This document shows, one piece after another, positions 1-64,000 of a stretch of 64,000 bases of DNA. The translations under genes and the position numbers were made by a program. The notes under the pieces are model-generated. The model was not told where the DNA came from. It worked only from the letters and a program-made list of their open reading frames with translations, and searched no databases. Position 1 is the first letter of the stretch. Each line of letters opens with the position of its first letter. Origin of the DNA: Salpingoeca rosetta (taxonomy: Eukaryota > Protista > Choanoflagellata); assembly GCA_033442325.1 (NCBI GenBank), contig JAWQFM010000011.1, forward strand, positions 1,075,162 through 1,139,161. Direction: 5' to 3'.

Positions 1-2092
1 GACGTACAGAGGTGTGTGTATTGGGTGGCGTTGAGTGGTAGCGTTGGAGTTGGTTGGGTGGCGTGAAGCAAAGTGAGTTGCCTTGACTGTGCTGCGTTGT
101 GTGGTGTGCGCTGCTGTTGTGCTGTGTGCGTTTGTGTTGGTGATTGCTTCGCCTGCTGAAAATATTTGGCGTGGAAGTACGCATTGGCGAAGCTTAGATC
201 GTTCTTTTTGATCTACCACATCTTTTTGCTTTGTGTGTATTATTTTGTTATTTTTGTGCGGGGAGACGGGGGGCGGGGCGTCGCTGCTTGCTGTGCGCGG
301 CGGTGGTGGTCATGCTTTGTCCGCTGGGAGCTTTGCGATGAAAGCTGTGGTGTATTGCTCACATGCCAGTGCCACTGGTTGTGTGTTTTGCCTTTGCTGT
401 TCTGTTGGCAGTGGCGCGGAATGGTCTGTCGAATGCCAGACGCAACGTGGTAGGTGGTGACCCTGTTGTGTGTGCGTGTGAGTGTGAGTGTGTGTATGTG
501 TGTGAGTGTTGTGTATAAGCATGAGCGTGAGTGTGTGTGTGTGCATATGTGGTGCTCGTGTTGTTGGGTGTTCTCGGATGCCCATTTGTGCGACGCTTGC
601 TGGCGTCGTGTTTGTCGCAAGCTCACGGTGCTTGCGCCTTGCCTCCTTTGCTGTTGTCGCTGTTGTCGCTGCTGTTGTCTTGGCAGGGTGGCGATCAGCC
701 TTCTTCTGGCCTTGCCTCAAGGCCACGTGTTGCCAGTGCTTTCGTGCCTCCACGCATCGACCCACCACGCCCACAGACCATACGCGCTTACCTTGCTGTC
801 TTCCTTTGCTGTGTGGTTCCTGCGGCTTGAGCGTGCTGCACGTCCATCTCCGGTGCCACGAGTTTCCCGCGTTATCCTTCTGGCGTTGCTGCTCGCCCAC
901 ATGCATCTGTGTGTGTGTGTGTGTGTGTCGTGTGTCGTATGCGTATCTTTGCTCAATCACTGTTGTCAGCTGTGCGTTGTGCGTGCTCTGCCGCTGCTTG
1001 GTCTGTGCTTCCTGATCCGAGTCGACTGCTTTCTTCTTGGTTGCTTGGTTGCTTGCCGTTCCTGTGTCATGCACAACACCAGTACACGTTCTTCTGCTCC
1101 GTTGGCACTCCCAGTATTCTGGCAACTCTGAATCTGCACATGCGCGCGCGCGTGTGTGTGTGATGTGTGTGTGTGTGTGATGTGTTGATGACGAGGATGG
1201 AGGGGGATGTCGTGTCAACTGCTGTGTCACTGCTGTGAGCGTGCTGGATCGAGCGGCGGCAGGCGTGGTCAGGGTGACTGGAAACTTGCCTTCATTCAGT
1301 TGCACGAGGGAAGCAAAGGGGCTGACTGATGTGAAGCGAAATCAGGCAATCACATGCGAGCTCTCGTCCATTGCGCGTCCTGACGTTCGTCCGTTGTGTG
1401 GAAGCGGCAGAGAAGTTTGGGCTGAGCAGATATTGCCGTCGCCTCATCATGCAGGGGAAGAGGTCGAAGATCTGTTGGTCCAGCCAGTGGCTCCTCTTTT
1501 CGGCTCCATTCGGGTCGCGCGTCCCGTCCGTTTCTTCATCGACAAGGGCCAGTCAACAAGGAGGGTCTGCCATTGTGGGGAAGAGCGCGTGTGAACAGTG
1601 GAAACAAGTGCAGAGTACTCGAGTATCGACACGATCCGGTGCTGTGCTTGCTTTGCCATGTACATAGACAGACTCAAGATGCTGCGGCTGGCGCCAAAAC
1701 AACACTGCAAGTCTGTGCTCAGTGCGGTGGCGCTGTGGTGTTGTGCTATGCTATGCTGTGCTGTGCTGTGCTGTGTTGTGTTGTTCTCTGCTGTGCTGTG
1801 TTGTGTTGTTCTCTGCTGTGCTCTAGTGCGCTGCGTGCAGTGCGTGCAGTGTTCTGTTGTGCGCTCCCGTGTGCTGAGGTGCTCTTTTGTGTGCCCTGTT
1901 TTGAGGCCGTCAGAGAGCAGACGAAAATGGCGCCAAGACAACACGAACTGAACACCTCTCATGTCTTCTCGTCTCTTGTATCCTGCATGCTTATGTGCTG
2001 TTCTTGTTGTCGTGCTATTGTGCTGCGTGGCTGCGTGCCCCAACCAGCCAGAGCCAACCAAAGAACCAACAAGAGCAGGCACGAGAACAGGT

Positions 2093-2114
2093 GGCGCGTT
2101 TGAATTTGGCGCCA
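2093..2114 (+). promoter_or_regulatory. Putative CHR (TTTGAA, 2099-2104) plus E2F (TTTGGCGC, 2105-2112) element upstream of the JmjC gene
   Basis: Sequence GGCGCGTTTGAATTTGGCGCCA about 120 bp before ATG 2236; matches the known metazoan CHR and E2F consensus. Function is inferred. Confidence 0.4.
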
Positions 2115-2235
2115 CAGCCGAGCAAACTGAATTCAGCCGATTGCGCAATTTGACTGGTGGTGGACAGCAACAAACACAACAACAGCCTCCTCAAGAAGCA
2201 ACAACCATTCATTGACTTGTTCATGACATCCGAAC

Positions 2236-3291
2236 ATGGCGACGGCGGCTCCAGGGGTTCGGCTTGCGTGTGGGCGGGTTGTTCGACAATGGGAGCGCAT
2301 ATGGCATCACGCGCTCCCGGTTCCCACCATATGCTTCCCATGCGGAGACAATGGTGCGCATTGCAGCCACAGCAGCGACCCAAGGCCGCACATCAATGGG
2401 ATGGATGAGCGATTGCTTGACACGATGCGCTCGGCGATGCAGCAAGAGCTCGAGCATGCGCGAGGAGACAAAGCCCCAGCAGCGACTGCACCAGAAAAGG
2501 GCTGGGAAGACTATCATGGGTGGCTGAGGGCCATTGTGAAGCACCACGCGGCTTCGCCGCTGCTCTTACGCGGCGCTGTGCAGCGCTGGCCGTGCGTGGA
2601 CCCGACTCATCCCAAGACCTGGCAGGGGCATGAGCGGTGGTTGCAGCTGCAGGATCGCGATGTTGCACTGGAAGCTGGCGTGTACACGGACAGCGGCTTC
2701 TCCATGAAGTCTGCGCGCCTCAAGGATTTTGTGAGCTACGTGATTGAATCTGAGCAGCAGAGTGCGCAATTTCCCGCGTCTTCGCCATCACCGCTCGCTG
2801 CGTCGGATGATGCACCACTGTATCTGGCGCAACAAGATGTTGATTCCCTGTTTCCTGAGCTGTGTGAAGACTTCCGGCTTCCCCTTCATCTCGACCCGAC
2901 ATCCTTGACCCAGAAGCTGATTTGGATCGGGCCCAGCAGCGTTGTGACGCCCCTGCATCGTGATCCGTCCCATAACCTCTTCTGCCAAGTTCGTGGTACG
3001 AAGCGGATTGTTCTTGTGGATGCGTCGCGCCGAGAGCCGCGCTTGCTGCCATCGCTGGACCCTCGCCGCCGCAATACGTCCACACTTGATCTGACGGCGC
3101 CGACACGGGAAATTGAGGAGCAGAGTCCCGGGTTCTGTGAGCTCCCACGTTTCTCCACCATCGTTTGCCCAGGCGACGTGCTTTTCATCCCACGTGACAT
3201 GTGGCACTTTGTTGAAGGCGTTGACGCGGAATTCGTGGTCTCTCTGTCCTTTATGTTTGACTACACCGGGCCCAGTCGGTTCAGGAGATGA
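2236..3291 (+). CDS. JmjC-only (cupin_8) Fe(II)/2-oxoglutarate hydroxylase, JMJD5/KDM8-like; apparently single exon
   Basis: Uninterrupted 351-aa ORF with PLLLRGAVQRWP, LYLAQQD, IWIGPSSVVTPLHRDPSHNLFCQVRGTKRIVL (HxD plus 2-OG Lys) and PGDVLFIPRDMWHFVE (distal His). Subfamily uncertain. Confidence 0.88.
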   Translation: MATAAPGVRLACGRVVRQWERIWHHALPVPTICFPCGDNGAHCSHSSDPRPHINGMDERLLDTMRSAMQQELEHARGDKAPAATAPEKGWEDYHGWLRAIVKHHAASPLLLRGAVQRWPCVDPTHPKTWQGHERWLQLQDRDVALEAGVYTDSGFSMKSARLKDFVSYVIESEQQSAQFPASSPSPLAASDDAPLYLAQQDVDSLFPELCEDFRLPLHLDPTSLTQKLIWIGPSSVVTPLHRDPSHNLFCQVRGTKRIVLVDASRREPRLLPSLDPRRRNTSTLDLTAPTREIEEQSPGFCELPRFSTIVCPGDVLFIPRDMWHFVEGVDAEFVVSLSFMFDYTGPSRFRR

Positions 3292-3777
3292 CCATGAGCC
3301 GTGCACGGCTGTACCGGCTGCATGTGATCGCTGCTGATCATGTGTTGTGCTCGCTTTGTGTGTTTGTTTTGTGTGCATGTGTGTGCATGTGTGTTCGCTG
3401 TGTGTGTTTGTTGTGTGCATGTGCATGTGCATGTGTGTGCATGTGTGTTCGCTGTGTGTTTGTTGTGTGTGTGTGTTCGCTGTGTGTGTTTGTTGTGTGT
3501 GTGTGTGTGTGTGTTATCTGTCGTGTTCTCCGTCCATGTACCCCTCTTTCTCTGTGTTTTCAAGGCACCATCCTGTTTGAGTTGAGTGGCCTTGCATGGA
3601 TTGTGTTTTGCTGACCACACGTGTGTTTGCCGGCCCATGTTCGTTCGTTTGTCCGATTGGGTTTGCCCCTGCTTGTGTTACAGTGACTCTTCTAAGAACC
3701 AAACTTAAGTTGATACGAACTCAACATTCAAGGCAGCCAAGCGGCTGCACAATGCTACATGGAGCAAAACGTACATG

Positions 3778-3778
<1 letters not shown>

Positions 3779-3852
<74 letters not shown>
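3779..3852. repeat. (CA)n microsatellite between the convergent JmjC and oxidoreductase 3' ends
   Basis: Direct read. Confidence 0.95.
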
Positions 3853-3855
<3 letters not shown>

Positions 3856-3969
3856 GTGTTTTGAGTCACATTGTGTCAGCAGCAGCAGCAGCAGCAGCAG
3901 CAGCTGTAGCTGTAGCACAAACAGCGGGGAAGCAGGAGGCGAGCAAAGCCCGTCGTGCCGACAAGCAAG

Positions 3970-4834
3970 CTAGAGGGCGACGGCAACAAACGCGCCATCC
4001 TGCTTGGCGGACGCAGCACATGCGTCGAGGACAGCCTGTGTCTTGAGAGACACATCCTTCCAGAACTGCCACGTCTCCAGCGGGTTGGTGGACGCATCAG
4101 AGGCCTCCTTGCCCTTGGCAACGAGCCGAGCAAAGCGCTCCCACATGCACTGCTCCTGGCAGCAGCCCTTGACCGTGACGATGGTGGTGGTGTCAGACAC
4201 CGTCTGGTGGTCGGAGTTGGGGCCCGAGTCCGTGATGACGGAGAATTGCACCTCCTCAGGCGTGCGCTCAAGCACAAAGTCGTCCAGCACAATCTGGCCG
4301 TTGGGCCCGCTGATGTCAAGCGTCTGCCGGAATGCGTGGTGGAAGCTGCTGTGGAAGGTGGCGCGTCGCTCGTCGCCGTACACCATCGTCGCGGTGACCT
4401 CGCTCGGCAGGTTCTTGCCGTCGACGTTGCGGTGCGAGTGCACAGAGACGCGTGCGGGGATGTCCCAGCCATATGCCATCATGGTGGCACGGATGTTGTA
4501 CCAGCCGAGGTCGCCGAGCGCGCTAAAGGGCTCCAGGTCCGGGGACATGCGGATATCGTTGGACAGGAAGTCGTCGCTGCCGGAGAAGGAGAAGCCAGAG
4601 TTGACGAATGTGGCGGGTCCAACCTTGGCCACTTGCTCCTGCACACGCTGCACGCGGTCGTGATGCATGAACATGACCTGTGCCATTGCGCGTGTTCGTG
4701 TTGTGTGAGAGAGGGAGAGGGAGAGCTGGGGCGTGGTGTGTAGAGCATGCAAGGTCGACAGACACATCGACAGGCACACAGACACAGCCAGACACAGACA
4801 CAGACACAGGCACACAGACACAGGCACACAAGAC

Positions 4835-4867
<33 letters not shown>

Positions 4868-5841
4868 GACACAGACACACCAGAGCACAGGTGTTTGGTT
4901 GTGTGCGACAGGCGCGATCACTCCACACGCACACACACACACACACACACACGCTCTCTCTCTCTCTCTCGCACACGAAGCACTCACGCCGTCCATCCAC
5001 AAGACTTGGTTGTCCTCGCATGCCTTGATCATCTCCTTCAGCTCGGCCAGGCTGCAAGTTGAGATGGTGGATGAATTTGGTTGAGGCTCTTCAGCAAGGT
5101 GCATCACTTGAGTCAGAGCACATGGTCACACCATACATATACGCACGCACACATATACAGCCCAAGCAGCTTTCACCACATCCACACACGATGTATGACA
5201 AACATAGTTAATAACCTCGTTGCGGCCGGCTTCTCGCACAGAATGTGCTTGCCTGCTTTGGCGGCCTTGATCACCCACTCAGCCCGCAACGCTGTTGGCA
5301 GCGGGATGTACACTGCCTGCACGTTCGCATCAGCGAGCATCTCTTCATACGTGCCATACGCCTTGCTCACGCCTGGACATCCATGCGAAGCACATCACCA
5401 AAATCATGAGCATCACCACAAAGTGCACTCACAGACACAGACACAGACACAGATAGACATAGATGCACACGCACATAGACACACAGACACGCACACGCAC
5501 ACAGACACACAGACACAGCAAGTCCGACATGACCGCGACAAAGGAAGGTGTCACGGCACATCACGGCACATTATCGTCGACAGCTGCTTCAACAGCGCTT
5601 GTTCATACATGTCGCCGCCTGTGATACGACGACGACAACACCCCTTGCGTGAAATGAAGAGATGATCACATGCACTGCCCTCACTGGGCGTACCTTGTTC
5701 TTTCGCAAACGCCTCTGCCTTTTCCAGCGAGCGGGAGGCGACGCCGACCACTTCGGCGCCGGCGGCTTTTCCAATGGCCTGAATGGTCTTCTTGCCAATA
5801 AAGGCGGTGCTCATGATACCCACACGCAAAGGGGACTCCAT
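3970..5841 (-). CDS. Gfo/Idh/MocA-family NAD(P)-dependent oxidoreductase (resembles plant At4g09670-type), 4 exons
   Basis: Exons ~5841-5694 (MESPLRVGIMSTAFIG...VGVASRSLEKAEAFA), ~5372-5216 (YGTYEEMLAD..VQAVYIPLPTALRAEWVIKAAKAGKHILCEKP), ~5050-4988 (ACEDNQVLWMDG), 4677-3970 (VMFMHH..FSFSGSDDFLSNDIR..ALGDLGWYNIR); GT-AG boundaries. Confidence 0.9.
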
Positions 5842-6017
5842 GATGATGGTAGATGCGGGTGCTGGTTGCTGGCTGTTGCGGCTCCAAGATCAAGTCGTGG
5901 CGAATGATGATGGTGGTTGACGTGTGGTGGTTGTTGTGCAGCGTGGTGGCCTTTCTTGTGTTGTCAGCAGCACTGAACTCGCTACTTTATTTGATGTCGG
6001 TCAAAGAGGTTGAGCTG

Positions 6018-6033
6018 CCGCGAAAATTTTGAA
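6018..6033 (+). promoter_or_regulatory. Putative E2F (reverse TTTCGCGG, 6018-6025) plus CHR (TTTGAA, 6028-6033) element upstream of Spindly
   Basis: CCGCGAAAATTTTGAA lies 7 bp before the Spindly ATG, within the 199-bp divergent spacer. Confidence 0.45.
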
Positions 6034-6040
6034 TGCGAAG

Positions 6041-7394
6041 ATGGACGTCACAGCGGAACAAGTGGAGATTGAGCGGCTGCGCGAGGTCAGCGGCGATGGG
6101 TGTGCGTGCGCGTGTGTGATGTCTGTGTGGTGTGTGTGCGTGTGCGTGTGTGATATGTGTGTGTGCGTGTGTGATGTCTGTGTGATATGTGTGTGTGTGT
6201 GTGTGATTGCTCCTTTTCTTCTCAATAGCTGTCTCTGCACCTGCAACCAACTACAACACACACACGCACGCACGCACACGCACACACACACATGACATGA
6301 ATGCCGTCTTAGGAGCTGCAACATGCGCACTCGCAGCTCAAGGCAAAGGAGGAGAAGCTTACACTTGCTGCAAGCTATGGCGTGGTACGTGGTTTAGAGC
6401 ACTTGCAATTTACAGCGCCGTCACAGCCACTCCTTGCTGGTTCACACTCCAACCCCCAACTCACCCACGGGCATCGACTCGCAATGCTTGACAGCATATG
6501 AGCGTACTCTTGTTCCCACATGTACCCTGTATCCCGTCAAACACACGTGTTCTCACACCCACTCACACATGGCAGAAACTGTTGAACGAGAACAAGACGC
6601 TGGCAGAGCAGCATGAGGCCATGGTGCATGAGAAGGATGAGCTCGTCCAATCTCTTGAAGAGGAGCTGCACCGCCTCAAAGGCCAGGCAAAGCAGCACGC
6701 TGCCGAGCAGGAATACGTGACAGACCTTGAGGCAGAGAACGAGCGCATTCGTCGAGAGGTACATCCACCTTTTGTGTTGAGGTCACCATGGTGTGTTTGT
6801 GGCGATTGCTCACTGCAAACAGTAATCCCAAGTAAGTTGTGACGCGGCTCGCACATGTGCTGTCTGCATGCCACCGCTGCTCACCCTTTGCGTTTTTGTT
6901 CTTCAGTGCGATTCGTGGCTCAAGAAAGCAGAGGCAGCGGCCAAGGAGCGAAAAGAACTGAAAGATGAGATTGCGCGTCTGCGGAACGCGGAGACAGATG
7001 CCGATGACCGCGCTCGCGTCCTCGAAGCAAAAATCAAGCAGCAGGAAGCACGCATCCAGGAGCTGGAGGTAAGGCGTGCGGGCGGTGTGCATGTGTATTT
7101 GCGCATGTATATGTATGTGTGTGAGGGTGTACGCGTATGTGTGTGTACGTGTATGTGTGTGTGTGTGTGTGAGTGCGTCGTGTCATTGAGTGTTGCGTTT
7201 TCTCGTTCGGATATTGAAAGATTGAGAGATGCAAGCAATTGGCGCGCTTCAACCACACGTCACTGCATTCACTCATACGTACTGGTTGCAATTTGCCTCG
7301 CTCAGGAGCAAGTGCAATGCTCTTTCAAAAACGATACGATGGATGAAGAGTTTGCAAATGCACAAGCCGAAATCGCCCGCCTCCGCGTAAGACG

Positions 7395-7459
<65 letters not shown>

Positions 7460-9807
7460 TCACACACACGCACACACACACACACACACACGCGCGCGTG
7501 CGCGCGCGCACTCTCACTCTCTCTCACTCACACACTTTCTTGCACTCTCACTCTCTCTCACTCACACACTTTCTTGTGTGCGGCTGTTTCGTTTCAGGGC
7601 ATCCTGAGCAAACTTCAAATGGAAAAGACGGAATCCGAGAACATGCTTTCCCAGCTCCAGCAGCGTGAGTGTTGATTCCAGCACTGCTTGCGCTTTGCCT
7701 GTCTTTGCCAGCGCTCGGCCACACTTGTTCGCTCACCATGTGCTGATGCTTGGATTTTGCTCACCGTTGTCTTGACATGGTCAGGCTACGCGTCCAGCGA
7801 AGAGCTTGTGGCGGACCTGCGCAACGTCGTCGAAGACAAGTGCGTTGTGCAGTACAAGTGCGGGTGCATTCTTGTTTGCCTCTCATGTGTTATCAAGACG
7901 GCCAATGATGTGCCTTCTTCACGTGCCAACACACAAACACCACACACACACACACACTCACACACACAAACACAAAAACACAACACACATGCACAAAAAC
8001 ACAACACACACACACACACATACATAGATCTGAGGCGCTGAAGACGGCAAGAGACGATGCGGAACGCGCCCGTACCGAGTTGCAGATGGTGCAAGCAAAG
8101 CTTGACTCTTACCAGTCGTCCAACGGAGAAATGGGAGCGGGACTGGACTTGTTCTCAGGTCGGGGAAAGGGAGAAAAAGTGGGGACTGTTGTGTCTCTTG
8201 CTGTGTCCATTCATTTTTGAGTGTTACCCACCGCCCCCTTGCATAGCTGGCGCCATGTCACGACACACGCACACACACACACATACATGCGCGCACGCTC
8301 ACATACACACACACACACGCACGCTCACATACACACACCACCATCTTGCATTCAACACGGCTCATCATGACAGAGGTTGAGGACAAGCGTCAGGCACTGG
8401 AAGACGCCGTCGCTCAAATGAAGGTGGTGCAGTTTTTGTGTTTAATTGTATCTTGTCCTCACAGTGTGGTGTGTAGCGGCAGTACCTGTTGTGATGGTCA
8501 ATCCACTGTTGTGCTGTGTGTCTCTCAATATCTGAGCCACACATCCCCTCGTGCTCTCTCTTTCCACGCACTCACTCACTTGCCAACGCTCACTTACTTA
8601 CTCACACAATGGCAACACTACATTCTATTCCCTCCGCCTTTATCTGTGTTCAGCGCCAAGTGTCGCGCGTGCGAAAGAGGTGCGAGCTGGCAGAGCAGCA
8701 GAGGAAGCAGCTGCAGGCGCGACTGAGTGTCGTCACGCAGCTGCAATCCAGCAAGGCAGACGAATCGAAGCTGCTGCGTCTTGAGCAGGCGCTGTCACAG
8801 GCGCGCAGCGAGTCGCATACGCAACAGAGGCAACTCAAGAAGCTACAGCAGCAACTGGACCAGGTAACACGGGGGAAGAGACGAGCACAAGAGGAGGGGG
8901 CGGCGGTGAAATGTTACATGCTGCGAAGTGCTGTGGATCTCACGCGGCGAAGATGATGAGCGGGCGATAAGTCTGGCCGAAAAAAAAAAAACATTTGATG
9001 AGGCCCCTGTCACACGCGAAGCTGTGGTTGAATCTCACGTTTGTTTTTTGACGTTCCCTCTTGTGTACAAACAGAGCAGCCACCTTCTTCGCAGCCAACA
9101 CGCCGCCGCAGATGGCAACTCAGACAACGCATACGTGCAGTTCCTCCAAACGGGTACGGGCATGCATGGTTTTGTGCGTCAGCGTTGAGTTGTATGTATG
9201 CGTGCCTGAGCTTGCTTGTGTGTACACGTTTTAGAGTGCATTGGCGTGTGCGGATGCAAGTGCCGTTCTGTGGTGACAACTTGGGGTGCTGGAACTGATG
9301 TTTGTTTACTGATGGCAATTCAGAACTGGATGAGAAGACAGCGCAGATTCGCCGCTTGACGAATGAAGTGCAGACAAAGGCGTTCCTTTGCATCAGGTCA
9401 GAATGTGAACAAATCACACCACCCATTGGCAGATGCGCTGGCTGTGCTGCTTTGGTTCACCCTCAAGTTCAAGTACCAGCGTGCATGCGCCACGCACTCA
9501 CAAACGCACACGCATCCACAAACTACGCGCACGGCACATTGTCAGCGAGTCGCGAAAGGTGCGGGAGTACGAGAGCCAGTTGCACGAAGCAGAACGTCGC
9601 AACGAGCAGCTCACTGTGGAGATGATGGAGAAGGACATGAAGTTGGAGGAGCACAGAATGATGCGTAAGTACGCGCCAACGTGTTGTTGAAGCACATCTG
9701 GTGATACCCGTCTGTTTCACGTGCAAACGTTTGCTCTGCAAAAGGGCAGGTGCTGACGGAGTAATTGCCACCCTCAAACACACGCTCACACACACACACA
9801 CAAACCG

Positions 9808-9845
<38 letters not shown>

Positions 9846-10476
9846 AACGTACTCATTCACTCTAAACATTCGCACACACATCTTCACAATGGTACGTGGC
9901 CAACGCAGTTGAGATGGCAAAGGTTGAGGCAGCAGCAGCTGCGCAGCTGGAAGCGGAGGAAGAGGCCAAACAGGCTAGCAAAGATAAGGACAGCGGGGCA
10001 AAGCAGAAGCAACAGCAACAAAGCACGCGCCAACCGCTGGGGGATGCCTCGAACACAGGGCCCACGGCAGCCACACCAAAGCCAAAGGCACGAATGGGTG
10101 TTGCATTCTCTTCGCCCATCGCGCCCGTGGACGATGGCAAGCAGCGCGACATCAGCTTGGACATTTCCGCCATCAGCACCTCTTCGCCTGCGCAAGTCGT
10201 TCACAGCGGTAGCAGCGCTGCGAATGCAAGCCTGCGTCTTCATCGCCGCGCACGAGACATGCGCCGTGGTGCGCTGGCACGTGCAAGCGACCTTGGTGCT
10301 GATGATGGCAGCGACAAGCACAACAGCAGCGTTGGAAGCGTGAGTGGCAGCTTTGGTGGTGACGTGGCTGTTTCCGGCTTTGCTTCTACACCCACGTCTT
10401 CCCACCGGAAACACCACGCAGCCGATAGCAGTGGCATTGCATGCGACACTGGCGTGCCTGGTGAGTGATCTGTGTG

Positions 10477-10550
<74 letters not shown>

Positions 10551-10799
10551 GAGAACGATCTACGTGCGAGTTTGTTTGTGTACTTGTGTGTTTGTGTGGT
10601 CTGCGGGTATGTTCCTCTGTGCACGCTTGCACGCCATCGTGTTGAAGATTTGCACATCTTTCGTTGCGCATGACTGACGTGCGCTTCCTGTCTCTTGGTG
10701 TTTGCAGCAGTGCCGCAGTCCACGGTGGAGCAGAAAATCACGCGCATGAAGATCTCTGCACCGGCCGAGGACAACAGCGTCGATTGCAACACGCAGTGA
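6041..10799 (+). CDS. SPDL1: Spindly (SPDL1/CCDC99) kinetochore dynein-dynactin adaptor, multi-exon coiled-coil protein
   Basis: Spliced: MDVTAEQVEIERLRE|..EEKLTLAASYGV|KLLNEN (CC1 box AAxxG); GLDLFSE-VEDKR joined across intron 8159-8373 (Spindly motif, cf. GNSLFxEVEDRR); long heptad coiled coils; C-terminus ..AEDNSVDCNTQ* (CaaX, cf. human CPQQ). Confidence 0.85.
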
Positions 10800-10814
10800 T
10801 GTCATCACATGTGC

Positions 10815-10859
<45 letters not shown>

Positions 10860-11010
10860 CCAGCAGAAAGGCACAAGCTTCCTACAAGTCAGAACACTCA
10901 ATTAAACGGTCTGATTTACTGTGCGTACAGAGCCCAACGCCAACAATCTCAAAGAGGCACATGGACGGCACGTACGCACGAACACACACAGACACACAGT
11001 TTACGAAGCC

Positions 11011-11625
11011 TTAGCTCTGCGTGGTGGGTGTGGCTGCAAGCTCATCAAACACGCTCATGTGAACGATACGGGGTGAAGGCACAGCACCGCTCTGTGTACT
11101 GGCTGTTGTTTGCGGAGTTGAGGGTGAAGAGACAGTCTGCTGATGCGGTGCATGCTCCGTAGAGTCCATTCCATTCTGGTCGGCGCTTTCGTCCGCAAAC
11201 GCTTCAATGAATGTCTGGAGAACAACGACGACGACAGCGACAATGATGATGACGATGTCATGCTTAGTTCGGGGAGGCCAAATGGTGAATGACCCGCACA
11301 TAAAAGTCGACATGACATCAACACAACAACAGACAGATGGGCAAGAAAAGTGCACAGCGCGAACAAACATGAGGGGGCAAGCCACCAGGGGGTTTGACAA
11401 CCGACCTTTGCCAGGGACGTTCGCACATCCGATTGCGCAAGAGTGCCCGTGGCATCAGGCAGCCGGACAAGCGATGGTCTGTGGAGCAGAGGAGCCAACA
11501 TCAGTGTGAGAGGCGACTGGGTACCATGGCACGAGTGTCCCGCGACCGACCCACAGCCACGCAGACATGACAGCCAGGGAGACATGACTGACAGACACAG
11601 AGGCAGGCAGAAAGACGGGCTGACA

Positions 11626-11673
<48 letters not shown>

Positions 11674-11798
11674 GACACAGACACAGGCAGAGACATAGAC
11701 AGAGACACATACAGAGACACGCGCACGCACACAGATACACATACAGAGACACGCGCACGCACACAGATACACATACAGAGACATACAGATACATACAG

Positions 11799-11892
<94 letters not shown>

Positions 11893-14711
11893 GGCGCACT
11901 TTGCGGCGACGGGGAGGGGTGCAAATCTGCGAATGACGGGCGCCTGACTCAGCAAATTTGCACGATCGGAGCCCGAATTGGAGGGCCTGGCCTGGAAATG
12001 TGATGCAAGCGGCAGTAGATGGTGACAATGCGTCGTGAGTTGCCCACTATTGGGGCTAGGGCAGGGGGAAAAGAAGAGCTTTGTCATGCGGTGAACAACG
12101 ACAGCCGGTATGATCGCACACACCCAAACACGCATACATACACGCATACATACATACATACATACATACATACATACATACATACATACATACATACATA
12201 CATACATACATACATACATACATACATACATACATACATACATACATACATACATACATACATACACACATACATACATACATACACACACACGCATACC
12301 CACAAGCACGCATACCCACAAGCACATTCACGCGCACACCACAACTGACCTGCTCGTGCATTGGCTTGAGCTGTGTGATGTACCCGAGGAGTGTTGCGCA
12401 GCGGTGATAGGCGGATACGCGCGTGCGATGCAGGTGGGGTGCATACACGTTCATGTCAAACGGGTCAATGTTGTCCGTGCAGCGCTGGATCAAGGTGTCG
12501 TGACCACGAATGCTGGCGTCGTTGGCTGCTGTGTCGCGTGAGTACGCAAACACGTCCGCAAGAAACCGCAGGTCAACCAGCAGCTGAATATATGCGTTCT
12601 GACTCGCGTTCGCCAGGCCGTGAGGTGCCAGTGATGGTGACGGCGACGATGGTGATGAGTGAGGTGTGTCACCTGTACCGCTCGCTCCTCCTTGCTGTTC
12701 CTGGTGTGTCTTGTCATCGTCTGCTCCTTCTTCACCCTTGGCCGATGCAAACAAGTCCATGTACACCTGCACAATCCGTGCATAGAGTGCATTGACAGCG
12801 GCCACGAGTGCATCTGACGGCAGCGTGGACAGGCCGGTTCGCGCAAACTCTGCACACGTGCCCGTGAGACACGTCAGCAGCACCTGCAGGCACACGACGA
12901 TGCGTGTTTGTGTGCCGCAGAGGTCGTGACCGTGTGAGTGAGTGAGTGAGTGAGTGAGTGAGTGAGTGAGTGAGTGAGTGAGTGAGTGAGTGAGTGAGTG
13001 AGTGAGTGAGTGAGTGAGTGAGTGAGTGAGTGAGTGAGTGAGTGAGTGAGTGAGTGAGTGAGTGTGTGTGAGTGGGTGAGTGAGTGAGTGAGTGGGTGAG
13101 TGAGTGAGTGAGTGAGTGAGTGAGTGTGTGTGTGTGTGTGTGTGGGTGAGTGAGTGAGTGGGTGAGTGAGTGAGTGAGTGAGTGAGTGTGTATAAGCGTG
13201 GGCGCATGTTTGAGTACAGAGTAAGTATGTGTGAACATCGAATATGTGTGTGACTCATGAACCCAGCTAGGTGTATATGTTCGCAAACAAACATGTACAT
13301 GCACACAATCTTCCGTGTCCCTCTTTCTGACCTTTGACGGTTGAGAAGGCAGCCTGAAGGTTGACTTGATGGCCTGGCCGTCCTCTGCCTGCTCCGTGAC
13401 ATCGTGCTCCTGCCACGCCGCCATCTCAACCCCAAGGTCGCTCCACTCCAGCCCAAACAGTCCAGCCCTGCAACGATGGCACGGGGTGACGTTGTGGTGA
13501 GTGCTTGCAAGCAAAGTACATCGAAGTTGCTGCGGCAAGAGACATGAAACGCAAGAGAGGTGGAAACCGCACACAAGGATAAATTGCACAGGAAACAAAA
13601 TACGAGAGAGCGCTGGGTGGAGTGAAATAAAAACAATCCAGCCCCCAAGAAGAAGCATTTGAGGTTCGCACCTGAGTTGAGCGAGCTGTGCATCGAGGGT
13701 CCACTGCAACCACGTGTCAAGGAACTGGCACGCGATGCGGTCCAGGCGCTGCTGCAAGGAAACGAGATGTCGGTGGAACTCCGTGTTCTGTTCATGGCAA
13801 CGATGTTGCTCGTGAGGATTTCTGGTAGGGACTTCGGGGAGAGGGCTGGGGCGGATGAGGGACACACAGACACAGAAGAGAACAACAAACAAACAAACAA
13901 ACAAACAAACAAACAAACAAACAAACAAACAAACAAACAAACAAACAAACAAACAAACAAACAAACAAACAAACAAACAAACAAACAACTCAACACTGTG
14001 AGCTGGCGCGACATACTTGCTGTGTGCCCTTGCGTCTCGCGCGTGTGTAATCAGATCTGTTGAAGCGGCGAGCGCGCGCTGCGGATGTGTCGCTGGTGAC
14101 AGGACAGAGCAGCAGCTCCGACACCGCTGGTCTGTCAAGATGAAGGGCCGTGGCACGCACGAGGAGAATTGGGGGGGGGGGGGGCAAAGCGGAGACGTTG
14201 GGTGTGCGCGTGCGTGTGTGTTGTTGTAGGTGTAAGAATTTGGAGTTGAAGCGTATTCAATGGGCTCATGGGTATGGTGAATGGCCCTGTTGGTGGTCAG
14301 GGTGGCGCACGCGCATCCTTCCTTGTCCCTTGTTGCGTTGTGATGGGCAGACAGTACAGGCGCAAGCAGCTTGGGCAACGGCACGAGAAGAGCACACGCG
14401 AAGAAGGCAAAAACGATGCAAAGGCAGGACAACGAGCCCTCCTGCCCTGAACCTTAAGACCACGAGCGTTGTTGGTTGTCATCAGGAGGAGGAAGAAACT
14501 CACGATCGTGCAAGTGTGTGTGCGATGCGGGCGAGAACAACAGCGCGAGTTGCGTCCACGAACTGGGAGCGACCGTTCAATGTCTGCATGTGAACCAACA
14601 GACGCATATGGGGTTGGCATGTGAGGTCGATATTTTGGTTGACAAGGGCTTGGGGGTTTGGAACGATGGTGCGCATTGGCAAGTACGATTGTGATGCAAG
14701 TGACGCACGCA

Positions 14712-14787
<76 letters not shown>

Positions 14788-16393
14788 AACGAATGAGCTC
14801 ATTCACGAAGCAGAGTAAGTAGCGAACTAATTAACCAACGAACGAACGCACTCACAAACGAATTGCCTACCCAGCCAACCAAGCGACACACAACCACAAG
14901 TACTCTGACCCTGTCCTGTTGACCGGTGTCATCGCTGCGAATGGCGAGCGCATCCAGAGATCCGCACAGAGCGCTGATGGTTTCGTGCGTGTGCGTGTGT
15001 ACAAAGCGCCGCACATTGTCGGCGTCTGCGAGAAGATTGAATGGGAGGCGGTCACCGCGTGCCCTCAACGCTTCATACCCGACTGCTTTTGCTGTTGCTG
15101 CTGCTGCTGTTGACGATGCTGATGATGTCGACCCTGTGCGGTGGCCACCGCTGCCTGATGATGATGACGTGTGATGGGCGATGCCTGCGGTGGCGGGGGC
15201 AGCTGGGTCGTCCGTCTGATTGTACGCGGCCACGTGGCGTGCCAGGGTTTGCAGTTGAGCCTCAAAGGCGTGCGTTGCGTCCAGCACCCACGTGTTTGCA
15301 CCCCCGGTGATACGCTGCATGTGCACCTGAAACGCCGTCTTTCCCTGCAGGGCGTGCAAGGTGGCGTCACGCATGGTTCGTGGCGTGTGTCACGAATGAT
15401 TCGTGAGGTGGCGATGTTGGGATAAGCCCTTGGGGTGCCGACGGTGTGGCACGTGCTTGTGCGCTGATTGTGTGGTTGGTCGAGTGCATGCATGCATGCA
15501 ACGAAGAGCAACTGCAAGACAGAATCACACGCGTGCATGTGGACAGTTGATGTGGGTGCATTACCGTAGCCGCTTCGTCCGTATGTGCGTGACCGTCCTC
15601 CAGCACCGCAGCAGCAGCAGCAGCAGCAGTCCCCACTGCTGTGTTTGCATTCATTGCCGCGGCTGGAGCAATACCGAGCAGGGACACGAGGCTGTGCTGC
15701 CTGAAGATCGCGTACGACGCGTCCAGCACATCGAGATGCTGTTCCGGTTGCCCCAGCGGGTTTCGAGCGGCGGCGGTGGCGATGCCCGACTGCGCAGAGC
15801 CAAGCGCTGCAGGTCATGTGGGGCGTGGGGTGATGGAGTAAGTGTGTGTTGTGTCAGTGTTGTGTTGTGTTGTGTTGTGTTGTGTTGTGTCAGTGTTGTG
15901 TTGTGTTGTGTTGTGGTGTGTTGTGTTGCGTTGTATTGTGTTGTGTCAGTGTTGTGTTGTGTTGTGTTGTGTCAGTGTTGTGTTGTGTCAGTGTTGCGTT
16001 GGGTGGGTGTGAGCGTCAACATTGTTAAGGTTCCTCGTTGAGGAAGCGGGTGATGTCACATGAACAACACCCTCAACGCCCTCACTGCACACATCCACAC
16101 GCGGGTAACAGTGTATGAAGGTAGACGAGTGGCATCACGTTCTGGCACCTTGTTGCAGGTGGTCTGTGATGAGAGATTCCACACGGCGGTAGAATGCCTG
16201 CTCATAGCACGCCTCCCACACGCCCGGGCGGTCAGACGCCAGCTCCTATCGTGGCAATGGCGATGTGGCGATGATATGTGGTGGTGTTGATGTGTGGTGG
16301 TGTGGTGGTGTTAATGGCAGCAAGAAGGGAAAACTACGTAAGCATGCAGCTCATTCAGCATCAACAGAGGCCTACGGCGAGAGGCACATGGTC

Positions 16394-16469
<76 letters not shown>

Positions 16470-17224
16470 NNNNNNNNNNNNNNNNNNNNNNNNNNNNNNN
16501 NNNNNNNNNNNNNNNNNNNNNNNNNNNNNNNNNNNNNNNNNNNNNNNNNNNNNNNNNNNNNNNNNNNNNNNNNNNNNNNNNNNNNNNNNNNNNNNNNNNN
16601 NNNNNNNNNNNNNNNNNNNNNNNNNNNNNNNNNNNNNNNNNNNNNNNNNNNNNNNNNNNNNNNNNNNNNNNNNNNNNNNNNNNNNNNNNNNNNNNNNNNN
16701 NNNNNNNNNNNNNNNNNNNNNNNNNNNNNNNNNNNNNNNNNNNNNNNNNNNNNNNNNNNNNNNNNNNNNNNNNNNNNNNNNNNNNNNNNNNNNNNNNNNN
16801 NNNNNNNNNNNNNNNNNNNNNNNNNNNNNNNNNNNNNNNNNNNNNNNNNNNNNNNNNNNNNNNNNNNNNNNNNNNNNNNNNNNNNNNNNNNNNNNNNNNN
16901 NNNNNNNNNNNNNNNNNNNNNNNNNNNNNNNNNNNNNNNNNNNNNNNNNNNNNNNNNNNNNNNNNNNNNNNNNNNNNNNNNNNNNNNNNNNNNNNNNNNN
17001 NNNNNNNNNNNNNNNNNNNNNNNNNNNNNNNNNNNNNNNNNNNNNNNNNNNNNNNNNNNNNNNNNNNNNNNNNNNNNNNNNNNNNNNNNNNNNNNNNNNN
17101 NNNNNNNNNNNNNNNNNNNNNNNNNNNNNNNNNNNNNACCGCACGCAATAGCTGTGGGGGAGTGTAAGGCGCGCGCGCGTGTGTGTGTATGTATGTTTGA
17201 GGGTGAAGGCGTGTGTGCATGTTT

Positions 17225-17269
<45 letters not shown>

Positions 17270-18393
17270 GGCGTGTGTGTATGTGACGGGTAAGTGCGTG
17301 TGTGTTGTGTGTGGGGCAGCTGAGGAAAGGCGCTGTGCGGTTGTGACGCTGTGAGAAGAGCAAGGGAGTCTGATACGACAGGTGTGCGTCACAGCTCACC
17401 GCCTGCAACTTGCTGTTATCGCCACCACTGGTGCTCTGTCGCGTGTCGGCAATCGCAGACGCGCGGGCAGAGAGGAAGCGGTCCAGGAGCTGAAGATAGC
17501 ACCGTACAGGTGATGGCGATGGTGGCGAAGGTGGCGATGGTGGTGGTGGTGGTGGTGTTGGTGAGTGTGTGAGGGTGATGAATACATGAACAACTGCGAG
17601 CACACACATAAGTGTGCACATCAACATACACACGCACGCACGCTTGCAAGCACGCACGCACGCTCGCTCGCACGTGTGGGACGCTGTCATCACATATGGA
17701 GTGGGCGCGTTGGCCGTTGCTTACGGTGGCTGTTGAGCACTGGGAGAGGAGGTGTGTTGCTGCCAGGGCGGCGCTTGTCTGCTGCTGTGGGGAATCGACA
17801 CTGCTCAGCACACGTGCGCTCGCTTGTTGGATGCTCTGATTGTGATGGATGTGGGTAAGCAATGCGCGGAGACTGACTGTGAGTGGTTGGTGCACTCACG
17901 GGGCTGACGCGACACAGCCGCAGCATAACATGTACTTGTGTATGTGCATCATGTGTGTGTATGTGTATGTATGTATGTATGTATGTATGTATGTATGTAT
18001 GTATGTATGTATGTATGTATGTATGTATGTATGTATGTATGTATGTATGTATGTATGTATGTATGTATGTATGTATGTATGTATGTATGTATGTATGTAT
18101 GTATGTGTGTGTGTGGACGGAGGTGGGAAGAGGAGGACAGACAAAGAGGCACTCACCTCTGAGAACTGCGCCATTGTAGTCCAGTGATTGTCGATAATCT
18201 CGCGTGTGTTCACGCGCCTGAGATGAGCATTGATGGCAACACGTGTCGGTGCGCTCACAAAGTAAGTCCACGACAAACCACACACAGGCACACACCCACA
18301 CACACACGCACGTACACATACACGCACACGCACGTACACATACACGCACACCCACAAACACCAGCACGCACGCACACCCACAAACACAAGCAT

Positions 18394-18432
<39 letters not shown>

Positions 18433-19635
18433 TACCCACAAACACAAGCACGCACAACGGCAGGAAATGCACGCGCGTTTCACTGACTTTGAGGACGCGG
18501 ACTGGAGTCGGTGATGCACAAATTGCGCAAAGCGGTACACCATGGCTGCCTGGATAAACTTGTTGTGTTCAAGTGCACTCCACACCTTATACCAGACCAG
18601 AAGCAGAGCAACGGGCGAGTGAACAATGCATGGGTGTTTGCGCGGGTTGGAGAAGTCTTAGTCGGTGGTGTTGAAAAATGGGAAGCAGCACCACACCACG
18701 TCGAACACGTGTAGTCCCCAAAGACAGACAGACACGCAGACAGAGAGACAGACAGACAGATAGACAGACAGACATATGACACGTACACACACACAGACAT
18801 ACACGACACGTACACATACACACACATACACACGTCACGTACACAAACGCACCTTCTCTGGCGCGTCCATGAGGATCTTCATCTGGATCGCGATGCGGTA
18901 CTCGCCAACTTCAGACTCGTCCACTTCCGGCTGATATGCCAACCGCTGCCGAAACTCAGACACCTGGTGCAATGAGGCAATGGGAACACAGGGGCAGTGA
19001 AGGAAGTGTTTGTTGACCGTTTTGTGGCTGCTTGTGGCTGCTTGTTGCTGCTTGTGGAGCAGCAGTGCAATGCGTATGCCTCATTCCACGAACGCACAGC
19101 AAGAGCAAAACACACTCGCGTGTTTGCAAATCCACACCGACACGGCATGTGCACACGGACCGAGAGCCATTTGGATCGAATGGAGGAGACGCAGCTGCTT
19201 GTGTGGCGCGTCAGTTCCGCCATGCGCACAATGCTGTCAGCGGCATCGATAAAGTCCCGGTACTTCCCTCTGTGCAGTTGGAGGCAATGGCATTCAACAT
19301 CAACGCGTCAGCTTGCAGCAAGAAGCGAGGGCAATTGCAACGACGAGCGAGTGGGAGGAAGGAGCCGCGAATGGTATTGTGCGTGCGTTCGTGTAGGAGC
19401 TGTTGACGCTTGCCGGCTGCACTCACCCCACAAGATGTCTGAGCTCCCGCTTCTTTCCAGAGATTTCTTCTCTGCAATTTGAGGCAGCGAGCATGTATCA
19501 ATGGGCGAAAGGTAAGTGGGACCTTCAACAGCTCACAGTGACAAAACGTTCGTCCAGCGCACAAGATAGCATGCACACCACAGCACGTACGCTCGAAAAT
19601 GCATTGGCACACAACAATACGAATCCACACACGAG

Positions 19636-19686
<51 letters not shown>

Positions 19687-19949
19687 ACACATACACACAC
19701 ACACGAGCCCACACACCTTCACATACACACACGACACAGACCTGGTTTTTGTCTCCCACTTCTTGATGGCGTCCACAGACTTTTTCCTGAACAACAGGTC
19801 TGCCCGCTTCTCCCAGTCCACTTGCTCATCATCCCCTGCAAAGCGACAGCATGTGAGAACCAGTGAGGGTGGGGGAATGTCATTTGACAAGTCAAGCGCG
19901 CACACATGTACTTAAACACACACCGTCACACACCTTTGTCGTCTGCCAT
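11011..19949 (-). CDS. COG1: Conserved oligomeric Golgi complex subunit 1 (Vps51-type N-terminus), multi-exon, interrupted by an assembly gap
   Basis: MADDK|..ADLLFRKKSVDAIKKWETKTREEISGKKRELRHLVGGKYRDFIDAADSIVRM; QMKILMDAPEK/WSALEHNKF; C-terminal YIQLLVDLRFL..IDPFDMNVYAPHL, all matching recalled COG1 motifs. Last exon and stop (11011) are less certain. Confidence 0.85.
12145..12265. repeat. (TACA)n microsatellite, COG1 intron
   Basis: Direct read. Confidence 0.95.
12934..13188. repeat. (GAGT)n compound microsatellite, COG1 intron
   Basis: Direct read. Confidence 0.95.
13884..13989. repeat. (AAAC)n microsatellite, COG1 intron
   Basis: Direct read. Confidence 0.95.
16470..17137. other. Assembly gap (668 N) inside COG1, flanked by (GT)n
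   Basis: Run of N. Confidence 0.99.
17959..18104. repeat. (TATG)n microsatellite, COG1 intron
   Basis: Direct read. Confidence 0.95.
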
Positions 19950-20034
19950 CTTGGGTGTTGTCGTTGTAGAGAACTCTCAATAACTTCAACCACTTTTCCC
20001 AACTTGCACCACCAAAGAAGACAACAAACCAGCA

Positions 20035-20099
20035 ATGGCTGAGGAGGATGTTGTGTTGGGGTTGAACAGCCAAGTGTTTGACTTTGGCATCTTGCCCCA

Positions 20100-20147
<48 letters not shown>

Positions 20148-20640
20148 TGTCTGTGTGTGTGTGTGTGTCTGTGTGTGAGCGTGTGTGTCTGTGTCTGTGT
20201 CTGTGTGTGTGTGTGTGTCTGTGTCTGTCTGTGTGTGTGTGTGAGCGCATTTGTGTATTTGTGCGCATTTGTGTCTTTACTGCCGTTGCTTGCGTCGCAA
20301 CTGATGATGTTGTTGTTGTTGGCGACGTCCGTCGTTCACTTGTCTTGTAGGCGTTGGTAGACCTTGCGCAGCTGGGGCGTGCAAAGCCCAGTCAGGATCC
20401 ACGCCGCAAACGCATCGTGCTCAAGTGCGTTGATGCTTGCACATGAGCTTCACTTGGTGATGCGTGGTTGCTTTCCCGCAATCAAACACAACCCCGCGTC
20501 GGCTCATCCATGACCATCCTGTGCTACTTGTGCTTGGCGTGACCAGCTACGCCGACTGGAAAGAATGGGCATGCGAGGAAGGCAACATGAACCTCTCCCC
20601 AGAGCTGGCCTGGGTGTAAGCTCCTTGTGTGGTGTCTGTG

Positions 20641-20673
<33 letters not shown>

Positions 20674-21370
20674 AGCCTGCAGACGCGGGCATCGTGCTGC
20701 CGCTACTGCTCCCGTTGGCACCCCACATATCGGCTGATGGCTGCCCGTGTGCTTTTATCGCTCAAGGTACTTTGAGACATTTGACCTCATCTCGGAGCCT
20801 GGGAGCGCACATCGGCTCAAGCTGACACAAAAGGAACAGAAGCAACAGACGTCCGAGGGCATCGGTACGCACAAGGTCAACTGTGGTATCAGCCATCAAT
20901 ATCGCTTGCTCAGCACACGAACATACAAGCAGTTGCCCACTCATGACTCATGTTTGTGTATATTGACGCCCCTGTGTGCCAATGGAGCAGAGAAGCTGCG
21001 AAGCAAGATCCACGTACCAATGATCGAGTTTCTGCTCTTCCTCTTTATCCAGGTGTGTGAGTGAGTGTGTGTGTGTGAATGAATGAGAGAGTGTGTGTGT
21101 ATCTGTGTGTGTGTGTGTGTGAGTGTATTTGTGTGTGTGAGTGAGTGTATCTGTGTATCTGTGTGTGTGTATTTTGGTTTGTCGATTGGGTATTTGTCAG
21201 TGACCATGTCCATGCTGTTGCATCCCATGCCCACCGCTGTCGTGTGTTCACTGTTGTCGTCACCAGCACTATGGGCGGGCCAACTTCAAAACCATCGACC
21301 ACACCGAGGAATTGCCACCAGCCCTCTCCTCCCCCGAGTTGAAGGAAACATGTGCGTAAGCCCACGTGTG

Positions 21371-21417
<47 letters not shown>

Positions 21418-21701
21418 TGCATGATCTTGTGTCATTGCCGTTGATGTCTTTGCGTGTGCTGAAGCACACCTTCTGTTGTCCACTGGCGCTTACCGTGACC
21501 CCTGTGGTGGTACCTTGCATCAGATGTGTATCACATTACGTCACTGAAACGGGCGCGGTTGAAGTTCTTGCGTCATCACATGGAGGATATCATCTCGCTA
21601 CTCCTCCACCTCGGTAGACAATGGATGTGCATGTGTTTTAATGTGTGTTTCAGTGTTTGTATCTGTGACGACGCTGTATCTGCTGCTGGATTATCAGCTC
21701 A

Positions 21702-21748
<47 letters not shown>

Positions 21749-22956
21749 GCACGCACGCACGCACACATACACATGCACACACACACATGCACACAACACA
21801 CCACGTGCCCTCCCCCTCTCCTTCTCATCACGATGGAAGAGTCGTATCGGCGGTGGTCGGTGAGCGGGCGGCCGGAGCAGGAGATCCGGGTGCCGGCTGC
21901 ACACGTGATGGCCCTGGACTGGCTCATCAGGGTCGAGGGCGCATACCGCCCCTTCAGTCAGGTGCTGTTGGTCGTGGTCGTGGTGTTGAAGAGGGGGCTT
22001 CTGTTGCATGGGTGGCGGAGTTATTGTTTGCAAAGGCTGGTTAGAATGCGTGTGCTTGTGGTATGCCATGCTAACGCTGTATGCTGTACACGATGGCATT
22101 GATTGATGGCTCACGCTGTTTTGCATTGGTGCTTGTTTGCTGACCAGGTTGTGCTGGACCAACAGCACCACCGTGCAACCGGATACTCAAAGGTACAGAA
22201 AGAGGGGGTGTGATGTTTGTTCCATGCGGTCATTGTCCTCTCCAAACACACACATGCACACACACATGCACGCACACACGCATGCACACACTCACACATA
22301 TGCACATGCACACACGTACGCACACACGCATGCACAAACGCACGCACACACTGTCACACCCTCTCCTTTGGCATTGTATTTTCAGATCACCGAGACGTTT
22401 GTGATGTCCGCTTTGCTGACGTGGGTGCGCGACCGGCTCGTTCTTCCGCCACCGGCGGTTTTGTCCGAAGCGAAACCGCTGATATGTGTGGATGAGGAGA
22501 CGGGTCCTGCTGTCCTCGCCAGGCTCTCCCGCACCACGCAACTGGTTGGGGACGCGCGTAACTTGAATATTGTATACTGTGTGTTGTGTTTTGTGTGTGT
22601 GTGTGTGTGTGTGTGTGCACGCTGTCCACAAGTAGTTTTTGCATCGCCCTCACGTGGACACCTCACCTCAACCTCCCCTACCCTCTCCCCCTCTCCTTTC
22701 CTTCCTTCCTTCCTTCCTTTCGTCGTCAGTGGGAAGAGAGTCGGCTGCGCATGCGGGATGTGCACATCAGCAAATGCTCCGTCACCATCCTCTACATCCT
22801 CGCCCCTCTCCGGTCAGTTCCACCTGAGGTGATTGGTTCCCAATACGCACGCACATGCACACGCACACATGCACACACACGCACACTCACACACATGGAT
22901 GTCATCCATCAACTACCCTCTCTCCCCCCGCCACGCCTCACCTGTGTCTTATTGCC

Positions 22957-22990
<34 letters not shown>

Positions 22991-23251
22991 TTGCCACAGC
23001 CACGTGTGGATCGACGAGTGTGTGCGGTGTACGGTTGTGCTCGGCCCCGTTGCGGGCGTCCTCCACATTAGCAACTCCCGCAGATGCACCGTCGTCGCGC
23101 CCTGTGTCCGATTCATGGCCAGGTAGAGAGAGTGTGTGTGTATGGTATGAGAGGGGGAGACAGCAGTCAGAGTCGCGCAATTCATGTGTTTATGCACTGT
23201 GTATTGGTCCTCTCACACATGTCATATTTGACATGGACGACCATGTACATC

Positions 23252-23341
<90 letters not shown>

Positions 23342-24717
23342 GACGCCTATGACCCGCTTCCCTTCATTGCTTTTTTTTTTTTTTCATGGTGGATTGAAGG
23401 TCCGTCGCTGACACGACAGCGCATTTGTGCACGAACACGCGCCCGCTGCTGCTGGACAGCACGCAGGATCTTACTTTGGTGAGGTGACGCATTGGGGGCT
23501 GTGTGCTTTGCACATGATGACCGTTGCGAACGCAAACAACCGCATCACACTTGTTGCTGTTTCTCTCACACCCAAACACGGTCAGCCTCATGCTCGCACT
23601 TCGTCACACTCACACACTCGTGTTTGCAACTTTGGGGCACGCGTGTTCCCCGCTGCCCGTGTAACTTGTTTTGATTGACGACAGGCGCCTTATCACACGT
23701 TCTATGGCGCCCTCGGGCGGCATTTAGAAGAAGCAAGGATTCTGCCAACACGAAACTTGTGGAACCATCCCATCCGCATCAGCCCCTCAGGTGATCCTTG
23801 CAGTCGCATTCGAGCATGAGAATACGCATGGTTCTTTAGCCAAGACATGTTTGCAAATGAGCGCGCGCGCACACACACACACATGCACACACACACACAC
23901 ACACACACATACACTCACACGTTCGCTCACGCACACATACACACGCACGCACGCATTCACGCACACAGGGTGGCAGCCTGCTGACACGAATCTGCTCGAC
24001 CCACAAGATCTGTGTCCATTCGTGATTCCATTTGACGTGCCAGGCGACACAGTGGTGAGTTCGATGTGGGCGATGCCGGCGTGTGTTCATGTGAGTGAGC
24101 GAACGCATGAGTGACGTTTGACTTGCTTGCTCATCGTGTGCCGAAATGCACCGCATGCACACACTACCTGACACACACACGCGCACACGCTTGCACACTT
24201 ATGCACGTGCACCCTCACTCGGACATGCATTGGACGGCTTTGCCTGCAGGCAAATCCTTGTGCACTGTCGCCGGCATATGAGCGGGGAATGCTGGACAAC
24301 ATCGAGTTTGTAGACCAGCTCAAAGGCCGCCTCCGCAGCGCACAAGGTGCATTGGCGAACGTGTCACTGCTGTCGTTGCTTGTAGTGGTGCCTGTTTGCG
24401 CTGCATTCGGTTGTTGCTTACGTTGTTGCTTGAGTGTTGTCGCTGTTGTAATTCATCGTTGTTCCTGTTGCTCATTCACGATTGTGCGTCCGCGTTGCCT
24501 GCAGATCGTGATGACATTCCTCAAGAAACGGTACAACAGTTTGAGCACAGCATGCATGCCGCGTTCCTGGTAAGTCATTGCCTCGTGTGTGGGTTCTGTG
24601 GCAGTGACATGCGGGGCGATGTTGAATACCGCCACACATACGCACGCGCGCCCACATGGCATGCAATGCACAACACAACACGCCATGTACACGCAATGTA
24701 CACGCAACTCACACACA

Positions 24718-24750
<33 letters not shown>

Positions 24751-25152
24751 GCACACACACACGTAAACTTACACGCAACCCACCCACACGCAACCCACCC
24801 ACACGCACGCACGCACGCACACACGCACACACACGCACACACACGCACGCACGCACGCACGCGCGCGTGTACTTTGTAGGAGTGGCTGATGTACACAAAG
24901 AGGTTGCGGCAGGTGCATGACCTAAACACGACGGGCAGCAGGCCTGCGTCGGCTCTGAGTTCGGCGGATCACATCACCAACCAGCCACAGCACAGCAGTA
25001 ACCACAGCTTACACAGCTCCTTCAGCATCCAGAGCAGACAACCCTCCAATGATGACCTCCCACCACCGTCACAGCAGCAGCAGCAGCAACAACAACAACA
25101 ACAAGCGGGGCTGACTCTGAGCTTATCCTCAGACAAGGAGTTGCCAAAGTAG
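20035..25152 (+). CDS. TBCCD1: TBCC domain-containing protein 1 (centriole/Golgi positioning), many short exons
   Basis: MAEEDVVLGLNSQVFDFGILP; YADWKEWACEE..ELAW/YFETFDLIS; EFLLFLFIQ; TBCC beta-helix DVHISKCSVTILYILAPLR..VWIDECVRCTVVLGPV; TRPLLL..APYHTFY..NLWNHP; PFVIPFDVPGDT; FL/EWLMYT..QVHDL; stop TAG 25150-25152. Confidence 0.88.
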
Positions 25153-25454
25153 TTCGCTTGTTCAAAATGTGATGGTGATGGGCGAATGAATTACATAAAA
25201 TACATTTAACCACACCTCTTTCATGTCATTTTCAATCCCAAAACTGATTGTGGCACACACGAAAGCACAAGAAATGCTGAGTCACAGTGTCATCAGCACC
25301 CCAGCACTGCTTCGCCGCCCACACAGACTCACTTCTTTCCAGCTTTCCTCCTTCCTCCTCCTCACCCTGAGGGTTGCCCTCAAGCCGAGAAACTCACCCA
25401 CCACTCCCTCACTCCCAGAAGCCTCTTGGCCTTGTTTCCTCCAAACCAGGCACT

Positions 25455-28400
25455 ATGCCAGCCCATTGGCGACGCCATCCACCTTGTGGACGTTTCTCGC
25501 GATCCCTCATCAGCGTGCAGTTGCTGCTTGTTCTGCTCACCGTTTTTTCTGTCGCTGGAATCTTTCCTACCTCAGCCGAGGAGTTGGTGGACGGCCTCGT
25601 GTTTTGTCGCAACCGCGACCCCGCGTTTGCGGCGCCATGCGACGTTATTCGGCGTTCAAGAGCGAGCTGCGACATTGGATACAGATGTCTCATGTGCAAC
25701 AACCCACCCGCCAACCTCGTTGACGCATTTTGCGTTCCTGTCTGTGGAGACGGTATGGTTGTCGAGCGTGAATACAGCTGTGACGATGGTAACCTTGTTC
25801 CTGGTGACGGGTGTGATGAAAACTGCCATATTGAGACCGGTTGGGATTGTGATGTTGGTCCGCCGGGACCAACCAAGTGCACCATGCGTTGCGGTGACCG
25901 TTTCCGTGTTCACACTGCGCTAGCTCAAGAAGAATGCGACGACGGCAATCTTCGGGATGGTGACGGATGCTCAAGCACATGTACGATAGAGGAGGGCTAC
26001 ATGTGCATCGATCATGGACTGGTGAGCGTTTGCACAGGGATTTGCGGTGACGGACTCAAGGTCCCCGCCGACAGCTGTGATGACGGTAACTTTATCGATG
26101 GTGATGGCTGCTCATCAACTTGTGAAATCGAACCGGGCTGGAAATGTCCATTCTGTGACCCAGAACTGCTGAGAACGTCATGCTGCATTCCATGGTGTGG
26201 AGATGGACGCCTCGTGGCGAACGAACAATGTGACACAGACGTGGTACCTATCAAGCGATTCAACAAAGGTGGCTGTGACCGCAATTGCAAGCTGCGCATC
26301 GGGTGGTACTGTGAGGGCGAGCCAAGCGTCTGCACTACCGTGTGTGGCGATGGCATGTTTGCCAGAGAGCAAGGCTCCCCCGAGGAGTGCGACGACGGCA
26401 ACCTGATTGACGGCGATGGGTGCAGTTCCAACTGCGAGGTTGAGCGTGGGTACAAGTGTATCATTCATGCAGAAGCCCCGGACACATCCGACTGTACATC
26501 CTTTTGCGGCAACGGCATTATCCTGCCAAACGAGGAGTGCGACGATCGCAACAGACACCCAAATGACGGCTGTACACAGTGCACGGTCGACGAAGGATAT
26601 GTGTGCGAGGGCGAACCAAGTGAATGCAGGCGATTGCGGGACTGTGAACCAGGCTTGGGTCCAGATGGTGTCACTGCAGACATCACGGCAAAGCCAACCG
26701 GGTTTGACGTGCAGGTCCTTTGTCTGAGGCACACTGGCAACCGAGCACAGGGCGCGTCACTCCCATGTATCCCCATTGGAGCTCAACTGAATCCGGTCGT
26801 CACCGTCACAGCGACTGTTGGCTTGCAACTGCTGTGTCCAGGCTCCGACCCTATCAAGACCGCAGCGAGTGACGCAATTTACCTGCTGTGTCGTGGCGAT
26901 CTTAGCACCCTGCAAGTGTCTGCATCGGCTTCCGTTGTGCTTGATGGCCCGCGGCTCACGCTCAAGCAGCTTGCTAAGCGCACCGTTGCATCAAGCTTTG
27001 CTGGGCCAGTGGTGGCGATTGGTTCTATTGGACTCCTCGCATACGACGTCGTGCAGGACATTGTTGCTGCACTCGATGCTGTTGCTGCATTTCGGCAACG
27101 TATTCCGCAGCTACGTGCGTGCGCACAAGCAGCAGTGACTGCCGCTCAAGGAGATGTTGCCGATGCAATCTGCGAGGACCGCAATCACTTGCGCAGCGAC
27201 CTGCAGCAGTGTCTCAGCGGCATTTCACAGTACCTGTCATTTGACGTCCATCCTGGCTCTGATCGCCGACGCCGCCAGTCAGACCAGCCACGTCACGTGA
27301 AGGAGGAAGAACAGGCGACCCCTGTGTCACATGAGCGAGTGGTGCGCACGACACCCTCCTTCCGTTGGCCACCCGCCAAGGATGCACACGAGAGCAATGC
27401 ATATGACCCCGTCGTGCTTGCTTCTTTGCCGCTGAACTTGACGGTCAACAGCACGGGCGAAGGAAGCGATGTATTTGCTGTGGACGTTGGCGAGGGCGTG
27501 GCAGTAGCCGCAGGTCTGTGTCCCTCTCAGCTCACTTGGTTGGCAACACAGGCCCATCTCCAACGCTTCTGTCTGTGCACGGCAAATGCGAAGAACTGCT
27601 CCATCTGGAATTCCTTGCTTGGTTCAGATGGCCAGTTTCTGCACAGCGATGAGGGCACGTGCCTTCCTGCGCTCTGCGGTCCCGCTACTTCTCTGCCAGT
27701 CACCGGCTTTGCGAACGATTCAACCAACACAACATTCATCAACGAAACCACGACGGCAACAACACCCACGCCCACAACAACGCCTGCAAACGCATCAGAA
27801 CAGGAAACATTGCTTGTGCCTGTTTGGCAGCCCTTTGCTGCATTCTCTCAGCAAGACGCAATGCACACGGTCGCAAGCGTTGCCGCCGCGGCAAACGTGA
27901 GTGCAACACGCGTTCGCATCGTTGACATTCGTCCAGTGCACACAGAGACTACTGAAGAACACGTCTTACTTCTCGTCTACGTTTCTGGAGATGAGAGTGG
28001 TAACGCAACTCGGCGAGTGCTCGAGGCGGACAGTTTGCAGGCAAGAATTGCAGCACCAACGACAACGACAACGACAACGACAACAGTCGCAGCAACAACC
28101 ACGACGACAACAACAACAACAACATCCATGCCCCTGCCACCACCGCCAAGCTCGTCTTCCACAAAGAGTGCGGCAGGGCCTGAGCCATTGACTACCCGTG
28201 ACCAATCACAGGAACCACGAGCCACAACCTCATCAGCAACCATGCGAACAGCGCCGTCCTCCACAGCAACGAACGCCAATCACGAAACTTCCCCACAGGC
28301 ATCATTGCCAAACTTTTTCACCATCGTCAGCACCACCACCACAACAGCACACATCACCACAGCCAAAGATGTTGAGGAGGCCAGCAGCAGCACGGAGCGG

Positions 28401-28619
28401 TTGACAACAAGAGCACTGGCAGGAATAATTGCCGGTGCCGTCTGCGGCGTTGTGGTACTTGCTGTCATAGCCGTGAAATGTCATGCAAAGAAGCGTGCGC
28501 GTTTGAGCCCTGCAGAGCAGAGCGACTGCACGAACCCCCAGCGCAGAGAACTGGCGACTCTGGAGGGATTTGACATTGGCGACGTTCAGGAGAACACGAC
28601 AGCTCTGTCAGAGATCTGA
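25455..28619 (+). CDS. Intronless type I membrane protein: signal peptide, 6 Myxococcus-type cysteine-rich repeats (CGDG..CDDGN..DGC; DUF4215/pappalysin-like), Thr/Ser mucin stalk, one TM, short tail
   Basis: Single ORF; first true ATG at 25455 (MPAHWRR..VQLLLVLLTVFSVAG); repeats such as CGDGLKVPADSCDDGNFIDGDGCSSTCEIEPGWKC; poly-T stalk; TM ALAGIIAGAVCGVVVLAVIAV followed by KCHAKKR. Confidence 0.9.
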   Translation: MPAHWRRHPPCGRFSRSLISVQLLLVLLTVFSVAGIFPTSAEELVDGLVFCRNRDPAFAAPCDVIRRSRASCDIGYRCLMCNNPPANLVDAFCVPVCGDGMVVEREYSCDDGNLVPGDGCDENCHIETGWDCDVGPPGPTKCTMRCGDRFRVHTALAQEECDDGNLRDGDGCSSTCTIEEGYMCIDHGLVSVCTGICGDGLKVPADSCDDGNFIDGDGCSSTCEIEPGWKCPFCDPELLRTSCCIPWCGDGRLVANEQCDTDVVPIKRFNKGGCDRNCKLRIGWYCEGEPSVCTTVCGDGMFAREQGSPEECDDGNLIDGDGCSSNCEVERGYKCIIHAEAPDTSDCTSFCGNGIILPNEECDDRNRHPNDGCTQCTVDEGYVCEGEPSECRRLRDCEPGLGPDGVTADITAKPTGFDVQVLCLRHTGNRAQGASLPCIPIGAQLNPVVTVTATVGLQLLCPGSDPIKTAASDAIYLLCRGDLSTLQVSASASVVLDGPRLTLKQLAKRTVASSFAGPVVAIGSIGLLAYDVVQDIVAALDAVAAFRQRIPQLRACAQAAVTAAQGDVADAICEDRNHLRSDLQQCLSGISQYLSFDVHPGSDRRRRQSDQPRHVKEEEQATPVSHERVVRTTPSFRWPPAKDAHESNAYDPVVLASLPLNLTVNSTGEGSDVFAVDVGEGVAVAAGLCPSQLTWLATQAHLQRFCLCTANAKNCSIWNSLLGSDGQFLHSDEGTCLPALCGPATSLPVTGFANDSTNTTFINETTTATTPTPTTTPANASEQETLLVPVWQPFAAFSQQDAMHTVASVAAAANVSATRVRIVDIRPVHTETTEEHVLLLVYVSGDESGNATRRVLEADSLQARIAAPTTTTTTTTTVAATTTTTTTTTTSMPLPPPPSSSSTKSAAGPEPLTTRDQSQEPRATTSSATMRTAPSSTATNANHETSPQASLPNFFTIVSTTTTTAHITTAKDVEEASSSTERLTTRALAGIIAGAVCGVVVLAVIAVKCHAKKRARLSPAEQSDCTNPQRRELATLEGFDIGDVQENTTALSEI

Positions 28620-28783
28620 AAACACGTCAAGCAAGGCATCCTCCCCACTTTTCCTTCAGTGACTTCATTTTGCTTCTTCATGATGTCCTGATTGTTCCTT
28701 CGTTTATCCCTTGCGTTCACGTTGTTACAACAATACATTAACTTCAGCTACCCCTACTCCCCTGCTCCTCTGCCCAAGCACGT

Positions 28784-31700
28784 TCATCCTGATAAAGAGC
28801 GCAGCAGCCGGGCTGCGTTGTGTGTTGTGAGCTCCCCTTGCAGCACTCGTCTGTCACCCAATGCAACAGTCAGCTTCACAACCTCGCTGTCTGATGCATC
28901 TCCTTCACCGCCACGTGGTTGCTGTTGTTTGCTGTTCCGGCCGTCAACACTGGCATCATCGCCACCATTTTCGTGCTTGCGGGCAACCTTCTTCACGGCC
29001 AGCGTGAGTGCACCACGCACTGCCGTGCCTGCGGTGGCATGTGCCCGCGTAGCCTGCACGTGTATTGCGAGGCCGCTTCGTTGCAGTGTTGCCATCATGG
29101 TTGCTGTGGTGGGCATGGTGTTTTCCTCCCACGTCACTGCGTCTCGCACGTGCATCGCCAACAGCTCATATACCTCGCCATCACCACGGCGTGCAGTCAG
29201 CACCACCCGTCCCGAGCAATCCCACCACAGCAGCACATTGTGTAACGCGGGCGTCTCAGCCACAAGCGTTGCGTTCACAAGTGTTGCGTGCGCAGGGCAT
29301 GTGGTTGCCGATGAGAGCCAGGGCGAAGACAGCATTGCCAGCCACAACGACAGCAGCCCATGTCTGCCCATGAACATGTTTATGTGTGTGTGTGTGTGGG
29401 GGGGGGGGGAAATAAGTGAGAAAATGAGAAAGCGGCAAGCAAGGGGGAGGAAGGAAGGAAATGCACTAACATGGCACGTGGCGATTGTGAGTTGCACTTT
29501 GCCCGACACTGACAGCGATATGATCAGCGACCGTATCACAACACGCCAACAAATCAGCATACAACACAGACCTGCCCCTTCCTCCACCTCCCCCCTCCTG
29601 TCTCCTCCTCACCTGTCCCCCAGGCGCGCTTGCGGGGACGCCAGGACCGCTGCTCCATGAACGGCACGCGGGCGGTCGGTGGGGAAGAGGGTGGCAATGC
29701 CGCGCGATGTTGATTCAACGAGACCAAACGTGCCCTCTAGGGGCTTCGTTACCAAACCAACAACGCCTCGCCCAAAACCAGCAAGCACGCCAGACACCCT
29801 GTGCACAGCATACACATGTGGAAGACGCTCTTAGTCAGCTTGCACCAGGGGAGAGAGGAACGCATGCCAAACACACCTGCCAGGCGAACACACACACACA
29901 CACACACACAAGCTTACACTCAATCCCAGCTCACTCTTGAAGACTCAAGTACGCACACACTTGCAGACTCAAGTACACACACACACACACTAATACACAC
30001 ACTAATACACACACATACACACACACACACACAAACACAGAGCAAATGTACGAATACCACATTTAGCATTCATGCTCATCTACAAACGTACGAAGCTTGG
30101 TCAGAGATTGAGGCTCGAATGGGCTGGTCAGCCAGACCGGCAATGCCTGCAAGCAAACCCATGCCAAATCCTTGTGCCCCATGCAGCAGGTGACGCCCAA
30201 GCGACTCCTGCTGTGACTGCCAAGCAACCCGTCGCTCTTGCCTGACCGCGCATGAAGAATGAAGGCGTGCGTCAGAAATCAGTCGATATGCGGACATTCA
30301 CATGCTCTACACGCAGACAGAGAAACAACGCTCAACCCAGAAGTAAAACAAGCACAAACACTCATGGCCCACCACATGACACTCCACACTCCACAACACG
30401 GGCACACAGACACACAAACAAACAAACAAACAAACAAACAGACAAACAAACAAACAAACAAACAGACACACACACACACACACACACACAAACAAACAAA
30501 CAAACAAACAGACACACACAGACAGACAGACAGACAGACACACACGCCACAAAATACACACACACACAGCCAGGCTCACCCCAATCGCTGGTGGTGCTCA
30601 TCCATGGTCATGCGTCCGATGTTTCGGCCAACGCTCTTGGCCGCTGTCTCCACAGACGTGAGCAGTGAAGTTGCTGTCTGTGCCAGCAAGTGCTGCGATG
30701 CCACCGCCACGCGTCCAGCGCGCCCGCCTCGCGTGTACGCGCTTGCGGATGCCGATGAAGACGGCGACTGGGTAGGCAGAGTGCCGTTGCCGTGTCGTGG
30801 CGCGGGTCCCAGCGCGGCCTCCAGGAGACCCCCAAATGCTCCAAACACACGGCGAATGCCAGTTGCAGGGCTGCCCAACAGACCCAGGGAGCCAACCACC
30901 CACCCGGCTTGCTTCACTGCCTGCCCTTGGTAGTGGCGCGCCACAGACTCGGCGAGTGCGCGGCTGTCAACGTGTCCTACGCTCTCCGCATCCAAACGTG
31001 GCAGGTGCAGCACCGCGCGATCAAGGCTGAGGAAGAGAAAGGCCGAGGCGTGCGCCGTAATCTCTGCGTGCACAGCGTCAATGTGCAGTTGCTGGATGGA
31101 CACTGCACGCGGTGGCGCAACCAGCAGGAGCGGCAGCGATCCATCTTTCTTCCACAACGACGACCACGACGAATGCGATGATGATGACGGCGACGAGGAT
31201 GTTGTGCTCACATTGTCACTGGGTGTTGTTGTGCCGGGCAAGTTTTCTGGAGGCCGCACATGCGATGAGGACGCCAGCTCGTTGCTGCTCCCCGTGTTGG
31301 CGATGCGGGAAAGCGCAGGAAGGAATGCCCGACCCATGCCAATCACCGCATATAAGAAGGCGTCTTCAACGAAGGCCTCCACGCTGCCGAGCCCAACAGC
31401 AATCTCCCGCAGCGCGTGGACGCCAAATCCATCCATGATCACGGCGCGCATGTACAAATTTCCGTGCATGGCGCTTCCTGAACCATGCGTTGCGGACGCC
31501 TTTGACGACCCCGATGACGATGACGATGACGATGATGACGGTGATGACGATGCAGCCACATGCCGCCCACAGCAGTGCAGGACACGCGAAAACTCAAGCG
31601 CAGGGTGGGGTGGCGTGTCAATGCGCAGCTCACGTGCACTCAGGACCACAGGTACGACGCCAGCGCACAGAATGTACGGGTTGGCGCTCGGGCCGTGGCG

Positions 31701-32894
31701 CACAGACAGGCGAATGTCTTCCACGGACAATACGAGGCATTGCACCAGCGGAGTTGTTGGTCGAGGCGACAGCGGAGGTTGGTGCGATCCAGCGTGCCGC
31801 TGCCGTTGATGTTCTCGTTCTTGTTCTTGTCGTAGCCCGGCATGGGCAGCCGCGGGTGTGCTGTGAGCCTCAGGATCTGTTTGTATCCGCAGGCGAAAGA
31901 TCTCCACGCGTGTGTGGAGCGATACGTGCAGTGGCAGCGTTGGTGGCGGCGGTGCAACAACACCGGCAGCAAGAAGTGACGTCGCTGTCGCTGTCGCTTG
32001 GCCGAGCATGGATGAAGATGACGCTGATGTCGACAAGGAAGACAGCACCACTACACGTGAGCTCCCCTTCAAGAATTGCCGGACACGCACACCAGCGTTG
32101 GTGGTGTCGTCGCTGCCATCACTCACGCTATGCCGACTGACGCTCCTCGCAGCAGCAGCAGCAGCAGAAGCTTGAAGTTGCATTCGTTCACGCTTTGAGA
32201 AGAGATGGCCGTGAAACGCACATTCGCTCATCCCACATGCAGACAGCGCAGCCGCCGTGTACTTGAAGTCCCATGCAGCCAGTGTTGGGGTCATGGGGTT
32301 TGCTGGTGACGGCACAGAGGGCATGTCTGCTCTTGTTGCTGGCGACAACGATGACAACAACGACGAGGACGATGACGATGATGTGACGATGAGAAGAAGC
32401 GATGGTGGTGAAGAAGAGGCCAGACCACAGTCATCGGCCAACAGCTGTGCGAGGTGCAACGGTGAAGCCAGTGACCGCAGCAGGTACCACGGCTGTGGCA
32501 ATGGGTGCTCGTATTGAGGTTTGCGCTGGTATACCTCCTCAACAGGCTGCTGCCTTCGGCTCTTCGCCTCGCCATTTCCTGTATCACGCACTCGATTTTC
32601 TGCTGCACCACCCATCTCACCGTCTGCTGCATCACCCTCTTGTTCCTGTTGGTTCATCCTCGGCTGCCTGCGCTGCTCATCCTGCAGCCACTGCTTGAGA
32701 GCAGAGAGGTGCGAGGCCACACCGGCTCGGCGTGAAATACACACAAACGCGTCAGAGGGGAGCAGGTTGCTGATAGACACGAGAAACTCGCTGCTGTTCT
32801 CCAGTCGCACAATCAGTGGAACGTCGCCGCCTTCTCCTTGTTGGACGTGTGCACGCACGGGTACGGCCTCATCGCACACCACGTCCAACTCTCG

Positions 32895-32973
<79 letters not shown>

Positions 32974-35900
32974 GATGGTGGTGTTGTCGTTCGCACGGGT
33001 TCCTCTGCTGTCGTGGCTGCTGCTGTCGTGCGCATATCACAAGCACGAAGCGTAAACGTCTGCACATTGCTGCGAATGGATTTCGACAACGACGACGATG
33101 ACGACGACGACGGTGTGCTGGACGAAGAGGAGGAGGAGGAGGAGGAGGAGGAGGAAGGCTGGCCCAGTGGCAGCATCGGCGCTTCAAGTAGACGGAAGGA
33201 AGGTTCAACCCCATACACATACAATGACGACTTGGGGTGCACGCGTGCGACGTGCGACCGATTGCTGCTGCCTGCGTGGTGTCGTGTTGCGCAGCGAACG
33301 TCAAGCGGACGGTCTAACAAGTTGTCCAGTCGGCCTGTTGGCCACACGTGCACGGAGATGTGTGATGCTTTGCGCTGTCAAATCAAACAAGCACACCACA
33401 AGCACCAGCGTGAGTGAAGGGGGGGGGGGAGGCGAAAGTACACCAATTCTGAATGCAGCCAGACTGATGGCCAGGCAAGCAATGTACCACAACACACACA
33501 CACACAGACACAGACACACAGACACGCACCGACACACACTCACACACACACACACACGAGCACGTGGAAATGGTCTTTCACCTCTGCAGAAACGCAAAGG
33601 CGGTGGCGAGAAGCACTCGGCACAAAAGTCTTGCCGTTGGTGACACCATCAGCATTGCTGCCATCACCACTGGCAAACAGCGCCACAGTTGACCACACCC
33701 GGTGCGCATCCAGAGCAGGCACTTCGCATTCTCCAACCCAACGGGGATCGCAGCTGCCACCCTCCCCACCATCACCATCATCATCATGGGGGTGAGTGCG
33801 CAGCCAGATGCGCAGGCGCAGGTGCTGCGAACGGATGGGAATCGGTGGCCCACGTGCGAGCACGTGATGTGGCGTGGTGGCGTTTGCGTCCACTGTCATG
33901 ACGATTGACGATGTGATACCAACACTGTCGACTCCGACCACGTTGTTGTCAGCAGCACCGATGCCACCACCACCGCCAGTGAACAGAAGCTCGAGCGTGA
34001 TACAGCGGTCCGTGTTGTTCTTCACATCAAATCCATCGCTAACACAGAGGATGGAAGCAGCAGCAGAAGGACACGCCGCTGCCAATGATGAGGATGGTGG
34101 TGGTGATGAAGGCCAAGCGTTCTCGTGTGCGTCACGATTGGTGAGCCCATTGTCGTTGTTCGCGCCAACCGCCGCGTCTTTGTCTGAATAGCGCACAGCA
34201 AGAACAGGGCCGTGACAGTCCCGAGTAGATGCAGATGTGGCTGCAGCTGTCGGTTCTGTCGCTGTAACGAGAAAGCAGTGGTTTGGATGTGCTGTGATGG
34301 TGGCCATCTGGCGTGCAGACATCACAATCGAGCACCCATCAGGTGCACATCCAACTCTGCCGGGTGCAATCCTCATCGCAGGTTCGTGGTCGCCGCCACC
34401 ATGATGTGCAATGAGACACGAGGAGGTTAGCACTGGCGTCACAGTCTGCGCCGGGCAGACGACGGCGGGGCGAGCAGGTGTTGCGAACAGCTCGATCGCG
34501 TGCGATGACAATGCATTACGCACACTCAGCATGGGCAGTAGCTGGAGCGACACAACACCCTGCACGATATCAACAACTGCCTGACAAGAGAGGCCTGCCG
34601 CAAGTGGTATGTGCTGTCTCGTACCTCGTGGCACCTTCAAGCTCACCACCGTGCACATGGGTGCAGAGTGCATGTCCTGACTCTCGAAATTGTCAGCAAG
34701 AGTGCCTTCCTCTCCGCCCGGTGACACGGGCGCATGTAGCGAAACACTGGCGCTGACCACCTCTGCACCCGCTGACAGCAGCAGAGATGTGTGGTCTGTG
34801 CTGGCGGGAATGGTGAGGGCGTGGTGGGTCTGAAACCGCACGTTTCCTCCCTCTGCTGTTGGCGGTGACGCAGCACACACATGCACGCACACCCCCATGG
34901 GCAGCGCACTGTGCACGCGCAGCTGTCCACTCAGCCTCCAAAGCGTCGCGTTCCCATCGCAGGCACCATCACCACCACTATCGTCACCACCACTGGCATC
35001 ATCATTTGCCACATTGTCGTTGGCATCAGTTTCTTCGGGCAAGGCGGTGCCATGCCGTCGGCTCGGTGAGCGATGGAGCCAGGCGGAACATGCACCTTGC
35101 TCGGAGTTGCCCTCGTTCACGGCGCAGCCTGCTGTTTCATGCGATGGCTGGAGCGAAATGGACAGGGGCGAGTTGTGCGTGCGCGTACGCATGTCCACCA
35201 GCGTCCAATGCGGCACTCGAAGCGCACGTGCTGTCGTGACCATGGTGGCTGCTGCCACCATCATGCCATCATCATCGCCGCCATCATGCACAACAGGCGC
35301 TGCAGCCGCGACGACAGCAAATTGGCGTGCACGCGCCACAATGTCGAGTGGGAAATGCTGTCCCGCCAACACACGAAATGCCGGCCGATCATCCGCGCTG
35401 TCGTGGTGATTACTGTGGTTCGTGTTGCCTGTTTGTGCTGCAACAGGTGGTGCAGTGATCCACAAATCAGTCGTAGTCGTATTGTGTAACACGTGTTGCC
35501 ACAATTGCGGCAAACATCGCTTCTCTTGATGCCGCTCCTGCTGTTGTTGTTGCTGCTGCGCTGCCTGTGTTGACACGCGGTGTGCAGTTGCGCTTGCTTT
35601 CGTGATGAAGTGAACGTGAGCAAGCATGCGCTGCAGATCATCGAGGCATTGTGGCGTGAGTGTGGCGTCCACAACAGGTGCGTCAACATTCAACCGCAGC
35701 TTCGGTGGCGCAGGCTGAGCATCGCTGGTGCTGCTGTTGGTGTTGTTGCGTGAGGAAGCACTGGCCTGCGTACCTCGCGCTCTTGCGGTCATCGTGAGCA
35801 CGCGCGTGTGCGGCTGCTCAGCAAGATGGGGAAAATGCACGAGCGACACCTCCACTTCTGCAGCCACAAACAGGCGTGGTGGACGCGGGTGCACTTCACC

Positions 35901-37479
35901 TATACCCGCTGGCGGTGTTGGTACTGCGGCTGCTTGCGATGCTGCAGCTGACACGCTGGCCTTTGCAGAGGGGAGTTGCAGCTGGAAGATTGGGCGGCAT
36001 GCTGTTGGACTGAGCCACGCAGTCGTCTTGAAACACGCAGCGTTGCGTGGTTGGTGCTGGTTGAACATAGTGCGAGGTGTGAGCAGTGCCAGCGTGGTGG
36101 AGGCGAGCTCGGTGGTCATGGTGAAGCGGCATTGCTCCTCTGGGCAGGGCACGGACGACAGCCAGACTGCAGCCAGCAACTGCGTCGAGTCCTCGCCTGT
36201 GCGCGCACCACCTTGCCAGGACAGCTGCACGCATTGGGCCCGGTCACACAAGCAGACAAGGCGTGAACAAAGTGGAGAAGCGAGGAATCAGTCACCAAGG
36301 GAAGACAAGTTGGGAGGCGAGCAAGCTGGCAGTATGGCAGGTACACAACCAAGCAGAAAGGTCGACAGGCAGACAGACAGACAGACACACACACACATTG
36401 ACACACACATGCAAACACACACACACATGCAGACGCAACAGTTGGCACGTCGTAGCATCTACGCATTTATGCTGATATTGCTGTTGTTGGTATCGTTGTT
36501 AAGTTACCTTCCAAATTCTGGCTGTGGGGGCCGTTTGAGGCAGCACGATTTCAGTTTCATCAGCGACATTCAAGTGAATGACGCGAGCAACAACATACGC
36601 TGCGTCCACCTGTGTTATTGGAGAGGGGAAGGAGAGACGGGGGAGGGGAGGGAATGAGGGAGGGAGGTCGCTGTGTCAGTTGTGTCGTGGAGTTTGCACA
36701 CCGTCCAAAGCAAAACAGACACAGAGTGCGCGCACACACAGACACACACAGGCACATGCACAGAGAATGTGCACAGACAGACACATAACACAGACACAGG
36801 CAAACAGACAGACAGACAGACAGACAGACACACACACACACACACACACACAGAGAGATAGACGCTCAAACGCACCGGGTCCCAGCAGGACAGTACGCAC
36901 TGCCGCTGCGCATTTGAAGTTGAGTCATCGAGAGCGAGGAGTGGCAGTGGGCGAACGAGCACACGCGAAACGCGGCGTGGTTGGAAGTATCGCCACAGCA
37001 CTGCAGGTGGGAGGAGAAGAAGAGATTGGATGGATGGTGAGGAAGAGTGCATTCACACCATCAGCGCATGCAACACACACGCTCGCGCGCACACACAACA
37101 TGCATACAGGTGCAAACTCATGGCACATCCCCCACACATAGCTCCACCGCAGTAGGTTGTACTCACAGCTGTGTGCAGTGGCCACCATTGTTCCGGCGTC
37201 GATAACAAGAGGATCGTGCATGTCAGCGTCAGTCTCATGTGGGCGAGAAACTGTGACCAGGCGCCCCATCTGCAAATCGCAGCGATGGCATGAGCAACGG
37301 ATGCAGGTGCATGGGATAGGAAGGACCAAAACGCGGCATGGGGGCTTGCGTAGTGGGGCAAAGGTGCATGTCCGCCAGTACGCACACACTCATGCACCCA
37401 ACGCAGGCGCACGCATTCTTGCATGCACACACACAGACACACACACACACACGCACGCGCACACACAGACCCATTCACA

Positions 37480-37516
<37 letters not shown>

Positions 37517-39383
37517 ACACACCTGCAGATCAAACTGCGTTTCCTGCGCAGGCACGGGAGTAGTGCCGCCGGTGTGAGATGTTCCAGCGTGTACACCCTC
37601 AGGTTGCCTCATGCTCTCGTTCAGGCTGTCAGGATGCGCGGACGAAAAGTAGGCACACAATTGACACACCGCACAGTCAGTAAAGGCAAGGATGCGCTCA
37701 TGACACACAGCATCCACAACGGTCAATACAGGCGTTGCTCATGCTGCTCACCGATTCATGGCTGCATGAAGCAGGTCTTCAACTGTAGTCACCGACGTGC
37801 GAATGAACGGCCAGACAAACAGCAGCTCGGGTTGCACCTGTACGAAAAACCACATCACACCAGCGGTCAGCCATAGGCACGCACGCACACACATACACAC
37901 ACACACACACAGAACTGTTTGACGCACACACACACACACACACAAACAAACAAACAAACAAGCAAGCAAACAAGCAAAAAAACAAACAAACAAACGAACA
38001 AACAAACAAACAAACAAACAAACAAACAAACAAACAAACAAACAAACAAACAAACAAACAAACAAACAAACAAACAAACACACACACACACACACACACA
38101 CAAAGTATGAGCGCAAAATGCGCACCGTGAGGTCGATGTCTCGAATGGCCACCGCAACGTGTGTCGATGGCGGCTCAGAGGGGAACGTGCTTGCAACGCC
38201 AATGCTTGCCTGTTTAACACGGCCGACAAAATATGAAGCGGCTCCCGTGACTTATTTGATGTGATGATCAACACCGGGCACTGAGATGCACTCACAGACA
38301 GACACACACACACACACAGACACAGACAGACAGACAGACAGACACACAGGCACGTACACGAGCACAGACACAGACACAGACAGACAGACACCATATGAAC
38401 AAGCACTGCCCACCTCAAGTGTGATGAGCCCGCCTGTTGGGAGGAGGCAGCAGGGAGTTGGTAGTGCGGTGCATCCCAGTGATGCAGACAAGTCAGTCAT
38501 GGTGGCCACAACTTTCGGCACCGTTGTCATGTTACACTGCGATGGTGCTGATGATGACAAGCTGGCAGTCATGCCGTGCACGCTAGCCTCCAGCCACCAC
38601 GTCTCTTCTGCGTGTGTGCTGACACCGCCACGGTGTACGTGACCGCCATCACACGAGGTATCGTCCAAAGCGGCCGTCATTCCTGTTGCTTGCGCTCCTC
38701 CCGACACGCGAAACACAATGTGCCGCACCCTGAGCTCAGCAGTCAACGGAATAGCACGGCTCAGCACATCACCAGCACCATCGCCTGCAGCAACTTCCGC
38801 ACATGTGTCGTTTGTGTGCGGGTGTGGTTGACCACCACCGAGCCCGCCGCGGCAGTGATGACCTGGGTGTTGCTGCTCTGACTGTGGGTGGCCCTCATGG
38901 TCGTCGTTGTCGGCAACGCAGCCAGCGCAGCTTTCCTTAGCACCACCCAACGTCGTGAGGGACGAGAAGACAGCGCTCAGTGCAGCCATGTCATCAGCAT
39001 GTGCGCGCGCACCCTCGAGTGCAAGAAGAACAACTTCCTCGGGGATGTGCACACACACACCGCCCGGCAGCTGCACAGAGACGTGTGCAGGATCGTCCGT
39101 CTTGGACAAACGCACATCAATTCGCGCCGCCACCTCCACTGTACGCACACCAGCGCGAGCGCCTCTCTGATGACTACGAGAGTTTTCATTGTCACCATTA
39201 GCCGTGGTTGCGTTGTTGGCAACAGCAGCCGGGATGCCACGTGCGTTGTCGTCGCCGTCTGTTGGTCGTGCTGTGGATGATGTTGTGGGTGGGACTGGAA
39301 CGTGGTAGGGATGAGTTGTGGCTTTGGCGGCAAATGCGTCAGGACAGCGATCCTCCACATGGCGATGGTGTCCGTCGTCGTCG

Positions 39384-39422
<39 letters not shown>

Positions 39423-42403
39423 CCCTTGTCAACATAGTCATCGTGTTCATCAGCATTTCTGTCAACGACACCATCTGCGTGTGCGCATCGAACACCAACA
39501 AGCGTGTGCTGCCACATGTCATCTCGCAACAGCTCGGTTGCCAGCCGCACACACGTGCGCATGGGGCGATGCCGCTGTGTGCATAGGGTCACGTCGCCAA
39601 GCAGAAGCGAGTACGTCGATTCGACGGCGCTGGTGCGGGCTCGGAACGTTGTACCAATCACTTGCACACGTAGCAGCGGCACCGCCAAGCCAACAATCCC
39701 CGCCACATTCCGCAGCGCCTGTGCATGCAACACGGCGTTGTGCGAACCAAGCTGCTGACGCTGCTGCTGGTGCTGCTGGTGCTGGAAGCTGAGTCGGTCG
39801 TGGTGTGATTGGTTGTGGTGTGATTGATTGTGGCGTGGTAGGGCATGGTGCGGTTGTTTGTGAAATGCTTGCTCGCTCTGACTGCGTCCCTGCTGCTGCT
39901 CTTGCTGCGGAACAAAGGTGTTGTGTGGCGGTACATCGTGTGCGGGGCTCTCTGCCTTGTACATGACAAGGGTGACGCGGGCAAGCGACACGGCCATGTC
40001 CAGGCTCAACTGCGGCGCCCGCGCTCCTCCAAACAGCACCGAGGACGCAGCGGAGGCGAAGCTGATGGCCGACGCATTCGATGCTGTGCGGCGATGCCCA
40101 CGTTGATGTTGTTGGTGGCGGTGATGGCGATGTTCGTAGTGGCTGCTTGCGAGGTGCGGAGAGTGGAGAGAGTGGAGAGAGTGGCGTGCTTGTGAAAACG
40201 ACCCTGATGGACTGCGAGTCCCTGTTGCTGGGATTGGGCGTGTCGGTATCCCGTGGGTCTGCGAGATCCAGGTGGCATGGAAAGTCCTTTCGTCCACTTC
40301 AACAAGACCGTCGCTGGCGTGTCTACCACCAACATCGCTGACAATATCATCGTCTGCGTATGCAGTCATCATTACCGGAATGCCGCTCAACACCGGTCCC
40401 GCTGCTACCGGTGTTGTTGGAGCCCCTGTCACTGCTGTCGTTGATGGTGATGTCGCTGTGCCCATGCTCGCGCTGCGTGTGTGTCCGCGGACGCGACGAC
40501 GGTTGCGGGAATGCGTTGGTGACGGTGATGGCGAGGTGTCTGCACTTCGCAGTCGCCGGCGCTGCTGGTGCTGGTGTTGGTGCTGGTGCTGGTGCTGGTG
40601 CTGCTCTTGTTGTTGTGGTTGCTTCGATTGTCGTTGATGATGTCGTTGATGTTGCTGCTGCTCTTGGTGTAGTTGTGTGTGCGCAATGTCACTGCTGTGC
40701 GCACGCGTTGGTGTCAGTGACGACCAGCGACCAGCAACATCGCGGCCTGGCGAGCGAGTCAGCTTTGCTGCGTACCTGTCCAGCCGTTCCTGTGCCATCC
40801 ACCACGACGTGGCATACACATCACCTTCCGCATCGGCTGCATTGCTGTCATCTTGCAGACGCCTGCGGCGTGTCATTGCAGACGTGACGCAGCCCACCCG
40901 CTCTTGCCAAGAAGAGTTTGGTGGTGGCGGCGAACGCCAGTGTAAGTGCGTAAGCGCCAGGGCAAACGGCAGTGCGTTGCTCATGGCAACCTCAAGCATT
41001 CCGGCCACTTGGTCGTTGCTGAGAAACGCAACAATCTCGTGTGGAGCCTCCACAAGCAGTTCGTGTGTGAGTGTTGCATGCGAATCAATGCCTTGCGCAC
41101 CATCAACATCAGCGCCGCTGTTACTGCCACCAGCAGCACCACCGCCGCCTCTATGCGTGGGCACAAGCGTGAACGTGAAATCGAGGTCTGTGATGATGGG
41201 AGCCCTCAGTGTCATGTCCCTCTGGTGCCTGTACACGTCCAGCCACGAGTCTGCAGTGGTGCGTGGGCGAAGCGTGTACGCGGAGATGCCTTTGAGTTGC
41301 AGTTGCACGCGAGTGGATGAGCCAAAGAGTCCGTTTGATCCCAGCGAAAATGCGGCATCCAGCGTCGAGTCAAAGGATGCATTTGGGCCCTTGTCTTGGG
41401 CAATGTTTCCATGGGTCCACCAAGGCTGTCCTTGCGTCTCGTTCACATTCCCTGCTGCTGTTTGCGCAGCTGCTGAGGGCCACTCTGACGCGCACACCCG
41501 TGTGCTCTGCAGAACGAACACAAGGAGCGTCGGGTCATGTTGAGTTGCTGCTGCTGCAGGCGTTGATGCAGTAGCTGCTGCTGCCGTTGTCGGCACGAGC
41601 AACGACAACTCTTGCACATCCACATCCACATCTAATGCAGACGAAGTGGCACCTGGCGTGAGGGCGTCAGTCAGGTGGTCGTGGGCTGAGAGACCAAGCA
41701 GCCCCGCAGCCAAGTTGCTGGTGCTGGCGTAGCGTGTACTGACACCACTCTTTGACGTGTGCTGGTCATCATCCCCACTGACAGCGTATGCAAGCGTGCG
41801 CTCCATGGTGTTGATGACACCGTTGATGATGCCGTGACACACGTGAACGGCTGGTGTGAGTGCTGGCATCCATCCCACCAGAGTAGCACCACCACAGCGA
41901 ACACGCACTGATGGCGCAGCCGCACCTCGCTCAGCTCGTTGTTGTTGTTGTTGTTGTTGTTGATGATGATGATGATGTTGTTGTTGTTGTTGTTGCGGCA
42001 GGGATACGTCTAGAATAAGGAACGGCAGCGTGCTGCTTGTCGCAGCAGCAGCAGAAGAAGAAGAAGACATGGAAGGAGCAAGTGGTGGCGCTGTTCCTGT
42101 TGGTCGCTGTGAATGCGTGATTGTGGATGAAAGAGGAGGGCGGGTGCGCAGTAACACAATTGGCGATGGGTCGGTAGCGTCTGCAGCAGTAATTGCCTGC
42201 ATGCACACGCCTCCAACCTTTAACTGCGCTTTGACGGCTTTATCCGCGCCGCTGCGCCACACATTTGCATTGACGTCGTCGACTGTCAGGCTCAGGCTGC
42301 ACAGAGGTGTTGATGGCGAAGATGATGAAGAAGACGTCGATGGTGAAGTCAGTCGCAATGATACACTGGGCAAGTGCATGCTGAGTGATCTTAACAGCTG
42401 CCG

Positions 42404-42465
<62 letters not shown>

Positions 42466-43486
42466 GGGAGGATGACAGCACGCATGCGAGCAAGGCGAGG
42501 GCAGCGTCACGCAAAAGGGTTGTCTCCATCACTTCCATCACCGCATGAACAGCAGCTTCGTTTGCATCGACAGCAACAGCACCAAGCGCGACGGAGCACC
42601 GCAGGCGACCGCAGCCCAACACATCACCACCAGCGGGCTTGTAGTGCTGCATGCTTTCATGCACATGCAGGTGGGCGCGTGTTTCTTGCATGCAGGCAAG
42701 GCGATGATATGAACCCTGGACGGCACGATGCTCAGGGGTCCTGTTGCTGCAGGGTAACACATCCAGAGCAAAGGGAGACACGACGACGGACCACGGCAGC
42801 GTCGGTTGTGACAACTCTAGCAGCAGCGGCAGCTCCGTCATGCGTGTGACGTGTGGTGTGGTGGTGTTGGGGGTGATGGTGATACTCGGCACATGCATCA
42901 CCATCATTACTGGTGCTTCAACGGAGCCGACAGCGAATGGTAACCCGCCCAGGTTGTCGCCGCTGCTGTTGTTGCTGCTGTTGTTGTTGTTGAGGCCTGC
43001 GGGGTTGGAATGTATGTGGCGGATTAATGACGGCAGGAAGGACGTACGGGACAAAACGTCGCTGTGATGAACGACAGCAAGGGCACCAGACGCAAGGTCT
43101 GCTTGCATGACACAATGCGACAGATTTCCCAGCCAACCCTGTCCCTGCTCCTGTTGCGGCTGCTCGCTGCTATGGAGGTTTCTGTCGTTTTGCTGCTGTG
43201 GTGTGGACGGCTGCTCTTGCGTTGGTGCTGAAGCGGCTGCTTCGAGACCAGGCCCACACGACACCAACTCCAGCACGTGAAAGGCAGCGGTGCATGCTGC
43301 ATCAACGCACGATGCGTCCAGTGCACCCGCGAAAGGAGAGGTGGTGATGGTGAACACATTTGGTCTGAAGGTTGACTCCACGGACATTGGGTCCACATCG
43401 CCACCACCCGCTCCTGACCATTCAGCCGTGGTTGATGACGGCCATTCTGTTTCCAGCGTCACAACAAGCGCTGTGCTTGGTTCTGG

Positions 43487-43557
<71 letters not shown>

Positions 43558-43611
43558 GCTGCTGCTGCTGCTGCTGCTGTTGTTGTTGTTGTTGTTGCTG
43601 CTGCTGCTGCT

Positions 43612-43643
<32 letters not shown>

Positions 43644-43939
43644 TGCTGCTGTGCTTGGTGGCCGTTCGCAGCAATGTCATTGTTGTGCCAGTGATGGGCG
43701 GCTGGCGAGCACGGCATGAGGAAGAGGGTGCATTGCTCGCCATCAAGCAGAGAGGGGTGTCTGCGCTGGCATTTCAGTTCCACGATGCCACACCGCAGCG
43801 CCTGTTGATGCCACGCCACAACCAGCCAGAGTGAGCAAGCGTGGGCGAGGTGTCACATTTGCAGAAGCCCAAATAACCATGCTTCAACAACACATGCATT
43901 CATGGCCAAGGACACGGACACGGACACGGACACGGACAC

Positions 43940-43980
<41 letters not shown>

Positions 43981-45807
43981 AGCACCAGCACCAACACACA
44001 CACACACACAAACGCACACACACACATATACACAAACGCACCAGAGCTTGATTGACGACAAGTTCAAGGCAGAAGCCGGACGCTGTCAGCACAATCGGAC
44101 ACAGCAATGTTTCCGATTGTTGTTGTTCGCGGTGCGTGCACTGTATGAGAGCGTGCAGGTCAAGTTCGCCGCGTGCAAGCGTAATGTCAGCGTTGCACGT
44201 GCGCACGCACTGCATCCACCGATGCTGGCTGCCACACCCATCATCGGCCCTGGGAGTGCAGGTAGACTCGCTGTGGCTGTCTGAATCGTCTGTGCATATG
44301 AAATCGAGTAGACCTTGTGGGTGCACCTCCACCCGACACGCCACCCGCAGCTGCCGGGCCGTGAGCGCTGCCAGCTCCACCTCATCCACCGCCACGTTTG
44401 CTTCGTCACGTGCTGTATCATTCTTTGGCCCGCGTGTTGCAGTCGGTACAGATGTGGAGGACCTGGCACCAGCAGTCACACGCTCGCAGTCAAACTGCAC
44501 CAGCGCAGTGATTGGAAGCCGCAGCGGTGCTGGCAACGAAGAAGGCGCTGTCGAGGAGGCTGCACTCTCCGCATCGTGCCAACTCGAGGTGCTCTTTGTG
44601 GCCGAGAATGCGGCTGCTGCCAGGGGCGTTGGGACTTTGATTGATGCCGTCAGGCGGGTGTTGTCAACTGTGCATGCAAGCACGCGTGGAGGGAGTGACT
44701 GTGGCTGCATGGTCGCAGCCAGCACCCAGCTTGCATCACACGACACGACAAAGTGGTCCAAGCTTCCGGTCAGCTTCAGAAAGCGAAGGCGATCAACGCT
44801 CCACAGTGGCGGCGGCGAGACGTCCTGCTCACCACCGTCATCTCCAGCGTAGTCATCATCGTAGTCCTCGGCACCGTTGCCGTCAAAGTCATCACCACCG
44901 CCATCTTGGTTGTCGTGATCATTGGGTGCAGTGTGTGCAGCGTGTTTGGTGTCGAGTGTTTCGTCTGCTGCATGCGGTGAACTGGCGCCATCGCGCGGTG
45001 TACTGGTGTGGCGTGGCGGACGCCTGTCTTGGTCATCGTCTCCGCTGTGGTGGCCATGAAGCGTGTCTCCGAGTCCGCTACGAAGTTCAGTGGCCAGTTT
45101 GTCCACCATTGCCGCGGCACAGTCAATGCCATGCATGATGTCAGCATTTAGAGTGACTGCGCACGTGGAAACAACGCACGACACATCCAAATGTGTTCGG
45201 CGCGCTGCCGCCGCAGCCGTTGTTCTGTCACCTCCAACGTGCCTGCGCTGCTGTGGATGACCGTGGGATGGCGCTGCTGCTGTTGACGCTGACGATGGTG
45301 AGTCATCAGTGGCTTCGAGCGCGGCGCGGAGTGAAACCCCGCCATACCGCTGCGATGGCGCCCTGCACGTCATGCATGCGTGTACATGTGTGCGCGCGTG
45401 TGTGACCAAGTGAGTGCGCATGTGCGTGTGTGTATGTGTGAGGATTCGAAAAGAACAAATGTCACAAGTCCCCTCCCACTTTCTAGGAGGAGCACATGCG
45501 AGCTCCTTTCGTGCCAGAAGCGCGCGCGCGAGAGAGAGACAGAGAGTGCGAGTGCATCAACAAGCACCACAGGCAAACGTTTGCCGGACCTTCCAGTGGG
45601 CGTGGAAGCTGTTGCTTGGAAGAACAGCGTGTCACGAAGATGTGCAGCGCCGTTGCCGACGTCGGCACTGCCACCGCCACGGCCACCAGTACTGTTGCCA
45701 TCTGGACCTCGCTTCCCGTTCGAACCCGCGTGTCGGGCGTGATCGATCTCACTCTCTTCACTGCTTGCCATATCCTTACCGTCACGATTATGGCGACCAC
45801 CACCACC

Positions 45808-45838
<31 letters not shown>

Positions 45839-46557
45839 GCGGCGGGACGGTCCATGCGCCTCGCATCATGATCTCCACCATCGTCATCGCCGCTGTTCCC
45901 GTGACCGCCACTGCGTTGGTTGTTCGACCTTGCACTGCGCCGGCCAATGAAGACAAAGACGTGGCCATCACCAGCACCAGCATCAGCACCAGCACTAGCA
46001 TCAATACTCGCTCCTGCTACTGTTGATGCAATGTTGGTGTTTAACGATGACGCGGACAGCAGCAAGTGCGACGAGGCACGTGCACGCCCTGCCGTTGCTG
46101 CGTGCTGTGCGTTGGACGGCCCAGTCGCGGTGGCAGCAGGTGTTGCAGAAGCGTGTGGAGGCCGTGGCGGCTGCAAGGACGGCATGATGATACGGAAGGT
46201 GTTGAATCCAGCAGTCAGCTGCAGGTGTGTTGATGGAGACGTGAAAGCAGACAGGCCAGCGCCTGCCAAATGCAAGGACAGCAAGGGCGTCGTGTGCACG
46301 CGGCAATAGGCGAGAAAAGGGTCTCGCAGGACTTGCTGAAGGCTCGTCAGGTGCAAGGACAGCTGCCCCACGTGCACTCCTCCCTGGAACATCACAGCAG
46401 CGTCATCGACCGACTGTTCCCGTGCTGTCGCCGCTCTGCCTTGACGTGTCCTTGTTGTTTTTGGTGCTGCTATGCTGTCACCCCCATCATTGATACCTGG
46501 TTCATGTGTATTTGCCCAATCATCACTGTCGCCGGTTGCGTTCCCGTCATCATCATC

Positions 46558-46589
<32 letters not shown>

Positions 46590-47546
46590 CTTCATCATTG
46601 CCCCATAACCAGAGATTCCACCATGAGCCAGCGGTTTCTGCCGCCAATGGCGTGTTTACTGCTGTCGCCGCTGCTGTTGCGCGCTGCCGGTTCGGATCGT
46701 CCGCTGTCGCATGTGATGTCCCAATGACTGCTGCTGCTGCTGCTGCTGTTGTTGATGTTGTTGATGTTGTTGCTGTTGTTGCTGTTGCTACAGCCGCTGC
46801 GGTGTGAATGCGATCTGCTGCCAATGTGTTGCGAGTGTGTGGGGTAGTGTGTGGGGTACTGGACAGCACAGGACGACGCGCGGCAGCAGCATCTCCAGCG
46901 TCCTCTCCACCCTCTTCTTCTTCCTCCTCTTGTTGCTGCTGCCGGTGAAGACGTGTCAGATGTCGTTCTGTCGTGTGTATGGCTGCGACGATGTCGCATG
47001 CTGCTGTGACCAGTGCTGTTAGCTGCTGGTCGCACAGGGTGATGGTGGCGGAGGGGAGGTGTACGTCTGCTTGCACCAGGCTCGGTCCTGCTGTGAACCC
47101 GTGCGTAAACGTCAGCCTACGCGTATGTGACGCGCGAGCAATAGGTGCGCAAGTGTGTGCGCATGTGAGTGAGTGAGTGAGTGAGTGAGTGAGTGAGTGA
47201 GTGAGTGAGTGAGTGAGTGAGTGAGTGAGTGAGTGAGTGAGTGAGTGAGTGAGTGAGTGAGTGAGTGAGTGAGTGAGTGAGTGAGTGAGTGAGTGAGTGT
47301 GTGTGTGTGTGAGTGTTGATGTGCGGTTGCAGCAATGACGTCCCGATCAGCGCGTCATGACACCTTTGCATACCTTGAGCGAACATGCACGTTGAGGTTC
47401 GACAGCACGGGCGGATACACGACGTTTGCTGAGCTGTCAGCCTGAAGGGGGGATCAAAGTGTACAAGAGTGATTGAATGTAAGCATACGAATAAACAGCG
47501 AAGTGAAAAAGCACACTGACGGCTGGAGCATTCACATGCACACACA

Positions 47547-47585
<39 letters not shown>

Positions 47586-48697
47586 ACACACACACGTACG
47601 CATGCACAAATACACGCACGTGTGATTCGTCGAGGTGGAGAGTGATGCCGCTGAAGCTGAGCTGCTTGTGCATGGCAAAGTGCTGGGCGTCTACCTGACA
47701 CGTGGCGGGTTTCCAGTTTGCACTGCACGTCATAACTTCGATCGTGTGCACATGAACGCGCGCAACGACCGGGTCCATGCTTGCATGCAGCGTCAGCCCG
47801 TTCACCCGAAGCACAATATTAGCCAGCACGGTGTGCATCAAGTTTTGCAGGTACCCAGGGGCAGACGCGCTGACGCTGGCCGAAGAGGATTTGCGCGACA
47901 ACGGCGGCTGCTGGCGCTGCTGCTGCTGCTGCTGCTGCTGCTGTGTGGCGATGATGAAGCGCCACGAGGCGATGTTGCAGTCTGGGTTGCGCTCCCGCGT
48001 CGTGGGGACCCACGCCGCGACGACGCGGACAGCGAAGGGGACGAGGGTGGTGTGCTGCGCGCTGCAGGCGATGACGGTGCATCGGGTGCCCGCGCCGGGT
48101 GGGATGACAACAGGTGCGTGAAGGTGGCGGCGGACACCGCGGCATCGGCGTCGATGGACATGAGCGTGCAGTGGACATCCTCCAGCGTGACAACCACGGG
48201 CTCTGACCCGATGCGTGTCCATGGAATCTCAATGATGAGGCGGCCAACTCGCCCATGCGCCAGCTGTATCCCCAGCAACCAAAGTCCAGTTGAATGGGGT
48301 GATAGCGTATGCATTCAGAAACGCCAGTGAGCGTGTATCATGCAAGCGAGTACCATGTGGTTTGTGATTGTAAGTGAGTGAGTGAGTGAGTGAGTGAGTG
48401 AGTGAGTGAGTGAGTGAGTGAGTGTGATTGTGAGTGAGTGTTGATGTGCTGCACTCGTACGATGGGAGGGAAGTGGCAGACCAACACGGGTCACCACACA
48501 GTGATCGCAGGGAAGCAGCTCACGCGAAGGCATGGCGGCAGCTCGAGCGTTTCTTGCAGGACAGCTGTGTTCAAGTTGAGGTTGGCCAATGTCGCCTTGC
48601 CGTGCCAGAACGACAGGTTCAGCTGCGATGCATCAAAGTTGGTCACATAGTCCTCCAGGTACCCGGCCACCACTCGCTGCACATACTGTTCAAGCAT
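28784..48697 (-). CDS. VPS13B: VPS13B/COH1-like bridge-like lipid transfer protein, ~16 exons including very large ones
   Basis: Chorein-N MLEQYVQRVVAGYLEDYVTNFDASQLNLSFWHGKATLANL; IPWTRIGSEPVVVTL and PGYLQNLMHTVLAN (VPS13B-type); C-terminal AGWVVGSLGLLGSPATGIR, FGMGLLAGIAGLADQP, GFGRGVVGLVTKPLEG. Large exons correspond to ORFs 45370-47076, 43853-45421, 38252-43819, 33540-36251, 30576-33353. Confidence 0.88.
43487..43651 (-). repeat. Coding (CAG/CAA) repeat encoding 55 Gln in VPS13B
   Basis: 165 bp in frame within ORF 38252-43819. Confidence 0.9.
47166..47299. repeat. (GAGT)n microsatellite, VPS13B intron
   Basis: Direct read. Confidence 0.95.
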
Positions 48698-48816
48698 ACG
48701 CGCCTGTCAGCAGGAACAAAAGGGAGGAGCTCCAAAAGAGGGAACCAGTGGGCGAGTGAACGATGTGTGTGTGTGTGCGTAAGTGAACGTTGTGTGTGTG
48801 TGTGTGTGTGAACGTT

Positions 48817-48971
<155 letters not shown>

Positions 48972-49112
48972 CGTTGAGGGGTCGGTGTCGTTTCCCTGCT
49001 GACTGCTGACAGGACCACCGAGCGGTTTGTGGGCATTGTGGGCGATTCGCCATATCTTCCAGTAATAACCCACCACCCACGTGAAGGCAACAAGGAAAGC
49101 AAACCAGCAAGC

Positions 49113-52690
<3,578 letters not shown>

Positions 52691-53015
52691 CACGGGCATG
52701 TGCTTGTTGTTGGGTGTTGTGTCTTGTCCGGGTCTGAGTCCGTGTGCGTGTGCATGTGTGCGACTTGTGGTCTTATGGAATCATTGTGTGGATTCGCTGT
52801 ACATATGAATGTGATGCATGTTGTCGTTGGTGCGTGTGTGTGTGTGTATGTCAAGGTAAACTCGTTTAGCGTCGCCACAATACACGCGCGTTCCACCATC
52901 AACGCCAGCGAACAATAGGGAGAAGAGCACAAGAAAGAGCGAAAGCGCAGGAACAGCTCGGGCAGCAACAAAGAACAGTCGAGAGCCACGTACAAACACA
53001 AGACAGAGATAGCAA

Positions 53016-53047
<32 letters not shown>

Positions 53048-53065
53048 ACAATGCTACACGAGTGG

Positions 53066-54439
53066 TCATTCGCCCGTGTCAATGAGCTCCTCGTTGTTTC
53101 CCAGCAGCGGCTCCCGCAGACCGCCACCGCCACCACCACCGCTGCTGTTGCCATTGCTGTCATTGGGGCGTGTGGGCGTTCGGTCCAGCGAATCTTGCGT
53201 CACGTGTGCACGGAATGCTGTGGATTGCATCATGGGTGGCCCAAACGGGCGCTGAGTGATGGTCTTGCGGTGGTGCATGTACGTGCCAGCCTCGTCACCA
53301 AGGCCAACCTCCTCTTCAATCTCGGTGCTGGTGAGCAGCGGTGTGGCCTTGGTCGGCTCCAGCCCAAAGGGGATGTGGCCAAAGGTTGCGTCCATGCCAA
53401 GGGGCGCGTCCATGGATGGCATGTGTTTCCAGTAGCGAAACGCGGCGCCCTGACGGCCCCACGACACTTCTTCGTCCCAAACGCGTTTCAACACATGTTC
53501 GCAGCCGTGCGCGGAGAAGGGGTCGTACATCATCGCAGACACCTTGAACCAGCCAACCTGTAAGCAAAGGGGGGGGGGGAGGACAGAGGTGGTGGGATGT
53601 TGGGAACGCGAGGAGTGGATGGTGGGAACGGGAACGTGCGTGTGCGTGTGTGCGTGTGTGTGTGTGTGTGGGGGGGGGAGGATTGTCAGACACGCTCACA
53701 CAAACAGACAGACAGATAGATCGTCAGGCAGAGCCACGGACAGACAGACAGGTCGGCAGACAGGCAGACACAACCACAGACACATGTGCACACACAGACA
53801 CACACACAGACACACACACAGACACACACATGACCACACACAGACACACACACACACACACACAGACCAACACACCACATTAGCTGCACAGGAACAGGTG
53901 GCGGAAGCGACTTACGAAGAAGATAAACTCCATCATGCCAAACCAAGGGAGGTAGTAGTCCACAGTCTCGCCATTACGCAATCGCGGGGAGGATGAGGGA
54001 GCAGCTTCGTTGCTGAGGTGGAACTGGCGCCCAAACACGGCCGCAAGGAAGTACGAGTACACGGCAAAGCCAATGATGTTCACCATGACAATCGGGATGG
54101 GGTGGTTGTTGAAGCCACGCAGGATGGCGTTTGACGTGCGCCACGCAACCAGCTCCTGATTGCGGCGTGTTGCGTGTTGTGTGTGTTGTGTGTTGTGTGG
54201 TGTGAAGAAGAAGAAGGAAGCAACGGACGGGTGGATCAGAGGGTAAGCGAGACACGGGGCACACACAAGAGCGTTTGAGATGCAAATTCATTTGGAGGCA
54301 CAAAGTCAAGTCATCCACACACACACACACACAGAGAGACAGACAGGCAGATAGATTTACAGACACACACACAGAGATAGATTCACAGACACACATGCAG
54401 ACAGACAGACAGACAGATGCACAAATAACCCCCTGGCCA

Positions 54440-54521
<82 letters not shown>

Positions 54522-55924
54522 CCCAACGTTCAGCCACGGCTTGCGTTGCCACTGACCGTCCTGAGGAGGCGGAGATGGGAGGAGGAGACGACGTGTTGCG
54601 GGCGGTCGCGCTCGGCCCGGCGAAGCAGCTCCCCAGCCCACAGATAGCAAATCTCCACCTGCGCCTCGCACGTTTCCAAAAGCTCCCGCTCCTCGTGGGT
54701 GAGCAGGCCGGCGTCCATGAAGCTCTGCAGGTCTGGGTAAAGCTTACGGAAGCTGGTGGAGATGCGCTGGAAGGTGATGCCCATGCCGAGCAGGATCCAC
54801 CGCATAAACGTCCATCGCACGTGCAGGCTGCCAGGGGCGAGGAAAGGCGAGGAAAAGCGGGGAGTGGTGGTGATGGTTGTGGTTGTGGTGGTTGTCGTGG
54901 TTGTCGTGGAGGTGAACGAGTGGGAATGGTGGTGGTGTGAGCATGAGACGCACGAGAAGCAAGGCATTGGAACGCACGCACAGCATTGGAACGCACGCAC
55001 AGCATTGGAACGTGCGCACAGCATTGGAACGTGCGCACAGCATTGAAGCGTATGCATATATGCATGCGGAGAGATGAACAGCAGCAGAGTGAAGCATCCA
55101 AAGCACATGTCAGAGCAGGCAGGCCAAAAAAAAAATAAAAATAAGAAAGAAAGCAAACAACAACAGACACATAGACAGCACTGCCAAGCGGTCACACACG
55201 GCAGTGGCGTCTCACCCCTCTGGGCCATCACGGTCGTCCATGTCGTGAATGAGAATGGCAATCTTGCCGATCCAAGGGATGGCTTGCCACTGGCTCCACC
55301 AGCGCCCGTAGACTTGTGTGACGTAGAAGCCCAGCACAAAGGTGAGGGGGATCAAGCCCTGAAAGCTCTTGCAGTAGGAGAAGAACGCCTCCATGCGGGA
55401 CTGCACATGGTCATCGGACAGACGGTACACGGCTCCGACGATGCCGTACATCAGCAGCCAGATCAGCAGCTCTGGCACCACAGCCTGCAATGGAGTTGTG
55501 ATGCGAAGGTGGGGGTGTGAGCGCATGCATGGTGTGAGAGAACAGGATGACGAGCAGGCGCGGGTGCAGGCGCGGGTGCAGGCGCGGGTGCAGACGCGGG
55601 TGCACGCAAGGGAAAGTACACTGGCAAAGGAGTGTAGGCTGGGGAAGTGCACTGACAAGGCGTGCAGACTCACGCATACACACACACACACACACATGCA
55701 AACAAACACACACACACACACATGCAAACAAACACACGCACAACCACACACAACCACACACGCACCTGCCAGATGGAGTAGCGCCAGACGGAGAAGAGCC
55801 CCTGTCTAAAGATGGACAGTGGTTGTACATAGGAAGTTGACGACTGCTTGGACCGCCGTAGGTCCTTCTTCCACAACGGCGGGTCCTTCAAATGATCGTA
55901 CGGATCAGGGTTGAAGATGCCCAT
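53066..55924 (-). CDS. Bestrophin-family anion channel (metazoan-type), 5 exons, degenerate Ca2+ clasp
   Basis: SVWRYSIWQ; [28 protein letters not shown]; AGLLTHEE; [27 protein letters not shown]; [15 protein letters not shown]|[14 protein letters not shown]. Confidence 0.93.
54964..55046. repeat. 19-bp minisatellite GCATTGGAACGYRCGCACA, about 4.3 copies, in a bestrophin intron
   Basis: Direct read; two copies of one variant followed by two of another. Confidence 0.9.
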
Positions 55925-56564
55925 GATGCTTTGGGGTGCAACGTGGAGGCGAGGTGGAGGTGGGAGTGTTGCAGCGAGCGAGCGAGCCAGCGGCCACAAC
56001 TCAGACTCGTTGACGACAGCACAAAAGGTAGTCACACAATCTCCTGCCGTTTTGTTTGTTTGTGTGTGGCGCTTTCCTTTTCCTTCTGATCGCGATCGCC
56101 GCTGTATCCCTGCCGCTACCTCTCTTGTGTTCTGTTTATTGGCGCCGCCTTGAGTGTGCCCTGCCCAACGAACCATTGGCTCCCCCCTCTCTCCCGTGAC
56201 TGCCTTTCAAGTGCAAGCGTCGTTTGCGTTTGCGTTTGCGTGTGTGTGTTGATTCGGTTTGTCAATTCCTTTCCATTTTGCGTGCGACAAAGCCCCCCCC
56301 CCCGCTTGACTTTACACCAGCGCACGTCATCGACAACAGCCGCCACTCTTGTTTGTTGTTGCGTGTTTTGTTTTGGTTTTGTGCTCTGACGCGTGGTTCG
56401 CTTCAAGCTAGAAGTGCAGCAAGCTCTGTGTTGTTCGCACAACCTTGACGACTGCTTGGTTCGTTGGTTCCTCAGTGACTTGCTTGGTTTTCTTCAAACG
56501 TTGCTGACTCGGGTCAAATCATCTGAATGGTCGAGCACTCCCAACTGCGCCCACGCCGTACACC

Positions 56565-57574
56565 ATGCCTTCATCTGACGATGACGACGCAAGTCAACAA
56601 GGGGAATCTACCATCGAGCCTCTCAATACACGGGAGGCGCGCCGGCCACTTCACCACATCGCTCGTGGACCAGTGGCTCGAGCAGCGCCTCTTCCTCCCT
56701 TAAGCATCCATCGTCGCCAGTCAATTGCTTCCTCCCGCGCAGACTCGGCCACCGCCGACCACACGCCGCCGCCTTCGTCAACCTCGTCCACCCCTCTTCT
56801 CGCCGCCTCACCCTCATCCTCGCGTTCCTCCTCAGCCGACTCATCGGCGCTCTCCTCGTCCTCCTCGTTGTGCTCGCCTTCCTCGAACGCGTCTCCCCTG
56901 CCAAACGCGTTTCCGCCGCATGCGCTCGCGCCGGCACTGGGCGAGCGGCAACGCGCAAGGTCCCACTCTCTCGATGCGGCGTGGCCGGCGCCCAATCACG
57001 CCAAGGACCCTGATGGCGGCGGCAACAGCATGATTGGCGCCGCCCTCGCTACACCGCCACGCACTGCCTGCAGCCCATCGTCAAAGATGCTCACGGCGAA
57101 GATGGTCACCAAGGAGATTGCGTATCTTGACGGCGCCGAGGATGGGTTTGGCCGCCGCCGCGGTGGCCGTACACGACGACCCAACAGGCGCAAAATCATC
57201 ATCAAGGAGCTCAAGAGCATCGGCCGCCTCGCTAGCATGACATCCCTGACCACCCTCTTCAGGTTGGTGTGGTGTGCCTGTGCGTCTGTGTGTCTGTGTG
57301 TCTGTGTTGGCGTTGCTTTTGCACACGCCTTTGCGTCCTCCCTTCTTTCACTCACTCACTCACTCTTTCACTCACTCACTCACGTTATTCGATGTCACGT
57401 GCGCCTGCATCTACCGCCATGGCAACAGTCTCGCTATCCTGGCCACCAACACGGCGTTTCTTGGCCATCTTGGAACGAACCAGCTTGCCGGCAGCTCCCT
57501 CGCACAGGCCTTCATGATTGTGCGTCTGCAACAAACATGCTGTTGTGGTCAAGTCCGTGTGTGTGTGTGTGTGT

Positions 57575-57608
<34 letters not shown>

Positions 57609-58600
57609 GAAAGTGGGTGAGCGTGCAGAATGGCGTTTTTTTGATCTCACGCGAGTATTCTCTGGTTCCTTCAACTGCAACGCTTGTCCTCTTGTCCATC
57701 ACAGCTTGCGACGCTGTTCATGTATGGCATGGCGAGCACCATCAACACGCTCGCATCGCAGGCCCACGGCGCCGGCAACAACTTGCTCGTCGGCACCTGG
57801 TTCCAGGTGTGAGTGTGTGCTTGTGTGTGTGTGTGTGTGTTTGTGCATTCTTCTTGTTTTTGTTTGTGTGCGCGCCCGTCGTATCATGGATTGCGATGCT
57901 TGCATGAGCACACCCTCACCTCACCTCACATCCCCATGTCACTTCTCCGCGTGTGCGTGTGTGTGTGTGCAGGTGTCCCTGGTTGGCACCACGGTTCTCT
58001 CTATTCCCGTCATCCTCATCTTCTGGTTTGCGGGACAGGTGAGCGCTTTTCGCAAGCATCGTGGCGCGTCATGCGATTGCGATTGTGCCTTGTGTGTGTG
58101 TGTTGTGTGTGTGTGTGTGTGTTGATTGTGAAGAGTGGCACGGCTGTTTCACTCACCGCATTATCATGTGCGTGCGAACGTGTGTTTGTGCGTATGTTTC
58201 TATTGCAGCTTGTGGGCCTGGTTGAGGAAAACGAAGACGTCATTCGCTTTGCCACGCTCTTTGCAAGGTCGCGCCCGTGTTTGTGTGCGCTTGCGTGTTC
58301 ATATGTGTGCCTGTAGCTTCTTGCGCGCGCGCGCGTGTGTGTGTGCATGAGCGAGACGCGTGTCCTCACCGCTTCGTGACCCCTATCAACACTACTGTGC
58401 AATGTACTCTCAGGTGGTCTGCGCTGACGGTTTGGCCAAACGGCGTCTACGCGGCCGCGTGCCAATACTACCAGGTGCCGCCCACCACTCAAATGCCCCC
58501 TTGACGCCCCTTGATGCATTTGCTGTCTTTGGCGCATGTGTGGTTGGTCGTCGCAAACAACACACAGAAATTCACACCATGTCCCCGTCTGCGTGTCTGT

Positions 58601-58675
<75 letters not shown>

Positions 58676-60053
58676 CGTGTATTTCTCTGTACGTGTATGT
58701 GTGTGTGTATGTCTGTGTGCGCCTGTCTGCCTATCTCCCTCTCCCCCCGTCCTTTGCGTGTGTGCACAGGTTCAAGACATTGTGGTTCCGGCCGCTGTTG
58801 TCAATTTCTTCGCCATCTTCGTCAACCTTGGATTCAACCAGGTGACGCCGCGCATACGCACGGCATCGACGCGCGCAGTGGCAACTGGGCAGTAGCGCGG
58901 ACCCGGGGGATAGAGGGCGTCACAGCATGTGAACGCTCGCACACACATACACACATACACATACACACACATACATACACCTACACACATACACGCGCGC
59001 TTGTCTTGCAACATTGTCTTGCAACATTGTTCACGACTGGCTCGTCCAACGTACACCCTGACTCATTCTGCTCTGCTGCGTGCTTCTGTTTCTCTCTTTG
59101 TCATCAGCTGCTCATTCACGGCGCATTTGGCTGGAGCGGCCTCGGTAAGCTGCGCAGATACCTGTGTACACGTGTACGTGCATGCACGCGTGCAGGAGTC
59201 GTAAATGTGAAATGCAGTGGATATCTTGTTCTTGTTCTTGGTCTCTCATTCTCTTACTCTCACACCACTGCACGTGGCGCGAATGCAATGCCAATCATCC
59301 ACGACTCACCGCCAACCACGATCGTGATCACCATCACGCCAGGGTTCGTTGGCAGTCCTCTGGCATCCACTGCCACATCCATCTTCCAGCTCTTCACCCT
59401 CTTCGCGTACACGTGCGTGCATGTTCGCGCGTGGCTTGCTTGTTCACTGAGTTTGGTTGCATGTGCCTGGGTGCGTGTGTGAGACTGTGGGCGTGTGTGT
59501 GTGCGTGTATGTGTATGTGTATGTGTGGGCGTGCGTGTATGTGTGTGTGTGACTAGGTTTTGACATGCTAGCGTTCACCGCGTGACACACACATTTTCAC
59601 ATTTGCGCACACTGCACCCAACGCCCGGCTGGTCGTTCCCGTCCATCTTGGCAGGATGTGGTATCGGAAGTTGCATGTGCCGACGTGGCCTGGCTGGCAC
59701 TTCAAGGAGGTCACAACGTCCCGCGTCATCGCTTTCATGAAGGTAGCAACACCACATGCACATGCACACGTGTAACTTGTGTGGTTGTGTGTGTGTGTAA
59801 GTGTGTTTCTATGAAGGGTGCTACTATGCACGTGTCTAACGCTGCGCTTTGTGCTTGTGCAACTCATCCCCTGGTGATTTTCCTTCAGCTCTCGCTCCCA
59901 AGCGGCCTCGCACTTGTCTTTGATGAAAGCGTCTTCCAGGTACAAGTCGCCGCACGCAACACACACACACTATGCAGCAACGTGCTCAAGTGTTCAAGTG
60001 CTTAGTCGTTGTTCTCTGCTCAAAGCGTCTTCCAGGTACAAGTCGCCGCACGC

Positions 60054-60093
<40 letters not shown>

Positions 60094-61644
60094 CTATGCA
60101 GCAACGTGCTCAAGTGTTCAAGTGCTTAGTCGTTGTTCTCTGCTCACCTCACTGCATTCTTGTACATGTGTGTTCGTATGTGTTCGTACGTGTGTGTGTG
60201 TGTGTGTGTGCAGGCGCTGGTGCTGATGGCTGGACGCCTCTCCGAGACAGACGTCGCTGCTCTTGGCATTGTATTCAACCGTACGTCAACAATGCACACA
60301 CACACACACACACATACTCTCTCTCTCTCTCTCACTCACACCCACACACTCACACGCTCTCCCACAACCATTGTTCTGCCCCCCCCCTGTCTCCTCTGCT
60401 TGGCGTGCAGTGTTTTCGTTTGTGTGGGGCTTGTGGTGGGGCATTGGCCTCGCCACACAGGTTCGCGTCGGCTTCAACCTCGGCGCTGGCAAACCATTCA
60501 GGGTACGCGGACCCCTGCATGCATACGGCCNNNNNNNNNNNNNNNNNNNNNNNNNNNNNNNNNNNNNNNNNNNNNNNNNNNNNNNNNNNNNNNNNNNNNN
60601 NNNNNNNNNNNNNNNNNNNNNNNNNNNNNNACACACACACACACATACACACACACACACACACACACATATCACACACACGCACACACACGCACGCATG
60701 GTTGCACCAGCTTCTTGTTCACCCGTGATCGCTGTTGCTCGCGTGTTTGACGATGCCTGCAGGCAAAACTCTCCTTCCTCCTCGGGTCAATCCTGACCCT
60801 TGTACTGAACATTTTCGTTTTCATCGCCTGCATTGGCCTTCGCGGCTACTTGGCGGTTCCTTTCTCAAAGTACGTGATTGGCTGAGCTTGCGCACCCTTG
60901 TGGAATGCTTGTTCCCCTGTGTTGTTTGTTATCTTGCTTGCTGCTTGCTGCGTGCTGCTTGCACAGGGTGACACCACTGATTTGTCTTCACTTTTGTTCG
61001 TTCATCCTGCCCCCCCTCTCTCCTACTCCATTGTACCCAATTGTGGTTCTCATTCAACTCCCCCGCTCCAAACGTGCTTCACTCACCACCATCATGGCTG
61101 GTTCGTGGCAGCTCGAAGCAAGTGCAGGATGCGACGGGCGATCTTGCAGAGGTGATGGCGCTCTGCTTCACCGCGTACTGTTTCGCAGGCAGCGTCCTCT
61201 CAACCCTCGAAGGTGATGCGTGGTGCTGGTGTTGCGTGGTGTGTAGTGTATTTTCTTGTGCGTTGTTGAAGGACGTGCATGGCATCTCATCAAGCCCGCA
61301 CATGCTGCCTCGTGTGTACATGCACACAAGTCTCGCCACTTCAACCAACAACAATCACACCAATGATCCTATCCTCTTCCCCAGCCCTCACGTTCTAACT
61401 TCCCTGCACACCCATTGACGCCACACCGTTGTTGCCTGCAGGCATGGGCCGCATCCTGGTGATGGCGGGCTTCCAGCTGGCATTTGCGTATGCGCTCTCG
61501 CTGCCGCTTGCATATGTCCTCTGCTTCAAGCTCGGGTTTGGAGCGCCAGGCCTTCTCCTCGGCACTGGCATCGGCGACTCGTTGAAGGTGCGCCAAGAGG
61601 GGCCAGCTGCAGTGCAACAGCGTCATGTGATGTGATGTGATGTG

Positions 61645-61716
<72 letters not shown>

Positions 61717-61927
61717 TCTTGCCAAAGAGCGAAGGCTGCACGATCGAGCGACGAGAGAATATGCACACAACAAACGCGACATATTCTTGCGCTCACGCTG
61801 CCCCCTCCTGGCCGTCCCCGCACGCCCCCGTCCAACAATGTTTTCCAGTTTGTGTGCTCGTTTGTGTTCTTCGTGCTGTCGACCAATTGGCGACAAGAGG
61901 TGTCAGATGCCATTGGCCGCTCAGAGT

Positions 61928-61964
<37 letters not shown>

Positions 61965-62334
61965 TGATGATGATGGTAGTGACGTGTTGGACGGGCCGTT
62001 GATCGTGAACCACGATAGCGGTGCTGGTGATGAGATCTCCACGGATGGCAGTGACGACACGGCCGACATCAGCTGCCCGTCCACATACCACTCCCTCACC
62101 AACTCCGCCACCACCACCAGCGCTACCACCACCACGGCCGCACCCCGAGCAACCCACCGCGAGCTTGCTGGTCCACCACACCGCCGCAACCGCCAGCAGC
62201 AGCAGCAGCAGCAGCAGCGTGTGTGGACGGATCCGTTTGGCGCTACATGGCGTCGGCGTCAGCGTGATGGCCGCGCTGATGGAGAAATGTCGGCATCACG
62301 GCTCCTGGACGAACGCACGCCCCTCATCAACTGA
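56565..62334 (+). CDS. MATE-family (multidrug and toxic compound extrusion) transporter, many exons, long Ser-rich N-tail and acidic C-tail
   Basis: AFLGHLGTNQLAGSSLA; YGMASTINTLASQAHGAGN; GFVGSPLA; TWPGW; LSLPSGLALVFDESVFQ; GIGLATQVRVGFNLGAGKP; YALSLPLAYVLCFKLGFGAPGLLLG; TNWRQEV. Confidence 0.93.
59926..60145 (+). repeat. Tandem duplication (96 bp + 124 bp) of a MATE exon 3' end plus 5' splice site
   Basis: AAAGCGTCTTCCAG|GTACAAGTCGCCGCACGCAAC(AC)nTATGCAGCAACG...TTCTCTGCTC occurs at 59926 and 60022, differing only in the (AC)n tract. Confidence 0.92.
60531..60630. other. Assembly gap (100 N, probably a placeholder length) in a MATE intron
   Basis: Exactly 100 N next to (CA)n. Confidence 0.99.
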
Positions 62335-62804
62335 TGCCCACCACTGGAGGCACATACAGTTACTTCCTTGCTTGTTCTGCGTTCGTTTGACTGTCTGCCC
62401 TGTTTGTTTGTTTGTTCGTTTGGTTGGTTGTTTGTTCGTGTGTGTGTGTGTGTGTGTGTTTGTTTGTTTGTTTGTTTGTTCTCTGTTTGACTGTCCATCT
62501 TTCTGTCTTTCTGTCTCTTTGTTATTCTGTTTCTTCTGTTTGTGTGGTCGAAGTTTACTGCGCGTGCCTCGCCCCACCCCTCCCTCGTTTCAGGGTCGTT
62601 GTTCATGCAGCTTTAGCACGTTGTTGCTGCTGCTTTGTTCTCGTTTTGGTTTACTGATGGGCAAGAGCCACCACACAATTCACACGACACACGTGCTCTC
62701 GAGTCCAGTCAAGTAACAGCGGGGGTGGGACGGGCACAATCAGCGCATGCACACGTGTGTGCGCCTGTCCTCCACACGCACGATTTGTTGGCAGTGTGTT
62801 GCAT

Positions 62805-63634
62805 TCACATAAAGTCGACTCCGAGTGACGCCCAGCCGCCAAGCAGCAGCAACCCTCCAATGGGGGTCACGGGGCCTGTCAAGAACATATGTATGATGGC
62901 AAGTGTCAAGAGACAACTTGGCTGGTGAGAATGTACATACGCGTAAGAGGAAAACGCACGCGCGGTTCACATGACGGCGAAGCATGCTCAAGAGCACATA
63001 CACCCTGACAAACGCACAAGCGTGCTCACACCCAGAATCGCACGAAAACACACGCACAGGACACGCAGCCGGAGGCACTCACCGAGGACCTTCCATCTTG
63101 TGAGTACGAGGCCATAGATGCTGCCGGAGAAAAGGATCGTGCCAAGGCTAAACAGGTTGGAAGTTCTGTTGCTGACTTGGTTCCCAAGTGTACCGCACAT
63201 GCACAGCATCACGCTGTGAACAAGCTGGTAGTGCGCGGCCGTCTCCCACGACTGCACAACGGGGGGAGGGGTTGTGTATGAGGTGTGAGCGTGGCGAGAA
63301 GAATGAAAAACAGCGGGACTCAAAACCGGAGAGCCACCGCCACCGCCACACATGTGTACACACGTGCATCTGTGCACACACACACACACACACGCGCGCG
63401 CAGCAAATACAAAGGCAACCACATTCATACACAAGCATGCGCACTCGTATTCAAACACAAGCACAAACACACACGCACACGACACAGAGGCATCCATACT
63501 TTGAGCAGGTGTTGGTCGGAGATGATGTTCTTGAGACCGTGTGCGCCAAAGGCCCCGAGCGCCACTGCTGCAAACCCAAAAAGCGCTCCCGTGCGCATCA
63601 CACTGGAAGAAGGAGACAACGGCAACGATGACAT
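62805..63634 (-). CDS. TMEM256: TMEM256 / DUF423 (YgdD-like) small membrane protein, 3 exons
   Basis: GALFGFAAVALGAFGAHGLK; SWETAAHYQLVHS; FSLGTILFSGSIYGLVL; GPVTPIGGLLLLGGW. The start ATG (MSSLPLSP) is the best guess. Confidence 0.9.
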
Positions 63635-63793
63635 GGCCAGCTGTGCTGCTTCGAGCTGTTGCTGTGCGGTTGGTTGCTGTGCTGGTCGTCTTCGTCTTTC
63701 GCCGTTTCCGCGCATCAAAGTTCTGAAGATTTGTTGGTGGCATTAACGACTTTCGACGATTTCCGCCGCCGAAACACGACCAGCCATCGCAAT

Positions 63794-63862
63794 ATGCCAC
63801 AGGTGTTCTTGGCGCTGCAGTGCTTCAACTGCGACGCGTTCCAAGTCCAGCAACAGAAGAAG
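63794..63862 (+). CDS. MRNIP: First exon of MRN complex-interacting protein (MRNIP/C5orf45-like); gene continues beyond the window
   Basis: MPQVFLALQCFNCDAFQVQQQKK|gt matches the N-terminal F.ALQCxxC..FQV.Q.KK zinc-ribbon start of MRNIP; only 23 codons are visible. Confidence 0.72.
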
Positions 63863-64000
63863 GTCGGGGAGTGCGGCCTGAAGATGACCCCTGTGGCGTG
63901 GAAGGAACAGCTTCAGTGTGCTAGTAGTGTTTTTGTGCTGCCTTGCTTGTTGGGTGCTGTGAGCGCGCACTTCAAGGCTCTGCTACATCATATCGAGTGC

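Follow-up and report, generated by a model that had tools for sequence, protein, structure and literature searches.

The choanoflagellate Salpingoeca rosetta has a bestrophin gene, PTSG_04541, in which a loop containing histidines and a cysteine occupies the place of the acidic Ca2+ clasp known from animal bestrophins. We favor, with a probability of roughly 0.55, the reading that this protein represents a lineage of bestrophins lacking the canonical Ca2+ clasp, in which a Cys-centred, Ca2+-independent latch stands in its place and nanomolar Ca2+ does not switch the channel there. The members of the lineage so far are four choanoflagellates, all of them craspedids, and three eukaryotic contigs from the environment. 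Judging by these sequences, the S. rosetta bestrophin probably opens by a signal other than the Ca2+ activation known from animals.

Bestrophin is a human eye-disease channel, and the clasp is a hot spot of the disease mutations in human BEST1. To our knowledge, only one clasp-less relative has been characterised, KpBest, which is bacterial and distant. The S. rosetta protein is a natural and conserved clasp-less bestrophin of otherwise animal type, and it raises the question of whether Ca2+ gating was born with animals or lost in choanoflagellates. Choanoflagellates are the sister group of animals and their closest living relatives, and are genetically tractable; the role of the clasp without canonical Ca2+ binding, and likewise the origin of Ca2+ gating, are therefore directly testable. 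The protein is also a scaffold for swaps between A-H-G-C-E and E-D-D-D-D, by which the ordering of the clasp could be separated from Ca2+ binding.

Gene structure and family membership

Positions below are those of the window, i.e., the whole analysed stretch of 64,000 nucleotides of S. rosetta DNA. PTSG_04541 occupies positions 53066-55924 on the minus strand and consists of five exons that encode 476 amino acids. Compared exon by exon, the translations of the window have zero mismatches to the database protein P0151 ("hypothetical protein PTSG_04541", labelled "Bestrophin homolog" in UniRef), and this database entry was used for all whole-protein analyses. All four introns are of the GT-AG type, with lengths from 281 to 401 bases, and the acceptor of exon 5 reads ttacAG at 53558-53563. 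The open reading frame is clean, as the initial annotation had it. The features of the gene are as follows.

55766..55924, minus strand: exon 1, with the ATG at 55924; residues 1-53, with 22 residues more at the N-terminus than animal bestrophins have
about 55835-55873, minus strand: N-terminal stretch of exon 1 that starts with W-K followed by 11 further residues, conserved across the lineage
55216..55484, minus strand: exon 2; residues 54-142 and two bases of codon 143; the first transmembrane and pore-lining helices
55326..55352, minus strand: hydrophobic neck I98-P-L-T-F102-V-L-G-F106, the equivalent of Best1 I76/F80/F84
54557..54827, minus strand: exon 3; the last base of codon 143 and residues 144-233; cytosolic helices
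54734-54742, minus strand: L-Y-P, within exon 3, where the family has R-F-P
53916..54155, minus strand: exon 4; residues 234-313; the lineage signature R-G-F-N-N-H-P-I-P, the third membrane helix and the start of S4a
53066..53557, minus strand: exon 5; residues 314-476 and the TGA stop; the last part of S4a, the loop equivalent to the clasp, S4b and a tail of low conservation
53495..53524, minus strand: clasp-equivalent loop D325-P-F-S-A-H330-G-C332-E333-H334, which faces N296-P-F-G-E-D301-D-D-D304-F of Best1
53501..53503, minus strand: codon of Cys332, at the D303 position; invariant in 7 of the 7 clasp-less relatives

The reverse complement of 53557..53483 translates to 25 residues, of which the ten of the loop correspond exactly to 53524..53495. 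The loop is contained in a single exon, and the intact neck (55352..55326) and the L-Y-P variant of the R-F-P signature (54742..54734), both read earlier from the DNA alone, are confirmed as well.

The Pfam family PF01062 matches P0151 with 220 bits (cut-off 24.2) over residues 43-327, the match ending just before the loop. Exons 2, 3 and 4 each pass the PF01062 cut-off singly, exon 2 alone with 76.9 bits. The profile of the other bestrophin family, PF25539, has no match to P0151 at E 0.01 or better; for lineage members it scores 27.0 bits with P0005, which is at the cut-off of 27, and 17.9 bits with P0001, which is below it. In an AlphaFold2 model built from a 56-sequence alignment, pLDDT is above 90 through most of residues 50-250, and the loop (residues 325-333, pLDDT 77-85) connects helix 304-324 to helix 334-352. 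When the model was compared with known structures by Foldseek, the best 22 matches were all Best1 or Best2 chains (target-normalised TM 0.77-0.89, 26-30% identity), followed by KpBest with TM 0.67-0.79. The neck residues F102 and F106 are invariant across the 56 aligned sequences. The R-F-P signature is absent from P0151; the lineage has L, A or R followed by Y-P, with the proline alone common to all. PTSG_04541 is an intact bestrophin gene, with a bestrophin-like neck and fold, and we infer from the model that its product assembles as a homopentamer.

The position of the cytosolic aperture in Best1 (205, Ile or Val) is tentatively occupied by Ser226 (window 54578-54580), with a two-residue gap nearby in the HMMER alignment; human Best2 likewise has serine at this position (PMC11685958).

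The clasp position

In Best1, the ligands of Ca2+ are the D301 and D304 side chains, the backbone carbonyls of A10, Q293 and N296, plus a molecule of water, and mutants in the acidic cluster are Ca2+-insensitive channels (PMC8496536). The clasp is completed by the N-terminal helix-turn-helix of the neighbouring protomer (PMC11685958). Both MAFFT and HMMER place A329-H330-G331-C332-E333-H334 of P0151 opposite E300-D301-D302-D303-D304-F305 of Best1 without gaps, which bears out the initial proposal that a His/Cys loop has replaced the acidic clasp. The five clasp positions (A-H-G-C-E) retain a single acidic residue, E333. The acidic cluster typical of Ca2+-activated bestrophins, with the ligands D301 and D304, is not found in P0151: D301 is replaced by His and D304 by Glu.

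The replacement is rare. An exhaustive HMMER search with exon 2 as the query retrieved 922 relatives, and the 150 best representatives were examined, 83 of them with an alignable clasp region. At least four of the five acidic clasp residues are kept in 74 of these 83 representatives. The nine exceptions comprise two close relatives of PTSG_04541, two sequences with three of the five acidic residues, and five without aligned clasp residues. Of the remaining 51 sequences in the 56-sequence alignment, all (100%) carry Asp where P0151 has H330, G331 and E333, and 86% do so where it has C332. The cluster varies in animals, too, where it reads EDDVR in the representative P0061 and DADGD in P0126; in these proteins, however, three of the five acidic residues remain and the sequence after the loop is still of animal type, whereas the choanoflagellate lineage has at most one acidic residue and a post-loop sequence of its own.

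The S. rosetta protein resembles vertebrate Best1 and Best2 (PDB structures: 4rdq, 6n26-6n28, 8d1g and 8d1o) in the order of helices, the I/F/F neck and the length of the S4a-S4b loop. It differs from them, apart from the E300-D304 cluster, in the replacement of F305 by His and of N296 by Asp, in L-Y-P for R-F-P, W-I-G-K for W-P-D-R and Met for Y236, and in the longer N-terminus. Sequence similarity to the vertebrate proteins also stops at the loop; in particular, local alignments of P0151 with the solved Best1 and Best2 sequences break off at residues 329-330, where the loop starts, and exon 5 alone produces only chance-level matches to PDB sequences. Ca2+ activation through the canonical site would not be expected in such a protein. 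With KpBest and PF25539 it shares the class of pentameric bestrophin folds, at only 11-16% identity and TM 0.67-0.79. KpBest is without a Ca2+ clasp and Ca2+-insensitive, and has an I/I/F neck (PMC8496536), in contrast to the eukaryotic I/F/F type of S. rosetta. A point of agreement with PF25539 is that the choanoflagellate loop opens with D-P-F, not N-P-F.

The gene does not appear to have an alternative exon that could supply the acidic cluster. Within the gene and downstream of it, the minus strand from 50000 to 53773 and from 53849 to 58000 encodes neither four acidic residues in a row nor a peptide of the type P-F-G-acidic; its single acidic run, at 56852-56866, is upstream of the ATG. 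The segment in between, 53774-53848, is a GT-rich portion of intron 4. Introns 3 (54165-54520) and 4 (53640-53890), read on the gene strand, both have long GT-rich tracts first and CA-rich tracts last.

We found no paper on the PTSG_04541 protein or on a Cys/His clasp in bestrophins. The channel family is already known, and a Cys-centred clasp loop in a bestrophin is undescribed in the papers that were searched.

A lineage with a conserved loop

A word search recovered four close relatives. Three of them are complete open reading frames in transcriptomes of other choanoflagellates, Microstomoeca roanoka, Hartaetosiga gracilis and Salpingoeca infusionum, which are 72%, 57% and 53% identical to P0151, respectively, and have the H-G-C-E-H loop in their mature frames. 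The fourth, the metagenomic gene P0005, is 44% identical and has the loop T-G-C-E-H; its contig has a further bestrophin-like open reading frame upstream. Two more members, L007 (loop C-P-F-D-T-H-G-C-E-L) and L011 (loop D-P-F-S-D-T-A-C-Q-L), were identified on contigs to which N-terminal fragments returned by the exhaustive search belong, so that their selection was independent of the loop motif. Aligned to the S. rosetta protein, the last exon of L011 covers residues 234-363, loop included, with 41% identity and no gap; its alignment with a vertebrate-like representative ends at P-F.

The acidic cluster is present in none of the seven members, and P326, F327 and C332 are the only invariant residues of the loop. 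G331 is kept in six of seven and so are E333 (Gln in L011) and D325 (Cys in L007); H330 and H334 are kept in five each, the first histidine being replaced by Thr in P0005 and L011 and the second by Leu in L007 and L011. In the five sequences from S. rosetta, the three other species and P0005, all of G331, C332, E333 and H334 are invariant. The H-x-C-x-H pattern named in the initial annotation is therefore conserved in S. rosetta and the three other choanoflagellates but not in the wider lineage: with only the cysteine invariant in all seven, H-x-C-x-H is a feature of the S. rosetta subgroup.

Among the same five sequences, which are 44-72% identical overall, 17 of the 27 residues at 324-350 are invariant, compared with 38% over residues 92-360, and this stretch ranks second in conservation among windows of 27 residues, after the pore helix. 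By these numbers the replacement is strongly constrained; at the level of sequence conservation, few parts of the protein are as constrained as the clasp loop, which is not a product of decay. The five sequences form one branch of an unrooted tree (SH-aLRT 100%), with a long branch that parts them from the sequences with the acidic cluster. Being unrooted, this tree fits a loss of the cluster in the lineage as well as its gain in animals.

In animals, the N-terminal segment of the neighbouring subunit supplies the other half of the clasp, and in the lineage this segment is remodelled as well. Ca2+-activated bestrophins have a short N-terminus (M-T-x-T-Y...), of which the carbonyl of residue 10 contributes to the clasp of the adjoining subunit; the S. 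rosetta protein has the equivalent stretch, which is preceded by the 22 extra residues and differs in sequence from animals. A stretch of the type starting with W-K, ahead of the first helix, is found in all seven members. Other lineage-wide replacements relative to animals are W-I-G for W-P-D, L-Y-P-D for R-F-P-T, Met for Y236, and Glu for the Arg that follows D312.

Further searches added no members: a word search with the clasp piece of P0151 (residues 296-380) gave no candidate, and a metagenome scan with the alignment of five sequences as the query gave 184 pattern matches, none of them confirmed. Four short contigs from Tara Oceans and other marine metagenomes (L009, L010, L012 and L013) carry bestrophin fragments (P0023, P0037) with the lineage-like motif R-D-L-D-N-R-D-D-D-E-G, yet with V-P-W-P-G-K as compared to I-P-W-I-G-K; these contigs stop short of the clasp exon.

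Bestrophin complement of the genome

A search of the S. rosetta assembly (55.4 Mb, 68 contigs) with the PF01062 profile matched the PTSG_04541 locus and no other, which makes it the only animal-type bestrophin of this species. The profile of PF25539 (Bestrophin_2, bacterial/fungal type) matched two other loci: L004 (G000:C4:526070-526717, 137 bits), where the match sits in an open frame of 295 amino acids with the family motif D-P-F-E-G-x-x-N-D, and L005 (G000:C7:1509096-1509224, 34.7 bits). The only hint of expression of the S. rosetta gene is word-based, namely a share of 0.42 of the sampled words of the stretch, which is identical across ten listed runs from three studies. PTSG_04541 is a single-copy and, as far as can be told from its sequence, functional anion-channel gene.

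What the loop may do

The mechanism that we favor starts from an S4a-S4b loop that has the length of the animal clasp but no acidic cluster. The canonical seven-coordinate Ca2+ site, made of the side chains of D301 and D304 together with backbone carbonyls, would be unable to form as it does in animals, and nanomolar Ca2+ would thus not switch the channel through the clasp position. The Cys loop and the extended basic N-terminus may instead form a latch between the membrane and cytosolic parts that is independent of Ca2+, and either is permanently ordered or can be modulated via the thiol and imidazoles (by metal, redox, pH or acylation). Gating of the channel would then fall to other cues.

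A bolder version, which we consider unlikely, is that the Cys/His loop is a new sensor (of Zn2+, redox/NO or protons) and that the acidic clasp arose on the animal stem, in place of a loop of this kind. If true, the lineage would show how Ca2+ activation of bestrophins arose.

A transition-metal clasp in the S. rosetta subgroup is an equally tentative proposal, in which Zn2+ or a similar ion would take the place of Ca2+, as a permanent structural staple or as a regulatory ligand, and would be bound by H330, C332, E333 and H334, to which D325 and D21 of the neighbouring protomer may add. Cysteine and histidine are classic soft-metal ligands, and here His, Cys, Glu and His fall within one loop, occupy the positions of the Ca2+ cluster, and are invariant in four species (53-72% identity to P0151). 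The ligand set is broken, however, in the wider lineage (T-G-C-E-H, H-G-C-E-L and T-A-C-Q-L), where H-x-C-x-H is not kept, so that a His/Cys metal site could exist at most in the S. rosetta subgroup; and our literature search found no paper on metal effects at the clasp site.

It is rather improbable that the protein has retained a Ca2+ sensor in the form of a remodelled site, probably of lower affinity, with E333 and D325, backbone carbonyls and acidic residues from the extended N-terminus as its components. A weaker or differently built site of this kind, e.g., residual binding via E333 and D325, is conceivable, since the carboxylate of E333 stands where Best1 has D304, a Ca2+ ligand, D325 stands where it has N296, each is kept in six of the seven members, and D21 is a lineage-conserved carboxylate as well; moreover, three of the known ligands are backbone carbonyls and do not depend on side chains (PMC8496536). 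On the other hand, all members have His or Thr where D301 would be, neither E333 nor D325 is universal, and four of the five acidic residues are missing, when mutation of the cluster abolishes the Ca2+ sensitivity of human Best1 (PMC8496536). A residual Ca2+ site would also leave the strict conservation of Cys and Gly unexplained.

The invariance of Cys332 in all seven members, and its location eight residues past the predicted end of helix 304-324, are consistent with a role of the thiol only: Cys332 might be S-acylated, a lipid anchor taking the place of the ion-bridged clasp, or serve as a redox/NO switch, with His and Glu tuning its reactivity. We think this quite unlikely, as a buried packing role accounts equally well for the conservation of the cysteine, and a single thiol hardly seems enough to explain why G-C-E-H is so strongly conserved in five members.

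Finally, a non-conducting modulatory subunit of heteropentamers, which the initial annotation had offered as one possibility, or a decaying gene, would agree with the altered R-F-P and several other altered near-invariant residues, but is very improbable, given that the genome has no second PF01062 locus to provide a partner, its other bestrophin-like loci being of the distant PF25539 type, and that the frame and neck are intact, the introns canonical, and the protein conserved across genera with orthologues in transcriptomes.

Other observations at the locus

The residues P463-L464-L465 (window 53102-53110), about ten residues before the C-terminus, are invariant in the five aligned lineage members; the tail around them is otherwise unconserved and predicted to be disordered. 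This P-L-L motif could be a sorting signal of the dileucine type.

Two perfect repeat arrays are located 2-2.5 kb past the 3' end of the gene: (ATG)x53.7 at window 50625-50785, which reads as about 54 Asp in one frame of the plus strand, and (AC)x53 at 51194-51299.
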